DNA from: a virus
Taxonomy: Duplodnaviria > Caudoviricetes
IMG/VR virus record: IMGVR_UViG_3300042924_002983
Coordinates: 1-62,982 of that record
Reading direction: 5' to 3' (one strand)
Length of the DNA: 62,982 nucleotides
Shown: in pieces, positions 1-62,982 of the stretch
Numbering within the stretch: the first letter of the stretch is position 1
Layout: the number at the start of each line of letters is the position of its first letter
The notes under the pieces: model-generated
Seen by the model: the letters and a program-made list of their open reading frames with translations, nothing else
Databases searched by the model: none
Told to the model about the DNA's origin: nothing
Translations under genes and position numbers: made by a program

Positions 1-381
1 CAATGATTGGCTGACCGTCCGGCCCCATGGCTGGCACTGGGGGCTGGGGCTGGATGCCAAGGAGTGCTGGCCCGATGATGGGATACTCCTTGGGGGTCAC
101 CGCGCGGTTGGGGTTCCGGTGGTGGATTACCGCGGTGAAGAGGCGCACGGCCTCCCACACACGGTTGACCTGCATGCGGAATGCAGGAGGAGTCATCCCC
201 TTGTTGTAGCCCCGCTCCCCGCGGGCATACCCATCTTTCCACATGAAATCTGGGTCGCCAGCGAAGAAGTTCATCGCCTCGTCACCGTCCTCTGTGAACG
301 GACGCTTATGAGCAGTTGCCTGCTTAATGCACTCAAGCCAGCGGGCGACGATTGGACGAAGCGGTTTATCCATGGAGACTC

Positions 382-397
382 CTATTAGCTAGTGTCC
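382..397 (-). promoter_or_regulatory. Putative phage late-promoter motif upstream of portal (second copy 62167-62182)
   Basis: GGACACTAGC-TAA-TAG; related motif at five other operon starts. Confidence 0.6.
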
Positions 398-715
398 TTA
401 CTTGCCTCTGCGGGCTTCCAAGTCGGCCACCTTCCGCTCCAAAAGCGCCACTTTCTCGGCCAGAATCGCATTCTTCTGGGGCTTGTGTTCCCAGTTGCCG
501 TAGTCCTTCCAAGCCGGGAACTCGCTCACGCCCGGGTCGGTGACATGGTGGACCGACTGCTTCTCATTCCCGCCGTACCCGGGGGCCAAGGCCCACAGGG
601 TGAGGGTCCGCTGGCTCACCTTCGTCACCAACGCCGGAACAGTCTCCGCACCCTCATGGGCACGGAACAGCACCCAGTCACCAAGCTCAGCTGTCGGCAT
701 CACGTAATCGCTCAT
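398..715 (-). CDS. Hypothetical protein between terminase and portal (second copy 62183..62500)
   Basis: ATGA overlap with terminase stop; ORF intact in both diverged copies. Confidence 0.85.
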   Translation of the reverse strand: MSDYVMPTAELGDWVLFRAHEGAETVPALVTKVSQRTLTLWALAPGYGGNEKQSVHHVTDPGVSEFPAWKDYGNWEHKPQKNAILAEKVALLERKVADLEARRGK

Positions 716-2397
716 CTTTGTCTACTCCCCATTGGCCCGAGAACAATGCAGTTGTCTTCGGACGACTGCTGCCTGCGGCGTTTATCCGCGAGGTAACGCA
801 CCCACCATGGATCGGGGCCATAGGTCTTTGGCGGTGCGTGGTATTTGGGTTCGTACGCGCAGAGGTACTCCACGCTTTGAATGGCGTGGACTTCCCCGCG
901 GCTCTGCGGCTCATCGGTCACGTAGACCTGGCCGTTGACGCTCGTCGTCTTCTTCCGGTAGCGGCGAATCTCGCGCATCAGATTCGGACAAGCACCGTCC
1001 AAGAACTTCAGTCTGGTGCTGCCGTCTCCCCGGATGTGGAGCATCTGCCGGACAAGCGCCGTGCGGGCCGGGATGTCGTCTGAGCCGGGGATGAAGCCGT
1101 ACCCGCTCATCTGCGACTTGATGCCGCGCTTCTTCAGTTCCTCTGAGTACAGTTCATGGGGGAGACGGCCCGAGCCTAAGTCTCTGAGCATGCCGCCGTG
1201 CATGTCGATGATGAACGTCCGGTAGCTCTGGCCATCGGCCTTCTGTGCGAACTGGTCGCCAAAGATGAGCGCGTTGGCCTGTCGGATATAGAGTTCGTCG
1301 TAGATCAGCAGGAACTTTTCGTCCGGCGGTACGGCACCGAAGACGCACGCGAGGACTGTATGGCCAGGGTCAATCGCCACATACCGCGTCCAGTCCTGCG
1401 GAACCCGCCCATCGGGTAGATCCTCTCGCCGCAGAACATGCACGCCAGGATTGAACGACGGGTACATGAGCGTGCTTTCCGTGGTGAACTCACCCTCCGC
1501 TCGCATGCGAAGCTCGTCCATCCCCAAGGCAGACCACCGCTCAATGTTTTTGGCTTTTTCTTCTTTGTCGATATGGTCGTTGTCCAAGAAGCGCAGGGTG
1601 AACTTCTTAATAATTGAGTTCTCGCGCCCCTCTTCTTCGGCCTTGTCCGCACGTTCACACAACCCCAACAGCGCATCGTTTTTACTATGCGGCATAGCCG
1701 ACCATACAAACCGGCCTTTGCGGTCGGCAAGCCGCGCCTGCATCTCCCCGACCCACCGTTCATTATTAATATCCTCATCAATGTGAACTAAGTCGGCCTG
1801 GAACCCTTGGGGTGGTTCGCCTTCGGAGGAGAAGCAATTAATAGTCCACCCGTTAGTAAGCTCTGCTTTGTTGAGATAGCCTGCGTTCTTCAGTACCCAA
1901 CTCATCTCTTTGATCATGCGGGGCGGGATGAGGGGCGGTGCTGGCTTGGCTTTGGCGGGGTCGTCCACCCCGGGCTTAAATGCCCGCCACTGATTCGTCT
2001 TCTCGTCCTTGATCATCTTGAACGCACCGGCACGGAACAGCATCGGCACAACCACAAGACCTATGTGGGGCCAGTTCCGGCCGATGATCACTAGGTTCCC
2101 GCCCTCTTTGGGATACTTCCCGTACGGGTCTTGTCCGGTGGCTGCGCGAGCATCCTCTATGAAACTTGCGGCGCTCTTTCCTGACCGATTGCCGCCGATC
2201 AGCAGGCGTTCGCTCGCCATGCACTTGTGGAACTCCTCCTGCTTTGGCATCGGGGTGTAGAGCCGCAGAGCTTCGATCCGGCGTTCAGCAAGCTCCAGCT
2301 GAACATCACGCAGCTGGTTGAGAGCATGCTGTGTGATGCCTTGGACGGCCGGTTCGTCAGGTGGCGGTGGTGGTGGTACGTGTGGGTGCTTGCGCAT
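712..2397 (-). CDS. terL: Terminase large subunit
   Basis: Walker A GGNRSGKS, Walker B VHIDED, nuclease motif AIDPG; lies upstream of portal. Confidence 0.93.
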   Translation of the reverse strand: MRKHPHVPPPPPPDEPAVQGITQHALNQLRDVQLELAERRIEALRLYTPMPKQEEFHKCMASERLLIGGNRSGKSAASFIEDARAATGQDPYGKYPKEGGNLVIIGRNWPHIGLVVVPMLFRAGAFKMIKDEKTNQWRAFKPGVDDPAKAKPAPPLIPPRMIKEMSWVLKNAGYLNKAELTNGWTINCFSSEGEPPQGFQADLVHIDEDINNERWVGEMQARLADRKGRFVWSAMPHSKNDALLGLCERADKAEEEGRENSIIKKFTLRFLDNDHIDKEEKAKNIERWSALGMDELRMRAEGEFTTESTLMYPSFNPGVHVLRREDLPDGRVPQDWTRYVAIDPGHTVLACVFGAVPPDEKFLLIYDELYIRQANALIFGDQFAQKADGQSYRTFIIDMHGGMLRDLGSGRLPHELYSEELKKRGIKSQMSGYGFIPGSDDIPARTALVRQMLHIRGDGSTRLKFLDGACPNLMREIRRYRKKTTSVNGQVYVTDEPQSRGEVHAIQSVEYLCAYEPKYHAPPKTYGPDPWWVRYLADKRRRQQSSEDNCIVLGPMGSRQR

Positions 2398-2447
2398 ATT
2401 CGCCGCAGTAGTCGGTATCTGCCGTCACGGGATGAACATCGACGGGT

Positions 2448-3047
2448 TCATTGGCCATCGGGAGCGGGGGGTAGCGGTGGCACTGGCCGTGGCGATCCAC
2501 CGTCTTCTCCCACCACCGGCACGTTTTGCACTCCATGTTGCAACTCCTTCAAAGGGATTCCTTGGATCGTAATCGTTGTGGCGGCTTCCATAATTCGCTG
2601 GCGAAGCTCGTCCTCTAGCTCCTCTTCGCTCCAAGCGGTGAGAGGTTTCTTGGCTCCACCCATAGCGGTGTTGGCAGACACCAATCGCACAACGGTGTCC
2701 AGCATCTTGGTTCTGAACGCGCCGCCAGAAGGCGCATCAAAGAACTGTTTGAGGTACACGTTGGAAAACCCTCTCACCCCACCGAAATACTCCATGAGAA
2801 CTTCCAAGAGTTCCGATGAGTGGGGGATGTTCGCGCCGCCAATCCTGGCCGAGGCTACGAACAGATCGACCGCGCCCTTCTCAATCTCCGCGAGCTTCTT
2901 GTTGCCCTTCTTCTTGCGGGCCTTCTTCTCATGGGCGTTGCGGCACTTGCGGCACCGCGCGTGAAACCCGTCCTTGGATTTATGCCAGTTGGCGGGTGTC
3001 ACTTCATAGGAAGTCCCGCACTGGATGCACGCCTTGTACTCAGACAG
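2448..3047 (-). CDS. Zn-finger protein, terminase small subunit candidate (start uncertain; CTG at 3047 proposed)
   Basis: Directly upstream of terL; in-frame extension gives CIQC...CRKC. Confidence 0.5.
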   Translation of the reverse strand: MSEYKACIQCGTSYEVTPANWHKSKDGFHARCRKCRNAHEKKARKKKGNKKLAEIEKGAVDLFVASARIGGANIPHSSELLEVLMEYFGGVRGFSNVYLKQFFDAPSGGAFRTKMLDTVVRLVSANTAMGGAKKPLTAWSEEELEDELRQRIMEAATTITIQGIPLKELQHGVQNVPVVGEDGGSPRPVPPLPPAPDGQ

Positions 3048-3906
3048 GTTTCACACTCCACTTAGGGCGCAGATCCATCAGCTTCACGCCCGCATCGTAG
3101 TTGGCTTCCCAGCACTGCTTGAGCTTGCCGCTGATGTCCACAGCCTGGACGATCTGTGGCTTGCCAACGCACTTCGGCTTCCAGTGCCCAGCCCACGCAT
3201 CCCAATTGCAAAACACTGGGTTGTAGCCCAGCTTTTGCGTGCCCGCGAGGGACAGGTCGCGGGTCATCGTCACATCCTCAGTGGATGACTTCTCAGACTG
3301 ATACTTGTCTGGGTATTCGTAGTAGAACCAAGGGTTGTCGTTGGTGTCCTTTGGCTCAGTCACCTCAAAGGCCCGCATGTCGTACATGATCAATCCCGTG
3401 GGCAGGGCGGCGCACTCTTGGATGCCTGCCATCTTGGCCCCGGTGTCACGGTCGTACATCTCCAGCTTGAAGTCTGGATTGGCGTTGTTCGACTGCAGAG
3501 CCTGCCATCGGAACACGTAGACGTTCTCATGCGGTGGCGGGCCGCAGTAGGGCGCGCCGATGACCACCGGACCCTTGTGGTAGTGATCTACCAAGAAGTC
3601 GAAGGACGAGGACAGGAACGGCTTGGCATCGGCTTGCCCAGCGTACATGTCAGGCTTCATGTCCGAGTCCACCATCACTAGCACATCGACACCGTACTGG
3701 CGAGCCATGAGGACGGCCCGATTGCGTGTCATGGTGATGGGCGTGTCTGACAGATTCCACACTTGGATCCGCGAGACGCGAGGGTCTTGCGCAAGGCTAG
3801 ATGTGACCGGAAGCATCCACTCCCGAATGTCAGGCACCTCAGAGGAGATGCCGCCGTTGCCGCCGTAAGAGAACGTGCAGAAACCGATGGAGAACTTTTG
3901 TTGCAT
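3040..3906 (-). CDS. GT-A fold (family 2-like) glycosyltransferase
   Basis: ITMTRNRAV...VLVMVDSDM (DxD motif), later G-hydrophobic and SEDV-like motifs. Confidence 0.7.
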   Translation of the reverse strand: MQQKFSIGFCTFSYGGNGGISSEVPDIREWMLPVTSSLAQDPRVSRIQVWNLSDTPITMTRNRAVLMARQYGVDVLVMVDSDMKPDMYAGQADAKPFLSSSFDFLVDHYHKGPVVIGAPYCGPPPHENVYVFRWQALQSNNANPDFKLEMYDRDTGAKMAGIQECAALPTGLIMYDMRAFEVTEPKDTNDNPWFYYEYPDKYQSEKSSTEDVTMTRDLSLAGTQKLGYNPVFCNWDAWAGHWKPKCVGKPQIVQAVDISGKLKQCWEANYDAGVKLMDLRPKWSVKPV

Positions 3907-3930
3907 TTCACACCCCGGGGTAGGTGTACA

Positions 3931-3959
3931 AGTCTACAGTATGACTAGGCGAGTGTCAA
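3931..3959 (-). promoter_or_regulatory. Sigma70-type promoter
   Basis: TTGACA-17 nt-TAGACT, about 25 nt before the glycosyltransferase ATG. Confidence 0.7.
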
Positions 3960-5392
3960 CGACGCCTGGAGGGCACGCCTTGGACGTTAGCGCGCGGGTT
4001 GTACGCAGTCCCTTGTGACGGTGGCTCAATGGGGCGGGCGGTGCCTACTCGCTGACTAGACCGCCGCCTTGAACCCGCATATTCAGCCGCCAGTTGTCGA
4101 TTGCTGAAATCAATAGGGTCGGTTGGCGTAAGATCAGTCGGATCTTCCAGTTGGCGTGTTGGGAAACCCGTCGAACGCATAAACTCAGGCGGGGCTGGAG
4201 GGCTGCTTGGCTGCGGATTGAAATAGTCCGATGTATCGCTGGGGAAGATGGATACCGATTGGCGGGCGGCGCTGCGACTGGGTGCGCTTGCTGCCTGAGA
4301 TGGCCTGGAAGGGGAGCCTTGCTGCGGCGGGGCGGCAAAGGTAGCGGTACGCATGTCATAGTTCTGAGGCGCGAACTGGTCGTAGGTCTGCTGGTCCCAA
4401 GTCGGCTGCGGGTTGTTGGCTTGCGGGCTATTGCCGAACGGGTTCTGGAAGTTGCCCTGCATGTATTGCGTGGCGTTGCCCATGGCCCGCTGAGCGTCTG
4501 GGTTCTGCTTGGCGCTGGGCTGAGATCTTGGGCCGTAGCTTTGAACTAGGCTGTCGCCGTAGGGAACCTGCTGGCGAAAGTTTCCAACCGCCTGCGGGTT
4601 CTGCTGCGCGCGCTGCGACTCCGCAGCTTGCGAGAATGGGTTGTAGAACGTACCGTTGGCCAGCTGGTCGTTGGCCTGCGACAACAACTGACTGGGGTCG
4701 AAGGTCACGGGGCCGGTCTGCTGACCACCGTTGTACTGGCCGAGCCGCTGCGAGAGGTTGCCGACAAACGCCTCGCGCTGCGTCATGGCATCCTGCCACT
4801 GCAGCGGGTTCCCATCCACGCCGGTCGCGCTCGCTTGGATCGGGCTGGGGCGTCGGTCTATGGCGTTGTATGCCATGTTTCCGGCGTTACTCTGCCCGCC
4901 AGACATTGGACCGTACTGGCCGGTCGTCGGGTTATAGCCCTGTGATGTGAACACCCCGGGCATCGTAAACGACTGAGCCTGCGTGTTGCCGCCGTACTGC
5001 TTAGATGCTTGGTTGTACGCCTGCGCCCAAATCTGGTTGGATGGCACCTGCCCCGAGAGGTCGTTCCGCTGCGCTCCCTTGGGAGGAGTCCAGCCACCAC
5101 TTGGGCCTTGGATGGGGGGAATGCCGTAGCGTTCGTAGGGAGACAGCGATGCTGCTCCGGGCGCAGAGCCGGTCTGCGCGTATGCCGACATGTCAGGTGC
5201 CTTACTGGGCGCAGCTTGCTGCTGGGGAGCTTGCGGCTTGGAGGACGAAGTGCTTGCGCTGGTGGACGGGCCAGACGCACTAGGCTGCGAAGCCCGTTTC
5301 CGCGCCTGCTCCGCGATCCATCCTTTGTCACCAAAGAACTTATCTGTCTCGGCAGCGGCATACGCTGGGTCGGTCCCTTTGGCGAAAATCAC
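3956..5392 (-). CDS. Q/P/S-rich low-complexity protein, possibly virion-internal
   Basis: 478-aa ORF downstream of head genes. Confidence 0.65.
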   Translation of the reverse strand: MIFAKGTDPAYAAAETDKFFGDKGWIAEQARKRASQPSASGPSTSASTSSSKPQAPQQQAAPSKAPDMSAYAQTGSAPGAASLSPYERYGIPPIQGPSGGWTPPKGAQRNDLSGQVPSNQIWAQAYNQASKQYGGNTQAQSFTMPGVFTSQGYNPTTGQYGPMSGGQSNAGNMAYNAIDRRPSPIQASATGVDGNPLQWQDAMTQREAFVGNLSQRLGQYNGGQQTGPVTFDPSQLLSQANDQLANGTFYNPFSQAAESQRAQQNPQAVGNFRQQVPYGDSLVQSYGPRSQPSAKQNPDAQRAMGNATQYMQGNFQNPFGNSPQANNPQPTWDQQTYDQFAPQNYDMRTATFAAPPQQGSPSRPSQAASAPSRSAARQSVSIFPSDTSDYFNPQPSSPPAPPEFMRSTGFPTRQLEDPTDLTPTDPIDFSNRQLAAEYAGSRRRSSQRVGTARPIEPPSQGTAYNPRANVQGVPSRRR

Positions 5393-5547
5393 TAGCGATC
5401 TCCTTGTTGCGTTGTCATGCCGTCCGTGCCAACGCCCGTGCCGTAGAGCATGCGAAGGCGTTCAGCATCGTCCTGCGGGAGATCGCGGATCTCAGCGATT
5501 AGCTGGCGCAGGAAGTCCAGGTTCTGGATGGCTGGGTCTTGGTTCAT
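5392..5547 (-). CDS. Small hypothetical protein (51 aa, MNQDPAIQNLDF...)
   Basis: Read manually; fills the gap and abuts the next start. Confidence 0.55.
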   Translation of the reverse strand: MNQDPAIQNLDFLRQLIAEIRDLPQDDAERLRMLYGTGVGTDGMTTQQGDR

Positions 5548-5551
5548 CTAG

Positions 5552-5585
5552 AAAACGGGGCCAGGATGTTTCCACCCTGGCCCCG
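5552..5585 (-). terminator. Intrinsic terminator after capsid/decoration genes
   Basis: CGGGGCCAGG stem with GAAA-capped loop followed by TTTT on the minus strand. Confidence 0.7.
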
Positions 5586-5611
5586 CCCCCGAAAGCCCGT
5601 GAAGGGCAGTT

Positions 5612-6229
5612 TTACGAAGCCCGAGTCCGAATCAGAGCGAGAACGGCCGAGCCGGTCGTCGCACCCGCGCTGCATGCGTAACCGATGACACCGATGCCGT
5701 TGTCGTTCGCACCAGCAGTGCTGGACGACAGCGGGGACACCGTCACGCGGCCAGCCGTGGTCGCGCCGCTCGTCGCAGCGGTCACCACCGACAGAGCCGA
5801 GCGGACGGCAACGTCCGAACCGGAGAGGGCCACCGACACTTCGGTCGGGCCATCAACCGTCACCCAGAACACATCATTGTTGGCAACGCCACCGGCCGGG
5901 AGGAACTCGTCCACCACACCAACGAGCGAATCGTTGGTCACCGCAGCGTAACCGTCAGCAGCGCCAAAGAGAGCCTTGCCGGTGCCACCCAGTCGAACAA
6001 CTCGCTTGGGCAGCAAGGCCGCACCCGAGGTGTTACGAACAGCGATGCACACCTTGCGGCGATTGCTGCGGACCTGACCGTTGACGGGGTTCACATCGGT
6101 GAACTCCTTCACACAGCCAACCCAGTTATCGCCGTACGACCCTGTCGTAATACCGTACAGACTGTCATTCGGACTATCCAAGCCAAGCGTCTGGCCCAGA
6201 CCGAACGGAGGATCAACTTGCAGTCCCAT
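5612..6229 (-). CDS. Capsid decoration/cement protein candidate
   Basis: G/A/T/V-rich beta protein immediately after the major capsid gene. Confidence 0.6.
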   Translation of the reverse strand: MGLQVDPPFGLGQTLGLDSPNDSLYGITTGSYGDNWVGCVKEFTDVNPVNGQVRSNRRKVCIAVRNTSGAALLPKRVVRLGGTGKALFGAADGYAAVTNDSLVGVVDEFLPAGGVANNDVFWVTVDGPTEVSVALSGSDVAVRSALSVVTAATSGATTAGRVTVSPLSSSTAGANDNGIGVIGYACSAGATTGSAVLALIRTRAS

Positions 6230-6247
6230 TGTGACTATAGTCCTTTC

Positions 6248-7369
6248 TCAGGCGGTGATGATTTTGAAGAAGTTGCGCGGCGACTTGAACTTCAAGTTGC
6301 CGAGCGTCGAAACAACGTAGCGATACTGCTGGGTGATTTCGTCATAGAATGGACCCTCTGAATTCATCAGCTGGCCTTCCATGCAGAGCAGTTCAATGTT
6401 GCCCACAGACAGGCCGTAGCCGGTGCCCGCAGGAACAGAACCTTCGCTCGCGATTTCCACCCCGTCCAGTTCAAACACATCGGTGAAGCCATAGGATCGC
6501 AGGCCGTTAGTACGGCTGACAATCACTCGCTCCTTGGAGTCCAGCGTGTTGAGGAAGTCGATATAGCTGCGTCGATCAAACAGCAACATATCCACTTGAT
6601 CCTCTTTGCTATCATTTCGGCGGGTCTGGTGAATCGCTTCACGCACCGCCTTAACGCAGTTGGCAGACCAAGTGTTCCCGGTCGCATTGAAGTAGGTGCT
6701 AAGACCCTGGACGATTACCGGAGAGTAAAAATCAAACTCCGGGTCGGCCGAGCCGTTGGGCCAGACGCCCGTCGTCTGCGAGCCACCGTACGCACCCAGC
6801 ACAGTCGAAAGACCGGCGTAGGTATCGGACGGTGCGTAGAACGGGTCAGCATCATTCCGGTTGCGAAGCGCGCCGGTGGTGACGTTGATCGTCTGCGGCG
6901 TAGCGGCCAGACCAAGGAAACTCTCAACGCCGTGGAAACGGAGTTCGTTGCCAGCAGCATAGCCGTCAACCACCCACTCCTTGGCAAGGTACTGTTCCAT
7001 GCTAGTAAGCAGGCGGCTCGCCATCTTACCAGCGACGTTTACAAGCGCCTGAGCCGAGCGATTTTCCAGCATCTCTTTTTTATAGATGGCATCGCTTGCC
7101 TGTGCCCCGCGGAATTCAAGCTCCGCTCTCTTCCAGAGATTCTGGCGTGCGAAGGTACGCGGCGTTTCTCCATTATTCCCCGATGGAACGTGGTTCCGGT
7201 ACTGGATCTCCCAATCAAAACCCCTGCCTGACATGTTGGTGCGGATCTGGCCCGAGCCTTCCAGAGCAGCAAACAACTTGTACTTACGAAGCGATGCGAT
7301 CTCCTCCTCACGGAGGTGGTTTACAATGGTCGTAGCAATACTACGCGCCCAGTCAGTCGAACTTGCCAT
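6248..7369 (-). CDS. Major capsid protein
   Basis: 373 aa after scaffold; P22-coat-like layout, C-terminal GNL...SPRN. Confidence 0.8.
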   Translation of the reverse strand: MASSTDWARSIATTIVNHLREEEIASLRKYKLFAALEGSGQIRTNMSGRGFDWEIQYRNHVPSGNNGETPRTFARQNLWKRAELEFRGAQASDAIYKKEMLENRSAQALVNVAGKMASRLLTSMEQYLAKEWVVDGYAAGNELRFHGVESFLGLAATPQTINVTTGALRNRNDADPFYAPSDTYAGLSTVLGAYGGSQTTGVWPNGSADPEFDFYSPVIVQGLSTYFNATGNTWSANCVKAVREAIHQTRRNDSKEDQVDMLLFDRRSYIDFLNTLDSKERVIVSRTNGLRSYGFTDVFELDGVEIASEGSVPAGTGYGLSVGNIELLCMEGQLMNSEGPFYDEITQQYRYVVSTLGNLKFKSPRNFFKIITA

Positions 7370-8385
7370 CAGATAACTCCATCGTTAGCTAGTTGGCTTT
7401 TCAGCCGGTCCTCAAAACTCATCCGCGCGCGCGGTGCCCGCGGTTCCGTAGTTCCTGCACTTCGATTCGGAGTGCGTGTTGCGCGCTCGCGAAGGAACTG
7501 CATGTTCTGTTCTGCAACGGGGTCGGCCTGGGGGACAGGAGGGGCAGGGGGGGCCATCTGAGGCTGAGCCTGCATCTGCTGCATCTGCTGGTAGCGCATG
7601 TTCAACAGGTCGCGCTGCAGCATGCCGGTCGCGTACTTCCAGCGGTCATTGGCCGACTGGATGCCAAGCTGCTGTGCTTGGGCGATGTACTGCGAGATCG
7701 CCTGACCTTCTTGGGTGGGATTGCCCTGCTGGTCGTAGAGCCAGTCAGCGTTCTGACGCTCCAGATCCTGCACGTAGTTCTGCGTCTGGTACTGGCTGAG
7801 ATGGTTCTGCACCATCTCCTGAGCCTTCTGGATCGCGACCTGCTCAACGAAAGGCTTGAGCGTGTTTTCGGGATCGGTCACCAGCTTGCGGGCGAAATCT
7901 GCCGTGTAGCTCTGGTATTCCCTGAGAGCCTGCTGGGCCTCATAGGGAGCATCCTGCGAGATCACTTCCTTGCCCGTGGAGGGATCCCGAACGATGTAGC
8001 TCTTCCACGTATCCTTGACCTGGGGCGGCGACCACCACTTCGGAGCTTCTGGCTCCTTGGGCTTGGCAGCTTCGGCCTGAGCCTTCTTCCAAGTCTCAAA
8101 CTCCCGCTGGTTCCGCAGGTACTCCTGGGCGTAGGGAACGACCGACTGGTACTGCTGCAGCTGACGCTGAGTCTCACCGTAGCCGTTGTAGGCCCGATAG
8201 AGGTTCTGGGCGATTGAGAGATCGTCCTGACCCTGGAAGTCGGGGAGGTGCCGGAAGGCAGAGTAGGGGGTATCAAAGCCGGGAGTAGAAGTCTCTGAAC
8301 CGGCCGTGTCCTGCGAGGGTGCTTCGTAGCTTGTCTCAGCTACGGGAGCTTCCTGCGTCTGGAGTTCTGGAGTTTCGTCTGACAT
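7369..8385 (-). CDS. Scaffolding protein candidate
   Basis: Acidic N-terminus, Q-rich helical body, TGATG coupling to capsid gene. Confidence 0.7.
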   Translation of the reverse strand: MSDETPELQTQEAPVAETSYEAPSQDTAGSETSTPGFDTPYSAFRHLPDFQGQDDLSIAQNLYRAYNGYGETQRQLQQYQSVVPYAQEYLRNQREFETWKKAQAEAAKPKEPEAPKWWSPPQVKDTWKSYIVRDPSTGKEVISQDAPYEAQQALREYQSYTADFARKLVTDPENTLKPFVEQVAIQKAQEMVQNHLSQYQTQNYVQDLERQNADWLYDQQGNPTQEGQAISQYIAQAQQLGIQSANDRWKYATGMLQRDLLNMRYQQMQQMQAQPQMAPPAPPVPQADPVAEQNMQFLRERATRTPNRSAGTTEPRAPRARMSFEDRLKSQLANDGVI

Positions 8386-8408
8386 GTATTTCCTTTCGGG
8401 GGAAGGGT

Positions 8409-8425
8409 CTACATAGTCAGTGTCC
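8409..8425 (-). promoter_or_regulatory. Late-promoter motif upstream of scaffold
   Basis: GGACACTGAC-TATG-TAG. Confidence 0.55.
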
Positions 8426-8441
8426 TGTTTCTCCTATTTTG

Positions 8442-9404
8442 TTACGGGGTAGGTTGCTCGCTTGCGCCAGAGGCGGCTGCGCCTGCTCCTATTGCTCCCG
8501 GTACTGCATACTTGCGCAGGATGCGGATCTGGTCTTCGGTGCCTGGGAACATCACGTAGTTGCGCGTGCCGCTTGGGCCGAGATTGCGTGATCCTTGGTC
8601 TAGGTAGCGGATGCCGGGAACCCCCGATGATCGCAACGCCTCCGATGCCAGCTTAAAACGCTCCTCAAAGTTATCCGCCCCATATCGCCGCACTGCTGGG
8701 TGGCCTGACAATCCGTGGTAGATGTTTCTGCCGCTAATTTCCCAAGGCGTGTCAAACCCATAAGCAGTAAAGAGAGTATCTTTTTCCAGCCCAGGCTGGT
8801 TGAAGTTTTTCCCCCGAATCGGACTTCCTACAGAGTCCACAGACGGAACCCCCAGCTTGCGCAACGCCTCTAGGACATGTGGCGGCTGGTCCATCATCGT
8901 TGCGTCCCAGTCCAAGAAGGCGCTTTCTGGATGAGCTATCTCTAACTCATACCCAGTGCCCAGCTGGTCTTTGGCGACTCTTGCGCTGTCGGTTACCTCG
9001 TAACCAGAGAATCCAGATTTACGCCCCAGTGACTGGCTTATTGCCTGCGACGGGTAATCAAATCCCAGCCAGTCGTTGGCGTGTAGCTCTTTCAGAAAGT
9101 TTTGCTGACGCGGGTCAAACCCTTGCAGGCTCCCCATCACATCGGCTGGGTCTGCGTCTTCTGGAAGTGCATTGAGGAAGTCATCACGCAACTTGCGGTA
9201 TGAGAGAGATCGCCTGTACTCGTCGGCAACATCTTTGTTTTGGGCTAGGTAGTGGCCGTAGCCGTAAGCCTGGTGTCCCTCTCCTGAGTTGATGAACTTT
9301 GCATCAAAGCCATCAAAGTGCTTGGGCTGCGGGCTACCGTGATAGGCGCGGATGACTTGGCGTACCGCATCACCGGATGCGTCTAGCTGGCTGGGCGTAG
9401 GCAT
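8442..9404 (-). CDS. Polyvalent-protein-type, ADP-ribosyltransferase-like domain protein
   Basis: AYHGSP...FD.F...SGEG.QAYG.G.Y and C-terminal GIRYLD...NYVMF motifs, typical of phage polyvalent proteins. Confidence 0.6.
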   Translation of the reverse strand: MPTPSQLDASGDAVRQVIRAYHGSPQPKHFDGFDAKFINSGEGHQAYGYGHYLAQNKDVADEYRRSLSYRKLRDDFLNALPEDADPADVMGSLQGFDPRQQNFLKELHANDWLGFDYPSQAISQSLGRKSGFSGYEVTDSARVAKDQLGTGYELEIAHPESAFLDWDATMMDQPPHVLEALRKLGVPSVDSVGSPIRGKNFNQPGLEKDTLFTAYGFDTPWEISGRNIYHGLSGHPAVRRYGADNFEERFKLASEALRSSGVPGIRYLDQGSRNLGPSGTRNYVMFPGTEDQIRILRKYAVPGAIGAGAAASGASEQPTP

Positions 9405-10285
9405 CAGAATTCTCTTATGTAGTCGCCGGGACGGGTGCGGTATTCGCTTGGCGGCTGCGGTGTCGGGGCGAGTTCTGGGATCAGATTCGATAGCAGGGGG
9501 ATACCGTAGGACGGCGAGATCAGTGCTTGGCTGGTGCCGAACTCACCGACCAATGCTCCGAGAGCGCGCTTGCCTGCACGGGCTGCGTTGACGGCATGGC
9601 CAAGTCCGTTCCAAGGGTCCATCACGGAATCCATCCCAGTACCAAGAATCATTGCGGCGGTCTTCGGGACACCGGCAGCATGGAGAGAATCCGAAGCTGA
9701 TAGCTGGAGATCCGCGGCCTGCTCCTTGGCGACACCGGAGACGACTTCGTCCCAAGCTCCGGGGGCGATGTTTCTTGGTCGTCGCCCCCGCATCTGCCTA
9801 GCTTGTTCCGCAACATCGACAACCGTAGGAGTTCCTTTGGGAACCCAGCCGCGCTCTTCGGCCCCGTACATCATGGCGGTGTTGAGGGCGCTGTCGAACT
9901 GCTTCTTGGCGTTTGGGTAGGGATTGCCTTGGGGATCCACCCAGTTTGCCAGACGTTGACTGCTTGCCACGGCCATCTGGGGAATGGCACTGAACATGGC
10001 CCCCGCGTTGTACAAGGGTGCGCCGGGAGCCAACACTCCTCGCCAATGGTACGGAGACTTCAGCGAATCCAACTCGCCCCGCTCATAGCTACCGATCTCA
10101 GACGCTATCCGCGGATCGATATTGGCTCTGTCTGCTGGTGTGGGGTGCATCGCAGCAAGTCGCTGAAGCAACTTCTCCTGCCGTTGCTTGTCGTCCCACT
10201 CCTTCTGAGAGTCCATTTCGTAGCCAAGTATGCTACGCGCCAGACGGCCGGGAAGGTTGTATTGGGAGTCTAGCGGCTCAGCCAT
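9404..10285 (-). CDS. Hypothetical (probable virion-internal) protein
   Basis: 293-aa ORF, TGATG-coupled to the next gene. Confidence 0.7.
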   Translation of the reverse strand: MAEPLDSQYNLPGRLARSILGYEMDSQKEWDDKQRQEKLLQRLAAMHPTPADRANIDPRIASEIGSYERGELDSLKSPYHWRGVLAPGAPLYNAGAMFSAIPQMAVASSQRLANWVDPQGNPYPNAKKQFDSALNTAMMYGAEERGWVPKGTPTVVDVAEQARQMRGRRPRNIAPGAWDEVVSGVAKEQAADLQLSASDSLHAAGVPKTAAMILGTGMDSVMDPWNGLGHAVNAARAGKRALGALVGEFGTSQALISPSYGIPLLSNLIPELAPTPQPPSEYRTRPGDYIREF

Positions 10286-10300
10286 TCGTATCCTTCAGAG

Positions 10301-10723
10301 TTAGCACTTCCACGCGCGCAGGGACGAACCGCCCCATCTTGGAGTGCATTCGCCGCACGCGCAGCGACCCTCCAAGTACAAGGCGGCAAAACGCAGCAAC
10401 TCAGGGTCATCACGGAAATGCCCTAGTCCAAGGTTGCAGCGGCTGCACAGCGCACCGCGAACCTCGCCTGTTTTGTGGTTGTGGTCGATGGCCAACTGAA
10501 TCGATTGCGTCTCACCGCAGATAATGCACTCCCGTATCTGCCGCGCATCTGCAAACGAAACAACGTCGCTCACACCCGGAGGCATGCGAGTTGCCTTGCG
10601 GTAATCGCTACGGCATTGCTTGCACCAAGAATCCAAGCCGTTCGTCTTGCGAGAGTTCTTGGGGAAGAAGGTTGCGGTAGCTTCTTTTGCCTCTCCGCAC
10701 TTGGTGCAGGTCAGCAGTTCCAC
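10301..10723 (-). CDS. Endonuclease VII-type HNH protein with N-terminal Zn finger
   Basis: CIICG...IDHNHKTGEVRGALCSRCNLGLGHFRDD. Confidence 0.9.
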   Translation of the reverse strand: MELLTCTKCGEAKEATATFFPKNSRKTNGLDSWCKQCRSDYRKATRMPPGVSDVVSFADARQIRECIICGETQSIQLAIDHNHKTGEVRGALCSRCNLGLGHFRDDPELLRFAALYLEGRCACGECTPRWGGSSLRAWKC

Positions 10724-10980
10724 GCACGCCTCGCCTTTCGCAAACGGCTATCTGGATCCGCGGCGGCTTCGGGCCACATCTTCATTTGACCCGCACTCCT
10801 GGCACAGAAGGAATCTCTCCGCGGCCCGCCCTCTGGCTGGGGTGCTTGGAGATTGGCACCGTTAGCGCGGTTGTAACTTGCTCGCCCCTTGGCATTCAGC
10901 CCGCCGTCAGGGTCTTGCCCCTCCTTGCGCGCCCACGCCCCGGCCTTCAGCTGGCGAATCTTGTCACCGTCCTTGTCCAC
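10711..10980 (-). CDS. Small basic phage protein (DUF6321-like)
   Basis: KEGQDPDGGLNAKGRASY...RRDSFCAR; GTG start behind GGAGG. Confidence 0.65.
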   Translation of the reverse strand: MDKDGDKIRQLKAGAWARKEGQDPDGGLNAKGRASYNRANGANLQAPQPEGGPRRDSFCARSAGQMKMWPEAAADPDSRLRKARRAWNC

Positions 10981-11119
10981 TGACCTTCCTCCATTGCTTG
11001 GAATCAGGGTAGTCCTTATCACCAGGCTTCGCCGGTGCTTCGCCACGCTCACGCTTGGCGTGGATATTGGCCCACAGCCCCTTCTTCAACTCCCGAATCT
11101 TGCCGCCTTCTTTGTCCAT
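10964..11119 (-). CDS. Small basic protein (51 aa, GLWANIHAKR motif)
   Basis: Read manually: MDKEGGKIRELKKGLWANIHAKRERGE...; TAATG coupling. Confidence 0.7.
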   Translation of the reverse strand: MDKEGGKIRELKKGLWANIHAKRERGEAPAKPGDKDYPDSKQWRKVSGQGR

Positions 11120-11157
11120 TACTCGTCCCAGTCGTCGTCAAAGAGAAAGTCAAACAT
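11119..11157 (-). CDS. 12-aa acidic micro-ORF MFDFLFDDDWDE
   Basis: TGATG overlap upstream, TAATG overlap downstream, AGGAG upstream. Confidence 0.55.
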   Translation of the reverse strand: MFDFLFDDDWDE

Positions 11158-11708
11158 CAACCAAACGTCTCCTGATCGTTATTGCGCGACCGCAACTGCT
11201 GCGCTTGTAACTGCATCTGGAGCATGCGATCCCTCTCACGCTGCTCAACGGCCAGCCTCCGCAACAGAGCCTCTTGGCGCATGGCCTCCATCTGGGCCTG
11301 ATGCTCCATCCGGCGCTGTTCGCGGGCTTGGGCCACGCGGGAGTCGTTCTCGTCTCGGATGGCACCCGTGACATCACCGATCATGCCCTGCAAGTGCCGA
11401 GCCTGCGCAGAGGCCACCTGTTGCGCCATAGAGGCTGGATTCATCGAAGTGGCTCCTGCGTAGGGCTGCATGTTGAACGGGCGTCTAGCGACCTGCTGGG
11501 GGGCTTCTGGGGCATTTGGCTGCGCGGCGGGTTGTGGTGCAGCTTGGGGCTGGAAGGGATTGCGACCCTGACCCCTGCGGGCGTTGCGAGCAAGGATGAG
11601 CCGCTGAGCCTCGGCGCGGATCTTGGGGTCTGAGCTTTGCAAACGCGCTTTGATGTCGGCATCAAACTCCGCTTCCTCGCCCCACCAGCTAGCATCTGCC
11701 ATTGCCAT
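11157..11708 (-). CDS. Q/A/R-rich hypothetical protein, first gene of the head operon
   Basis: 183 aa, GGAGG Shine-Dalgarno. Confidence 0.7.
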   Translation of the reverse strand: MAMADASWWGEEAEFDADIKARLQSSDPKIRAEAQRLILARNARRGQGRNPFQPQAAPQPAAQPNAPEAPQQVARRPFNMQPYAGATSMNPASMAQQVASAQARHLQGMIGDVTGAIRDENDSRVAQAREQRRMEHQAQMEAMRQEALLRRLAVEQRERDRMLQMQLQAQQLRSRNNDQETFG

Positions 11709-11718
11709 AATCGCCCTC

Positions 11719-11735
11719 CTACTAGGTCAGTGCCC
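11719..11735 (-). promoter_or_regulatory. Late-promoter motif upstream of the 183-aa gene
   Basis: GGGCACTGAC-CTAG-TAG. Confidence 0.55.
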
Positions 11736-12158
11736 CGCGGCGACAGCGGACACGCAGAGGGCTGGAAAACAGGGCTAGAGGGCTGGCGACACGCGGAGGG
11801 ATTCAGCTTTCGGGTTTCGCGAAACGCGGAAAAGGCGACATGTGGGGGCTACGGGGTGCAAAAAATCCAGGGGTGGATATGACTGAATACCGTTACCGAT
11901 CTGGGGGGGAGAGGGGGGTATTCGGCGTGTTGCCTACCCTCCCTCCCTCCCTCTAAACCGTTGACCCGCAAGCACTTAGGTCATTCGTTCCGATTGCAGA
12001 CTGGAAACGGCGGAAGCTTACGTTTTCGTAAGGCGACGTTTTTTCCCGGCGGCCCCTTTGGATGCATCGCCCCCCTATCCAACCGTACACTATCCCTCTC
12101 TTGCAATCCCGTTGCATATCATCCTGGCTATACGCCCGTACAGTACCTGGGCGGTTCA

Positions 12159-12197
12159 ATAAAATAGCCCCCGGGGAAACTAGTCCCCGGGGGCTAT
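12159..12197 (-). terminator. Intrinsic terminator
   Basis: 14-bp perfect stem (atagcccccgggga / tccccgggggctat), T-run on the minus strand, just after the 202-aa gene. Confidence 0.8.
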
Positions 12198-12224
12198 ACG
12201 CTTGCCCACTACTGTACGTCTGGA

Positions 12225-12833
12225 CTATTCGGCCTTGGGGCGCCACGTTATCCGGTTTGCTAGTTCTTCCACAGTCCACGGGGATGGGCTGGGAACCGGG
12301 GCCGGATGGAACGTAGGCCGGACACTATCGGCACCGTAGGCTGTGGCGAGGAGATCGGCCGCGGACTGTTTGCGGGAGAGGCTGGCCAACCTACGGCCGA
12401 TGGGGCCGTTTGGCATGGTCTCCACAGTCTCCCGTGCCATCGTCAAAGCATCCGGCCGGGGGATGGCGGCTTGCAACCTACGCTCACGCATCGCGAGCAT
12501 TTCGGCAGACTGCTGCCGATTTTTGGCCCTACGTTGGCCCGTAAAGCCACGCCATTGAGACCGGCGAGCATATGCCCGTATGGCGTAGTAAGCCCGCATA
12601 TGATCGCCCCGGGCGTAGGGGAGGGAAGTGTAGTCCCGTGCCAGCCAGTGAAGATAAAACTGGCTGGCTGCCTCCTCTGCTGCCTCTTCATCCAAGCCAT
12701 CGTAGCGAGCGGTCCTATATAGCCCCTCTCGCAGGGCCATATGTTGCTCGCCGGTTAGATCGGCGGGGTTGTAGGTCTCACGGGGGAACGCACAAGAGGC
12801 TCCGTTGCCGATTGTCAGTGTGGTGGAACGCAT
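12225..12833 (-). CDS. Hypothetical protein, weakly like sigma region 2
   Basis: GGAGG Shine-Dalgarno and own terminator; AEEAASQFYLHW resembles ECF sigma region 2. Confidence 0.55.
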   Translation of the reverse strand: MRSTTLTIGNGASCAFPRETYNPADLTGEQHMALREGLYRTARYDGLDEEAAEEAASQFYLHWLARDYTSLPYARGDHMRAYYAIRAYARRSQWRGFTGQRRAKNRQQSAEMLAMRERRLQAAIPRPDALTMARETVETMPNGPIGRRLASLSRKQSAADLLATAYGADSVRPTFHPAPVPSPSPWTVEELANRITWRPKAE

Positions 12834-12976
12834 GGGTATCTATCCTCCGTTGGTAACTGCTGGCCAGTATCTGCTGGCCATGGTTGAACTATAACGCTTA
12901 CTATCGGCCGGGGGAAGTGGGTTACCAAAAAAAATCATATCGGCCGGAATATTTTTTTGGGGCTGGGGTCTAATAG

Positions 12977-13433
12977 TAGTTGTGATCGTCAAACGCTCAC
13001 GCGATGCGGAAACGTGTCGCGTGAGCGTGAAACGCACTCCGCGTTTGTTACTCTGGTAACGAATGCGATCAGCGTCTGCCAGGTCTCACACACTGCCCCG
13101 GATTTTGCGGGCAATTGTTACACTGAAAATTCCGTGAAATGTTCGCGGAATTTTCTGTGCGACAAGTCTAATAGTGTGTGTGACGTTTAACGTCGCCCGC
13201 GTGATGGGGAAGCGTGTAGCTTCTGCGCATGCGGGCAGCAAAACCATCCGATACGCGGACGACTCCGCATGCTGTCCTCTGGGCAGCTACCGTGCTTTGC
13301 GCGGTGCCTATTGCAGGCGGATTCGGACAACGCTGGGAGAAGGCATACGAAGCCCGGAGCCGTTTGACTCCCGCCACCAGAAGACCGGCAATAGCTAGTA
13401 CACCAGCCGGGTCCGCGTATCTGATTGTTTTGT
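12977..13433 (+). ncRNA. Putative large structured non-coding RNA / leader
   Basis: Many stems with G-U pairs on the plus strand, GAAA tetraloop, 11-bp long-range helix 13250-13260/13411-13421. Confidence 0.65.
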
Positions 13434-13454
13434 TTCCTTCAATGGAGTTAATCC

Positions 13455-13805
13455 ATGTCAAAGGCCCAGGCTGGTGCTACGGCCATCATGGAGGCTCTGA
13501 GGATTCCTTTGGACAAGTTAAGGCAGGCGGGCAATGTTGCCGTACCTGCTGATGACTTGTGCGAACGGGCCATCCTTGGGTGTCTCAATTCCCGTGATGG
13601 CAGTTGGCGTAAGACTCGCCCGTCGAATGAGGAATCCGAAACGCTTTGGGCGTTGGTGAAGTTTCACCGTTCGGGTGGTTCCTTGTACGGGTGGCCGTGG
13701 TTTGCACCCAAGGATCTGATCGACCCGCTGGATACCCTCGCGGTAGTCCTGCTGGGTGGTCATTCCAATGCGGCAAACGCATGGCAACGTGCGATGCACG
13801 GTTAA
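13455..13805 (+). CDS. Hypothetical protein, first gene of the plus-strand array
   Basis: GGAG Shine-Dalgarno, 116 aa. Confidence 0.75.
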   Translation: MSKAQAGATAIMEALRIPLDKLRQAGNVAVPADDLCERAILGCLNSRDGSWRKTRPSNEESETLWALVKFHRSGGSLYGWPWFAPKDLIDPLDTLAVVLLGGHSNAANAWQRAMHG

Positions 13806-13910
13806 CGGGATTCGATCCCGGGCAGGTGGTGGTGAGGGTGCGATATGACTGCACCCAATAAGGCCAAACAAGCTGCCTGCCCGGGTTCGGTTGCCGTTTC
13901 TGGTAATCGG
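13806..13910 (+). ncRNA. Putative structured intergenic RNA element
   Basis: 14-bp stem 13817-13830/13872-13885 enclosing a GGGTGC/GCACCC hairpin. Confidence 0.5.
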
Positions 13911-13931
13911 TTTCTTTCCATGGAGGTACGT

Positions 13932-14759
13932 ATGGCAATTCGCCGTATACGTACCGCCAAGCCTCTGGGTGTCATTCTGCACCGGGGCGTGTCTCCTTAT
14001 GACGGTTCTCCGTATGTGGTCATCATGCCACTTCGGAATTCCAAGAATAAGAAGACCGGCTCAATGCTTCAGACCTATATTCTTAGGGCTGATATGCATC
14101 CAGTGGTGGCGGTACGCGAAGAACAAGATGGGGCCATCTGTTTCAACTGCCCCATGCGTGGTCTGGTCGGCTTTCCTAAGCGGACACCGGCCAACGCAAA
14201 GCGTAATCCAAAGCGTTGGCGTGCGTGTTATGTCAACGTCGGGCAGGGGCCAGCAATGGTCTACGGTGCCTACATGCGTGGTCGGTACGTTGAATACGAT
14301 CCGATCATGCATGATCAGTACATCCGTGATCGCAAGATCCGGTTCGGTACATACGGGGAGCCGGTGCTGATACCGCTTGCCCTGGTGCAGCATCTGGCCG
14401 GTCTTTCAGACGGCTGGACGGGCTACACCCATGCGTGGAGCAACCTGACCTACGCTCCATACAAGCAGTTCTTCATGGCCAGTGTCCATGGTCTTACGGG
14501 GCCATGGTCACGGGAACATGCGAAGTCTCTTGGCTGGCGTACCTTCCGCACTATGCGGGGAGGTGAGCCTGCTGCTGATGAAGTCTTGTGCCCAGCGTCT
14601 TTGGAGGCTGGCCATCGTCTTAGCTGCCTGACTTGCAGGCTGTGCGACGGTGCCGGTGTCCGCAAGATCGGCTTGGCTATGCGTGATGTGTACATCCCCG
14701 GGCATGGTGGCAAGGCGATTATGACCGCTGTCGCCAACCTGCCCATTCTCCAAGCGTAA
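13932..14759 (+). CDS. GP88-like Cys-rich (Fe-S/radical-SAM-like) phage protein
   Basis: N.KTG, C..CP, CY, RFGTYGEP, WTGYTH.W, C..C.LC motifs; GGAGG before ATG 13932. Confidence 0.65.
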   Translation: MAIRRIRTAKPLGVILHRGVSPYDGSPYVVIMPLRNSKNKKTGSMLQTYILRADMHPVVAVREEQDGAICFNCPMRGLVGFPKRTPANAKRNPKRWRACYVNVGQGPAMVYGAYMRGRYVEYDPIMHDQYIRDRKIRFGTYGEPVLIPLALVQHLAGLSDGWTGYTHAWSNLTYAPYKQFFMASVHGLTGPWSREHAKSLGWRTFRTMRGGEPAADEVLCPASLEAGHRLSCLTCRLCDGAGVRKIGLAMRDVYIPGHGGKAIMTAVANLPILQA

Positions 14760-14768
14760 AGGCGCAGC

Positions 14769-17640
14769 ATGGAAACGATGAATGCGGAGACGATTGGACG
14801 CAAGGCCACAGTGGTCGGCCCAAACCGGCGATCGTTGTCGGACAAGAAACTGCTGTCCGAAATCAAACGGCTGAAGCGTGACTGCGCCAGTTTTGGCGGG
14901 GCCATGCTGCTGGCCGCTTACCAAGCCGATGCCGAGCGGCGTGGCTTAAAGGAGGTATGAGCGTGGAATACACACTGACAGACGCCAGGTTGCGGTCGCT
15001 GAAGGCAGCTGTGACCCGTGCCCAGAACAAGCAGGATTGGCGGGCCGTGATCGCGGCATGCGAGAAGGCAGACCGGACGTTCCGAGAGCAAGGATACCCG
15101 GACTGCTGGTCAGACTTTGAGCGACACAAGGGTGACGCAGAGTTGTCCCTGAAGTTCAACTACCTGCTCATAGATAAGGGGTGCTGGTGACATGGGCAAA
15201 CCAGCCAGATGGACGGCACCCAACGGCAACGTGTGGGAATTCGTACGCACAGAGAAGACCATTGGCGCGGAAGGGTTTACGCCGGGGCATCAAAGGACAA
15301 TGTGGTATCTGGATCGCATCCACAAAGTGACGCGGCCAGACGGCACGGTGTACTACGACTACGAGATGATCGATTGTGGGCAACATCACGGAGACAAGTG
15401 ACCATGTTTATTAAGTATGTGGCCGAGGTGAGGTTTGATGAACTGGGGTGGGTGACTATCCCAGAAGAGTTCGCAACCCGCGAGCAGGCGGATACGCGGG
15501 CCTTTGGCATGGCGTTGACGATGGGCGGGAAGGAAACCCGCGTGATCGAAGTGCCAGACGGCGAGAAGGTGGAGGCGTGACCATGGAATGTGATCAGTGT
15601 GGGTGCGGCGAGCAGGCGTGGAGCGGTGTCTTAGGCGACCTGTTCCATGCCTGCTGCCGTGCATGTGGTTGGGTATACTCTTGTCCACTAGAGGAGGTGA
15701 GTGATGAGTGATGTGCGACTGCCGCTCAATGTGCGGCTCAGTGATCTGAGGACTTTGTTGACATGGAAGGATGGCGATTGCGATCCCGAGATGTATGTGC
15801 GGATCGAATCGGGCCGAGCGTTTCTGTATGCCGTGAAGCGTATGCATGGGCAGAACGGTATCGGCAAGATGGTGTGGAGCCGTGAGATTCCGGTGCTACC
15901 GGGGGAGGATGACTGATGGCTAAGACTGTTGCGGTCCACCTGACCGCTGACGAGATCGATGGTTTGTTCGATGCGTTGGATGACCAAGTTCGCCACTGGG
16001 AGAACTGCGGTGGCAACGATGAGGAGAACGCACGTTATGCCCGCATCATCGCTGGCCTGACTGCGACCGCTCGCAAGTTGGAGAACGCCCGTGACCAGAT
16101 GGAGGACGAGTGATGCCACGCATTGCCGTGTGTCTGAACTATGAGGACAGGGATAACCCTCGCTTCTCAGGTGAGAACGATTACCCGGACTACTGCCGAC
16201 AGTGCTATGCGGACGCAGACGAGGCAGAGATTGCCGCTGAGTACGGCGTATCCGTGGATGCGGTGGACAAGATCGATGACGAACACCCTCAGTATGAGGG
16301 CGAGGACTACACCTGCACCGAGTGTGGCAAGACTCTAACAGCAAAGGATGATTGATGCACAAGATAGCACCAGTGCCCAACCACAATGGGTCACCAGCCG
16401 ATGCGCTGGCCGAGCAGATGATGGAGGTGTGCCATGCCTTGGAGGCAGCGGTCGGTGCCATGTGCCAGTGGCAACCGCATGGCAGGGACTACCAGATTGG
16501 TGGCGACTACCAGGCTGACAGGATTGAGTTCCTGAGACGGGTCGGTTTGTTGGAGGCAATGGCCAAGCAGTACGAACAGGAAGCGATTGCTGTGATGGAA
16601 TACTACAACTGGAAAGAGAGGGTCGGATGAGCAGATACCATGTGAAGGTGGGTGATGCGACGTTCGCCTACGGGTATGACCGTCCGTTGCAGGAATACTT
16701 CTTGCAGAAGCACACGCCGGGGGAGGGTGACTACCCGGACGTTGAGGATCTGGTGGGCAGCTACACCGGCAAGGGCTACGGCACTGCCGGTGAACTGTTG
16801 GAAGCGGTGGCTAAGCATGGCCTGCCGTTGCCGGAAGCGCATATGACTCTGATCAGTTTGGATCTACCCTTTTAAGGAGACAGCTATGAACCGTGACGAT
16901 TGCAAGGTTGGTATGACGGTGTCGTTCGGGCGTGGGCGTGGTGCCCACACCAAGGGCAGGGTGCTGAAGGTCAACGACAAGAAGGCCAAGGTGGAAACGC
17001 TGGAGCAACGCAACAGCAATGCGGCTGGCACCATCTGGAACGTGCCCTACTCCATGCTGACAGCGTGTGAGTTCGTCGCCCCGCAGGCACAGCCCTATCC
17101 CAATGGGCTGACGATCACCGGTGTGAGGTATCTTACAGGCAACGAGTGCCTCAATGAGGGGTGGGACATCGGGCTGTACGACTTCGCGGTCGCACTCACC
17201 CTGTCCGATGGCTCCATGATCTTTGCGTCTGCGGACTATGAGGGTAACGGGCCTGGTGCCCTGTTCGGTCGGATGCGTACCGGCGAGCAGTTCATCCTGT
17301 CCCCAGCACAGAAAGAGGTGGCGGTATGAAGATGAGTAAGAAGTTGGCCGAGGATTTCTGCGATCACGTTTGCGGCGAGGATGCAGAGCTTTACTACGAA
17401 GCCTTCTGTCAGTGGGCGGCGGGGCGCTGCGACCAAGTGGGCACATTCTTCTGGTCCGACTTGGCTATCCAAGTGAGGGACTGCGGCCACAAGCACAGTG
17501 CCCATGCCCTGTATCGGCTGGCGTCCGTGCTGGCGAGCGAACTGAACAGAGAGAAAGACTTCATCGGCAGGATTGGTCGGGCATTCACAGCGTGCGCTGA
17601 GCGGTTCGGCGTGGAAGAGGAAGACATCGTCAGGAGGTAA
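14769..17640 (+). other. Array of 12 small coupled hypothetical genes (starts about 14769, 14957, 15192, 15404, 15583, 15704, 15916, 16113, 16355, 16627, 16886, 17326)
   Basis: Contiguous ORFs with Shine-Dalgarno sequences and stop/start overlaps; several carry CxxC pairs. Confidence 0.8.
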
Positions 17641-17643
17641 GCG

Positions 17644-18222
17644 ATGCGTGTACTGGTAGCGTGTGAGTTCACCGGCACGGTGCGCCGTGCGTTCCGTGAG
17701 CTAGGGCATGATGCATGGAGTTGCGACATCCTGCCTGCCGAGGATGGCGGGCCGCACATACAGGGTGATGTTCGCCAGGTTTTGGGTGACGGGTGGGATC
17801 TGATGGTTGCCCACCCACCATGCACCCACCTTGCGGTCAGTGGTGCCCGCCATTTCCATCGCAAGCAGGTCGAACAGGCCGAGGCGTTGGAGTTTGTGCA
17901 GACGCTGATGGATGCACCCATCCCACGCATAGCACTGGAGAACCCAGTGTCTGTGATCAGCAGTCGGATTCGTAAGCCGGATCAGATCATCCAGCCCTAC
18001 CAATTCGGCCATCCAGAATCCAAGAAGACATGCCTCTGGTTGAAGGGACTCAACCCCCTGCAACCAACGGCTGTGATGCAGATGCGTGGACGGTGGGAGA
18101 ACCAGACTCCCAGTGGACAGAACAAGTTAGGGCCATCACCGGATCGGTGGAAGATTCGGAGCAAGACCTACCCCGGTATTGCCCATGCGATGGCTACCCA
18201 GTGGGGTGTGGAGGATGCGTGA
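17644..18222 (+). CDS. DNA cytosine-C5 methyltransferase-like protein
   Basis: VLVACE..G (motif I-like), HPPC (catalytic PC), ENPV. Confidence 0.75.
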   Translation: MRVLVACEFTGTVRRAFRELGHDAWSCDILPAEDGGPHIQGDVRQVLGDGWDLMVAHPPCTHLAVSGARHFHRKQVEQAEALEFVQTLMDAPIPRIALENPVSVISSRIRKPDQIIQPYQFGHPESKKTCLWLKGLNPLQPTAVMQMRGRWENQTPSGQNKLGPSPDRWKIRSKTYPGIAHAMATQWGVEDA

Positions 18223-21200
18223 TGCCAAAAACGCGGAGCAAGATGGGTAGTTTGTCACGTTCGCAGCATGCCGAGGTTGCTTGGTGCACGGAGGACATCC
18301 AAGACCGGCGACCAGACTGGTCGGCTAAGAGATGTTTTGCGTTCCTTATGAATAACGAGGATGAGATTCAATGCGAGATGATCGAACGTGGATGGGAAGT
18401 TATCAACAACCTTTTGGCAAGGGAGGAATGATGGCACATACACCAGGGCCGTGGGGCATTGTATTTCACTGTGATGTCGAACGCATCCGGCTGAACGGAT
18501 CGACGGTCTACCAAGTGAGCGATGTGACTGACCCGGAGTTCCCATCCGGCACGCCCCGCTACAACTTGGATGACCTGCGATTGATGGCGGCAGCACCTGA
18601 GATGTTGGCCACGCTGCGAATAGCGGCAGATGCACTGGACTACGCACAGGCACAGGTCGATTCGGAGAACGATGCACACAACCTACGTGTACGGTTGGTG
18701 CAGGTAAAGCGAGTGATTGCCAAAGCAGAAGGGAGGGGTGAGTGATGCCCGCAGTGCATATGAGTGAGCATGAGGCCCGCGTTCACATGATCTCGTTACT
18801 GAACCACATGGATGTTGATGGATTGGCGTTGGCCTTAAGCGAGAGCTACCTATTTGAGGACAGGCCGGTGGTGGTGAAGGGGGCGAAGATCGAAAGCTAC
18901 GCCTACCTCAACGGCATGTCTGGCGGCGATAGGCGCGGCGATGTGTACGCATTCGACGGGCTTGCGGACGAGGAGTAGGTTCCTTAACAAGGAGGACAGG
19001 GATGTCTATGCTGGACGTTTGGAAAGACGAGACGATTGAGACTGCCATTCGCCTGTTGGTCAACGCCGAGCGGTTGTTGGAACCGTTCCGTGACCAGGAG
19101 GGTGACTGGGGTAGGGTGTACGAACAGATCCATAAGTTCTTAAAGGAGGAGTGCTGATGGCTTGGCGAATGAACACACCGCCGGACTACGATGGTGGCCC
19201 TCTCAGAGACAGCGACTGGGGCGTGGTCTACAGGGATGAGACTGAACCTACGCTGCCTGAGTACGTCTGCATCTTCTGGCGGGTGCGCGGGGAGGTAGCT
19301 TATGTACGCGGAGGACTGAACTCTTTCTGCCCGTCCACCGCAAAGCCCGCGGATGCGGTGAAGATAGCGATAAAGAAATCCAAGGACTACACCGACACTG
19401 CCACAGACAACATCGTCTGGTGGGGTGTACTGAGAAACAAATAGGAGGAGTGCTGATGAACAAGCTGGCTGACAAGCCGCTGTATGACACGCCGATTGAC
19501 ATGCTGCGGCACATCGTTGAATCGTTCAACAGCTGCAAAGAATCCTTTATGGATGACAAGACGATCCCGCAGTTGATGAACATCTACAACTGCTGGATGC
19601 GTAGTGGCTGGGACTTCTACCCAGACCAGTGGTCACCCAAGCAGGTGAAGGAAGCAATGGATGGGATCGTTCCTGACTGGGACCGCAAAGAGCAGCCGGT
19701 CTTTCACAAGGATCGCAGTGAGACGCGGTTCATTGGGGCGTTTGAGATTATCTGGAAAGGAGAACGCTGATGGTGGCTAAGAGCAGCAAGCGGACACACA
19801 TAATCAACCTGCCTTGCATCGGGATCTGGAGTCGGACGGCTTCGACAGATCCCAGCCCAGGCAACACTCTGGTCGGACTGTGGATTGAGGACAACGGCAA
19901 TCAGAGCATCAGGTTTTTCTGCGCCTACTTCTGCAATGCGGCAGGCGAAGGCGTTGACCCTGACGAGGAGGACTGGACGCACATCACATACCACTGCCGC
20001 CAAGCGGGGGTGGGCAGGGCGTGGCAAGGAGAGATTGAACCGCCCGATTACTGGGCCGAGGCACGGTGGCTTATACCCGAGTGGGGAGGTGAGTGATGAC
20101 GAACGAGAGGTACGCCAAGGCGCTCGCCCGGGTGGAGCGGTCGCCCCGCCTGCGGAAGTACAAGTCCATCGTTATGCAGGACTATGGTGGCAGGCATTGG
20201 GAGTGGGTGACCTATGCCCAGGTGAAAGAGATTGAGTCTTGGGCCAAGCAGATAAAGGAGGACAGTGATGGCTAAGAAGAAAGCAAAGACCAAGCACACG
20301 CGGCAGGACGATGAGGCGGTGACGTTCCTGAGCTACGTGAAGAAGCAGGCACCCAACCTGTACGAACGGTACGCATCGCTTCAGCCCTTTGAGGATGTGA
20401 TCAACGAGTGCTGGGTGAATACCGAAGATGGGTATGTGGGCATCGGGATTGAAACCGGCGCTGGCGTGTGGGCTAGTGGCGACAGGCCGATGTACTACGC
20501 GGAGATCCACTTCGATGAGGTGGTTCTTCAGTTCGACATTGAGTCCGAGGACGAGACGTTCCGCGAGAGCTACTCCACCGACATGGCTGGGCTGTGGTCT
20601 TTCCTGCGTCAGATCCCCAGGCCGATGCATTCCTTCGGTAAGTGGAGGCCCAACTGATGGCTGACGTTGCGGAAGTAAGGGCTGACATCTCAGAGATGCT
20701 GCGTGCCATTCGTATCAACGGGTGCGTGCCAGTTATGCGTGAGGCTTTGCTGTGGTGGCAGTCGTACCTCATTGCCCACCAAGAGAGCGGCCTGTCGGCT
20801 GTAGATAAGCAGGGCTACGAGGTTCTGTATAAGCAGCTGAAGTTCTTGTTGACCGAGGTGTTCCCCGATGAGGAGGGCGGTGATGGACAAGCTAGTTGAG
20901 TTGCGGGATGGGCTGCAGGAATACTCATGCACCTGCATCGCCAATGCGTATGCAGAGATGGGGCAGTACGGTGCTGAGTGGGGAGCGATCAAACATCTGT
21001 ACCTCGTACTGTGTGCGTGGGATGTTCTGGATCGGGAAGTAACCAGGCTAGCGGAGGAGGAGTGATGCGAGACATGTCCAATGACCTGCGGATTGTGCAG
21101 TGGTTTCTGGATCTCCCCAAGTTGCAGGAGATTATGGGCTGGCCGGTCGGTGCCGAGCGTCTTGTCGCCAGTGGGCAGGACATCCATCGCCTGTCCAAGC

Positions 21201-22470
21201 AGGAGCCTGGTGATCCCGTGGCAATAGCCGCGGCGTGGAACAGTCTCGGCGGTGCGCTTGGCCCCAACCTACTGGGCACGCTGATGTCCTGCGATCACTG
21301 GCGGGAGCTTGTGCCCCCGGTGTCTGGCCCAAGCAGCGATGACGAGGAAACTGTGTGGACGGGTGGCGGCAAGAGCGTGGTGGCCCGCTTGGTCTATGAC
21401 AACGGGCGACCGATCAATGTTGTCTTTGAAGTTCGATAGGAGCAACAATGTACAAGGATGTACTGAACGTGCTGCATGTTCTGGCTACCGCTATACTTAT
21501 GTTGTTGGCGGGCCAGTTGAAGGAGATGTGTGTGAAGATACTGGGAGGTGAGTGATGGCTTGGCAACAGATGCCCGCCGATGCAGGGCAGATCGTTGATG
21601 TGCGGTACGACTGCGACTGGGAGACACGCACACTGTACAAGCGTGTTGCCGACCGCAACGAGGGCAGTGTTGAACTGCTGCTTGGACGGATCGTTGACGG
21701 TGAGGATAGGTACGAACCACAGAATGGCGTACTGCCAAAGGTGGAGCGGTGGATTTCAGAGGGAGGTGAGTGATGGCTAAGACATGGGAGTACCGTGGCC
21801 GCGTCATCGAAGAGGACTTTGAATCTTGGGCTGACCCAGGCCGGATGAGGAAGACTCGCACCGGATACATCATCCGCGCAGCAGGCTTTGCCAAGCGTTC
21901 TGTTTACGTTCCGGGAAAGTATCGCACGCTGGTCGAAGCCAAGCGTGCAGTGGATGAAGTCCTTGAAGGAGGGTTTTGGTAATGGCGTTCGCTAAGTACA
22001 GATACATTGCTTTCGACTACGAAGAGGGGCATGCCTACCCGTATGTCTGCACTGCATGGCGCATGGTGGGTGGGATGAATGTCGGGGATCGGTTCACTGA
22101 GCAGGTCGGAGAGGTGATCATCGAAGCCCTGCGTGAGGATGGCATTACGATTGATGTCACGCAGTCTAAACCCGAGGAGGTGAAGTGATGGCTAAGATGC
22201 TGTGCGAGTGCAAGGCTGGTCAGTTCCAAGGCGAGCCTATCGATGAGCAGTTCGCTGCGTTCGATGCACTCGCTCGTCAGTGCGGGTATGCGTCTGGCAT
22301 AGCTGCCGCGAATGAGTGTGTGCTGTGGGGGGATACGGTCGAACAGGCCGTTGCGTTTATGTCCAAGCAACTGGAGGTGAGTGATGGTCGCAATGAGTGA
22401 GACGATGGACTTTCTGATCGGTGGCACCGGGGTGCTGCTGCTGTTGTGGTGGGGTTCTTGGAGGCACTGA
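18222..22470 (+). other. Array of about 18 small coupled hypothetical genes (starts about 18222, 18431, 18745, 19002, 19157, 19456, 19770, 20096, 20268, 20657, 20883, 21065, 21448, 21555, 21773, 21982, 22188, 22384)
   Basis: Contiguous ORFs with GGAGG Shine-Dalgarno sequences and TGATG overlaps. Confidence 0.8.
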
Positions 22471-22472
22471 CC

Positions 22473-23246
22473 ATGCTGTACGGATATGCCCGTGTTTCTA
22501 CGGACAAGCAAGAGAACTCAGCCGATGCCCAGGCTATCCGGCTTAGGGCATACGCTGAGCAGTCGGGCTTGGAGTTTGGAGGCGTGTTCGTAGACGAGGA
22601 TCAGTCGGCATTCCACATTCCATGGCACCAGCGCAGGCAAGGCAGGGCGCTGTGGGACAAGCTCAAGGCCGGGGATGCGGTGGCGTTCTGCACGTTCGAC
22701 CGAGTGTTCCGTTCGGTGCTGGATGCTGCGGTCACTTTAGACAAGTGCAAGGCGCTTGGCGTTCAGCTGCGGTTCCTAGACAACAGCATCGATGTGATGA
22801 CAAGCGAAGGCGAGTTGACGTTCAACGTCCGGTCTTGCGTTGCCCAGTTTGAAAGTCAGATCAGAGGCCAGCGGCAGCGGGAGATCCAGTCCTACCTGCG
22901 CGCAGCCGGTCGCCCGTACGGGAAGTTCCGTCCGTACGGATGGGTGGCCAAGGACAAAGCGTTCGTTGTCTACCGTCCCGAGCGGGAGATCGGTGACATG
23001 GTTGTGGCCATGCGCAAGGCAGGCCGGTCCTTCACGGACATCTGCCTGCACCTGTGCAAGAAGGAACTGCGCAAGCCACCCAACAAGAAGGGTGTCATGG
23101 GGTACTACGGCCTGACAGACACAGTTGCTCTGCATCGGGCAGCGTCAGCTGGATACCCAAGGATCCGGCCAAGACTTTCGCAAGCGCAGTGGCGCGACGA
23201 GATGCAGCGCGTAGAGAAATCTCATGCGACTCAGCCAGCGCTCTGA
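22473..23246 (+). CDS. Serine recombinase (resolvase/invertase catalytic domain plus PYG-containing extension)
   Basis: YGYARVST..Q, FDRVFRS, AQFES, RPYGW. Confidence 0.9.
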   Translation: MLYGYARVSTDKQENSADAQAIRLRAYAEQSGLEFGGVFVDEDQSAFHIPWHQRRQGRALWDKLKAGDAVAFCTFDRVFRSVLDAAVTLDKCKALGVQLRFLDNSIDVMTSEGELTFNVRSCVAQFESQIRGQRQREIQSYLRAAGRPYGKFRPYGWVAKDKAFVVYRPEREIGDMVVAMRKAGRSFTDICLHLCKKELRKPPNKKGVMGYYGLTDTVALHRAASAGYPRIRPRLSQAQWRDEMQRVEKSHATQPAL

Positions 23247-23661
23247 GTGTCTTGCCGTTGATGAACCTGTCGGTGGCTAGCTCCTGCTCCCACTCTGGGA
23301 GATCAGCGATTGCCAGCCGGATGTGGTCAACGTGATCGAACTCTGGCAGCAGGTCAGCCGCCTCCTCCAGCGTGATGCGGATCTCCCCTGGCTGGCGGGC
23401 TAGCTTCTTAATCGCCTTGTACATGGCGTTGAGTACAGCCCTGGCGAAGTATGCCTTGGGGTAGGGCAGTCTCTTAGGGTCATAGGTTCGGGCAGCTTTG
23501 ACCAGCGCCAGATACCCTTCGCTTTGCAGGTCTTCGACCAGCACAGACCGCTGCCAACCGGGCCGGTTCTGCAGGAAATACTTTGCGAGTATGGCCGCGA
23601 GCGGCATGTACTCAACGACCAGGCGTTGACGCTTGGCTGAGAGCTTCAATCGTTTTGTCAT
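23095..23661 (-). CDS. Sigma-70 family RNA polymerase sigma factor
   Basis: EDLQSEGYLALVKAARTYDP (region 2); LPEWEQ...TLRALA...IS (region 4). Confidence 0.85.
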   Translation of the reverse strand: MTKRLKLSAKRQRLVVEYMPLAAILAKYFLQNRPGWQRSVLVEDLQSEGYLALVKAARTYDPKRLPYPKAYFARAVLNAMYKAIKKLARQPGEIRITLEEAADLLPEFDHVDHIRLAIADLPEWEQELATDRFINGKTLRALAESHEISLRAASRRATALAKVLAGSLGIQLTLPDAEQLCLSGRSTP

Positions 23662-23839
23662 GCGCGTTCAGACGAACCTCATGTTCCTCAATGGTCTGGC
23701 GCAGTTCGTCTAGCATGCGCGGCAATGACTCCACGCTACTGGCAATGACCGCAACCTTGGCATGCAGGCTGAATGCCCACGGGACTACCGCTGCGGCAAC
23801 CGAAATGCCCAGCATCCACAACTCTGTCTCAGGCGACAT
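23612..23839 (-). CDS. Small membrane/coiled-coil protein (holin-like)
   Basis: N-terminal hydrophobic helix followed by coiled coil. Confidence 0.55.
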   Translation of the reverse strand: MSPETELWMLGISVAAAVVPWAFSLHAKVAVIASSVESLPRMLDELRQTIEEHEVRLNAHDKTIEALSQASTPGR

Positions 23840-23983
23840 CTGTTCCCCTCACCATGGCGATTAACATGAGTCCCGCGTACGGGTGTAGCTGCCCTTCCTC
23901 AACGTGGAGTTTGATCATCCGCGTTGCTTTGAAGGCGTCGGCTTCGGGGTATCTGTACATGTGGGTGTGCCCGTTGTATCGGG

Positions 23984-24298
23984 CTAAGACTTCAAAGCTG
24001 AGTTCGCTTCCAGTCTCAGGTGCTCTAGGCTTGTTGGGTGTTCGCTGAAAATCCATTTGGCTAGCCATGCACTGATGAGGTTGATGATGATGGGGAGGAC
24101 GATCAGCAGCAGGACCGATCCGCATTCCTGGTGACGGGCGCGGAACTCACTGCGGATCTGCTTCTTCCATGCGCGCTTGTCGGGATTGGCAGTGGCGATT
24201 GCGATCAGCGCCACCTCCTCGCCGTGCTTGGACATGCGAGCAGCACCAGTCTCTTCCGCACACCGCAATGCTATTTGCTGGGCAAGCATGTCTTGCAT
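23984..24298 (-). CDS. Membrane protein
   Basis: VLLLIVLPIIINLISAWLAKWIF helix. Confidence 0.65.
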   Translation of the reverse strand: MQDMLAQQIALRCAEETGAARMSKHGEEVALIAIATANPDKRAWKKQIRSEFRARHQECGSVLLLIVLPIIINLISAWLAKWIFSEHPTSLEHLRLEANSALKS

Positions 24299-24522
24299 TC
24301 CTTAGAGGGGACAAGCACAGACTTGGTCTTACATGCGCACCCAGGCGGGCACGCGCAGTCGGTCACATGCCCATCGCCGTGCGTGATCTTGCCGTTCTTG
24401 CACAGCCCGCAGCACTTGGACTTGGGTGCAACGTAGGTGGTGACAACGTACGCTGCCTCCACTGCTACCCGCTCAGGGAATGTGGGCACAGGGAACAGCA
24501 GCGAGAAGATGAGACTGATCAT
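24271..24522 (-). CDS. Small Cys-rich exported protein
   Basis: Hydrophobic N-terminus; CCGLC..G...GDG....C.C...C.C. Confidence 0.65.
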   Translation of the reverse strand: MISLIFSLLFPVPTFPERVAVEAAYVVTTYVAPKSKCCGLCKNGKITHGDGHVTDCACPPGCACKTKSVLVPSKECKTCLPSK

Positions 24523-25466
24523 GTTTGCAGTAGTCCGATGGTGCCGTAGTCGGGCAGCTTCTGAGGGGGGAAGCCATCCACATTGCCGTAGGCGTAGCAG
24601 TCGCCGCCGCGGATGCAGACCTCCCAGTCTTCAGCCTTGGTGACGATCATCCCTGGCACCCACGGTGGCAGGTAGGTTGGCCATTCTTTGGGAGGCTGGT
24701 TCCACGCACCCCAGGAATTCTGGATGAAGAACACATCGAACGGCCAGAACTTGCGAGTGAAGTCCATGCCGACCGTGGCCATCGCGTGCGACCAGCCTCC
24801 TGCCGTGCGCGGATGGATGTGGTCTTTGCTGGGGTGCTGCGACCAAGAGGCGAACTGCCCCGATGCTATCGCGTATCCGTTGAACAAGGCATCGACCGCA
24901 TCGCTCATCCGGGTCAGCTGGCGGATGACACCGACCTTATTGCTGCGGCACAGGGACTTCACTTCTTCCGGCACACCGCCACTGCCCCACCGCGTACCGA
25001 TGCTGCTGTTGTATTTCGCAAGATCAACCGCGTCGTATTTCTTACGCAACAAGAAGCCAGTTTCGTTGACGAACATCGCCGCGCGGGCCGGGGACATGCC
25101 TTCTCCCGCGTGCCCACGCGCACCGTACGTAGGTTCCGTTGCGCTTCGGACGACAAAACTTTCCGGCCGGTTCTCAATGCAGATTTGCGTGGCCCTGGTC
25201 GTATCGATAGCGTTGCGCGAGCAGTGGGAAGTGCAGTCGCCAGTCGTCTGAACCTCAGTGAAAGACAGGGGGTCTAGCTTCTGCGTGTACGCCCACAGAG
25301 CGGCACGCTGGCCTTCCCCGCTGCCCATTGTGTTCGGCTCATAATAAACCGACTGCCTCTGGGATTCACCAAACAGGCCACGCTCACGCGCACTGTCGAT
25401 GTAGCCCTGCAGCCCAGCATCGTACGCCGCTAGCGGCTGGAACACGTTGTCTTTTTCGTCAGCCAC
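24519..25466 (-). CDS. Papain-like (C1) cysteine peptidase
   Basis: Q..GDC (oxyanion Q, catalytic C), HAM..VG, QNSWG..W. Confidence 0.85.
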   Translation of the reverse strand: MADEKDNVFQPLAAYDAGLQGYIDSARERGLFGESQRQSVYYEPNTMGSGEGQRAALWAYTQKLDPLSFTEVQTTGDCTSHCSRNAIDTTRATQICIENRPESFVVRSATEPTYGARGHAGEGMSPARAAMFVNETGFLLRKKYDAVDLAKYNSSIGTRWGSGGVPEEVKSLCRSNKVGVIRQLTRMSDAVDALFNGYAIASGQFASWSQHPSKDHIHPRTAGGWSHAMATVGMDFTRKFWPFDVFFIQNSWGAWNQPPKEWPTYLPPWVPGMIVTKAEDWEVCIRGGDCYAYGNVDGFPPQKLPDYGTIGLLQT

Positions 25467-26112
25467 AGCATGCCTCCTGAGAAGTAGCTCTCAGATAGTT
25501 TGCTGCCATTTCCAAGACAGCAGGATTGTCCTTCGCACTGCCGAGCAGCCGGTTGCACAGGTTGCAGAGTGTGCCTCGCACTACACCAGTAGCGTGGCAG
25601 TGATCGATGTTGCGTTCACTTGCGTTAGAGAAAGCCGCTCCGCATATGTCGCAGGCTTCTACGCTGCACATGTCTCGCACTTCTTCCAATGTCAGTGCAT
25701 AGGTGTGAGCGCGGTTGCGGATGCTTGTGCAGTCCTTGCATTCCTTTCGGATGCCGGACGCTCGCTTGGTTGCGCGAGGGAATTCCGATGCTGGCTTTTC
25801 CGCGCCGCAGTCGCTACAAACCTGGGACACAACAGACACTTCGTAATGCACGGCAGACTTGCGTGCATTTGTGCAGAGCTTGCACTCGCTTTGCAGGCCG
25901 CTGCTCTTGTGCTTTGCTCTGTTGAAATCGCTTGCCGACTTTCGCTGCTTGCAATTTCTGCACGTTTGCTCTGTCACGTTTACGCAAATGTTCTTGGCAG
26001 CCGACTTGTAATTGCGACATCTTTTGCAAGACGGCTGGTAGCCATTGCGGCACGGGCTGTATTCAGTCAGCGGCTTTGTGATGCCGCAGACTGTGCAAGA
26101 CTTCTCACTCAC
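25459..26112 (-). CDS. Endonuclease VII-type HNH protein with three Zn-finger repeats (homing-like)
   Basis: IDHCHATGVVRGTLCNLCN.LLG..KD; three C..C...K...EF...CK.C repeats. Confidence 0.9.
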   Translation of the reverse strand: MSEKSCTVCGITKPLTEYSPCRNGYQPSCKRCRNYKSAAKNICVNVTEQTCRNCKQRKSASDFNRAKHKSSGLQSECKLCTNARKSAVHYEVSVVSQVCSDCGAEKPASEFPRATKRASGIRKECKDCTSIRNRAHTYALTLEEVRDMCSVEACDICGAAFSNASERNIDHCHATGVVRGTLCNLCNRLLGSAKDNPAVLEMAANYLRATSQEACCG

Positions 26113-26494
26113 TTTGTTTCGCCACCTCCCGGCATGCGGCTGCGATCTGGTTCACTAGCGAGGGGCTAAGTGGTGCATCATCCAGAGGGAACTTGTCGGC
26201 CATCACCTTCTCAACGGCAACGTCCAGGCCAGCGTACTTGCCGCGCATGTCAGCAGCGGCCAGCTTCAGCGTGTTGATGTGCAGCTGCCGCCACATACCC
26301 ACGGTGCTGATGAGGTTGCCGTTGTCCTTCTCGGTCACATCGGCAAGGGACAGGTAGATACCCTTGAGGTGCGAGCGGTCTGATCGGCTGGCCCCGGCCA
26401 TCGCAGTAGCGACTGGGCCTTCGGCTTTCTTGGGAGAGGGGATGAACGTCAGGGCGGCGACAACTATGGCGACGATCACTGGGATGTTCTTCAT
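26105..26494 (-). CDS. Exported/membrane-anchored protein
   Basis: MKNIPVIVAIVVAALTF signal-like N-terminus. Confidence 0.7.
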   Translation of the reverse strand: MKNIPVIVAIVVAALTFIPSPKKAEGPVATAMAGASRSDRSHLKGIYLSLADVTEKDNGNLISTVGMWRQLHINTLKLAAADMRGKYAGLDVAVEKVMADKFPLDDAPLSPSLVNQIAAACREVAKQSE

Positions 26495-26712
26495 GCCTTC
26501 ACCTTCAGCAGTGCTTGGAGGAGGGCGTTGCATGCGCTGACGACAGAGGCGTCTTCGCTCGCCTCCTTCACGGCGACGATGGATTCGATCTGCTTCATGA
26601 TCGACGGCTTGCCCTTGTTGCTGACAGGCAGCTTGATTGCATTGAGTGGGAGGTAGGTGAGTACCACTGCAACTGCCACCGCAACGAGGGCGAGAATCTG
26701 TACAGTCGTCAT
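26491..26712 (-). CDS. Small membrane protein
   Basis: N-terminal transmembrane helix. Confidence 0.7.
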   Translation of the reverse strand: MTTVQILALVAVAVAVVLTYLPLNAIKLPVSNKGKPSIMKQIESIVAVKEASEDASVVSACNALLQALLKVKA

Positions 26713-27650
26713 AGGATCTTGGCTCCCGGGATAAAGATCGTCACTCCATTAATGTTTGCCTGCATGGAGTAGGTCATCAGCTTGTGCGGATCGACTAGCC
26801 CCCAGCCGTAGACGTTGTCCCGGCCTTGCTCGCCAACGTCCTTGCATGTGGTGGACAGCGCCTTCATCACATCGGCATGGTTCACCGTGCGATCCAGCTT
26901 GTGCTGCGCCGAGATGTACAGCGCCAGTACACCGGAGACGAACGGCGCGGCCATGCTTGTCCCGCTCACCGTGGCGTAGCCATCGGACAACCATGTGCTG
27001 GTGATGTCCTGCCCTGGTGCGGCGACGGCAATCTCTTTCCCACGGCTGGAGAACTCACACGCTGCGCCGTGGCTATCGACTGCGCCAACAGCGACCGTCT
27101 CTTGGTAGGCGGCGGGGTAGTTCACAGACCCACCGTCGTTGCCTGCGGCGCACACCACCACAATGCCAGCAGCGTGAGCTTCACGCAGTGCGCTATGAAC
27201 ACCATCGTCCGTGCGACTGGAACCCAAGGACATGGAGATGATCTGCACCTTGGCTTCGATGGCATGACGCACAGCCTGCGCCACCCACTCGTTGCTTCCC
27301 ATCCCGCTGTGTCCAAGGACTTTGAGGGAGAGGATTCGGGAGGCGGGAGCGATGCCCTTAGCCAGCCCGCCGCGCGCAGCAATGATCCCGCTCACATGCG
27401 TACCGTGCCCAAGCGTGTCATGCGGGTCCGAGTCGGATGTGAAGTTGCGGTAGTCAACCACCGCCTCGTCCAAGGCATGGTGCTTGGCAACGCCACTGTC
27501 GATGACGGCCACCGTCACGCCTTCGCCCTGTGACTTCTGCCACAGAGAGGGGATCCCGTAAGAGCAGACACCCCAGTCCACTCCATGCTGGAGGGCGCGA
27601 GGGGCATCTAGGTTGACCCGATAGGGTGGGAGGTGGACGAACCCGCTCAC
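26709..27650 (-). CDS. Subtilisin-like (S8) serine peptidase
   Basis: VAVIDSG, HGTHVSG, AAGN, GTSMAAP.VSG catalytic motifs. Confidence 0.97.
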   Translation of the reverse strand: MSGFVHLPPYRVNLDAPRALQHGVDWGVCSYGIPSLWQKSQGEGVTVAVIDSGVAKHHALDEAVVDYRNFTSDSDPHDTLGHGTHVSGIIAARGGLAKGIAPASRILSLKVLGHSGMGSNEWVAQAVRHAIEAKVQIISMSLGSSRTDDGVHSALREAHAAGIVVVCAAGNDGGSVNYPAAYQETVAVGAVDSHGAACEFSSRGKEIAVAAPGQDITSTWLSDGYATVSGTSMAAPFVSGVLALYISAQHKLDRTVNHADVMKALSTTCKDVGEQGRDNVYGWGLVDPHKLMTYSMQANINGVTIFIPGAKIL

Positions 27651-28003
27651 TCTGCCTTGCCTGCAGCCAGTGCTTTAAGGATTGAGATGACGATGGGCAG
27701 GATCACATCGATGAGTAGCTTCCAGTCCACGCTCAGGGCGGCGCACTCAGCACCCGCCTCAAAGACCAGGGCTTCGTAGTCCTGCTCTTCGTACTCCGCG
27801 TCATGGAAGCGGTGCGTGGTCAGCGCCTTGGGGCCAACAGCCTGCGCCTCCAAGATCGGGATCAGCACCCGGGCAATCGAATCGACCAGCGCCCACTGCT
27901 CCCCGTAGGGGAGATCCTTGCGCCAAGCCTTGGCGATCTCTACCACCTTGACCAGCGCCGCTTGGTGGGCAAGCAGGAACTTAACTACCTTCAGATTGAC
28001 CAT
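27647..28003 (-). CDS. Membrane protein with C-terminal hydrophobic helix
   Basis: DWKLLIDVILPIVISILKAL. Confidence 0.7.
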   Translation of the reverse strand: MVNLKVVKFLLAHQAALVKVVEIAKAWRKDLPYGEQWALVDSIARVLIPILEAQAVGPKALTTHRFHDAEYEEQDYEALVFEAGAECAALSVDWKLLIDVILPIVISILKALAAGKAE

Positions 28004-28382
28004 GAGCCTCTCCCGTAGTGTCATTGATTGCGATTGCCACAATGGCGTGGCCCGCGATGTCGGCCAGCGTTTCCCTAATAGCTAGTGTCCGATCTGTGCC
28101 GATCATCCCCCGGAGGCGGCGGCACTTCTCCCCGATCCTGGCCAGCTGGTAGACCCACGGTTCGATACCGTCCTCTGCAACGCCTAGCGCGTTCTCTAGC
28201 GGGCTTTCCTCCGCACACCCGTAGTACCCCCGCTTCCTGCTCAGGAGCCGCCATAGCTCAACGCAGATGGGTAGGTAGGGGTCGTCGGGGGATACGGCCA
28301 GAGCCTCACCAAGTGCGCTCTCGGCAAGCCTTAACGAGTCGGCCGTATTCGGCCCAGAAACTGGGATGGTGGTAGGGGTCAT
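27981..28382 (-). CDS. DUF1599 / nucleotide-modification-associated domain-like protein
   Basis: K...YG...N...R..EK..RL...ETL.D.A.HA pattern. Confidence 0.6.
   Translation of the reverse strand: MTPTTIPVSGPNTADSLRLAESALGEALAVSPDDPYLPICVELWRLLSRKRGYYGCAEESPLENALGVAEDGIEPWVYQLARIGEKCRRLRGMIGTDRTLAIRETLADIAGHAIVAIAINDTTGEAHGQSEGS
28075..28090 (-). promoter_or_regulatory. Late-promoter motif upstream of the protease/membrane cassette
   Basis: GGACACTAGC-TAT-TAG, 15/16 identical to the portal copy. Confidence 0.6.
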
Positions 28383-28659
28383 CGTTATCAATCTCCTCCT
28401 CGTCCAACAGGAATGCGGTGCGGGCATGCGCCCACTCCTCGCAGAAAGTCTCAACCAGTGCGTCCCGATCCAGGCTGTCCCGCAGAGCGATCACCCCGCG
28501 GTCGGCGTCGTCGCTCAGCAGGAAATACCCCAGGTGATCCGGCATCTGTGCCGCCGACCTGACGCACACTCTGAGCGGGAACGTGCAGGGGAAGCGTTCC
28601 TCTGCCCACCTCTTCAGTTTGCGGGCCAGCGCCCGCCTCCAGCAGGAACTTCGGGGCAT
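28306..28659 (-). CDS. Metallopeptidase-like small protein (EEWAH variant of HExxH)
   Basis: ETFCEEWAHA...HH..FW. Confidence 0.45.
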   Translation of the reverse strand: MPRSSCWRRALARKLKRWAEERFPCTFPLRVCVRSAAQMPDHLGYFLLSDDADRGVIALRDSLDRDALVETFCEEWAHARTAFLLDEEEIDNDDPYHHPSFWAEYGRLVKACRERTW

Positions 28660-28945
28660 CGGACAACTCCATGATCAGTAGCCAGGGCTGGTTGTTACGC
28701 CGGTGCAGGACGACAGGGCATTTCCCCCGTGCATCCCGGCGGGCTTGCGCCAACCAGTCGTATGGGTTCCCCCGCTCAGTTCGCTTCACCTCAAGATGAA
28801 TGCCCGGGTAGTCACTGATCACATCCGGGGAGTCAGTTCCCCCGGCAAATTGCTGGCCCCGGCGGGCCTTGCCGCCCATCACATGCGCCCAAACTTTGGA
28901 CGCCTCAAGCTCCCCACGGCAACCTTTGGCACGGGACTGGGTCAT
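28451..28945 (-). CDS. PD-(D/E)XK Holliday junction resolvase
   Basis: SRAKG.RGE.E...PDV...LEVKR. Confidence 0.75.
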   Translation of the reverse strand: MTQSRAKGCRGELEASKVWAHVMGGKARRGQQFAGGTDSPDVISDYPGIHLEVKRTERGNPYDWLAQARRDARGKCPVVLHRRNNQPWLLIMELSDAPKFLLEAGAGPQTEEVGRGTLPLHVPAQSVRQVGGTDAGSPGVFPAERRRRPRGDRSAGQPGSGRTG

Positions 28946-29205
28946 TTTTGATACCTCGCCAGAAGGCCGTTGGAGTGGCGGGATTCCACCAGCGTGAGCA
29001 TCGGGAACTGTTCTGTCAGTAGCTTGATGGCATCCATGCCAACCTTCAGCTTGTCGATGGACTTCTCGTTCTGACTGATCCACCGGCCCAGCCTGCCGCC
29101 CATGTTCAAATCGGTGGTGGCACCGGCTGGCTCCCAGTAAATGAGGAACGTGTAGCTGGCAGTGCGGATCATTGTGCCTGTGTTCATGGTGATCTTGCCG
29201 TCCAT
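28942..29205 (-). CDS. Hypothetical protein
   Basis: In-operon ORF with ATGA overlap. Confidence 0.6.
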   Translation of the reverse strand: MDGKITMNTGTMIRTASYTFLIYWEPAGATTDLNMGGRLGRWISQNEKSIDKLKVGMDAIKLLTEQFPMLTLVESRHSNGLLARYQK

Positions 29206-29582
29206 GAGGTGATGTTCTGCTGGCGTTCGCGGGTGTAGTAATCCGGCAGCGGTTCCGGGTCGTAGCCCAAGTGCTTCTTGTGCTTTAGAGATGCAAGAAA
29301 CGCTGGGTCATAGTTATCTGGGTCGCACTCTTCTTTAACGCCTAGAAGTATACGCTTGTCCAGGTCAGGGCGTCCACTGTAAATCTTGCCGCCGTGGTAC
29401 ACGCCATGGCAGTGCGAGCAGAGGCGCAGGTAATTGCGGATGTCATGCTTGCGACCGGCACCACCAATGATGTGGTGAACCTCCAGGCTGCGGCGACCGT
29501 CAGACTCAGGCCACCAGCACACGGCACAGCAGCGGTGCAGTTCAACCCACGCTAGCAATTCCTTTTGCTCAGCCTTATTCAT
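29184..29582 (-). CDS. HNH endonuclease
   Basis: CAVC...EVHHI...N..RLCSHCH...H. Confidence 0.8.
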   Translation of the reverse strand: MNKAEQKELLAWVELHRCCAVCWWPESDGRRSLEVHHIIGGAGRKHDIRNYLRLCSHCHGVYHGGKIYSGRPDLDKRILLGVKEECDPDNYDPAFLASLKHKKHLGYDPEPLPDYYTRERQQNITSWTARSP

Positions 29583-29853
29583 TCCGCAGAGTATAAGGCT
29601 GTGCATCTGCCAGCGCAACCGACTCTCGGATCCACAATTCCATGTCGTATCTCTCTGGATGGCACAAGGAACACAACTGTGTCATCGGTTCCGCTGTGAC
29701 TTTGTAGGTCTTCTGGCTTTGCACAAGGCTCGTAGCCCACATGCGGCACACCGTATCCTCTCCGGTCCACAGATGGGACTTGCCATTCACGGACCCAAGA
29801 CTGTTACACCGGACCAAGAATCCCTTTCGCTTCGGCAGACTACGCTTATCCAT
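29575..29853 (-). CDS. Hypothetical Zn-binding protein
   Basis: HLW...C...CSLC. Confidence 0.55.
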   Translation of the reverse strand: MDKRSLPKRKGFLVRCNSLGSVNGKSHLWTGEDTVCRMWATSLVQSQKTYKVTAEPMTQLCSLCHPERYDMELWIRESVALADAQPYTLRNE

Positions 29854-29869
29854 ATAACCCCCTGTCTGT

Positions 29870-30240
29870 TTCGGTACGGAAAACTGCACCGACTCCCTGG
29901 AAAATCCCGAAAGGAAAATTCCAAGGAGTCAGCAAAAGCCTGTTTACGGTTGGAGCCACAGACCTCTACCCTAAGTGTGACCTTTGATAACGCAGTTCCC
30001 TTAGTTCAACCCTGCCACTGCGCTGCGATTGGCTCATGCCTCGGTGGACGCGGAGTCGTCAGACGAACCACCTTTACCGCAGAGAAACACATCGAACCGC
30101 GTGATTGCCTGTCGGCGCGTCTACGCGGGGTTGCCCCCTCTTCGCCATTCCATGGCAGCGGCTAGCCTTGCACAGCTAGCCTTCGGCGGGGGGCCGATCT
30201 TCATACCGTGTGCCCATCCAGGGGCTATGTGTGTGCGGAG
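29870..30240 (-). ncRNA. Putative structured non-coding RNA
   Basis: About 370-nt gap without a credible ORF; GCAA and UUCG-type hairpins and G-U pairs on the minus strand. Confidence 0.5.
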
Positions 30241-30387
30241 TTATTTACTAGCCATCATCCAGAGTCCAACATTGGCAGCGGCGTAGGCAGCGTAAGTGAT
30301 TGCCATGCCTACGTTTCCGTGAAGCCCCTGTTCAAAGGACACATACAAGTAGATCACACCCGTCATTATGATTAGTGTCCCGCTCAT
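30241..30387 (-). CDS. Small membrane protein (48 aa, MSGTLIIMTGVIY...)
   Basis: Read manually; GGAG Shine-Dalgarno and ATGA overlap. Confidence 0.7.
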   Translation of the reverse strand: MSGTLIIMTGVIYLYVSFEQGLHGNVGMAITYAAYAAANVGLWMMASK

Positions 30388-30875
30388 CGCCTCTCCAGTG
30401 CGGCCTTCAGTCGGGCGATGATATTCGATTGAACCTTAGCTCGCCACCGAGTTGATGCCAATTCTTTTCTCACCTCTTGGGCCAGCCGATCTGGCAGTGC
30501 CTGCAACCGCATGTCGATGCTGAGCGGAGTGTCGGGCATCCAGTGGGTAATTGGGGCCGCGCCCTTCTCCACCAAGAATTCACCGTCGAAGTCGCAGTAG
30601 TACCACATGGCTCCGTCCGGCCGTGCTACGTAGCGCCCCGCCCTTGGCGGCAGCTGCTCTGCCACCGGGATCCACTCCTCCTGCGGCTCGCCGTTGACGC
30701 AGCGGTCATGCAGGTCTTGGCACTCACCCACCAAGACGCCGATGGATTCGCCGTCCAGCTTCCGGCCTTTTCGCAGGCGTTGGATCTCAACTGCGGCTTC
30801 CATCACCAGCGGTCGGGCAGCGTCCATCAATGCGAAGTGTGAGGCTGCAAGCAAACGGTCAACGATGTCGCTCAT
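30384..30875 (-). CDS. Hypothetical protein with DUF551-like domain
   Basis: WIPV.EQLP...ITHWMP. Confidence 0.7.
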   Translation of the reverse strand: MSDIVDRLLAASHFALMDAARPLVMEAAVEIQRLRKGRKLDGESIGVLVGECQDLHDRCVNGEPQEEWIPVAEQLPPRAGRYVARPDGAMWYYCDFDGEFLVEKGAAPITHWMPDTPLSIDMRLQALPDRLAQEVRKELASTRWRAKVQSNIIARLKAALERR

Positions 30876-31024
30876 GCCAGTCGCTCCCACAAAACGTAGG
30901 CCAGCATGGCGGCGCAGCCCAAGTAGAACAGCGTGTGCATCTGACGCTCGGTCATGGTGTCACTTTCTGGAATACGGAAAGCAGGGTTTTTGGTAGACCG
31001 GAACCCAGCAAAACCGGGATGCGA

Positions 31025-31315
31025 TCACCAGTAGCGGACGCAGGCGAACCAGCCGCGCGCACCGCGGGACACGGCGACTTCCTTCACCTTCCGCTGGCCC
31101 CAGTAGCATGAGGCGCGGCAGGCGGCGTCCCCGCTGACGGTGGAGAAGCCGATCCCTTCGTATCCCTGGCCACCCCGGTGTCGGAGGATGCCGGTGCGGG
31201 CCATCTCGTTGGCATCGTCCTGAGCGGAGCGGGTGACGGTCACCGTCCGCGTGCGGGTGTCGGCTTGGGCTACGCTGGCCACACACAAGATGAAGCAAAC
31301 TGTAAGAAAACGCAT
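31025..31315 (-). CDS. Secreted protein with minimal CAP/SCP-like domain
   Basis: Signal peptide; AQ..A..MA....L.H...E.IG...G.WFAC.RY. Confidence 0.55.
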   Translation of the reverse strand: MRFLTVCFILCVASVAQADTRTRTVTVTRSAQDDANEMARTGILRHRGGQGYEGIGFSTVSGDAACRASCYWGQRKVKEVAVSRGARGWFACVRYW

Positions 31316-31367
31316 AGTCGAATCCTTTCGTTACGAACCATCCATGACCAACACCGTGTTGGTCGTA

Positions 31368-32124
31368 CTATTCGGGAGACGCCTCCCGTTTGGCAAAGTC
31401 CCGGGCAGCGTCTGGATCGAACTGCCCAGGGAATGTGAAGTCCAACCAGCTTGGGTAATGACGCAAAAGCCGCCTCGCCTCGGCCCTGACATCCTTGGGT
31501 ATCCGCTTCAGCCCGCCACCGTATGGGGTGGCAAGCCGTAGCAGGAACCGCTGGGCAGACAGGACGCTGCGAGTGCGTTCGTTGGGTAGGGTCATTAGTT
31601 GTTGCTGAAACCAGGGAGCGCCCGCTCGCAGGCGTGTCGAATGCAGGTGTCGATGTACCCGATGAGGCGACGGCAGTCTGCCGCTTCAGTGAGGTGGCTA
31701 TTCATCTCCTCTTCATAGTCGTCGTCATCTTCGTACTCAGCGGCAAGGTCTTCGCAGCAGTCCGCAGACTGCTCTAGCAGAGCCACCAGCTTTTCCAGTT
31801 CTTCGCCATCAAGTTCAATGTTAATAATCATGTCCACCTCGGGTAAATAATAACACCATTAGTACGACTGCCGTTCATCACTTCCACCGCGACGATGCGG
31901 GGGAAAGCCTTGGTCATCATCTCTGCCGTGTCGATCATCGCTTGGGTATCAATCACCTGCCGGTTGGCTTGCACGTAGGCGTTGATCTCAACGTAGTCTT
32001 CTTGGTCAATCGGCCCGCTCTTATCACGCTCCACCCATGTGCGGATGTTGGTGCTGAGCGTGCGGAACGCCAGGATGTTTTCGTACAACCGCTGCGGCTT
32101 GGAGAACATTGGGAGAAAGCTCAT
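31368..32124 (-). other. Three small hypothetical genes (31368..31595, 31595..31837, 31828..32124)
   Basis: Coupled ORFs in operon orientation. Confidence 0.7.
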
Positions 32125-32127
32125 GCC

Positions 32128-32754
32128 TCACCCCACATTCCGATCAGCTTTGCCTGGAGCCTTGCGACCTCGGCCTCTAGCAGACGGATCCGACTTATCA
32201 ATTGTTTCACTGTCTCCTCCTCCTTGGACAAAGATTCCTGTGTCACCGTCAACCATCTCCAGTAATTGATGTGGGTACAAAAGTGTGACAAGTTCCTCCG
32301 CGGCGCGCAAATGACTTTTTGGTGCGACGAGGGTGGGCACCTCATGCCCGCGGCCCCGGTCGAACACAACCTGCTCAGTCCATGTCTCATCCCTATCTAA
32401 CGCCGACAGCCACACCCACTTGCCGGTGGGCTTCGACTTATAGATGTAGGCAAAGTGCCGTAGGTTCTCACGTGCCATCCCGTGCAGGTCATCAACGAAC
32501 ACCGTGTCGTAGGGGTAGTCCTCTGGACAGGTGAACGAGATGGACCGCTCCTTGATCTCCAGACTCAGCATCACCACTGCGTCGGGTGTCTCGCAGTGAT
32601 CCTTGTTCTTGTTGTGACCCGTGATCACCAGCTTGCGACCATGAGCCGCCGACCGGCCAGCGGAGCGCAGGTCATCGACCCACGCACGCTCGGCGCGGTG
32701 GCCATTACTCAACGCGGATTTGAATGAACGATGCGGCACGTGGCCTCCATGCAA
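32128..32754 (-). CDS. PD-(D/E)XK-like protein (start uncertain)
   Basis: G..AE...PD...LEIKER. Confidence 0.55.
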   Translation of the reverse strand: MHGGHVPHRSFKSALSNGHRAERAWVDDLRSAGRSAAHGRKLVITGHNKNKDHCETPDAVVMLSLEIKERSISFTCPEDYPYDTVFVDDLHGMARENLRHFAYIYKSKPTGKWVWLSALDRDETWTEQVVFDRGRGHEVPTLVAPKSHLRAAEELVTLLYPHQLLEMVDGDTGIFVQGGGDSETIDKSDPSARGRGRKAPGKADRNVG

Positions 32755-33223
32755 AAGCTTTGATGCCAGGGGAAGGTTTCCTTTCCATCCCCCTTGTGCT
32801 GCGAACCTCCAAGGCTCGCTGCAGGATCTCCGCTGGCGCGGGGTCGAAGGGCTTCAGACCCTCGTCGTACCACTCCAGTTTGGGCGCAATCGGCTCGGCC
32901 TCGCGGATCAAAGCGGTACGGCGGCGCACATCGGCCGACCACGCCGCGCTCTCCCCGAAGACTTCACCAACGTCGCGGTCATCGAAGCCGGGGTCCAGCT
33001 GGCAGATGACGGCGAGCCGCTCACGGCTGGGCACCTTGCCGAAAGCCTTCATCATCCTCACCACACCCCGGCAGACCTCGGGTTCAAGACCCAGTTGCTT
33101 GGCGACCCGAACCACCGGCTCTTGGTTGACGACCACGCGGTGCCACAGCTGACCGGCGAAAGCCAATGGGTGCGTTGAGCCAAGACCACAGTCGCCGCCA
33201 GAAATTAACTTTACGATGTTCAT
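32705..33223 (-). CDS. Hypothetical HTH-like protein
   Basis: VAKQLGL and DVGEVFG helix-turn-helix-like segments; AGGAGG Shine-Dalgarno. Confidence 0.5.
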   Translation of the reverse strand: MNIVKLISGGDCGLGSTHPLAFAGQLWHRVVVNQEPVVRVAKQLGLEPEVCRGVVRMMKAFGKVPSRERLAVICQLDPGFDDRDVGEVFGESAAWSADVRRRTALIREAEPIAPKLEWYDEGLKPFDPAPAEILQRALEVRSTRGMERKPSPGIKAFAWRPRAASFIQIRVE

Positions 33224-33306
33224 CCGAACCTCCTTGTGTAAACGCATGCTCCGGTGGGAACGCATGCGGGACATCGAACCTCCAGAGAATCTCCGATACC
33301 GTCTCA

Positions 33307-34365
33307 TCAACTAACAAATCTTTCTGATCGTCCATGGCGTCTCCCCAATTCTTTGCGGAACATTGACTTGATCCAGCCGTTGAGCTTGTCGTTGCCAGCC
33401 GCCCATTGAACGTAGTGATCGGGCAGCTCGCACAGTTTGAATCCGGCGTACTTCCCCTTAAGCGGGTTGTTGTAAGTGCCCACTGAGCGAACACCCTTCC
33501 ATGTAATATCAACGTCCTTACCGTGGATGCGGCCCTCGCCCCGGCCGTGGGTGTTGCGGCGCATCTCTTCGATCAGCTTGGCGTTGGCGATCTTCTCGGC
33601 CTTCTTCGCAGCCTCTGCCGCGGCGAGGTCGTCTATTTCTTTCTGCGTGAGTGGAGACTGCGCCGCTGCTTTACGCACCGCTTCTTTGACTTCCGCGTCT
33701 TCGCTGGTGCAGAACATGTCCACACTTGTGATGACCGTGTGATCCAGAGTTCCTGCTGTGCAGTCAACAATTTTGAAATAGGGCTTATCCGAACGCTGGA
33801 TAGCAGCAATTCTGTCGTCAGCTGTGAGAAGGCCCGGGTCGTCAACAACTCCGGGGAGAGGACGAGTGGCTCTACCAACGCACTGAAGCCAGAAACTTCT
33901 GGAGCGGGTTGGTCGGGCAAGGATGAGGGTTGCGGTCGGTGGGTAATCGAATCCCACGGCGACGACTTGGCAGTTGACGAGGACTCTGGCTTGTCGGGAC
34001 TTGAAGGCTGCAAGTGCATCGGCTCGCTCCTCGTCAGGCATGGTGCCCCAGACACAGACGGCGGGGATGCCGTAGTTGTGGTTTAAGAAATGACAGCCAC
34101 CCTTGGCTGCGAACACACTGCCGGTGAAGAGGACCGTCTGTCCCTCCATCTCTTCGGCGGTGATCATGCAGGCGCGGTGCAAGTTGGCTTCCTTGTTCAG
34201 TTCAGCCGCGAGCTTCGTCTGGTTGAAGTCGCCGCCGACAATGTTGACCTTGCTCAGATCCAGTGACTCAACCTTGCTCAGCTTGCAAACAGGGGGAACT
34301 GACCATCCGTTGGCGATGGCCCACTGGAGGTCGTAGTTGCAGACGGACTCTTCGTAGAACTGCAT
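33307..34365 (-). CDS. SF2 helicase, C-terminal RecA domain (split gene part 2)
   Basis: VLVNC...GFDYP, RPTRS...QCVGRATR (motifs V/VI). Confidence 0.85.
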   Translation of the reverse strand: MQFYEESVCNYDLQWAIANGWSVPPVCKLSKVESLDLSKVNIVGGDFNQTKLAAELNKEANLHRACMITAEEMEGQTVLFTGSVFAAKGGCHFLNHNYGIPAVCVWGTMPDEERADALAAFKSRQARVLVNCQVVAVGFDYPPTATLILARPTRSRSFWLQCVGRATRPLPGVVDDPGLLTADDRIAAIQRSDKPYFKIVDCTAGTLDHTVITSVDMFCTSEDAEVKEAVRKAAAQSPLTQKEIDDLAAAEAAKKAEKIANAKLIEEMRRNTHGRGEGRIHGKDVDITWKGVRSVGTYNNPLKGKYAGFKLCELPDHYVQWAAGNDKLNGWIKSMFRKELGRRHGRSERFVS

Positions 34366-34868
34366 GCGTTACTCCTTAGCATTGGCTTACCGTCCATCCG
34401 AAACGGTGTGGCCGTGAACCCAGCGACCATTGCTCCTTGGCCCTGGAAGAACTTCAACATCTCTATGACGGCTTCGCTGCACTGCATGTGTGCCTCGTCA
34501 ACTATGACGAGCGAGAAGCCTTGGAATCGCTTGTATCTCTTCTCGCCCTGACGGCTGGACAGCAGCGTCTGCTTCGATGCGACCACCACCTTGGCGGGCC
34601 AGTAGTCCCGCTCGGCAACGAAGTCGGCCATCTCAATGTCGGGGTCGGAGTCGGTGACCTGACGCACCTTGTCAGCGGCCTGCCATACCAACTCACGCAT
34701 CGGGGCGATGATCAGCGTGCGACCTTGGATGCGATCCGCGAGGGCCGTGAAGATCACCGTCTTGCCCGCGCCGGTGAACAGGCCAACGAGCGTGGACTTC
34801 ACACCGCGGCGCATTGCGTCCAGCAGCGATTCGATCACTTCAGTTTGGTAGGCGCGCAGTCTGAGCAT
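34278..34868 (-). CDS. SF2 (DEAH) helicase, N-terminal RecA domain (split gene part 1)
   Basis: LRAYQ, TGAGKT, IVDEAH, GFTATP. Confidence 0.85.
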   Translation of the reverse strand: MLRLRAYQTEVIESLLDAMRRGVKSTLVGLFTGAGKTVIFTALADRIQGRTLIIAPMRELVWQAADKVRQVTDSDPDIEMADFVAERDYWPAKVVVASKQTLLSSRQGEKRYKRFQGFSLVIVDEAHMQCSEAVIEMLKFFQGQGAMVAGFTATPFRMDGKPMLRSNACSSTKSPSATTTSSGPSPTDGQFPLFAS

Positions 34869-34956
34869 GAAACGTCCTTGTGTATGAAGAAGCCCGGGGG
34901 AGGGCGGGTCGGAGGTTCCCGCCCTCAACCCCAGGCGGCGCGGAGCAGCGCGCCTT

Positions 34957-35307
34957 CTAGCGGAACTCTGAAACGAACTCTTCTTCGCGGGCACTGTCCT
35001 TCTTCCCGCCAACAAGCTGGATGCCTTTGACGTTGAGGACAACCTTGCTCCTCTTCTGGCCGTCACGCTCCCAGACCTGCTGATCAAGCTCGCCTTCGAC
35101 AAGGACAGAGGTGCCCTTGTTGAGGTAGTTGACGACAGCGCCACCCTTCCAGTATTCGCAATCCATGAACAAGACCTTGCCCTCGCGGTAAGGGTTGTTC
35201 ACGGCCACGCTGAACTTCACAACATCCTTCTCGCCAACGCGACGAATGTCGGGGTCAGCAGTGATGTTGCCCATGAGAATCGTCCTGTTGTAAAAAGAAC
35301 TAGCCAT
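34957..35307 (-). CDS. ssb: Single-stranded DNA-binding protein
   Basis: N..ILMGNI..DP..R, KG..V.VEGEL....W..DGQKRSK. Confidence 0.93.
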   Translation of the reverse strand: MASSFYNRTILMGNITADPDIRRVGEKDVVKFSVAVNNPYREGKVLFMDCEYWKGGAVVNYLNKGTSVLVEGELDQQVWERDGQKRSKVVLNVKGIQLVGGKKDSAREEEFVSEFR

Positions 35308-35959
35308 TGGTCACTACCTCCTTGGTTTCCCAGCATCGAACAAACTCAGCCTTGCAGCGGTCGTACACATCCCGTGCAATCGCCTTCTCCCGAAGACGCA
35401 ACTCCACTGTCTTCATCACGTTGACCGCAGTGCCACGGTCTTCCGCGTCTGCGATGGTCTTCTTCCACTCCTGCTCCCACTGCAGGTTGCGAGCGGAAGC
35501 ATTCGGCTTAGGCGATGTGCGCTGCGGAGCGGACTCCACCTTCACACTGTCACCGTCGTCATCGGCCTCGCCAGAGAATCCTCCGGTGAGTGCCATCAAC
35601 AGGGTCCGCTTGGCGTAGGTCATCGCCGCACCGAACCCCTGCATGTCACCTTTGGGGTTCACCAGCGGCGAGATGCCGGTGATGTATTGCCCAGTCTTGT
35701 GACGCAAGGTTCCGACCAGCACCCACTGGCCAGCAACCAGCCCCGGCCGGAAGTCCGGCAAGGCCAAGCCGTGCTTGGTCAACGGGCCACGCAACGAATC
35801 GCAGCAAGTGGCGTAGGACGAGAACCTGCTTTTGAAGTGCGGGTTCGCAGCGTCCAACTCAACGTGCTTGTACTCAGCCTGTGCCTTGGCCAGTGCCTCT
35901 GTGAGTGCGCTGGTATCGGGCGACGAGCTTGGTCCCAGGATGTCATGGCTATCGGTCAT
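35300..35959 (-). CDS. ERF-family ssDNA-annealing protein
   Basis: NPHFKSRFS, Q.FGAAMTYAKR..L, DDDG. Confidence 0.9.
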   Translation of the reverse strand: MTDSHDILGPSSSPDTSALTEALAKAQAEYKHVELDAANPHFKSRFSSYATCCDSLRGPLTKHGLALPDFRPGLVAGQWVLVGTLRHKTGQYITGISPLVNPKGDMQGFGAAMTYAKRTLLMALTGGFSGEADDDGDSVKVESAPQRTSPKPNASARNLQWEQEWKKTIADAEDRGTAVNVMKTVELRLREKAIARDVYDRCKAEFVRCWETKEVVTNG

Positions 35960-36810
35960 ACTGTGATTACCTCCTCCTCTTGACGCTTCGCCCAGGCGGG
36001 GAACTGAAGCTCCGTGATCTCGCCCGCATCAGCGGACTCATACACGCCAGTCTCCCGGCGAAGGCGAACCTCCTCCATCACGCGGGTCATACGCAGGCCC
36101 GCCTCCTCAACGATCTCCGTTGGCAGATAGAAAACGTGGACACCGTACGGGGCCATCGTCTGGACGAAGACGAACGGCATGCGGAAGTGCGGCAGGCCCA
36201 CAGCCTTGGCACCTTGGCAGTACAGCCATTCCTGCTCCGCGTATCCGAAGTCCATCGCACTGCGGTAGACCTTGTCCCAAGTGGACGAGGTCGTCTTCAG
36301 ATCCCACCACAGCGTTGGTGTGCAGCCGTCCGGTCGCACCTTGCAGCGGTGGCCGTTCAGTTCAAAGAACACCGACACCTGAGTCTCAGTGGTCTGCTCC
36401 ACCAGAGCCTTGGCGGCAGGGTTCTCAAGGAGATGAGTCAACATCACCTCCAGCTGCCATCCCTCTTCCGCGTTGCAGTCGATCAACCCCTTGGCCTCGG
36501 CCTGCGACTTCCACTCGTCGTAGGCTTTCCCCCGGCGGTGGCCGTTGCTGGCCAGCACCTCGGCGGGAGGGATGGCGAGAACGTCACTCAACTTCTTTCC
36601 CTCACAGACAGCCGTGACGATGGTGTCAAACTTGCTGCCCGTGCGGGTTCCGGCGTTCCCCCCAAAGAGGGAGTAGCCGTGATCCATCCACCGCTGCGCC
36701 TCGCCGCCGTACTTGGCGACCGAGTGCAGGTAGGACCGGCCAAGAAAATCGTTCTGAGAGTGGTAGTCGGCATTGCTCATGCCCACAACCTTCCGTGGCA
36801 AAGTAGTCAT
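35956..36810 (-). CDS. RecE/exonuclease VIII-like PD-(D/E)XK nuclease
   Basis: MSNADYH, CKVRPD...DLKTT, Y..Q..LY; AGGAGG before ATG 36810. Confidence 0.8.
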   Translation of the reverse strand: MTTLPRKVVGMSNADYHSQNDFLGRSYLHSVAKYGGEAQRWMDHGYSLFGGNAGTRTGSKFDTIVTAVCEGKKLSDVLAIPPAEVLASNGHRRGKAYDEWKSQAEAKGLIDCNAEEGWQLEVMLTHLLENPAAKALVEQTTETQVSVFFELNGHRCKVRPDGCTPTLWWDLKTTSSTWDKVYRSAMDFGYAEQEWLYCQGAKAVGLPHFRMPFVFVQTMAPYGVHVFYLPTEIVEEAGLRMTRVMEEVRLRRETGVYESADAGEITELQFPAWAKRQEEEVITV

Positions 36811-36974
36811 CCGTACACCTCCTAGTGAAAAGCCCCATCCGTGGGGCGAAGCGACTCCCTCCGAAGACCGCGGCGGAACAAAACCGCCGCTCGGCCCAAC
36901 TGTCCAAGTGCGAGGAACGTGAGCAGAGTGCCCACGCCGTGAAGAAAAATGACGATCACCAGCAGGGCTAGGAC

Positions 36975-37052
36975 CGCACCCCGTATGATTCGGGAGATCC
37001 ACCCCGAAGGGGGGACGCTTCGACCGACTCTATCCAATTGAGCTAGGGGTGC
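36975..37052 (-). other. tRNA-Arg-like element (acceptor stem and D arm only); possible attP
   Basis: GCACCCC-TA-GCTCAATTGGATAGAG...GGGGTGC-G; no canonical anticodon or T arm. Confidence 0.6.
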
Positions 37053-37055
37053 CAT

Positions 37056-37970
37056 GTGGTCCGTCAGTATAGCAGAGGGCTTGTGGATTCCAATGGAGGG
37101 GGTAGTCTCACCCCCCTCACCCAGATCCACAAAATTTCCGATAACAACATGACTGTGCGACAGTTCGCGGAGGCTTACGCCCTCCAATCGGGGGCTAGCC
37201 CCGGATACCGTGAGCAACTCATTGTGATGGCAAAGCGGCTCCCTTGGGGGGTGGCCGACTTGACCGTCGCCAACATCGATGCGTACCTGACGAATGCTCT
37301 CGGTCATCTCGCCGCCTCCACGGTTCACAACCATCGCCGGATGCTGTCCACCCTGCGACGAGCCGCCCTGCGCGACGGCCTGTTGGTGGACGATTGTACA
37401 CGCCCGATCCGCCGTGTCAAGCACACCTTGCCGATGGTCCGCGCTTGGACCCATGACGAAATGCGTCACCTGCTTGCGGTGGCCTCTGAGATGCCGGGGG
37501 GTACGCTGTACTGCCCGCACCGAATCCTGCTGCCCGCATGGATTTTGGTGGGCTACAGCAGCGGGCTGCGGCTCGGGGATCTGCTGGCCATTACCTACGA
37601 CTCCCTTCGCGGGGATCGTCTGGCTACGGTTCTGCAGAAAACTCGCCAGCAACATGTCGTCGTCCTTGACGGGAATGCCTTGGAATCCATTCGCTCCCTG
37701 CCCCGTCGCGGCCCGAAGATTTTCGGGGGACTGGTCGGAAGGAGCCGGATCATAGTGGCCATGCGCTCACTGGTCAAGCGCGCGGGCCTGACAGGCTCAG
37801 GCAAATACCTGCGTAGAAGCAGTGCCACTTACGCTCAATTAGCGGGAATGGACGCCACTGGACACTTAGGTCATTTGACCCCGGGCATGAAACGCCACTA
37901 CCTAGATCCCGTGATTCTGTCGGATCTTAAGCGGGCGGTCCCCAGCCTAGAACTGGCTGGGCAACCCTAG
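37056..37970 (+). CDS. Tyrosine recombinase/integrase (start may be 37149)
   Basis: GLRLGDL, QKT, LRRSSAT, LGH, HY. Confidence 0.85.
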   Translation: MVRQYSRGLVDSNGGGSLTPLTQIHKISDNNMTVRQFAEAYALQSGASPGYREQLIVMAKRLPWGVADLTVANIDAYLTNALGHLAASTVHNHRRMLSTLRRAALRDGLLVDDCTRPIRRVKHTLPMVRAWTHDEMRHLLAVASEMPGGTLYCPHRILLPAWILVGYSSGLRLGDLLAITYDSLRGDRLATVLQKTRQQHVVVLDGNALESIRSLPRRGPKIFGGLVGRSRIIVAMRSLVKRAGLTGSGKYLRRSSATYAQLAGMDATGHLGHLTPGMKRHYLDPVILSDLKRAVPSLELAGQP

Positions 37971-40900
37971 CATCTGCATCGGGTCCATGCCTGCCTGCGC
38001 CTTCTTCTTGTCCCGGGCACGCTTGGCGGCTTCGTTCTGGATAATCTTGTAGAGCAGGTACATGTCCCGCTGCTCCCTGGGCATGGATCGCACCACATCC
38101 TCTGGGACAGTTAGGTTTTCGTAGGTGCGGACGCCGGGGGTGGTGGACAGGAGTTTGTTCAGCATGTCCCGGGCGGCAAGCTGCTTGGTCCGCTCGCTGT
38201 CAACGTCCGTGAGCTTGAAGCCAGCGAGCAAGTTGATTGCTGCCTTGGCGTAGCGATCCGTTGGGTCCAGTCGCTCGTCCCGCAGCTGGCGCATGGTGCC
38301 TAGCGCGCGGGATCCGAACGGCACAAGGTTGGTGATCGCATTCTCCAGCGGTCGCCCAATCGGCCCGATGTCCTGCTCAAGCGTGGAGTAGAGGTCCGAC
38401 AACTGACGACCGCTATACAGCTGCCGGTTGGTTGTGGACTCAATGAGGTACTTCGCCAGCGGGTTCAGCTGGCCAGCGAAGTTCATCCCGGTCTTCTGAA
38501 TGGAGTCCATCACGCGAGCGGTGGTTGTAGCCCCAACGCCCGGGGTGAACATGTTAAGCGTTGACTCAAACGGCAGATCGATATTTGTCACGTACCGAGT
38601 CAGGCCGTCCTTCGGCTGCAGCGGGAAGTCGGCTGGCAGGGGGATGGCAGCAGACTGACGAAGGTGTTCTGGGACAAAGTTCTCTTCGCTCGGCTCGGAC
38701 CCTCTTGTCACCGCTCGGATAAGTTTGCCCTGCAAACCACCGGGTTGGTACAGAAAGTTTTCAGCAATGGAGGGAAGGATGCCTTTCTGGAAACTATAGA
38801 AGGGCACCGCGCGCTTCATCACGTTCCGCTCAAAGGATGTGAAAGCGGACGGGCTATAGTCCACCTGACTCATGCGGGTCAGGTCAGCTGCCTGCCCAGG
38901 ATCGACACCCTTGCGGACTTGGTTGAGGAACGTGCCGGTGCGGAGGGCATCTTCGACTGAGTTGCCCACAGCGTCATTGAGAACAAGCAGCGGGTTGGTC
39001 TGCCGGTTCAGCGGGTTGCGAGTCAGGCCCACCCCACGCATGGAGAAGAAGTCGCTTGCCCGATTCAGAAAACCCCGGCGGTTTGCCGGGAGCATTCGGT
39101 CCAGCAACCCATCGCCCGTGTTCGCTCCCGTGTACATCCCCTTAATGGACTGCTCGGGGAGGTTGGATACATCGTCTACAAGGTTGCCGCTGCCGATGCG
39201 GTTCTGCCCTGTCATGTCCAAGAAGGTGTCAATGCGCTCTTGCGGACTCATGCCGACAAAACCGGGAGCGTTTTCCAAGCGGGCGGCGATTGCAGAGTAG
39301 TCGCCGTTGCTTGCTCGCAGACCAGCGAGGAAGTCCATCGGGTTGCCCGCCCCGTGGGTCGCCGCGTTGATCAGTCCGCTGTAGCTATTGCGCACATGGA
39401 ATGCGGGGGATGCAAGGGCACCACCCTTAAACGCAGCCGTGAACTGATCCAGTGCGCCAAGCAGTCCCTTCTCAGGGAGGCTGGCGCGGGACGGGGATGC
39501 GAGCGTCTGAAGCGAATCCATCAGTCGCTCGGGCACGGAGAAGTTGGCAACGTCCCGGCCAGTGCGGGCCTGCCACATCCGCCGGAAGTTGTCGGGGTCA
39601 AAGTTCAACCTGCGGGCGGCTTCCTCCAATGGCACCACTGCACCACCGACTACGTTCCGCGCGGAGACGTTTTGGACACCGTTCAACAACTGATTGATGA
39701 CCTGTTCCGTGTTGGCCCGAACGCGGTTCTGGCCAAGCTCATAGGTCATCGCATTCTGCCACGCGGGTGTGTCGAATGCCCCGGTGTTGTTGGCGGCGAA
39801 CTGCGTGTCCATGCTACGCAGGAACTCAGCAAGGTCGCCTTTGTTCTCCCTCATCGTTCGCACGGCAGGGCGAAGCATTGTCATGCGCTCGGCGGGCGAG
39901 GCGGCTTGGTACTCCGCAGTGGCCATGATCCTGTCGGCCTGCCCGCGATACGGTGTGTCCAAGCCAAGCTGAGTAAACGCATCATCTATCAGATAGCGGG
40001 AGTCGCGTGCGTTTGCATTCAGTAGGTTCTGCTGCAAGCCTGCGGAGTCAAACGTCCCGCCCCCGGGGAGCGGTCCATTGCCCGTGAGCGCGCGGAAAGT
40101 CCTGCGGCCACCTTCGATGTCGGTGTAAGGCTTTCGGCTACGGCCGAAGTTGTCCTCTGTGCCCAAGACAAGCTCGCCCTGCGACCAAGGCTTCTCCACA
40201 TACGGCGAGGCGTTGGGGCGAATCGGCGCAGCGTCCTGCTCCCACCACTTCAGCTGGCGTGGGAACCAGTTGGTGCCGTGATCACGGCTGTGCCAGCTTG
40301 GGCCAGCTAGTCCAAGAGCTTCAGCACGTTGGCGGGCGCGGTCGCCCATGTTGGTGAAGTTGTCTCGGATGTCACGGAACTCAGGTACGTTCTCCAGCAC
40401 CCAGTCTGCTATCGGATCGCCACTGGTCTTCTGCATCGGGCCGAACTGCCCCTGCCCAAGCAGATCACCTGGAGATTCCACAAAGTCAGCCAGCGCGTTC
40501 TGGAGGCGGGTGCTTTGAAAGTTTCGCAAGTCCGCCGGGATCGCCCCCATCGGTGACATGTCCGGCACATTGGCCTGCAACGCACGCCTCTGCATGCGCG
40601 TGCGATCCAGCAGCAGAGCTTCGTCCAGCCGCTGGTTGTCAGCGCGGGCGATACGGCTAGCCCACTGGAGGTCGGGATCCAACACCTCGCCGGACGGCTT
40701 GTGGAACAACGCCGCGGCCCCGCTGACGACAGGTCCGGTGATCGGGTTGCGCTTGGAAGCCTCGCCAAGAGCGTCCAAGCCTTCCGCAAGAGAATCGCCC
40801 AGCTGACCACCGCGGATGTTGAATCCGAGATTGGTGCCGGGGACGCGGAAGTCCATCAGTCCGGCTATCGGCGCATCCAGATCGGCGGGGTCAGCGCCGT

Positions 40901-41540
40901 ACCTCCTTGCCTGCTGCTGGAATCTCTGCAACGCATCCGCGGGATCAGCGGCCTCCGCGATCAACCGGCGTGGCGTCTGGGTGCGGTAATAGGAGCGGAT
41001 GCCTTGGCCAGCCTCACGCGCCTGCCCGCCAAGCCCGCCCAGCACCTCTTGCGCTGCGGCAGTCTGCGCAGCCGTTGGAGCGAATCCACGGTAGGCGTCG
41101 GTGGCCGCATGTCGAAGAAGGCCAGTGTCTCGCACCGCCCTACCCGCGGGTCCAAGAGCGCCCTTGCCAAGGATGGCCAATGGATTGAGGTACGTGAGCG
41201 GGTCGGTGACGATCTCGGTCGCCAAGCCGCCAAAGAAGTTGAGCCAGTTATCTTGCCTACCGGCTAGGCCGTACTTGCGGTTAAGGTCACGGCCGCTGAT
41301 GCGCTCTTCGCTAAAGGGATCACCAGCCAGCAGGCCACGCACCCACGCTCCAGGCGTGTCAAGAACGCCACCAACCATGGCTAGGCCAGATGTTCCAGCC
41401 TCTGCGAGAGAGCGGAGCATGCTGCTCCTCTCCTCCTGCGGCATGAGGTCCGCAAGAGTCGGATCATCGCTGGGGATCCCTTCCTGCCCATTCAGCAGGC
41501 CATAGGGATCGTATAGATCAAAGAGCGGGGAGCGAGCCAT
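37947..41540 (-). CDS. Large internal virion (ejection) protein
   Basis: 1197 aa, last gene of the structural operon; DY...T.FE...KR..PFYSF motif. Confidence 0.75.
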   Translation of the reverse strand: MARSPLFDLYDPYGLLNGQEGIPSDDPTLADLMPQEERSSMLRSLAEAGTSGLAMVGGVLDTPGAWVRGLLAGDPFSEERISGRDLNRKYGLAGRQDNWLNFFGGLATEIVTDPLTYLNPLAILGKGALGPAGRAVRDTGLLRHAATDAYRGFAPTAAQTAAAQEVLGGLGGQAREAGQGIRSYYRTQTPRRLIAEAADPADALQRFQQQARRYGADPADLDAPIAGLMDFRVPGTNLGFNIRGGQLGDSLAEGLDALGEASKRNPITGPVVSGAAALFHKPSGEVLDPDLQWASRIARADNQRLDEALLLDRTRMQRRALQANVPDMSPMGAIPADLRNFQSTRLQNALADFVESPGDLLGQGQFGPMQKTSGDPIADWVLENVPEFRDIRDNFTNMGDRARQRAEALGLAGPSWHSRDHGTNWFPRQLKWWEQDAAPIRPNASPYVEKPWSQGELVLGTEDNFGRSRKPYTDIEGGRRTFRALTGNGPLPGGGTFDSAGLQQNLLNANARDSRYLIDDAFTQLGLDTPYRGQADRIMATAEYQAASPAERMTMLRPAVRTMRENKGDLAEFLRSMDTQFAANNTGAFDTPAWQNAMTYELGQNRVRANTEQVINQLLNGVQNVSARNVVGGAVVPLEEAARRLNFDPDNFRRMWQARTGRDVANFSVPERLMDSLQTLASPSRASLPEKGLLGALDQFTAAFKGGALASPAFHVRNSYSGLINAATHGAGNPMDFLAGLRASNGDYSAIAARLENAPGFVGMSPQERIDTFLDMTGQNRIGSGNLVDDVSNLPEQSIKGMYTGANTGDGLLDRMLPANRRGFLNRASDFFSMRGVGLTRNPLNRQTNPLLVLNDAVGNSVEDALRTGTFLNQVRKGVDPGQAADLTRMSQVDYSPSAFTSFERNVMKRAVPFYSFQKGILPSIAENFLYQPGGLQGKLIRAVTRGSEPSEENFVPEHLRQSAAIPLPADFPLQPKDGLTRYVTNIDLPFESTLNMFTPGVGATTTARVMDSIQKTGMNFAGQLNPLAKYLIESTTNRQLYSGRQLSDLYSTLEQDIGPIGRPLENAITNLVPFGSRALGTMRQLRDERLDPTDRYAKAAINLLAGFKLTDVDSERTKQLAARDMLNKLLSTTPGVRTYENLTVPEDVVRSMPREQRDMYLLYKIIQNEAAKRARDKKKAQAGMDPMQMLGLPSQF

Positions 41541-42832
41541 TACGGTGCGGCGGGAGGTGCGTAGGTGGCGTAACGAGGAGTGCCGTGCAAGTAGTACGAT
41601 GGAACGCTCGCCGTGCCTCTGGCGTTCAATCCGTGATCCTCAACCAGCTTGTGCCTGACAGCAGGATCGGTCACGCCAAGGCGATAGAGGATCGCATCCA
41701 TTCGCTGAGCGTCGGCTTCCCAAAATCCCGTCCAAGATTTGTTGGCCTGCTTGGCAATAGCAGAAAGCGTTTCGACGGCAGCGGGATTTTCGTACTGCTT
41801 GCCAGCAATGTCGCGGACGCCGGGGCCAAAGGCACGCTCGCTAATCGCCAACTGCTGCTCGGTGGCAAGCTGCTTAGCCTTTTCTTCTAATTGCTGTTCA
41901 GTGGCTCCTATCTTTTCTGTCAACACGCCAGCGTTAATTCGCGCGGATTCAACTTGTGCATCTGCGGCTAGCTTCTGGCCAGCAACAGTGGCTTCATTGC
42001 GCGCCTTATTCTCTTGCATCATCGCTGTGATCTTTGCAAGCTCGGTCGCATGGGCCTGGGCAGCAGCGGTGTTTCCGGCCTGCATCTGTGCCATCATCGC
42101 CTCATGCCTCTGATTGGCTTGCGCCATCAAACCCTCATGCCGCATCTTCTCCTCGGCGTTGCGGGCGTTGTACTTCAGTTCTTCAGCAGCGCGGACAGCC
42201 TCACGCTCTTCTCTTCCCTCTTGTCGGGCGGCGGAATTGTTTTCCGCAGCGGCGGCTCTAGCGTCTTGCCCTTCGGCGCGGCGAGTCTCCGCTTCCAGCT
42301 GAGCGATGGCCATGCGTGGATCGCCGTTGTAGTTGCGATTGCCGGTCATCCGTGATTCGATGACACGCTGCTGTTGCTCTGGGCTAAGCATGCCGAATGC
42401 GTTGGACATGTTGGCGCGTGAGTTGGAGCTAGCCAACATCATCTGCGACTTCCACTGCTCCATCCGCGCGTTCTCGTCATCCATGCGCTTCTGGGCCATG
42501 GCGGCGCGTGCCTGCATCGGCATCACGTTGTCTTCGGATCGGGCTTCCCCCACACCAGCCCACTCTGGCTGCTGCATGAGTTCTTCGACAGGCGTGCCAG
42601 TAGCCTTGGCCGCACGGTACAGCATCCGTTCCCGCCGGTAGTCGTCGGTCTTAATCCGAGCGGCTTGCCGCTGAAACATCGCCTCTTTATCCGCCTCCGA
42701 TAGAACCGGATCCTCCTCAATCGGAGTAGCGGCACCCTCCAAGCCATCAGACAGCAACTCTGGCGTAATGGGAATGCCGGAACGCCGAAAAGCTTCTAGG
42801 CGAGTAAGCCCAGAAATGGGGTCGATTGGCAT
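41540..42832 (-). CDS. Helical internal virion protein
   Basis: A/E/Q/M-rich, position in ejection block. Confidence 0.65.
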   Translation of the reverse strand: MPIDPISGLTRLEAFRRSGIPITPELLSDGLEGAATPIEEDPVLSEADKEAMFQRQAARIKTDDYRRERMLYRAAKATGTPVEELMQQPEWAGVGEARSEDNVMPMQARAAMAQKRMDDENARMEQWKSQMMLASSNSRANMSNAFGMLSPEQQQRVIESRMTGNRNYNGDPRMAIAQLEAETRRAEGQDARAAAAENNSAARQEGREEREAVRAAEELKYNARNAEEKMRHEGLMAQANQRHEAMMAQMQAGNTAAAQAHATELAKITAMMQENKARNEATVAGQKLAADAQVESARINAGVLTEKIGATEQQLEEKAKQLATEQQLAISERAFGPGVRDIAGKQYENPAAVETLSAIAKQANKSWTGFWEADAQRMDAILYRLGVTDPAVRHKLVEDHGLNARGTASVPSYYLHGTPRYATYAPPAAP

Positions 42833-42840
42833 CTTATCTC

Positions 42841-44307
42841 CTACCGTGTCTGTGCGTAGTTGCGCTGCTGATCACCCATGGCTTGGAGCCTGCGAACTTC
42901 TGCCATCATCTGCTGGGCCTGCGGAACTTCGCCGCCAGCCTTCTGCCGCATCTGGTTCAGTTGGGCGATAAGAGCCTGGGCCTGGATGTGCGGATCCTTG
43001 GACCCCTGCGCCTGCTGCGGAGTCATGGCGTTACGGCTCTGATTGCTCAACGCCATGAGCCGATTGATCTCCTGCATCATCTGCTGCGCCTCGGGCACTT
43101 CGCCGCCCGCGTCACGCCGCATCTGGTTGAGCTTGGCAATCAACGCCTGCGCTTGGTCGCGCGGGCTGGTGGAGGTTTCAACCGATGGGGCAGGACGACT
43201 CTCAGCCGCCAAGTCTGCGGTGCCATCGGTGCTGTCTAGATCGCCAATGGCTTCTGACTGCTTGGAACGCATGCCCGATGGCATCATGTTGTAAGCGGTA
43301 GCCCCGGCACCGATCAGGCCAGCACCTGCAGCGGCCTTGGCCCAAGCAGGAATGCCACCCTTGCCAGGAGCAGGAGCAAGTGGAGACGCGGCGGTTGGGG
43401 CACGCCCACCCATCACGTTGTCGAACTGGCTGGCAATGTCATCGACTGCCTGCTGGTCACGCATCGCAGTAGGGGCTGGTAGCGCACGCTGCGCTGGGGC
43501 CGGTAAACCCCGGCGGGGCGCCATAGTGAGCCGTCCGGCGGGCTGGCCACGGCCATACTGACGAGCAAGATCGTCTGCCGCCTCGTCCAAGCTGCTCTCG
43601 GACATGCCGAACATGTTCACATCGTCGCCGGGATTACGGTCCACGGGAACGCCAGCAGTGGTGCCGATGCGGGCCTGCTGCGGGGCCGGGAGTCCGCGCA
43701 TGGGTGCGGGAATCATAGCGCCGCCTTGGGCGGGAATTGCCACTCCGGGGCCGCGCAGGCGACTGTTAATCAGCGACTGCCGTGCGGCCACTAGGTCGGG
43801 AGACATTTCCAAGCGGCTCGCCGCATTCGGAGAGGCCAAGCCTGAAGAAGCGGCCTGCGAAGGATAGTCGAAGCCCAGCCAGTCGTTTGACCGCAACGCC
43901 TGCAGATACTGCCTTTGCTCGGGCGAGAACTCCGACATGGCGTCCATCACATCCGCCTCATCGGCGTCGTACGCAACAGGCCAAGAGTCCCGCAGTTCAT
44001 TGTGCGCGGCAACGCGGTCGCCAGACATGCCGGTGCCGCGCGGCTGACCAACGGGAACACCAGGCCCGCGGACCCCATAGGGGATCAACGAACGGACGCT
44101 ATCACCGGCAGTGTCACTCCCCATAGGAAGCTGCAGCTGCCGCATGGGCCTGCCAGTGCCGGTCGCCATTTCAGAGACGGCCTTATACACAGCGTCGGGC
44201 GACATGTCGGGCGTGATTGCGCCAGCGCGGAGAGCCTTGTTGAGCCATACGGAGTTAATCCCCGTGGCCGCTGTGAGGCTATCAATCCACTGAGCGGGAG
44301 TGGCCAT
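42841..44307 (-). CDS. Internal virion protein with C-terminal tandem repeat
   Basis: Two copies of QAQALIA.LNQMR..AGGEVP.AQQMM.E. Confidence 0.65.
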   Translation of the reverse strand: MATPAQWIDSLTAATGINSVWLNKALRAGAITPDMSPDAVYKAVSEMATGTGRPMRQLQLPMGSDTAGDSVRSLIPYGVRGPGVPVGQPRGTGMSGDRVAAHNELRDSWPVAYDADEADVMDAMSEFSPEQRQYLQALRSNDWLGFDYPSQAASSGLASPNAASRLEMSPDLVAARQSLINSRLRGPGVAIPAQGGAMIPAPMRGLPAPQQARIGTTAGVPVDRNPGDDVNMFGMSESSLDEAADDLARQYGRGQPAGRLTMAPRRGLPAPAQRALPAPTAMRDQQAVDDIASQFDNVMGGRAPTAASPLAPAPGKGGIPAWAKAAAGAGLIGAGATAYNMMPSGMRSKQSEAIGDLDSTDGTADLAAESRPAPSVETSTSPRDQAQALIAKLNQMRRDAGGEVPEAQQMMQEINRLMALSNQSRNAMTPQQAQGSKDPHIQAQALIAQLNQMRQKAGGEVPQAQQMMAEVRRLQAMGDQQRNYAQTR

Positions 44308-45219
44308 TACGATTTCTTCCCCTTCTTCGGAATGTCAGGCATCTCTTCGCCGTCTTCTGGGCCGTCGTCGTCTTCGACCATCGGCGTGTTGGGCTTGCCG
44401 TGCATCTCTTCGTCCAGATCGGCAAGGTCGTTCTTCGGGCGTTTGTCGGACTTCTCGTCCTTGCCCAGCTTGGCGATGATCTTCTTTTCCTCTTCGTCGC
44501 TAGCGGACAGCAACTGCTTTACCAGCCGCTTCAGTCCGGCCTGCGTCAGGTCGTCCAAGTCAAAGTCAATGCGTGCCATTAGTTAAGCAAGCCCCCAAGT
44601 ATCGAAGTCGCAAAGTTCATCGCAGAGTTCTGCCGCTGCTGTGCGGCCATCTGGTTGTTGTATTGCTGCTGAAGCAACAGAGACTGAATCGACTGCTGCT
44701 GCTCGGCGTCGGCCTGCTGGTTCTGCATGGCGTAGGCGTTGTTGTAGTCCTGCGCCTTTTGCTTAGCGCCGTACGCCTCGGCAATGCCTTGGGCCATCTT
44801 CTGCGCGCCCTGCATGCCAGCGTTGCTCACCTGCCCAGCGCCGCGCGACATGCCGCCGCGATCCAGCTGCTTCATCGTCAGGCGTGGATCACCAAGCGAA
44901 ATCGCGTTGGCGTAGTCGTTGTTGAAGGCGGCGTTAACCCGCTGTTGTGGTATCAATTCGATAGCCCTCGCAAGAGGTTGCCCGCAGGCCCATAGACGCC
45001 ATCCATTCGCGACTGCATGAGATTGTTGCGCTGGCTCTGCTCAGAAATTTGGTTCTGCAACCCTTGCAGCGCGTACCGTTGGGAGAACTCCTTGGCCTGC
45101 TTGCCAAGCTCCGACTGGCGGCGGGCGGTCTCCAAGTCGTTGTTGGCCTGCGACCCCTGCAGGAGCGAGGCGAAAACGTCTTGGTGGCTGGATGGGTACT
45201 GGCTATAGGGAGAGATCAA
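44307..45219 (-). other. Three small probable virion genes (44307..44579, 44579..44956, 44953..45219)
   Basis: Coupled ORFs, Q-rich or acidic. Confidence 0.7.
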
Positions 45220-45236
45220 GTGGATGCTCTTGAGGG

Positions 45237-46325
45237 TCAGAAGATCTGGCGTTGGTTGCGGAACACGCCCATGTTGCCAATGGTGCGGTTAAACAGATCG
45301 TTCACACCAGCGACGGATGCGGTGTAGGTTTTCTGGCTATCCTTAAACCCGGAGTTCATGTCAGTCTGAACCGTCCCGATCCGATTGGCCGAATCGGAAT
45401 ACCCGCCAGACAAGGCGTCCAAGAGCGAGCCGGTCGGGATCGCTTGTCCTTCTCGGGGTCGGGACTCTGGGAACTCACGCGCGAAGTTGTAGAACTGATC
45501 CATGCCGCGGGATGACGCGCCAAGATTCAGCTTGTTGAAGTCCATCAGAGCGCCGTAGGCATCTCCCACCATCGTACGTGGCATGTTGCGGGCAATGGCT
45601 TGGTCGGCATTGAGCGAACCCATACCGGAGTAGTAGTTGTTGTTGAGTGAAGACAACTCCCGGCCGTTGTTGATGTCACCACGCAGGTTTTCCAGCATGC
45701 TGAAACCCTCGCCGCCGTATTGGCTAATTGCTGGGGTGGGCGAGCCGCCGGTCTGGCCTCCCGCCAGCCCAGGCAGGGCAGCAGAGACATCGCGGCCGAC
45801 CTGCATCGCTGCGCCAGACTTGCCAAGTCCCGCCAAAGCGTTGTAACGGCCAACGCCAAGCTGGCTGACCGCGCTCTGGTTGCCGACATTCATATCGGCT
45901 AGCGCCTTCTGATAGCCGTTCTGGTTCTGCGCCCACGCCTGCAATCCCTGCCCAGCCACGTTGCCGTAGCTCGCCATGGCAGCTGTGCCAAGATTCGACA
46001 CCGCAGCCTGACGCGCAGCCTCGGCCGCGGATGCAGCTTGGTTGGTGGCCTGAGCGTTGTTCCACGTATTGCCCAGAGCGTTTGCGATGCCGCCAATACC
46101 ACCGGCCATGGCGGCGTAGTTCTGGGCGTAGCTGTTCCCAAGGCTGGCAAGCCCTTGGTTGTAGGTGCCGTACCCCTTGTTGTAGGAGTCGTACATCCCG
46201 CCAAGGGTCTGACCAAACTGGCCAGGAGCTTGGGCCAGCGCCCCGCCGACAGCGGTAGCGTATTCCTTCGCGGTTTGTCGGCCGAAGGGGGCTAGGAATG
46301 TGCCGGTGAAGCCGTTCATGGACAT
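45237..46325 (-). CDS. G/A/N/Q-rich ejection (pilot-like) protein
   Basis: Composition and position. Confidence 0.6.
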   Translation of the reverse strand: MSMNGFTGTFLAPFGRQTAKEYATAVGGALAQAPGQFGQTLGGMYDSYNKGYGTYNQGLASLGNSYAQNYAAMAGGIGGIANALGNTWNNAQATNQAASAAEAARQAAVSNLGTAAMASYGNVAGQGLQAWAQNQNGYQKALADMNVGNQSAVSQLGVGRYNALAGLGKSGAAMQVGRDVSAALPGLAGGQTGGSPTPAISQYGGEGFSMLENLRGDINNGRELSSLNNNYYSGMGSLNADQAIARNMPRTMVGDAYGALMDFNKLNLGASSRGMDQFYNFAREFPESRPREGQAIPTGSLLDALSGGYSDSANRIGTVQTDMNSGFKDSQKTYTASVAGVNDLFNRTIGNMGVFRNQRQIF

Positions 46326-46334
46326 AAGATTCTC

Positions 46335-46350
46335 CTACTTGTTATTGCCC
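46335..46350 (-). promoter_or_regulatory. Late-promoter motif upstream of the ejection block
   Basis: GGGCAATAAC-AAG-TAG. Confidence 0.5.
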
Positions 46351-47525
46351 CTGAGAGTCTGTTTCAGTGCCGACAGGGAAATCGCAGCCAGAATCAAGGC
46401 GTATCCAGCGGGTGGGAAAAACCACAAACCCCGCTTTTCAGCCTCTTCTTTGAGCCAGCCACAGATTTCTGGGAGGCGTGTCAAACACACCCGCCCGCCC
46501 CAGTCGTCCATCTGTGCAGCCCGCGCGTTACAACTGCACGTAGGGGAGGCAACAATCCCAGCTAGGCGCAGCAGAGCTTTTAGCTCCGTGCCGGGGCCGG
46601 TGCTGGCTGGCGGTTCCTCACCGGACGCATAGACGATTGGCTCACCGATGGCAGCTGGCGTGAAGCCTGGGCAAGGGTCAGTCGTAAAAGAAATCTGCAC
46701 GGCATAGCTGCCAACTTGGTTGTTGGTGCAACTCCCGCTAGTCAGGTTGGGTCGCAGTGCAAGATCTCCGGCCCCTGGTGTGCCTGTGTAGTTGGAGCCA
46801 ATGTCGAAAACAACGTCTCCAACCCTGCCGATGAGGCGTGCCCTGTTGACCGCTATCACATTGCAAGCATCTGCAGAGGTGCCGGGAACCCCATCCGGGC
46901 TTTGCGCCGCTGTGTTTTGAGTAGCGGTAATTGTCACTGTCACCCCGTCAGGAATGGTAATGACTACTTGATTCCAGCCTGCCGGGTCTCCGATAACGAC
47001 AGAGCGGCTGTACGTGGTGGTTGTGGTGGCTAAACAACCAGACGGCCCACAGCACTTCTCTCCTACCGCACAGCAGTCGTACGCCGCCCCAGTACCGGCG
47101 CAAAAGGTGCCGGTCGTACACTTGTCCACGCAGTTCCCGCTAGCGTTATCGCATCGCTGCGACAGCGGGCAGCACGTACCGGCACAACAGGAACGAGGCG
47201 CAACGCATGTGAGAACGCAGGAGCCTGAGACGCAAGCGTTGCAGTAGTACGCTTGGCACCCTCCGTGCGGCACTCCTGCTGCGGTCAGAGTGGTGCAGTT
47301 ACAGGTAGTCTGTGGCGCGTTCAGCACTTTGCCGACAGAGGAGCAGACGCAGGCATTTGAGAGAGTGCATGGTGTGTTGTACGGCGGTGCGGATGTGCAT
47401 GCGTATTGAGTGCAATCGCCACCAGTGGTGAATGTTCCGAACCGATACACACATTCAGATTGTGAAGTGTCCCTACACACGGACCCATTGCAGCACCGGC
47501 CCGTCTCGCAACAGGTACAGGTCAT
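46335..47525 (-). CDS. Very Cys-rich structural protein
   Basis: Numerous C and CC residues in the N-terminal half; C-terminal GPGTELK...CSC.....MD.WG module. Confidence 0.75.
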   Translation of the reverse strand: MTCTCCETGRCCNGSVCRDTSQSECVYRFGTFTTGGDCTQYACTSAPPYNTPCTLSNACVCSSVGKVLNAPQTTCNCTTLTAAGVPHGGCQAYYCNACVSGSCVLTCVAPRSCCAGTCCPLSQRCDNASGNCVDKCTTGTFCAGTGAAYDCCAVGEKCCGPSGCLATTTTTYSRSVVIGDPAGWNQVVITIPDGVTVTITATQNTAAQSPDGVPGTSADACNVIAVNRARLIGRVGDVVFDIGSNYTGTPGAGDLALRPNLTSGSCTNNQVGSYAVQISFTTDPCPGFTPAAIGEPIVYASGEEPPASTGPGTELKALLRLAGIVASPTCSCNARAAQMDDWGGRVCLTRLPEICGWLKEEAEKRGLWFFPPAGYALILAAISLSALKQTLRGNNK

Positions 47526-48988
47526 CAGATGCGCGGCCTCAAGTAAACCAGCTGGTCTGCCTTTTGCACTACTGTGATGTCCACTCTCTTTGACTCATAC
47601 TCTTCATCCAGCAACACCTCGTCGTCCTTCAAAGTCCCTTCCCCCGTAGGCTCCGTGACAGCCACGTAACCATCCAAGGACACCTGCACATCGGTAGTGC
47701 CTGCCGTCAATGTGACGGTCGCTCCCGCAGCACTGACCGTGACGGCAGATGTGGTGCTGCCGGTCGTTGGACTGAACGTGCCGCCGTTCACCTTGAGCGA
47801 CACGGACGAAGACGCAGAAGACTTTGTCAGCGTGATCGTCGGCGTGTTGACGGTCACGGACTTGGACGACCCCGGCGAGACGAGAGTCACGTTCCCGTCC
47901 ACCTTCCCTTGGCTGGTAATGGACACGCTCGGCGCGCCTGTGAAGACAACGCTCTTGGTCACGCTTGTCGTTGTCAGGACAAGTTTGCAAGAAGCATCCA
48001 AATAGCCGCCGGTGGGAATGTCTAGCGTGACCGTTCCTGCCAGCGTTCCAAGCGCACCAGTGGCCGCGATGCCGGTTGGGGTTGCTGAAAACGTACCGCT
48101 GGTAGGTATGTCAACGGAAGCCGTCAGCGGGCCGCACGTTGCGTTAGGGTACGTGTCGTAGAAGATTGTGCCGGTCGCCGTGGCGCCCGATAGAGTTCCC
48201 CCAGTGATGGTCGGTATCGTTATCGTACCACTGGCTTCGATGGCACTTAGGGTCGCGCTTTCGACGGTCGGGACTTCTACCTGCCCCGTAACCGTAAACT
48301 CCCTGTCTACCTCAGTGGTGCCGACCGTTACCGCCTTGTCGTACACGCGGGCGTTGGTGGCGTGTGGCACATCCACCTTGCCGTTAACAGTCACGCTTTT
48401 CAGAATGCGGGCGTTGCCGGTAGGGAAATTCTGTTGCTCACCGCCTGGGCCACCGCGAAAAATGACGGTGGTGATGCCGTCGCGCCCGTTGAAGCCATCG
48501 CGGCCATCGCGACCTTGGCTGCCAACGTAGGTGTTGTTGATGTATTCAACATTCAGATTGGTAGTGTTGAGGTTCTGGGTGGTAGTGTTGTTGATGTAGG
48601 TGTTGTCGAACGTGCTGTTGCCAGCGACATTGAACGTATCGCCGCCGAAGTAGTTGTTGTAGTTGAAGTCTTGGTTGATCGGGAAATTGAACTGGTGACC
48701 GTCGTAGTTGTTGGTGTTGGTGGTGTTGGTGTAGGTGTCGCCAGCGACATCAACGAACGTATCTTGGCCAGCGGTAGGAATCAGTCCGGGGTAGTCGGAT
48801 GTCTTCCACACTCCTTTTCTTGCCAGCCCGCCAGGGCCGGTTGAGGTAGGCGGCTGAAGATTCACAGCGCCGCGGTGCGAGAGCGGTTGCTGGCAGTTGC
48901 CAAGAGCCTGCATCAGCTGCCGCAACGCGGCTTCTGGCAGAGCGCCGGAAAGAGCCTGCGCCAGCTGTGGCATGCTTTGTGTAAACAC
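47525..48988 (-). CDS. T/N/G-rich tail-associated protein
   Basis: Short collagen-like GRDGRDGFNGRDG, Thr-rich beta region. Confidence 0.65.
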   Translation of the reverse strand: MFTQSMPQLAQALSGALPEAALRQLMQALGNCQQPLSHRGAVNLQPPTSTGPGGLARKGVWKTSDYPGLIPTAGQDTFVDVAGDTYTNTTNTNNYDGHQFNFPINQDFNYNNYFGGDTFNVAGNSTFDNTYINNTTTQNLNTTNLNVEYINNTYVGSQGRDGRDGFNGRDGITTVIFRGGPGGEQQNFPTGNARILKSVTVNGKVDVPHATNARVYDKAVTVGTTEVDREFTVTGQVEVPTVESATLSAIEASGTITIPTITGGTLSGATATGTIFYDTYPNATCGPLTASVDIPTSGTFSATPTGIAATGALGTLAGTVTLDIPTGGYLDASCKLVLTTTSVTKSVVFTGAPSVSITSQGKVDGNVTLVSPGSSKSVTVNTPTITLTKSSASSSVSLKVNGGTFSPTTGSTTSAVTVSAAGATVTLTAGTTDVQVSLDGYVAVTEPTGEGTLKDDEVLLDEEYESKRVDITVVQKADQLVYLRPRI

Positions 48989-51573
48989 TACTTTGCACCC
49001 TCCACAACGACCGCGTGTATAGCAGGTGCATTTGCGGACGAAGACTGTGTGCCAGCAAACGCTATGGCGACATGCCTGTCGGCCCCAGCGGATCGCTCTT
49101 CATTGCCGCCGCTGAACATGGCGCGTGCCACACCGCTTGCCTCACCAAGGGCAGAGCGAGTGCGCTTCATGTTCAGAACAGACTCCGCGCCGGGGACGAC
49201 CGGGACAAATCCATCACCCCGATCACTGGCAACGGCATTCGGCCTTGGGGTGTCGGAGCCGTTGAAGTAGCGGGATAGCGAGAGCGGGGCATCGCCCGTA
49301 GTCGGCGTGTACAGCAAGCTCACGGCCTGCCTACTGTCCTCAGTCACTAGCTGCAGATTGCCAGAGCGGAAGCTGTACGGGATGGCAGTGCCATTGTCTG
49401 AGTAGCCTGCCATCCGTACGAACCCAGACGCTGCGTACGCAACCCCTTGCTGCCCGCCAATAGCGTATGGTGCCGCGGCCGTCAGTGGCACTGCGTACTG
49501 TTCTTCCCACCAAGACTTTGTGGTTAACGAATAGCAGAGCGCACGGGAAGGAGAGGCGTCAGTGGAGTTGCAGTAGAAGAATCGGACAACCTTGGTGGCC
49601 AGGTCGGCCCGCACAAAAAACTGGGAGGACTTTGAGAAGTCGATGATGCCGTCGCGCCAGTAGTTGTCCACCGGCAAAGAGATCGGCTGGTCACTCTGGC
49701 CTTCAAAGACATACATCCCGTAGCTATCCGCAATGAAAGCCACGCCACCCATCACATCCCAGCAGCGGCTGTTCAGAACCCCGCGGTAGGCCACCAGCAT
49801 GATGCTTGCATCTAGCACGGGCTGGGCCACGTAGGTCAGCTTGTATAGATGCCTGGACTGGGCGGCGATTAGAGAGGATCCCAGAGGGATGAGAGCTACC
49901 ACCGCATCAGAGTCGCCCGCGTTTTCTTGGACAACAATCTCATTTTCCAAGGGGATGGATTCCGGCTCGTCCACCTCTGAGAAGTAGAGGCTGTTGGGCT
50001 TCTCTCCAGTCGTATCCACGGCCAGCCAGCAGCGGTCTTGGAACATGCACGCCACGGAGAAATTCCCTGGCGGCACACCAAAGCGGCGGGCGTTTAGCTG
50101 GCCGCTAGGCAGGGTCACGGGCAGCAGGCCGTAGCCATCGCGCTCAGCGTCTGACAGCTGCTCGTCTGTGAACGTATCCGTGAACGTGCCAGTGAAATTC
50201 CCAGCAGACCGCAGGATTTTTGCCACGCGGAACAGAAGAACGCTCTGGTCGGAGGTGGTGCGCCACAACTCTACGGCCGAGACACGGTCGTCCAGCCCCG
50301 CGTGCGCAAGAGTCCAAGTTAAAGAGGAAGCTCCGTTTTGAACGTCCACCTCAATCAATTCAGAAATCGAAGAACTGATCGGCCCGCGGAACTTCTCTGG
50401 CGTGGAGTCGATATAGCGGATCGCGCACTTGTACTTGCCCCGCATGACGTTGGAGATAGTTGCGGTGGCAGTCGCGTTGTAGTCGCCAAGAGAGACAGTC
50501 GGCGGCAAGGCGTAGCCGCCAGCGCCAAAGACAGTGACCTTCGTTATGCTGCCCCCTGACACCGCCGCAGTCGCCGCGGCAGCGGAGGCTGTATCGTCGG
50601 TGGCGTCGGGCTGAAAGGAGATGGCGGGTGGCGCAAGAAAGCCGGTCCCTCCGCTGGTCACAGTCACAGCCGCTACACCGTACAGCATGCCGACAGACAG
50701 GACGGCACCAGCGCCGCCGCCTCCTACCAGCGAGGCAGTCACAGCACCAGTAGCTCCCTTCCCGCCAGAGCGCAGGTCTACGGACGCAACCGCTCCCGAC
50801 TCAGAGATGGTGACGACAGCATTCGCGCTAGTCAGACCCTGCGCGCTGGAGAACACAACCGTGGGTGCGGTGGTATAGCCAGAGCCACCATTGACCACCG
50901 TGACTGCCTGCACGGACCCTGACACTCCAAGAGAGAACGAAGCACCGGAAGCATTGCTGTTGCTGATCGACACAGAGGGAGCGGATGTGTAGCCTGCCCC
51001 CGGCTCCGAGACGGTGATGCCGACAACCCGTCCTCCTGCGACATCCGCTCGCGCCACTGCCGTCTTTGTTGGTGACCCGCCAGAGAAGGTGACTGTCGGA
51101 GCCGCGGAGTAACCGTTGCCGGGGCTGACGACATTGACGGCATCCACATAGCCAGCCATGGAGGAACTGGCGATGGCGACAGCCGGTCCCTTGTATGGCT
51201 TTTGCAATCCGATGGGTTGCATGGTGCCCGCAGAGCCGTCCCAGCGTAGGCCGCGCCCCATGCCGTCGAACACGTACAGATCATTGAATCGCGAACGGAC
51301 AAAGGACGCAGGAATAACCGCGCCGGTGTACACGCTCGCGGATGCTTGTGCGTTGCCCGAGATGGTGACCGTTGGCGCGGATGTGTAGCCTGTTCCACCG
51401 TTGGTGATAACAACAGACTCAACCTGCGTACCGGCCATGTGGGCAAGTCCGGCAGCACCCGCACCACCGCCGCCAGAAAAGCTCACTGAAGGTGGGGCGG
51501 TGTAGCCGGAACCGCCAGTAGTCATTGAGATTGAGACGACTTGGCCGGATCGACGTTGGGCCAGATAGGTCAT
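48988..51573 (-). CDS. Tail nozzle/stabilisation protein with inserted GSGYT.APTV repeats
   Basis: LYFSEVDEPES beta-propeller-like region after the adaptor gene; about five repeats. Confidence 0.7.
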   Translation of the reverse strand: MTYLAQRRSGQVVSISMTTGGSGYTAPPSVSFSGGGGAGAAGLAHMAGTQVESVVITNGGTGYTSAPTVTISGNAQASASVYTGAVIPASFVRSRFNDLYVFDGMGRGLRWDGSAGTMQPIGLQKPYKGPAVAIASSSMAGYVDAVNVVSPGNGYSAAPTVTFSGGSPTKTAVARADVAGGRVVGITVSEPGAGYTSAPSVSISNSNASGASFSLGVSGSVQAVTVVNGGSGYTTAPTVVFSSAQGLTSANAVVTISESGAVASVDLRSGGKGATGAVTASLVGGGGAGAVLSVGMLYGVAAVTVTSGGTGFLAPPAISFQPDATDDTASAAAATAAVSGGSITKVTVFGAGGYALPPTVSLGDYNATATATISNVMRGKYKCAIRYIDSTPEKFRGPISSSISELIEVDVQNGASSLTWTLAHAGLDDRVSAVELWRTTSDQSVLLFRVAKILRSAGNFTGTFTDTFTDEQLSDAERDGYGLLPVTLPSGQLNARRFGVPPGNFSVACMFQDRCWLAVDTTGEKPNSLYFSEVDEPESIPLENEIVVQENAGDSDAVVALIPLGSSLIAAQSRHLYKLTYVAQPVLDASIMLVAYRGVLNSRCWDVMGGVAFIADSYGMYVFEGQSDQPISLPVDNYWRDGIIDFSKSSQFFVRADLATKVVRFFYCNSTDASPSRALCYSLTTKSWWEEQYAVPLTAAAPYAIGGQQGVAYAASGFVRMAGYSDNGTAIPYSFRSGNLQLVTEDSRQAVSLLYTPTTGDAPLSLSRYFNGSDTPRPNAVASDRGDGFVPVVPGAESVLNMKRTRSALGEASGVARAMFSGGNEERSAGADRHVAIAFAGTQSSSANAPAIHAVVVEGAK

Positions 51574-51848
51574 TAGGCGCTACCTGTCTTTACGGAGGAG
51601 TAGATGCGTCCGGCTGAATCTTGGTAGACGAGATGCTCGCCTGTGCCGCTCTGGTATCGGAAGGCAGATACAATCGGAGATGCCGTGGAGTCGGCAGAAG
51701 TGAACGTGATGGGCGACAGGCCCGAACGAACGGTGAGCTTCCCGGGCACCAAGCACTGCAGGTTGATTTGCTGTACCGTGGACCCGGGAGGTGTGGCATA
51801 CGACGATGCGTTGGTGACCAGCCCCGCCCACTTGTCGATAACGATCAT
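51573..51848 (-). CDS. Nozzle N-terminal segment as a separate ORF
   Basis: W.GL......PPG.....N....G.L..R.G resembles nozzle N-termini. Confidence 0.55.
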   Translation of the reverse strand: MIVIDKWAGLVTNASSYATPPGSTVQQINLQCLVPGKLTVRSGLSPITFTSADSTASPIVSAFRYQSGTGEHLVYQDSAGRIYSSVKTGSA

Positions 51849-52987
51849 GGGTTGCCTCCATCAAAGTTGTCGGCCTGCAGCGGAGTCCTCCACGCCATAG
51901 CGTCGAAGATCACTCGCTGCGGTTGCTGGAATGGAGTAAGGGCATCCGACTCCATGGCCAGCCGCAAGTCCCGCTGGTACATGGCAAAGGCGTTGTCGGG
52001 CTTGGTGTTGCGCGTGCGGGCCAGCCAGTACGCAGCACAGGACAAGAACCCGTTATTCATCCCGGGCGACATGTCCACAATGTCGGTGACGAGATACTTC
52101 GCGCCAGTGGCCGTGAGGGAGGTAGCCAACGTGCAAGAGGTCGCGCTGGCGACCGAAGCGATGACTGCCTCGCCTTGGTAGGGTAGGAGCGAACCGTCGC
52201 TACCAGGGAAATCCGTGGAGGTTCCCACTCGCAGGACTGAACCCACCATGGCGGCTGTGAATGCAGTGCCCGTTCCCGTGACGGCTGTGCCCGCAATGGT
52301 CACCGTGCCCTGACGCGAGCCAGCCTCATGGCCTGAGATCCGCAGGCGGCGGGGGAGGCGTCGGTACGTGAAGTCCAAGTTGGAGTTGGCTACCGGATAC
52401 CCAACAACCTTAATCGCCCACCCAGTGCCATGCGGATCCTTGATGACCGTCCACGCATGCGGCGGTCCCGCAAGGTTGTTGGCGTTCTCCAGCTTCATCG
52501 CTTGGTCTGCGGACACGTAGATGAACCGCGTCCAAGCGACATGGTCGATTGGGGAGTCCAGCGACCGGAAGTCGGACGGCAGAGGGAAGGTGTCTTGGTA
52601 CAGCGTGGCAGCGGTGGGATTGAGGAAATCGCTGGAAGGAGTCAGGATCGGGTCGCAGAGCAGTCGGGTGCTGCTGACGCGAGTGGCGATCTTCGCGACC
52701 GTGTTGTTGAGGCGCATGCGAGACAGCGCCGAGTTAGTCGGGAATGCGTCCCCAGACGACAGGTCGAAGAACCTTGTGTCTTGGCTGTAGGTGACCGAGC
52801 CGTACCAGTTGATGGAGAACCGGATGCGGCCATGAGTCTGGTAGTAGTTCCAGTCGCGGATCGTTGAGAGTTCGCTGTACGCGCGCTGGATGGATGTGCG
52901 GATGTCGGTCTGCTCTGCATCCTGCGGTCCACCAGAACTGCTGGTGATGAGATGTTCGACTGCGTCGTAGTAGGTAAGCACGGTCAC
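51845..52987 (-). CDS. Head-tail adaptor (tubular protein A-like)
   Basis: I..A..E......W; LPSDF; position before the nozzle. Confidence 0.65.
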   Translation of the reverse strand: MTVLTYYDAVEHLITSSSGGPQDAEQTDIRTSIQRAYSELSTIRDWNYYQTHGRIRFSINWYGSVTYSQDTRFFDLSSGDAFPTNSALSRMRLNNTVAKIATRVSSTRLLCDPILTPSSDFLNPTAATLYQDTFPLPSDFRSLDSPIDHVAWTRFIYVSADQAMKLENANNLAGPPHAWTVIKDPHGTGWAIKVVGYPVANSNLDFTYRRLPRRLRISGHEAGSRQGTVTIAGTAVTGTGTAFTAAMVGSVLRVGTSTDFPGSDGSLLPYQGEAVIASVASATSCTLATSLTATGAKYLVTDIVDMSPGMNNGFLSCAAYWLARTRNTKPDNAFAMYQRDLRLAMESDALTPFQQPQRVIFDAMAWRTPLQADNFDGGNP

Positions 52988-53232
52988 GCTTCTCCGTTCA
53001 GACTAGCTTGGTATGCGGCAATAACTTCAGCAGTGTGAGCCGCCTCGCATACGGCTTGAACAAGCGGAATCTCGGACGAGTAGTCGTCGCCCGGGTGAAT
53101 GATGTGACGATGGAAGTTGCGCGCGATCTCCGCATCCCCGTCGCGAACAATGATTGCCTCACGTACTTGGACGGAGCGATGCGCGCCCACAACTTCCACC
53201 CGATCTACTTCTGACGTTTGCGTAAGTGCCAT
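52984..53232 (-). CDS. Small fibre-associated protein
   Basis: MALT....D..EV......QVR...I..DG.EI.R.FHR, directly after a fibre gene. Confidence 0.7.
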   Translation of the reverse strand: MALTQTSEVDRVEVVGAHRSVQVREAIIVRDGDAEIARNFHRHIIHPGDDYSSEIPLVQAVCEAAHTAEVIAAYQASLNGEA

Positions 53233-53234
53233 AT

Positions 53235-55265
53235 TTAGTCTGCCGTGTAGAGGACCGTGAACCCAACGGTCCATCCTGGGGTTTTAAAATCGCTAGCTGT
53301 AAAGCCTTCGGCGTTGGCCTTTACCAGAGTCGCTGTAGACGATCCGCCATCGGGACCATAAAGCATAGGCGGGGCCACTACGCCAGCAGCGAAGGCGTTG
53401 CTGTAGTGAACAACACCACCTCCGACAGATGCCGAAGAAGCGGTGAATGGCAGCGAGATCCCAACAGGCGACCCGCTGCCAGTGAACGCGCTCACGCCAA
53501 GCCGAATGTGGGCTGTAACATGCTGCCCAATTTTGATGTATCGTCCCACTGCGTTGATGACGGTCACAGACGAAAAGCCCGAGACAAAGGTAGGAGTCCA
53601 TGTTCCTTCCTCGTAATCGTCCAACGTGTTGGCAGCGGCTGTATTCGTTCCAAACAGAACTCCCGTTGAGGCGCGGATAGCTCCTGCCACATCCAGCTTG
53701 ACGGCAGGGCTGGAAGTGCCGATGCCCACGTTGCCGCCGTTCTGAAGCGTCATGAGCGTAACGCCGCCCGCGGCACTGATAGCCGCATCGGGAGTGGCGT
53801 GTGCGCTCACCGCACCGAAGTACACGTAACCGCCGCCGATTCCGTAAGCCGACCCAACCCCGTACTGCGAGTCATTGGACCGACACAGCGAGCGGCCACC
53901 TGAGATGTTAAGGCCCGTCTGCCCCGTGATGGCTCCGGTGCAGGTCAGCGCGCCCGAGATGGTGTCGCCTGCCTTGGACACCGCGTTGAGTGTTGTGCGA
54001 ACCGCAGCCGCATCCGCTCCGGCCAGAATGCTTCGACCGAACGCAGTGCAGGTGATTTCTTCAATGACACCAGCCCCCGCAGTGGACCGGCCAAGAAGCC
54101 TGTCAGTGGCAGAGACGTTCTGAATCTTGGCGTAGGTGACTGCACTGCCAGCAATGTCGGCTGTGATCACAGCGCTGGCATTGATTGTCCACGTTTCACC
54201 AGAGCCGCTGACGGTGATGTCACCCTTGTTGCCGTCGCTGATCGAACTGCCAGACGAAACGGTCACAGCCCCAGTTAAGCCGTTCACGCTTGTCACGGGT
54301 CCATACTTTGCCGCTTCCGTTGCGAAGTCTGTGATCGTTGACGCAGCCTGCGTGTGAGCCAGAGGCGTGCGCGCGTCAGAAAGCCTGGAGTCGTTGCCTT
54401 GGCAGAAAGAACCCGCTGCCGTCCCAAATGCGCCCGCGCTCAACACGCCAGAGGTGGTGGTGATGATTGGCAACCCAGAGGTAGACCCAATAGCACCGGC
54501 GTTCGTTATGCTGCCGTGCGTGTGGGCGGCGGGCGTGCGTGCGTCCGACAATCGCGAGTCGTTGCCCTGGCAGAAAGATCCAGCCGCAGTCCCGAACGCT
54601 CCGACTGTTAGAACACCGCTGGTGGTGGTGATGATCGGCAGTCCCGATGTGGAACCGATGGCACCGGCGTTAGTGATGTTGCCGTGGACATGCGAGGCGG
54701 GCGTGCGCGCGTCAGAAAGCCTGGAGTCCGTTGTCACCACCACCGCAACGCCGCCAACCGTCAGGGTGCCCGGGATGGACGCGGCCCCGTCGTTCGTAAA
54801 CGACATGAGCGCCCCGCCGCCAGCCTTGCTGATTTGCGCTCCGGGGGTTGGCGTACCGTCTGTGGCACCAAAGTACACTGGACCGCCGGTTGACACATAC
54901 CGCACGCCCAGGCCATACGGCTCACTGGCGGGCGCTAGAAATGTTCTCCCGCCCGTGACGGTCAGTGGCGTGGCCGCATTGATCGCCAGCCCGCCTGTCA
55001 TGGTGTCGCCGGTCACGTTCACGTAACGCCCGTCCGCGGCAGTCTGTGTAATCGCGCCAATGTCCGCAGCGGACAGGGCATCGGAGCCGCCAGTAGCGTG
55101 CGAGGACTTATGGGCCGTAGGCAGGGACAGGAACGTCGATACGCCCCCGGCGGCAGTCTGGTAGTACAGCTTGCCATCCGCTTGGTTAATGGCGATTTCG
55201 CCGTCAGCCAGCGAGGCTGGGACTTGTCCGGCCGTGTTGCTGCGTTTTAGGCGGGGAGGGGGCAT
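53235..55265 (-). CDS. Tail fibre protein
   Basis: GNVGIGTSSP, LDDYEEGTWTP, GRYIKIG..V; internal repeats. Confidence 0.85.
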   Translation of the reverse strand: MPPPRLKRSNTAGQVPASLADGEIAINQADGKLYYQTAAGGVSTFLSLPTAHKSSHATGGSDALSAADIGAITQTAADGRYVNVTGDTMTGGLAINAATPLTVTGGRTFLAPASEPYGLGVRYVSTGGPVYFGATDGTPTPGAQISKAGGGALMSFTNDGAASIPGTLTVGGVAVVVTTDSRLSDARTPASHVHGNITNAGAIGSTSGLPIITTTSGVLTVGAFGTAAGSFCQGNDSRLSDARTPAAHTHGSITNAGAIGSTSGLPIITTTSGVLSAGAFGTAAGSFCQGNDSRLSDARTPLAHTQAASTITDFATEAAKYGPVTSVNGLTGAVTVSSGSSISDGNKGDITVSGSGETWTINASAVITADIAGSAVTYAKIQNVSATDRLLGRSTAGAGVIEEITCTAFGRSILAGADAAAVRTTLNAVSKAGDTISGALTCTGAITGQTGLNISGGRSLCRSNDSQYGVGSAYGIGGGYVYFGAVSAHATPDAAISAAGGVTLMTLQNGGNVGIGTSSPAVKLDVAGAIRASTGVLFGTNTAAANTLDDYEEGTWTPTFVSGFSSVTVINAVGRYIKIGQHVTAHIRLGVSAFTGSGSPVGISLPFTASSASVGGGVVHYSNAFAAGVVAPPMLYGPDGGSSTATLVKANAEGFTASDFKTPGWTVGFTVLYTAD
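54350..54730. repeat. Intragenic tandem repeat (159-bp unit, about 2.3 copies)
   Basis: DSRLSDARTP occurs three times; GAIGSTSGLPIITTTSGVL twice. Confidence 0.85.
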
Positions 55266-55285
55266 GGCAGTCCTACGAAATGGGC

Positions 55286-55301
55286 CTATAGGCTATTGCC
55301 C
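55286..55301 (-). promoter_or_regulatory. Late-promoter motif upstream of the tail fibre gene
   Basis: GGGCAATAGC-CTA-TAG. Confidence 0.55.
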
Positions 55302-55333
55302 GAGAAAGGCGCGGAGAGCGGCGAGGGGGATGG

Positions 55334-56257
55334 TCATGGATTCGGGAACGCTGCCGCAGGAGGAGTGAACGCAGATGTATAGCGGGCAGCAGTGGTAATA
55401 CGTATCTCGTCCATCCTGCCGTCCCAGTAGCCTGCAAATGTAGAACTGCCGTTTACGTTGTACTCCCATGTGCCGATATATAAAGGATGTGTCGAAGCCA
55501 CCGGGGCACCAAGACTGGAGATTGTGCCAACCAACTGGCCGCCCGCAAATACATAGCCAGACGTGCCAGACCGCACCATTGCTAAATGCGTCCACGTATT
55601 GGCTGGGAAATACGTTTGCGAAACGTCAACGGTCTGCTCGGTGCTGCCTTGCGACACAAAGTAAAATCGCATGTAAGTGCCGAGCGCGCGAATGGATGCA
55701 GTCATCCCGTCCCAAGAAGTGCCTGCCGTAGAATATCTGCCTCGGTGAAGAATGCCTCCAGAAAGCGTTGAGCTATTCGGGTATATCCAGCACTCCAGCG
55801 TGTAATTGCTGCCCAGATCAAGACTGGATGAGGACGGCACAGTCAGGTAATCGGTATAGCCGTTAAACGCGAGCGCCCCGCTGCCGAAACGGGGCGTGCC
55901 CGTGGCAGTAGGTGAACCGTAGGGCGTTACCGTTCTCGCGTAAGTGGACGAGTCCGCCAGCGTGCCATCAGCGTGCATAAGCAAAACAACACTGCTGGCA
56001 AAAGCGTCTGTTTCCCACGTTGACACTGCCGCACGCTTCCAGGTGTTCGTAGCCGTTGCGACATAGAAAAATCCACTGGCGTTGTCGTACGCGATGCTCC
56101 CCGCTGCTCCTTCTGCCGTTGCGGACGCTGGCGCGGCTGACCAGCTTAGACCACCACTCGCGACGAGTTCCCAAGCCACGCCCGTCCACGCCCAAGTGCG
56201 ACCGTTGGATGTGTATAGCTGTCCCGTTGTGGGCGATGCTGGAGGGGTGAGGGGCAT
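55334..56257 (-). CDS. LamG/concanavalin-A-like domain virion protein
   Basis: YTLECWIYP, WTHLAMVR, G.MDEIRIT..ARY. Confidence 0.85.
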   Translation of the reverse strand: MPLTPPASPTTGQLYTSNGRTWAWTGVAWELVASGGLSWSAAPASATAEGAAGSIAYDNASGFFYVATATNTWKRAAVSTWETDAFASSVVLLMHADGTLADSSTYARTVTPYGSPTATGTPRFGSGALAFNGYTDYLTVPSSSSLDLGSNYTLECWIYPNSSTLSGGILHRGRYSTAGTSWDGMTASIRALGTYMRFYFVSQGSTEQTVDVSQTYFPANTWTHLAMVRSGTSGYVFAGGQLVGTISSLGAPVASTHPLYIGTWEYNVNGSSTFAGYWDGRMDEIRITTAARYTSAFTPPAAAFPNP

Positions 56258-56266
56258 GTGCTAGTC

Positions 56267-57241
56267 CTATGCGATGTTGAGTACGGCCGTGATGCGGTCG
56301 TTGCCCTCTGACACTTCGCTGTCCTTGGTGTACCGAAGGACAAGATATTGCCCCGCCGTGACGGCTACAGTGCCAGTGGACGATGAGGTGCCGGTAACTA
56401 TTCCAGAGGTTACAGTCAGGCCGACCGGGTGATTGCTGTAACCACTATCGGCCAACGAGTGGCTGGCGGGAGACGACGAAGTGCGATAAAGAGCACCACC
56501 GTCAAACCCGTTCTCGCTGCTTGCCGTGACCGTGTAGGAGAGCGTGCCACTAGTCCCGATGAGCAGCCAGAGGCGAGTGTCGTTATTGTCAACGCTGGTC
56601 ACGGTTGCCGTGATGGTGCCCGTGCCTGTCAGGGTGTAAGAGCCGTTCCCAAACTTGTTGGCGTATGCGATTGGGGCCGCAGCCGCAGGCGTTACCGCAG
56701 TGGATGCCGCTGAGTAGCTGCTAGTGCCCACTCCATTCGTCGCGGATACTCTGAAGACAACAGCCGTACCGTTGGTGAGTCCCGTCACGGTGGCCGATGT
56801 AGCGGTTGACGCGGCCCGCGCGAACGTCGTCCAAGTGGAGCCGCTGTTGGTGCTGTACTGAAGGGTGTAGTCGGTTATTGGAGTGACCGAAATGACAGTC
56901 GGTGCTGTCCATGAGACTGTGGCCTGCGCGTTGCCGCCAGTCGCGGTCACGCTCGTTGGGGCAGCGGGAGTGAACAGCGCACGCAGTTCAACGTCCGTGC
57001 CACCACCACTCACACCTAACTCAATGTAAGCGCCCTGCCATTGGTATGTCCTAGCCGTATCGGTCGCAAGGTAAATCACGCCGCCAACCCCGGTTGCGGG
57101 AAAGCCTGCGACTGTCGCCGCAGTGAACACACCGCCACTCGCAGCGACGAGTTCCCACGCGGGGGAATTCCAGACATACGTTCTGCCGTTCTGCTGGCTG
57201 GTCTGTCCAGCGGATGGGGAACCTGGGAAAGAGAGTGGCAT
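56267..57241 (-). CDS. Fibronectin type III domain virion protein
   Basis: P.APT.V......ATVSWTAP...TVTGLTNGT...FRVSA.N.VG. Confidence 0.85.
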   Translation of the reverse strand: MPLSFPGSPSAGQTSQQNGRTYVWNSPAWELVAASGGVFTAATVAGFPATGVGGVIYLATDTARTYQWQGAYIELGVSGGGTDVELRALFTPAAPTSVTATGGNAQATVSWTAPTVISVTPITDYTLQYSTNSGSTWTTFARAASTATSATVTGLTNGTAVVFRVSATNGVGTSSYSAASTAVTPAAAAPIAYANKFGNGSYTLTGTGTITATVTSVDNNDTRLWLLIGTSGTLSYTVTASSENGFDGGALYRTSSSPASHSLADSGYSNHPVGLTVTSGIVTGTSSSTGTVAVTAGQYLVLRYTKDSEVSEGNDRITAVLNIA

Positions 57242-57258
57242 GTGTTACCTAGCCCGAA

Positions 57259-57618
57259 TCAAATGATTGACGCTTCAACAAACGCCTGATCAACCTGCTC
57301 AGCCGTAAGGCCCAAGGCTGTCGCCAAGGGGATAAGCATCTTGTGCGACCGCTCAACGTACGGTGCGTAGTCCCACTCCACTCGCACAGAGTCTCTCTGT
57401 ATCTGATCGGGGATCGCGTCTATAGCTGCATCTACCTGTGCCAGTGAGACGCTGTTCCTAATCAACCAAAGGCGTATCTGGCGAGCAGAGACGCTTGCGG
57501 GAACGAGGGGCGTCTCAGGCTCAACGGCCTGCTGGTTCCTGCCGATGACGTTGCCATCCTCGTCACGCACTTCCCAGACGCGCATGCCATCGATAATGCC
57601 GAGATAGGTGGTGGTCAT
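57259..57618 (-). CDS. Fibre-associated small protein
   Basis: VSARQIRLWL...EWDYA...R...LGLT.EQVD..F. Confidence 0.65.
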   Translation of the reverse strand: MTTTYLGIIDGMRVWEVRDEDGNVIGRNQQAVEPETPLVPASVSARQIRLWLIRNSVSLAQVDAAIDAIPDQIQRDSVRVEWDYAPYVERSHKMLIPLATALGLTAEQVDQAFVEASII

Positions 57619-58538
57619 GAGATCCGCCCGTATAGGATGAAGTTGCCAAAAGGCACACTTGTTGCGGCTGTCGGGATATCCGTTAGGCCAGTAACAGCAC
57701 CAGCAGCCATCGGCGGCAGCCTCATAAAGCTGCCGGAAGTGACGGTAGCCGCCTGCCATGTTCCGGGCGTGCTGCCGACAATCAGTAGGCCGACCGCGTA
57801 GCGAGTCCCGGCGACAAGGTTGTAGGACGCAGGGTACCCGCCAGTGGTACTAAACGCGCGAGAGTAGATCGTATTCGCGACGTTGCCGATTGTGGTGTCG
57901 CTCGCCGTGCGTGCAACCATAGTGATCGACGGGGTTGTGGCCGTAACAGAATCAGTGATCGTCTCGCTCACAGTGAACAGCGCAAACCTGCACAGCGACA
58001 GCGATGCGGTACTCGTTCCAGCGTTTACGAACGTAATCGTCGTAGCTGTCAAGTTGTACGGAGCCGTGAAAAACGCCAGCTTCAGATTGCCGCTTGTGGC
58101 ACTTGCATTGCCTATCGTTCCGTGGTTTCTCGGCAACCAGTCAATCGATGCAGCGGTGGTCTGCATCGCCCATCGAAGATTTTCGTTCCGCGTAACGTCG
58201 CCGCTTAACCTCGCATCTGGCAGGATACCACTTGTGATGTCACTAGCCGATACGGTCGTCGCTATAGCTGCCACTTCGACATATACAGTTGATTCCCATC
58301 GGTATATTTTGGAGGTATCAACACTGAGGTATAACACCCCTTCCTGACCTGTCGCAGGAAAACCAGCCGTCGTTGCGTGTCGAACAAGAGACGCGCCGGT
58401 CGGCAGTGCGGTGACGACCCCCGAGCCGTTGCGGTAGAACAGCTTGCCGTCGCCTTCGTTGATGGCGATCTGCCCAGAGACGAGCGATGGCGGTACGTTG
58501 CCAGCCGTCGTTGATCGGAGAATCCTGACTGTCGCCAA
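57615..58538 (-). CDS. Fibre/receptor-binding protein
   Basis: N-terminus shared with the 676-aa fibre. Confidence 0.7.
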   Translation of the reverse strand: MATVRILRSTTAGNVPPSLVSGQIAINEGDGKLFYRNGSGVVTALPTGASLVRHATTAGFPATGQEGVLYLSVDTSKIYRWESTVYVEVAAIATTVSASDITSGILPDARLSGDVTRNENLRWAMQTTAASIDWLPRNHGTIGNASATSGNLKLAFFTAPYNLTATTITFVNAGTSTASLSLCRFALFTVSETITDSVTATTPSITMVARTASDTTIGNVANTIYSRAFSTTGGYPASYNLVAGTRYAVGLLIVGSTPGTWQAATVTSGSFMRLPPMAAGAVTGLTDIPTAATSVPFGNFILYGRIS

Positions 58539-59306
58539 CTAGAACGTGCCCCCGTTGATGTCGGAGTCTGGGGCCAAGTAATCGGTTCCAGCGGATGCCA
58601 ACGAATACGTGGAACCATTTCCTTTGAGGAGTCCGTTGACAGCCGATGTCAGCCCCGTCCCGCCGTAGGCCGCTGCTACCGCGGTGCCCTGCCAAGTTCC
58701 CGTGCCAATGGTGCCTACGCTCGTCAGGCTGGAACCCGTGACTCCCGTGCCAAGAGCGGTCGCTGACAGGACGGTCGTCCCGTTGATCTCATACACCTTG
58801 GTGGCTAGGAGATTGAAATCCTGATTGCTCGTCCAAGCGGCTGTTGCGCTGACCCAGGTGAGCGTCTTGTCGCCGTTGCCTTTAAGCGTGATGCCGCCGC
58901 CGTCTGAGGTGGCGTCTGACGGCGAAGCGGTATCGCCCAGAATGACGTTGATGTCATCGACGCTGACCGTGGTGCTATTAATGGTAGTCGTCGTACCGTT
59001 GACCGTCAGGTTTCCACCGACCGTCACGTTGCCAGAGAAGGACGCACCGGCCAGCTGGGCGTAGCCGGACAGATCTACGTTGCCGCCGCCAGCAGCGACA
59101 GCCGAATCGACATAGGCCAGCGTGGCAAAAGCACCGGACCCACCAATGGCAATGACTTGGGTGGCCGTGCCGCCCGCACCGCCCGTGCCAGTCCCGTAGT
59201 ACAGAATGTTCGTCTGCTCATTGAATGCAAGTTCTGCGTTGGCCATGCTGCTGGGTGACCCCGCACCACCGCCGCTTGCACGCCTTTTGATTCTTAATGT
59301 CGCCAT
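58539..59306 (-). CDS. Fibre-like virion protein
   Basis: GNLTVNGTTTTINST, LTSVGTI..GTWQG; ends NGGTF. Confidence 0.75.
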   Translation of the reverse strand: MATLRIKRRASGGGAGSPSSMANAELAFNEQTNILYYGTGTGGAGGTATQVIAIGGSGAFATLAYVDSAVAAGGGNVDLSGYAQLAGASFSGNVTVGGNLTVNGTTTTINSTTVSVDDINVILGDTASPSDATSDGGGITLKGNGDKTLTWVSATAAWTSNQDFNLLATKVYEINGTTVLSATALGTGVTGSSLTSVGTIGTGTWQGTAVAAAYGGTGLTSAVNGLLKGNGSTYSLASAGTDYLAPDSDINGGTF

Positions 59307-59665
59307 CAGAAGCTCCCCCCGTCTACAACCGAACTCTCTGGATAATTACGCCACTTGCCCGCCGACCACCGCAGCACATCGCCTGTTCTGATGTCTGTCA
59401 TCTCCACATCGCTAGAAGACGGCAATGAGAAGCGCAGCGCAGTCAGCAGGTACGGCAGATTGTTCCACCGCGTCACACCGTCACCGATCTTGATCGCCCC
59501 CGAGCCGAACGCTGGGTCCGAGTAGTCGTACGTGTCTGCCGATGGTTCCGTGGTAAGTGGGACATCTCGCTCATAGCCCACCTCGCCTGCCAGCAGGACC
59601 GGATTCGCGGCCGACCATTCCGCAGCCGTACCGCGCCGAAGCTGCGAGTATTTGATGTAGCTCAT
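59306..59665 (-). CDS. Mtd-N/hyaluronidase-N-like domain protein
   Basis: RRGTAAEW..NPVL..GE.G.E...KIGDG...W..LPY; ends DGGSF. Confidence 0.8.
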   Translation of the reverse strand: MSYIKYSQLRRGTAAEWSAANPVLLAGEVGYERDVPLTTEPSADTYDYSDPAFGSGAIKIGDGVTRWNNLPYLLTALRFSLPSSSDVEMTDIRTGDVLRWSAGKWRNYPESSVVDGGSF

Positions 59666-60195
59666 ACGCCGCGCCCCTTGGCCCGATAGGCATGCTTAGC
59701 GATCACCTGCTCGCGGAGGTCTGCGTTCTTCGCGGACGGGTTCAGCTTCTTGGCCTTCGCTACTTCCTCTCGCACAATCTTCTCGCTGATGAGCTTGCGC
59801 TTGGGATCGGCCGCGCCCGGGTCGTAGTTCACCGTTCCGCTCACGGCCAATCGCCGCTTGTGGGCGACTTTGAGTACATCGTCGTTGTTGGAAACCCACG
59901 CTTCGGGATCGCGCCAGCCTCGCTTGTCGGCCAGCCCTCCCACGTAGTGCTTGCCCGAGATATTGATGCCTGCGCTCTTGGCTTCCGCGGCCACGTACTG
60001 GGCCTGACGAACAGGCATGTCGTCCAGCTGCTGGTTGTTCATGCGGCCCTCCATGAACGCACGGTCTGTCCCCTTGGTTCCGGGGGGTGTCTGCATGGCG
60101 ACCATAGCGGCCCACTTCTCGCCGTAGGGCAGGGCGCGCTTATAGGTAGCGATGGCTTCTTCGCCAGCGCGCTTAACTTCAACCGGGATTTCCAT
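59662..60195 (-). CDS. Hypothetical protein downstream of portal
   Basis: In-operon ORF (MEIPVEVKR...). Confidence 0.7.
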   Translation of the reverse strand: MEIPVEVKRAGEEAIATYKRALPYGEKWAAMVAMQTPPGTKGTDRAFMEGRMNNQQLDDMPVRQAQYVAAEAKSAGINISGKHYVGGLADKRGWRDPEAWVSNNDDVLKVAHKRRLAVSGTVNYDPGAADPKRKLISEKIVREEVAKAKKLNPSAKNADLREQVIAKHAYRAKGRGV

Positions 60196-62158
60196 TTGGC
60201 GGTCCTTCGGGGGGCGGGCCTGGAGGTGGGGGAGGAGGAGGCGGGACCAAGTAGCGCGACACATCGGTGTTCATCGCCTTGCCCCAGTCCTCCAGGAGCG
60301 CGTTGAACAGTTCCGGCTTCCCGGCCTGCAACAGACCCTGACTGATCGGCGCGAGAATCTGCATCGCGTTGGTGATGTTCTCAATGCGAGTGGCGACGTT
60401 AGGCTTCTTCACAGACCCAGCCTCAACGCGGTACGAATACTCACGCACAACTGAATCCGGGTCTTCGCCTTGAACGTGCATCTGCCATGCCTGCGCCGCC
60501 ATAGGGCCAAGCAGCGGAGCAACGTCCTGCGGTCCAATCAACCAGCGGGCGAGAAGGGCTTCCTTGCGCGCGACCAGCGACAGAGCGTCTTCCAGAATGT
60601 TTGCATAATCGTCCGGCCTCACCGAAATCTGCTCAGCCTTCACGGTCGCTTCTGCAGCTGATCTGAAGGAATTTCTGGTCATACCGTAAATGAGTTCTGT
60701 CAAACCCACTCGCCGGTCGAACAGCGCGGTGACCTCAGAGATGATCTGGTACATGTCCGAGGTGACCCCCGGCATCTGGAAGACCGAGATCACATCATTG
60801 ACCGACCGGCCGATAGCTTCCGAGATCTCTACGATCTTGAACCCGCCCTCGTCCTTCTCCAGGATCTTGGCCTTGAGGTCCGGGTCTGCTGACTTGGCTA
60901 CACCGATCAGCACCTGCGCGCTGGTGGCAATGCGCGTGGCGAGGAAGCTCATCGCCCAGTTGATGAATCGAAGCTCACCGATACCGGGACGAATGATAGA
61001 GATGGGCCAGCTGTACCCTGGCTTGCCGTGCCAAGCGAGCGGGGTGAACGGCCAGCCGCCTGGTTCTGCCCAAAAGGGAATGGGCCACTGCGCCGCCATG
61101 AACATCGACGGTGCAACGCCAGTCTCGTCTACTTCTTCCTGCAGCATCGCTTCAGGCATGTTCAGTGGGAAATCAATTCCCTCTGCCACCGCGATATAGC
61201 AGTTGGGACCGAACGCATCGAACTTGCCGCGGAGGTCTTTGTCGGCGTTCTTGAGCCGGTCGCCAAACCCTGTCTTGGAGTAAACCTCCCAGTAGACGAT
61301 GAGGTCGTTGGTCTTGCCCAGCTTCTTCTTGTATTCAAAGCCACGCTCGTTGTTGTCGCCGCGTGACGAGTAGCTCTCCATGTGACCCTTTAGGTCTTCA
61401 CGGGAGAGACCGAACTTCGCCGCTACCTCGTCCACAGGCTGGACCCGCTTGCGCGCTGCCCATCGGATGTCCTCAAACTCATCGGCATCGGGATCCCAGA
61501 CGAGGTTGTCGATGGAGTCGTAGAAGCTCCCGGCCATCTTCAGCTGCGAGCCGGGGGGCGAGTAAAGCTCATGCCACCAGACGCCTGCACCCTTAATGAA
61601 CGCTTCCTCCACCACCTTCCGCGAGTGCTTCTTAAGATCTAATTCATTCGGGGTGTAGTTGAGGTAGTCTTCCAACAGCCTGGAGACGAGCTTGCGCCGC
61701 TCCAGCATCATCTGCTGATCCTGCAAGCCCTGCTGGTACATCTGCATGCCGGGGTCTGGCATCATCACTGGCTGGCCATCGGGTCCAATGATTGGCTGAC
61801 CGTCCGGCCCCATGGCTGGCACTGGGGGCTGGGGCTGGATGCCAAGGAGTGCTGGCCCGATGATGGGATACTCCTTGGGGGTCACCGCGCGGTTGGGGTT
61901 CCGGTGGTGGATCACCGCGGTAAAGAGGCGCACGGCCTCCCACACACGGTTGACCTGCATGCGGAATGCAGGAGGAGTCATGCCCTTGTTGTAGCCACGC
62001 TCCCCACGGGCGTACCCATCTTTCCACATGAAATCTGGGTCGCCAGCGAAGAAGTTCATCGCCTCGTCACCGTCCTCTGTGAACGGACGCTTATGGGCGG
62101 TGGCCTGCTTAATGCACTCAAGCCAGCGGGCGACGATTGGACGAAGCGGTTTATCCAT
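60179..62158 (-). CDS. Portal protein
   Basis: About 660 aa after terminase; RSAAEA motif; P22/T7-like size and position. Confidence 0.8.
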   Translation of the reverse strand: MDKPLRPIVARWLECIKQATAHKRPFTEDGDEAMNFFAGDPDFMWKDGYARGERGYNKGMTPPAFRMQVNRVWEAVRLFTAVIHHRNPNRAVTPKEYPIIGPALLGIQPQPPVPAMGPDGQPIIGPDGQPVMMPDPGMQMYQQGLQDQQMMLERRKLVSRLLEDYLNYTPNELDLKKHSRKVVEEAFIKGAGVWWHELYSPPGSQLKMAGSFYDSIDNLVWDPDADEFEDIRWAARKRVQPVDEVAAKFGLSREDLKGHMESYSSRGDNNERGFEYKKKLGKTNDLIVYWEVYSKTGFGDRLKNADKDLRGKFDAFGPNCYIAVAEGIDFPLNMPEAMLQEEVDETGVAPSMFMAAQWPIPFWAEPGGWPFTPLAWHGKPGYSWPISIIRPGIGELRFINWAMSFLATRIATSAQVLIGVAKSADPDLKAKILEKDEGGFKIVEISEAIGRSVNDVISVFQMPGVTSDMYQIISEVTALFDRRVGLTELIYGMTRNSFRSAAEATVKAEQISVRPDDYANILEDALSLVARKEALLARWLIGPQDVAPLLGPMAAQAWQMHVQGEDPDSVVREYSYRVEAGSVKKPNVATRIENITNAMQILAPISQGLLQAGKPELFNALLEDWGKAMNTDVSRYLVPPPPPPPPGPPPEGPPNGNPG

Positions 62159-62982
62159 GGGCACTCCTATTAGCTAGTGTCCTTACTTGCCCCTGCGGGC
62201 TTCCAAGTCGGCTACCTTCCGCTCCAAAAGCGCCACTTTCTCGGCCAGAATCGCATTCTTCTGAGGCTTGTGTTCCCAGAAGCCGTAGTCCTTCCACGCC
62301 TGGAACTCGTTCACGCCGGGGTCGGTGACATGGTGGACCGACTGCTTCTCATTCCCGCCGTAGCCGGGGGCCAAGGCCCACAGGGTGAGGGTCCGCTGGC
62401 TCACCTTGGTGACCAAGGCCGGGATGCACTCAGCGCCCTCATGGGCACGGAAGAACACCCAGTCACCAAGCTCAGCGGTCGGCATTACGTAATCGCTCAT
62501 CTTTGTCTACTCCCCATTGGCCCGAGAACAATGCAGTTGTCTTCGGACGACTGCTGCCTGCGGCGTTTATCCGCGAGGTAACGCACCCACCATGGATCGG
62601 GGCCATAGGTCTTTGGCGGTGCGTGGTATTTTGGTTCGTACGCGCAGAGGTACTCCACGCTCTGGATGGCGTGGACTTCCCCGCGGCTCTGCGGCTCGTC
62701 GGTCACGTAGACCTGTCCGTTGACGCTCGTCGTCTTTTTCCGGTAGCGGCGGATCTCGCGCATCAGATTCGGACACGCACCATCCAAGAACTTCAGCTTG
62801 GTCGAACCGTCTCCCCGGATGTGGAGCATCTGCCGGACGAGCGCCGTGCGGGCCGGGATGTCGTCGGAGCCGGGGATGAAGCCGTACCCGCTCATCTGCG
62901 ACTTGATGCCGCGCTTCTTCAGTTCCTCTGAGTACAGTTCATGGGGAAGACGGCCCGAGCCTAAGTCTCTGAGCATGCCGCC
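61786..62982. repeat. Terminal redundancy, right copy (portal 5' end, 105-aa gene, terminase 3' end)
   Basis: Begins caatgattggctgaccgtcc, like base 1. Confidence 0.95.

Follow-up and report, generated by a model that had tools for sequence, protein, structure and literature searches.

Early leaders of lambda-type phages carry nut sites (boxA and boxB) and an RNase III-sensitive N leader, and HK022 carries put RNA elements; the lambda boxA consensus, CGCTCTTTA, lies upstream of the boxB hairpin. Another short leader signal is the RfaH ops (JUMPStart) element, whose core, GGCGGTAG, is carried on the non-template strand of the leader. Self-cleaving RNAs occur in similar places: Perreault et al. 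(2011, PMC3088659) report that hammerheads flank genes in prophages and that one precedes the start codon of an early gene by 13 nt; transcript processing is proposed as their function, and the role of self-cleaving ribozymes in phage early transcripts is still an open question.

We compared with these systems a structured stretch, 12977-13433, in the genome of a tailed phage (IMG/VR virus record, complete, 62,982 bases; hereafter the window). A sequence-only reading had taken this stretch for a single noncoding RNA of about 450 nt; we consider it probable that it is a composite 5′ regulatory or leader region of the plus-strand early operon, and not one RNA gene. Its most conserved part, module C (Table 1), invites comparison with nut and put. 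As in those early leaders, a promoter-proximal conserved hairpin and a linear element stand in the leader of an early operon, terminator-like hairpins occur between the genes of that operon, and a long structured leader separates the element from the first start codon. Unlike in nut, however, the hairpin of C comes before the linear element, and C is present in a single copy per genome. The boxA consensus occurs within one mismatch six times in the window and not once in 12834-13454, and no N-like protein was identified, p116 and the variable first genes of relatives being without a known family. C also resembles RfaH ops, both being short, invariant in sequence, rich in G, and located in a long operon's 5′ leader, and its GCGGGCAG is loosely similar to the ops core GGCGGTAG, but the plus strand of 12834-13454 has no match within one mismatch to the ops motif.

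Genomic setting

The first 1197 bases of the window recur as its last 1197 bases at 95.6% identity. On the minus strand, terminase, portal, major head, and tail proteins are weakly matched and there is a block that includes a helicase and a PD-(D/E)XK protein, and the plus strand has an array of mostly small genes (13455-23246) with a serine recombinase at its end. The structured stretch falls within the 621-nt divergent intergenic region 12834-13454, between p202 and p116, so that it heads the plus-strand gene array, and the earlier suggestion of a leader at the head of a putative early transcript fits this position. The stretch had also been read as free of any credible ORF, and this agrees with what we found: ORFs of 74, 97, and 107 aa cross it, none of them conserved or preceded by a ribosome-binding site. 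The 24 sequencing runs matching the stretch are all DNA, from lake or freshwater metagenomes. Among INPHARED phages, blastn with 12834-13454 returned no match, and among GTDB genome contigs neither a relative of p304 (the neighbouring conserved protein) nor a match to the C-element pattern was found.

For p202, no Pfam or PHROG family was found. One cluster among its ESM Atlas neighbours is named sigma-70 family at 0.95, its AlphaFold model is poor (pLDDT 64), and Foldseek returned nothing at E <= 0.001 and only scattered ECF-sigma fragments at E 1-4; judging from these predicted neighbours, p202 is possibly a sigma-like regulator, a weak lead. On the other side, p116 has no Pfam, PHROG, or PDB relative, and the likely true start of p304 is the ATG at 13932. 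The terminator-like hairpin before p304 (TTCGGYTGCCGTT...GGAGGTGCGT) is kept in 26 of 26 distinct relatives, the plus strand of the spacer 13806-13931 has four wobble pairs of G-T type, and in a scan of 200-nt windows plus-strand structure stays strong through p116 up to the p304 start. The intrinsic terminator scan flagged no site within 12977-13433; it also flags two sites at 12502-12519.

Table 1. Features of the divergent intergenic region and its surroundings (positions in the window)
Feature	Position	Strand	Description or basis
Intrinsic terminator after p202	12164-12197	-	14-bp GC-rich hairpin, then T run
p202	12225-12833	-	ORF; divergent gene heading the minus-strand structural gene array
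Upstream promoter-like unit	12925-12977	+	A/T-rich palindrome, G-rich spacer, GTCTAATAGT at 12968-12977
Upstream palindrome arms	12925-12935 / 12951-12961	+	Inverted repeat search
Module B	12977-13165	+	Hairpin-rich spacer separating the two promoter-like units
GAAA-capped 16-bp hairpin	12993-13028	+	Two adjacent wobble pairs
12-bp hairpin	13040-13067	+	Two wobble pairs
ATGCGATCAG in module B	13063-13072	+	Sequence
ACACTG in module B	13090 and 13120	+	Sequence
Downstream promoter-like unit	13115-13175	+	A/T-rich palindrome (core 13125-13155), second GTCTAATAGT at 13166-13175
Module C	13197-13241	+	45-nt element; hairpin and invariant decamer
C hairpin, outer stem	13195-13203/13228-13236	+	MFE
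C hairpin, inner stem	13208-13213/13219-13224	+	Fold
Invariant decamer ATGCGGGCAG	13229-13238	+	Alignment of 44 relatives
Module D	13244-13433	+	Closed multi-hairpin domain; lineage-specific insertion before the p116 ribosome-binding site
D closing-helix arms	13234-13260/13411-13437	+	27-nt, 85% complementary
D inner hairpins	13271-13287, 13289-13307, 13387-13410	+	Fold; long imperfect hairpin between
p116, first early gene	13455-13805	+	ORF; GGAG ribosome-binding site at 13444-13447
Structured spacer after p116	13806-13931	+	Long hairpin CCCGGGCAGG...CCTGCCCGGG, then terminator-like hairpin
Terminator-like hairpin, T-rich tail	13887-13910	+	Terminator scan; just 5′ of the likely p304 start

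Folding energy and strand asymmetry

The plus strand of 12977-13433 folds far better than expected from its composition (MFE = -218.9 kcal/mol, z = -8.76, 0 of 100 dinucleotide shuffles as good), and so does the reverse strand against its own shuffles (-197.8, z = -7.70). Because the minus strand also beats its shuffles, palindromic DNA elements could account for part of the signal. Among 1256 GC-corrected 200-nt windows, the top 12 by structure on the plus strand all lie within 12851-14150, window 13051-13250 ranking first (z = -4.42); on the minus strand those same windows rank 10th-17th. Hairpins of at least 12 contiguous pairs number seven in the window, three of them in 12993-13155, and the 16-bp hairpin is the longest contiguous one of all. 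Selection for a plus-strand structure had been suggested, and a plus-strand advantage is clear for 12977-13185, where the plus strand reaches -99.4 (z = -8.40) vs. -84.1 for the minus strand (z = -6.61), an advantage of ~15 kcal/mol, but not for 13232-13439, where the two strands are level (plus: -91.5, z = -4.84; minus: -90.8). In the 12 of 47 contexts of relatives for which folding was computed, z at -60 from the decamer of module C averages -4.6 on the plus strand vs. -3.4 on the minus strand, and the z-scores peak at -180 to -60 from the decamer.

These strand comparisons bear on whether the hairpins act as DNA, whether as operator palindromes, as cruciform or ssDNA hairpin promoters, or as an origin of replication that includes an A/T-rich element for unwinding. 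The shuffle results on both strands are in keeping with such a role, as are the divergent intergenic position of the region and the A/T-rich palindromes at -35/UP or operator position, which recur with differing sequences beside different divergent genes. We nevertheless think it unlikely, since the windows ranking 1-12 of 1256 do so on the plus strand and not on the minus strand, the noncanonical pairs are plus-strand G-T (19 G-T or T-G among 160 MFE pairs), conserved wobble-rich hairpins would give A-C mismatches on the other strand, and the replication genes are about 20 kb off.

The view that the stretch belongs to no known RNA family agrees with the Rfam 15 covariance models, which gave no match at gathering score in the whole window or on 18 related loci. 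At E <= 10, region 11650-13550 gave 29 matches, all below gathering score and mostly to hairpin (miRNA-type) families, with no ribozyme family among them.

Modules with separate histories

We compared about 90 related loci and metagenome contigs, assembled from 28 loci fetched through p304, 37 stretches retrieved with a 16-nt motif (some 20 being true relatives), and 26 metagenome loci fetched through p116 alignment; 47 distinct contexts were counted. Relatives and metagenome contigs place module borders near 12930, 13215, 13243, and 13427. L005 (p116: 99%, p202: 95%) is 88% identical over 12842-13243 and unrelated over 13244-13427. L002 (p116: 100%) is 98% identical over 13212-13454 and unrelated over 12930-13211, its divergent gene also being different. 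L068 has a third kind of upstream part joined to an identical 13244-13433, with p116. Contigs from four lake-water runs join 12930 to 13217, and at a junction of 13243 to 13427 a lake-water contig has 186 other bases in place of the window sequence. Conservation across the family is limited to one 45-nt element, module C, and the first gene after it differs among relatives. Since the parts are exchanged independently, the region falls into four or more modules, namely the two promoter-like units, B, C, and D, and from these alignments it looks like a patchwork of separately exchanged modules and not like one unit.

This is difficult to reconcile with one junction-rich structured ncRNA of ~450 nt (a decoy, scaffold, or antitermination RNA) evolving as a unit. 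Such an RNA would account for the very low folding energy across the whole stretch and is compatible with the empty Rfam search and with there being no conserved ORF. We regard it as very improbable, because near relatives and lake metagenomes swap its parts independently, only 45 nt are conserved family-wide, long-range MFE pairs are confined to the inside of B and the inside of D with none between modules, and a -10-like box is repeated inside the stretch. Moreover, the tgatcg/cgatca helix proposed to close the first two hairpins into a junction is not in the MFE structure and is broken by 12986 T>G, a change that both the nearest relative and metagenome contigs carry without compensation. 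If the composite reading holds, genome scans should reckon with stretches of 450 nt that owe an exceptional folding score to several neighbouring, unrelated elements.

The other helices of the sequence-only reading were recovered. The 16-bp GAAA-capped hairpin, with its two G-U pairs, and the 12-bp hairpin are both present, as is the stem 13083-13094/13173-13184, and the hairpin 13115-13165 within that stem has 24-nt arms and a 14-bp core at 13125-13155. The outer stem of C and four or more inner hairpins are in the MFE structure, and the long-range helix 13250-13260/13411-13421 extends outward, as had been suggested, into the 27-nt arms of D. What remains of that reading is a noncoding, structured, plus-strand leader of no known family; one large RNA does not.

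Promoter-like units

GTCTAATAGT occurs exactly twice in the window, at 12968 and 13166, each time after an A/T-rich palindrome, and the downstream unit sits inside the stem 13083-13094/13173-13184. Relatives share a common plan, in many cases with tandem units: first an A-tract/T-tract palindrome around CCGG, then a spacer rich in G and a TA-rich box, which are followed by 150-200 nt of hairpins, among which the motifs ACACTGG and ATGCGATCAG recur, and then by a second promoter-like unit. Tandem duplicated units are also present in metagenome loci. Measured from the invariant decamer, a T-tract of at least 4 lies at -125 to -50 in 38 of the 47 contexts, a TAnnnT box at -80 to -38 in 30, and an A-tract at most 30 nt upstream in 25; perfect A/T palindromes, searched for strictly, are present in only 14 of 47.

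A sigma-70 consensus scan of 12500-14000 returned 0 promoter sites, so the word promoter is used here on the strength of position and repetition. In most relatives a -10-like box follows the palindromes. The two A/T-rich palindromes are more likely to be DNA-level promoter or operator elements, and on this view the 24-bp hairpin of the sequence-only reading would probably be an element of the DNA and not a hairpin in RNA. In the arrangement that we propose for the composite leader, an A/T-rich palindrome and -10-like box would stand back to back with the beginning of the divergent gene p202 and mark a putative transcription start, and a second palindrome and -10-like box, with a second putative start, would come after module B.

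Hairpin-rich spacer between the units

Module B is common, at 96% identity, to one other contig only (L005/L030/L055), and in L005 the apical G-C pair is lost on both sides. Within the sub-family of B-type hairpins (5 sequences, 4 distinct), 23 pairs are kept in the consensus, GC, UG, and AU all occur at pair 35-46, and many changes are GC-to-GU or AU-to-GU; double changes are seen at 1 of 34 pairs (4 distinct sequences). Module B thus shows signs of selection for plus-strand pairing. Transcription from the upstream unit would turn it into ~190 nt of very stable hairpins with plus-strand-specific wobble pairs, which would probably be 5′-end stabilisers, RNase processing sites, or protein-binding hairpins.

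The conserved leader element

The decamer ATGCGGGCAG of module C is unchanged in 44 of 44 aligned relatives, and its flanks diverge freely. A covariance model of C matched 50 of 52 sources, each once and on the gene strand. An SD and start codon follow at most 45 nt after the decamer in 41 of the 47 contexts, and the six contexts without a prompt SD and start include all three carriers of D. Within this genome, a second copy, an 11-mer on the minus strand at ~37529, lies in ordinary coding-like sequence, and CGGGCAG shows no enrichment (21 found vs. 18.4 expected). L085, L091, and L093 also have copies of the decamer within their p116-type gene.

The hairpin of C differs in stem sequence among relatives (AAGC/GCUU, AGUAA/UUACU, GUAACC/GGUUAC, and CAGUAG/CUACUG). 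Folded one by one, the 49 variants give a mean z of -1.5, with 61% below -1 and 31% below -2, and about 9 of the 49 are without a clear hairpin. In the alignment, 64.8% of cells are paired vs. 62.4% in shuffles (9 of 500 being as high as the alignment itself), double changes occur at 8 of 12 pairs, and RNAalifold returned no consensus hairpin on the C alignment. Support for the hairpin is therefore moderate, and that from alignment-based covariation weak. G(5′)-U(3′) pairs are common (e.g., GU in 19, 13, and 15 of 44 at three pairs), which favours plus-strand RNA if the hairpin matters. SD-like 4-mers occur in the 5′ arm in 23 of 47 contexts vs. a 10% background, and anti-SD-like 4-mers in the 3′ arm in 16 of 47 vs. 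9%; an anti-SD switch was considered and dropped as a specific mechanism, pairing between the 3′ arm and the SD being no better than with shuffled arms (mean z = -0.16, n = 36).

The best reading of C is that of an undescribed conserved cis-element, absent from RNA family libraries. Given where it lies, how invariant it is, and the terminator-like hairpins that follow it, C would most likely serve as a nut/put-like elongation signal or as a translational operator. In the composite leader, this family-wide 45-nt element, a hairpin with the invariant AUGCGGGCAG right before the first ribosome-binding site, would be the target of a trans-acting factor controlling either elongation through the terminator-like hairpins further downstream or the translation of the first gene. 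If so, this family of ~60-kb freshwater phages would offer a compact invariant leader signal (ATGCGGGCAG with a hairpin) in about 50 natural variants.

Module D and the corresponding stretch in relatives

Module D occurs in 3 of the 47 contexts (this phage, L002, and L068) at 99-100% identity; it is single-copy in the genome, and orthologous copies are found only in L002/L029/L034/L059 and L068. Its closing helix begins inside the conserved GGGCAGCAAAA, stops 17 nt before the p116 start codon, and encloses at least four hairpins in the fold. No divergent homologue was found among about 90 loci, so the evidence for the structure of D consists of thermodynamics and two substitutions: 13249 C>A in L002 changes a C-T mismatch of the closing helix to A-T, and 13279 C>A falls at a loop position. 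We take D to be a real structure, marked thermodynamically, and a lineage-specific RNA cassette, which may be a processing element, a stabiliser, an attenuator, or a neutral insertion. In the composite leader it would be a structured insertion, closed on itself, at a hot spot of recombination. D is like MITE and IS200-605-type palindromic elements in its length (~200 nt), in its 27-nt terminal inverted arms, and in being present or absent between close relatives. Unlike them, however, it is single-copy and absent from all other fetched loci, no target-site duplication or flanking direct repeat is evident, and its arms overlap the conserved flank.

What usually comes after C in relatives is a small ORF, with a hammerhead or a terminator-like hairpin between it and the next gene. 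A type II hammerhead motif is present in that stretch in 13 of the 47 contexts and a terminator-like hairpin in 4 of 47, conserved and with a T-rich tail in L005, L006, L022, and L051. Hammerhead_II (RF02276) scored 39.0 bits in L024 (gathering score 37), and seven of 11 further sources scored 33.8-37.4 bits, L080 at 37.4 and six below the cut-off (33.8-35.1). These hammerheads lie 10-15 nt before the ribosome-binding site of the next gene, and their place between the first small ORF and that gene is like the prophage context described in PMC3088659. In the window itself, RF02276 had no match at gathering score, nor at E <= 10 in 11650-13550. Compared with the type II hammerhead, D is likewise placed next to a ribosome-binding site, directly upstream of that of p116, but is without the catalytic core, a regex search of D having found no CUGAUGA/GAAA core.

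The position of D, which is that of the hammerhead in relatives, raises the question of whether it is a processing RNA, newly self-cleaving or nuclease-guiding, that does the hammerhead's job and gives the p116 message its own 5′ end. Weinberg and colleagues reportedly found, in 2015, new ribozyme classes beside known ones in such contexts; D is a closed multi-hairpin domain with z = -4.84, and both known substitutions suit the fold, one of them repairing a mismatch. We consider this role rather improbable, because D matched no Rfam ribozyme family even at E <= 10 and has neither the hammerhead core, nor divergent homologues, nor strand asymmetry, and because a neutral insertion or a terminator-like block is equally possible.

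An ORF in one frame crosses D (13174-13398, GC3 = 0.68) and is also found in L002. Together with the rarity and recent origin of D and with the small ORF that normally opens the stretch after C in relatives, it could suggest that D is a small gene, either decayed or not recognised as such, or else neutral debris left by illegitimate recombination, its fold being incidental. The ORF has, however, no ribosome-binding site or plausible start, and a different frame is open in L068; it would run through the invariant decamer, where 44 sequences show no synonymous variation; and D has a z-score of -4.84, with a 27-nt closing helix whose ends meet C and the region of the ribosome-binding site exactly. 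An origin of this kind is accordingly quite unlikely, and we keep to D as a structured cassette.

A further-reaching interpretation joins both modules. RNA cassettes would be exchanged in the stretch from C to the next early gene, D would represent a new class of RNA that processes itself or recruits a nuclease, in place of the type II hammerhead of relatives, and AUGCGGGCAG with its hairpin would be a new antitermination signal, factor-dependent or -independent, of a widespread freshwater phage family; as a whole we judge this unlikely. If the composite-leader reading holds, relatives would provide a natural series in which a hammerhead, a terminator-like hairpin, or D stands upstream of one gene family, and with this series one could ask what self-cleaving ribozymes do in phage early transcripts.

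The chief products of the comparison are the conserved C, the variable cassette region, and structure that extends through p116 to the p304 start. As a minor observation, the closing helix of D runs into TTGTTTTGTTT at its end, but encloses 150 nt.

Structured elements downstream of the leader

The spacer between p116 (the first plus-strand early gene) and p304 (the next conserved early gene), at 13806-13931, is a second structured spacer and was conserved in all 26 of the 26 distinct relatives; its two hairpins are listed in the table below. The annotated-length p304 ORF starts at 13845, which is probably wrong, and the true start is likely to be the ATG at 13932.

Features of the p116/p304 spacer and of the p202 side
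Feature	Position	Strand	Context
Long hairpin CCCGGGCAGG...CCTGCCCGGG	within 13806-13931		5' of hairpin 13887-13910
Wobble-rich hairpin with T-rich tail	13887-13910		directly 5' of GGAGGT and ATG 13932
Tandem direct repeat GTAACTGCTGGCCA / GTATCTGCTGGCCA	12853-12880		just upstream of p202 start
Hairpin	about 11899-11956	minus	within non-coding stretch 11709-12224
G-rich repeats (GGGAGGGAGGGAGGG)	within 11709-12224	minus	within non-coding stretch

Among the related phage loci, L005, L006, L022, and L051 share a conserved hairpin, AACCGCCAACCC..CUGCGGG..CUACGGUUUUCAUU, about 150-175 nt 3' of the decamer (the invariant leader element), with compensatory changes in its stem between L006 and L022 (UA to CU, UA to GA). 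This hairpin is terminator-like, and the next gene's ribosome-binding site follows it directly. Three distant relatives carry an exact second copy of (C/T)ATGCGGGCAG (L085:1530-1583, L091:1517-1570, and L093:592-645), in each case inside the p116-type gene and ~95-120 nt 3' of the one in the leader.

Type II hammerhead ribozymes were found in L017, L018, L019, L024, L025, L070, L073, L074, L078, L080-L082, and L084, most of them narrowly missing the Rfam cut-off. Their stem II starts at the stop codon of a small ORF (TAG|GCC GAAAC...) that lies 5' of the ribozyme and carries a DHWDALW-like motif, and between their 3' end and the following gene's ribosome-binding site there are 10-15 nt.

The divergent gene and the minus-strand side

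The divergent minus-strand gene p202 (12225-12833) matched no family in Pfam or PHROG, and a fold search with its poor structure model returned nothing significant; clusters named sigma-70 family were among its ESM Atlas neighbours (score 0.95). The gene at this divergent position varies among relatives (180-420 aa). The tandem repeat upstream of p202 contains the palindrome TGGCCAG...CTGGCCA and is a possible operator.

After p202 and its terminator (12164-12197), and ahead of the structural gene array, 516 nt of the minus strand (11709-12224) are non-coding; this stretch may hold a late promoter and leader.

Genome ends

The terminal 1197 bases (61786-62982) repeat positions 1-1197 at 95.6% identity (1144 matches). 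Either the phage has a terminal repeat whose copies have diverged, or the assembly wrapped around and joined two strains. One genome unit measures ~61.8 kb.
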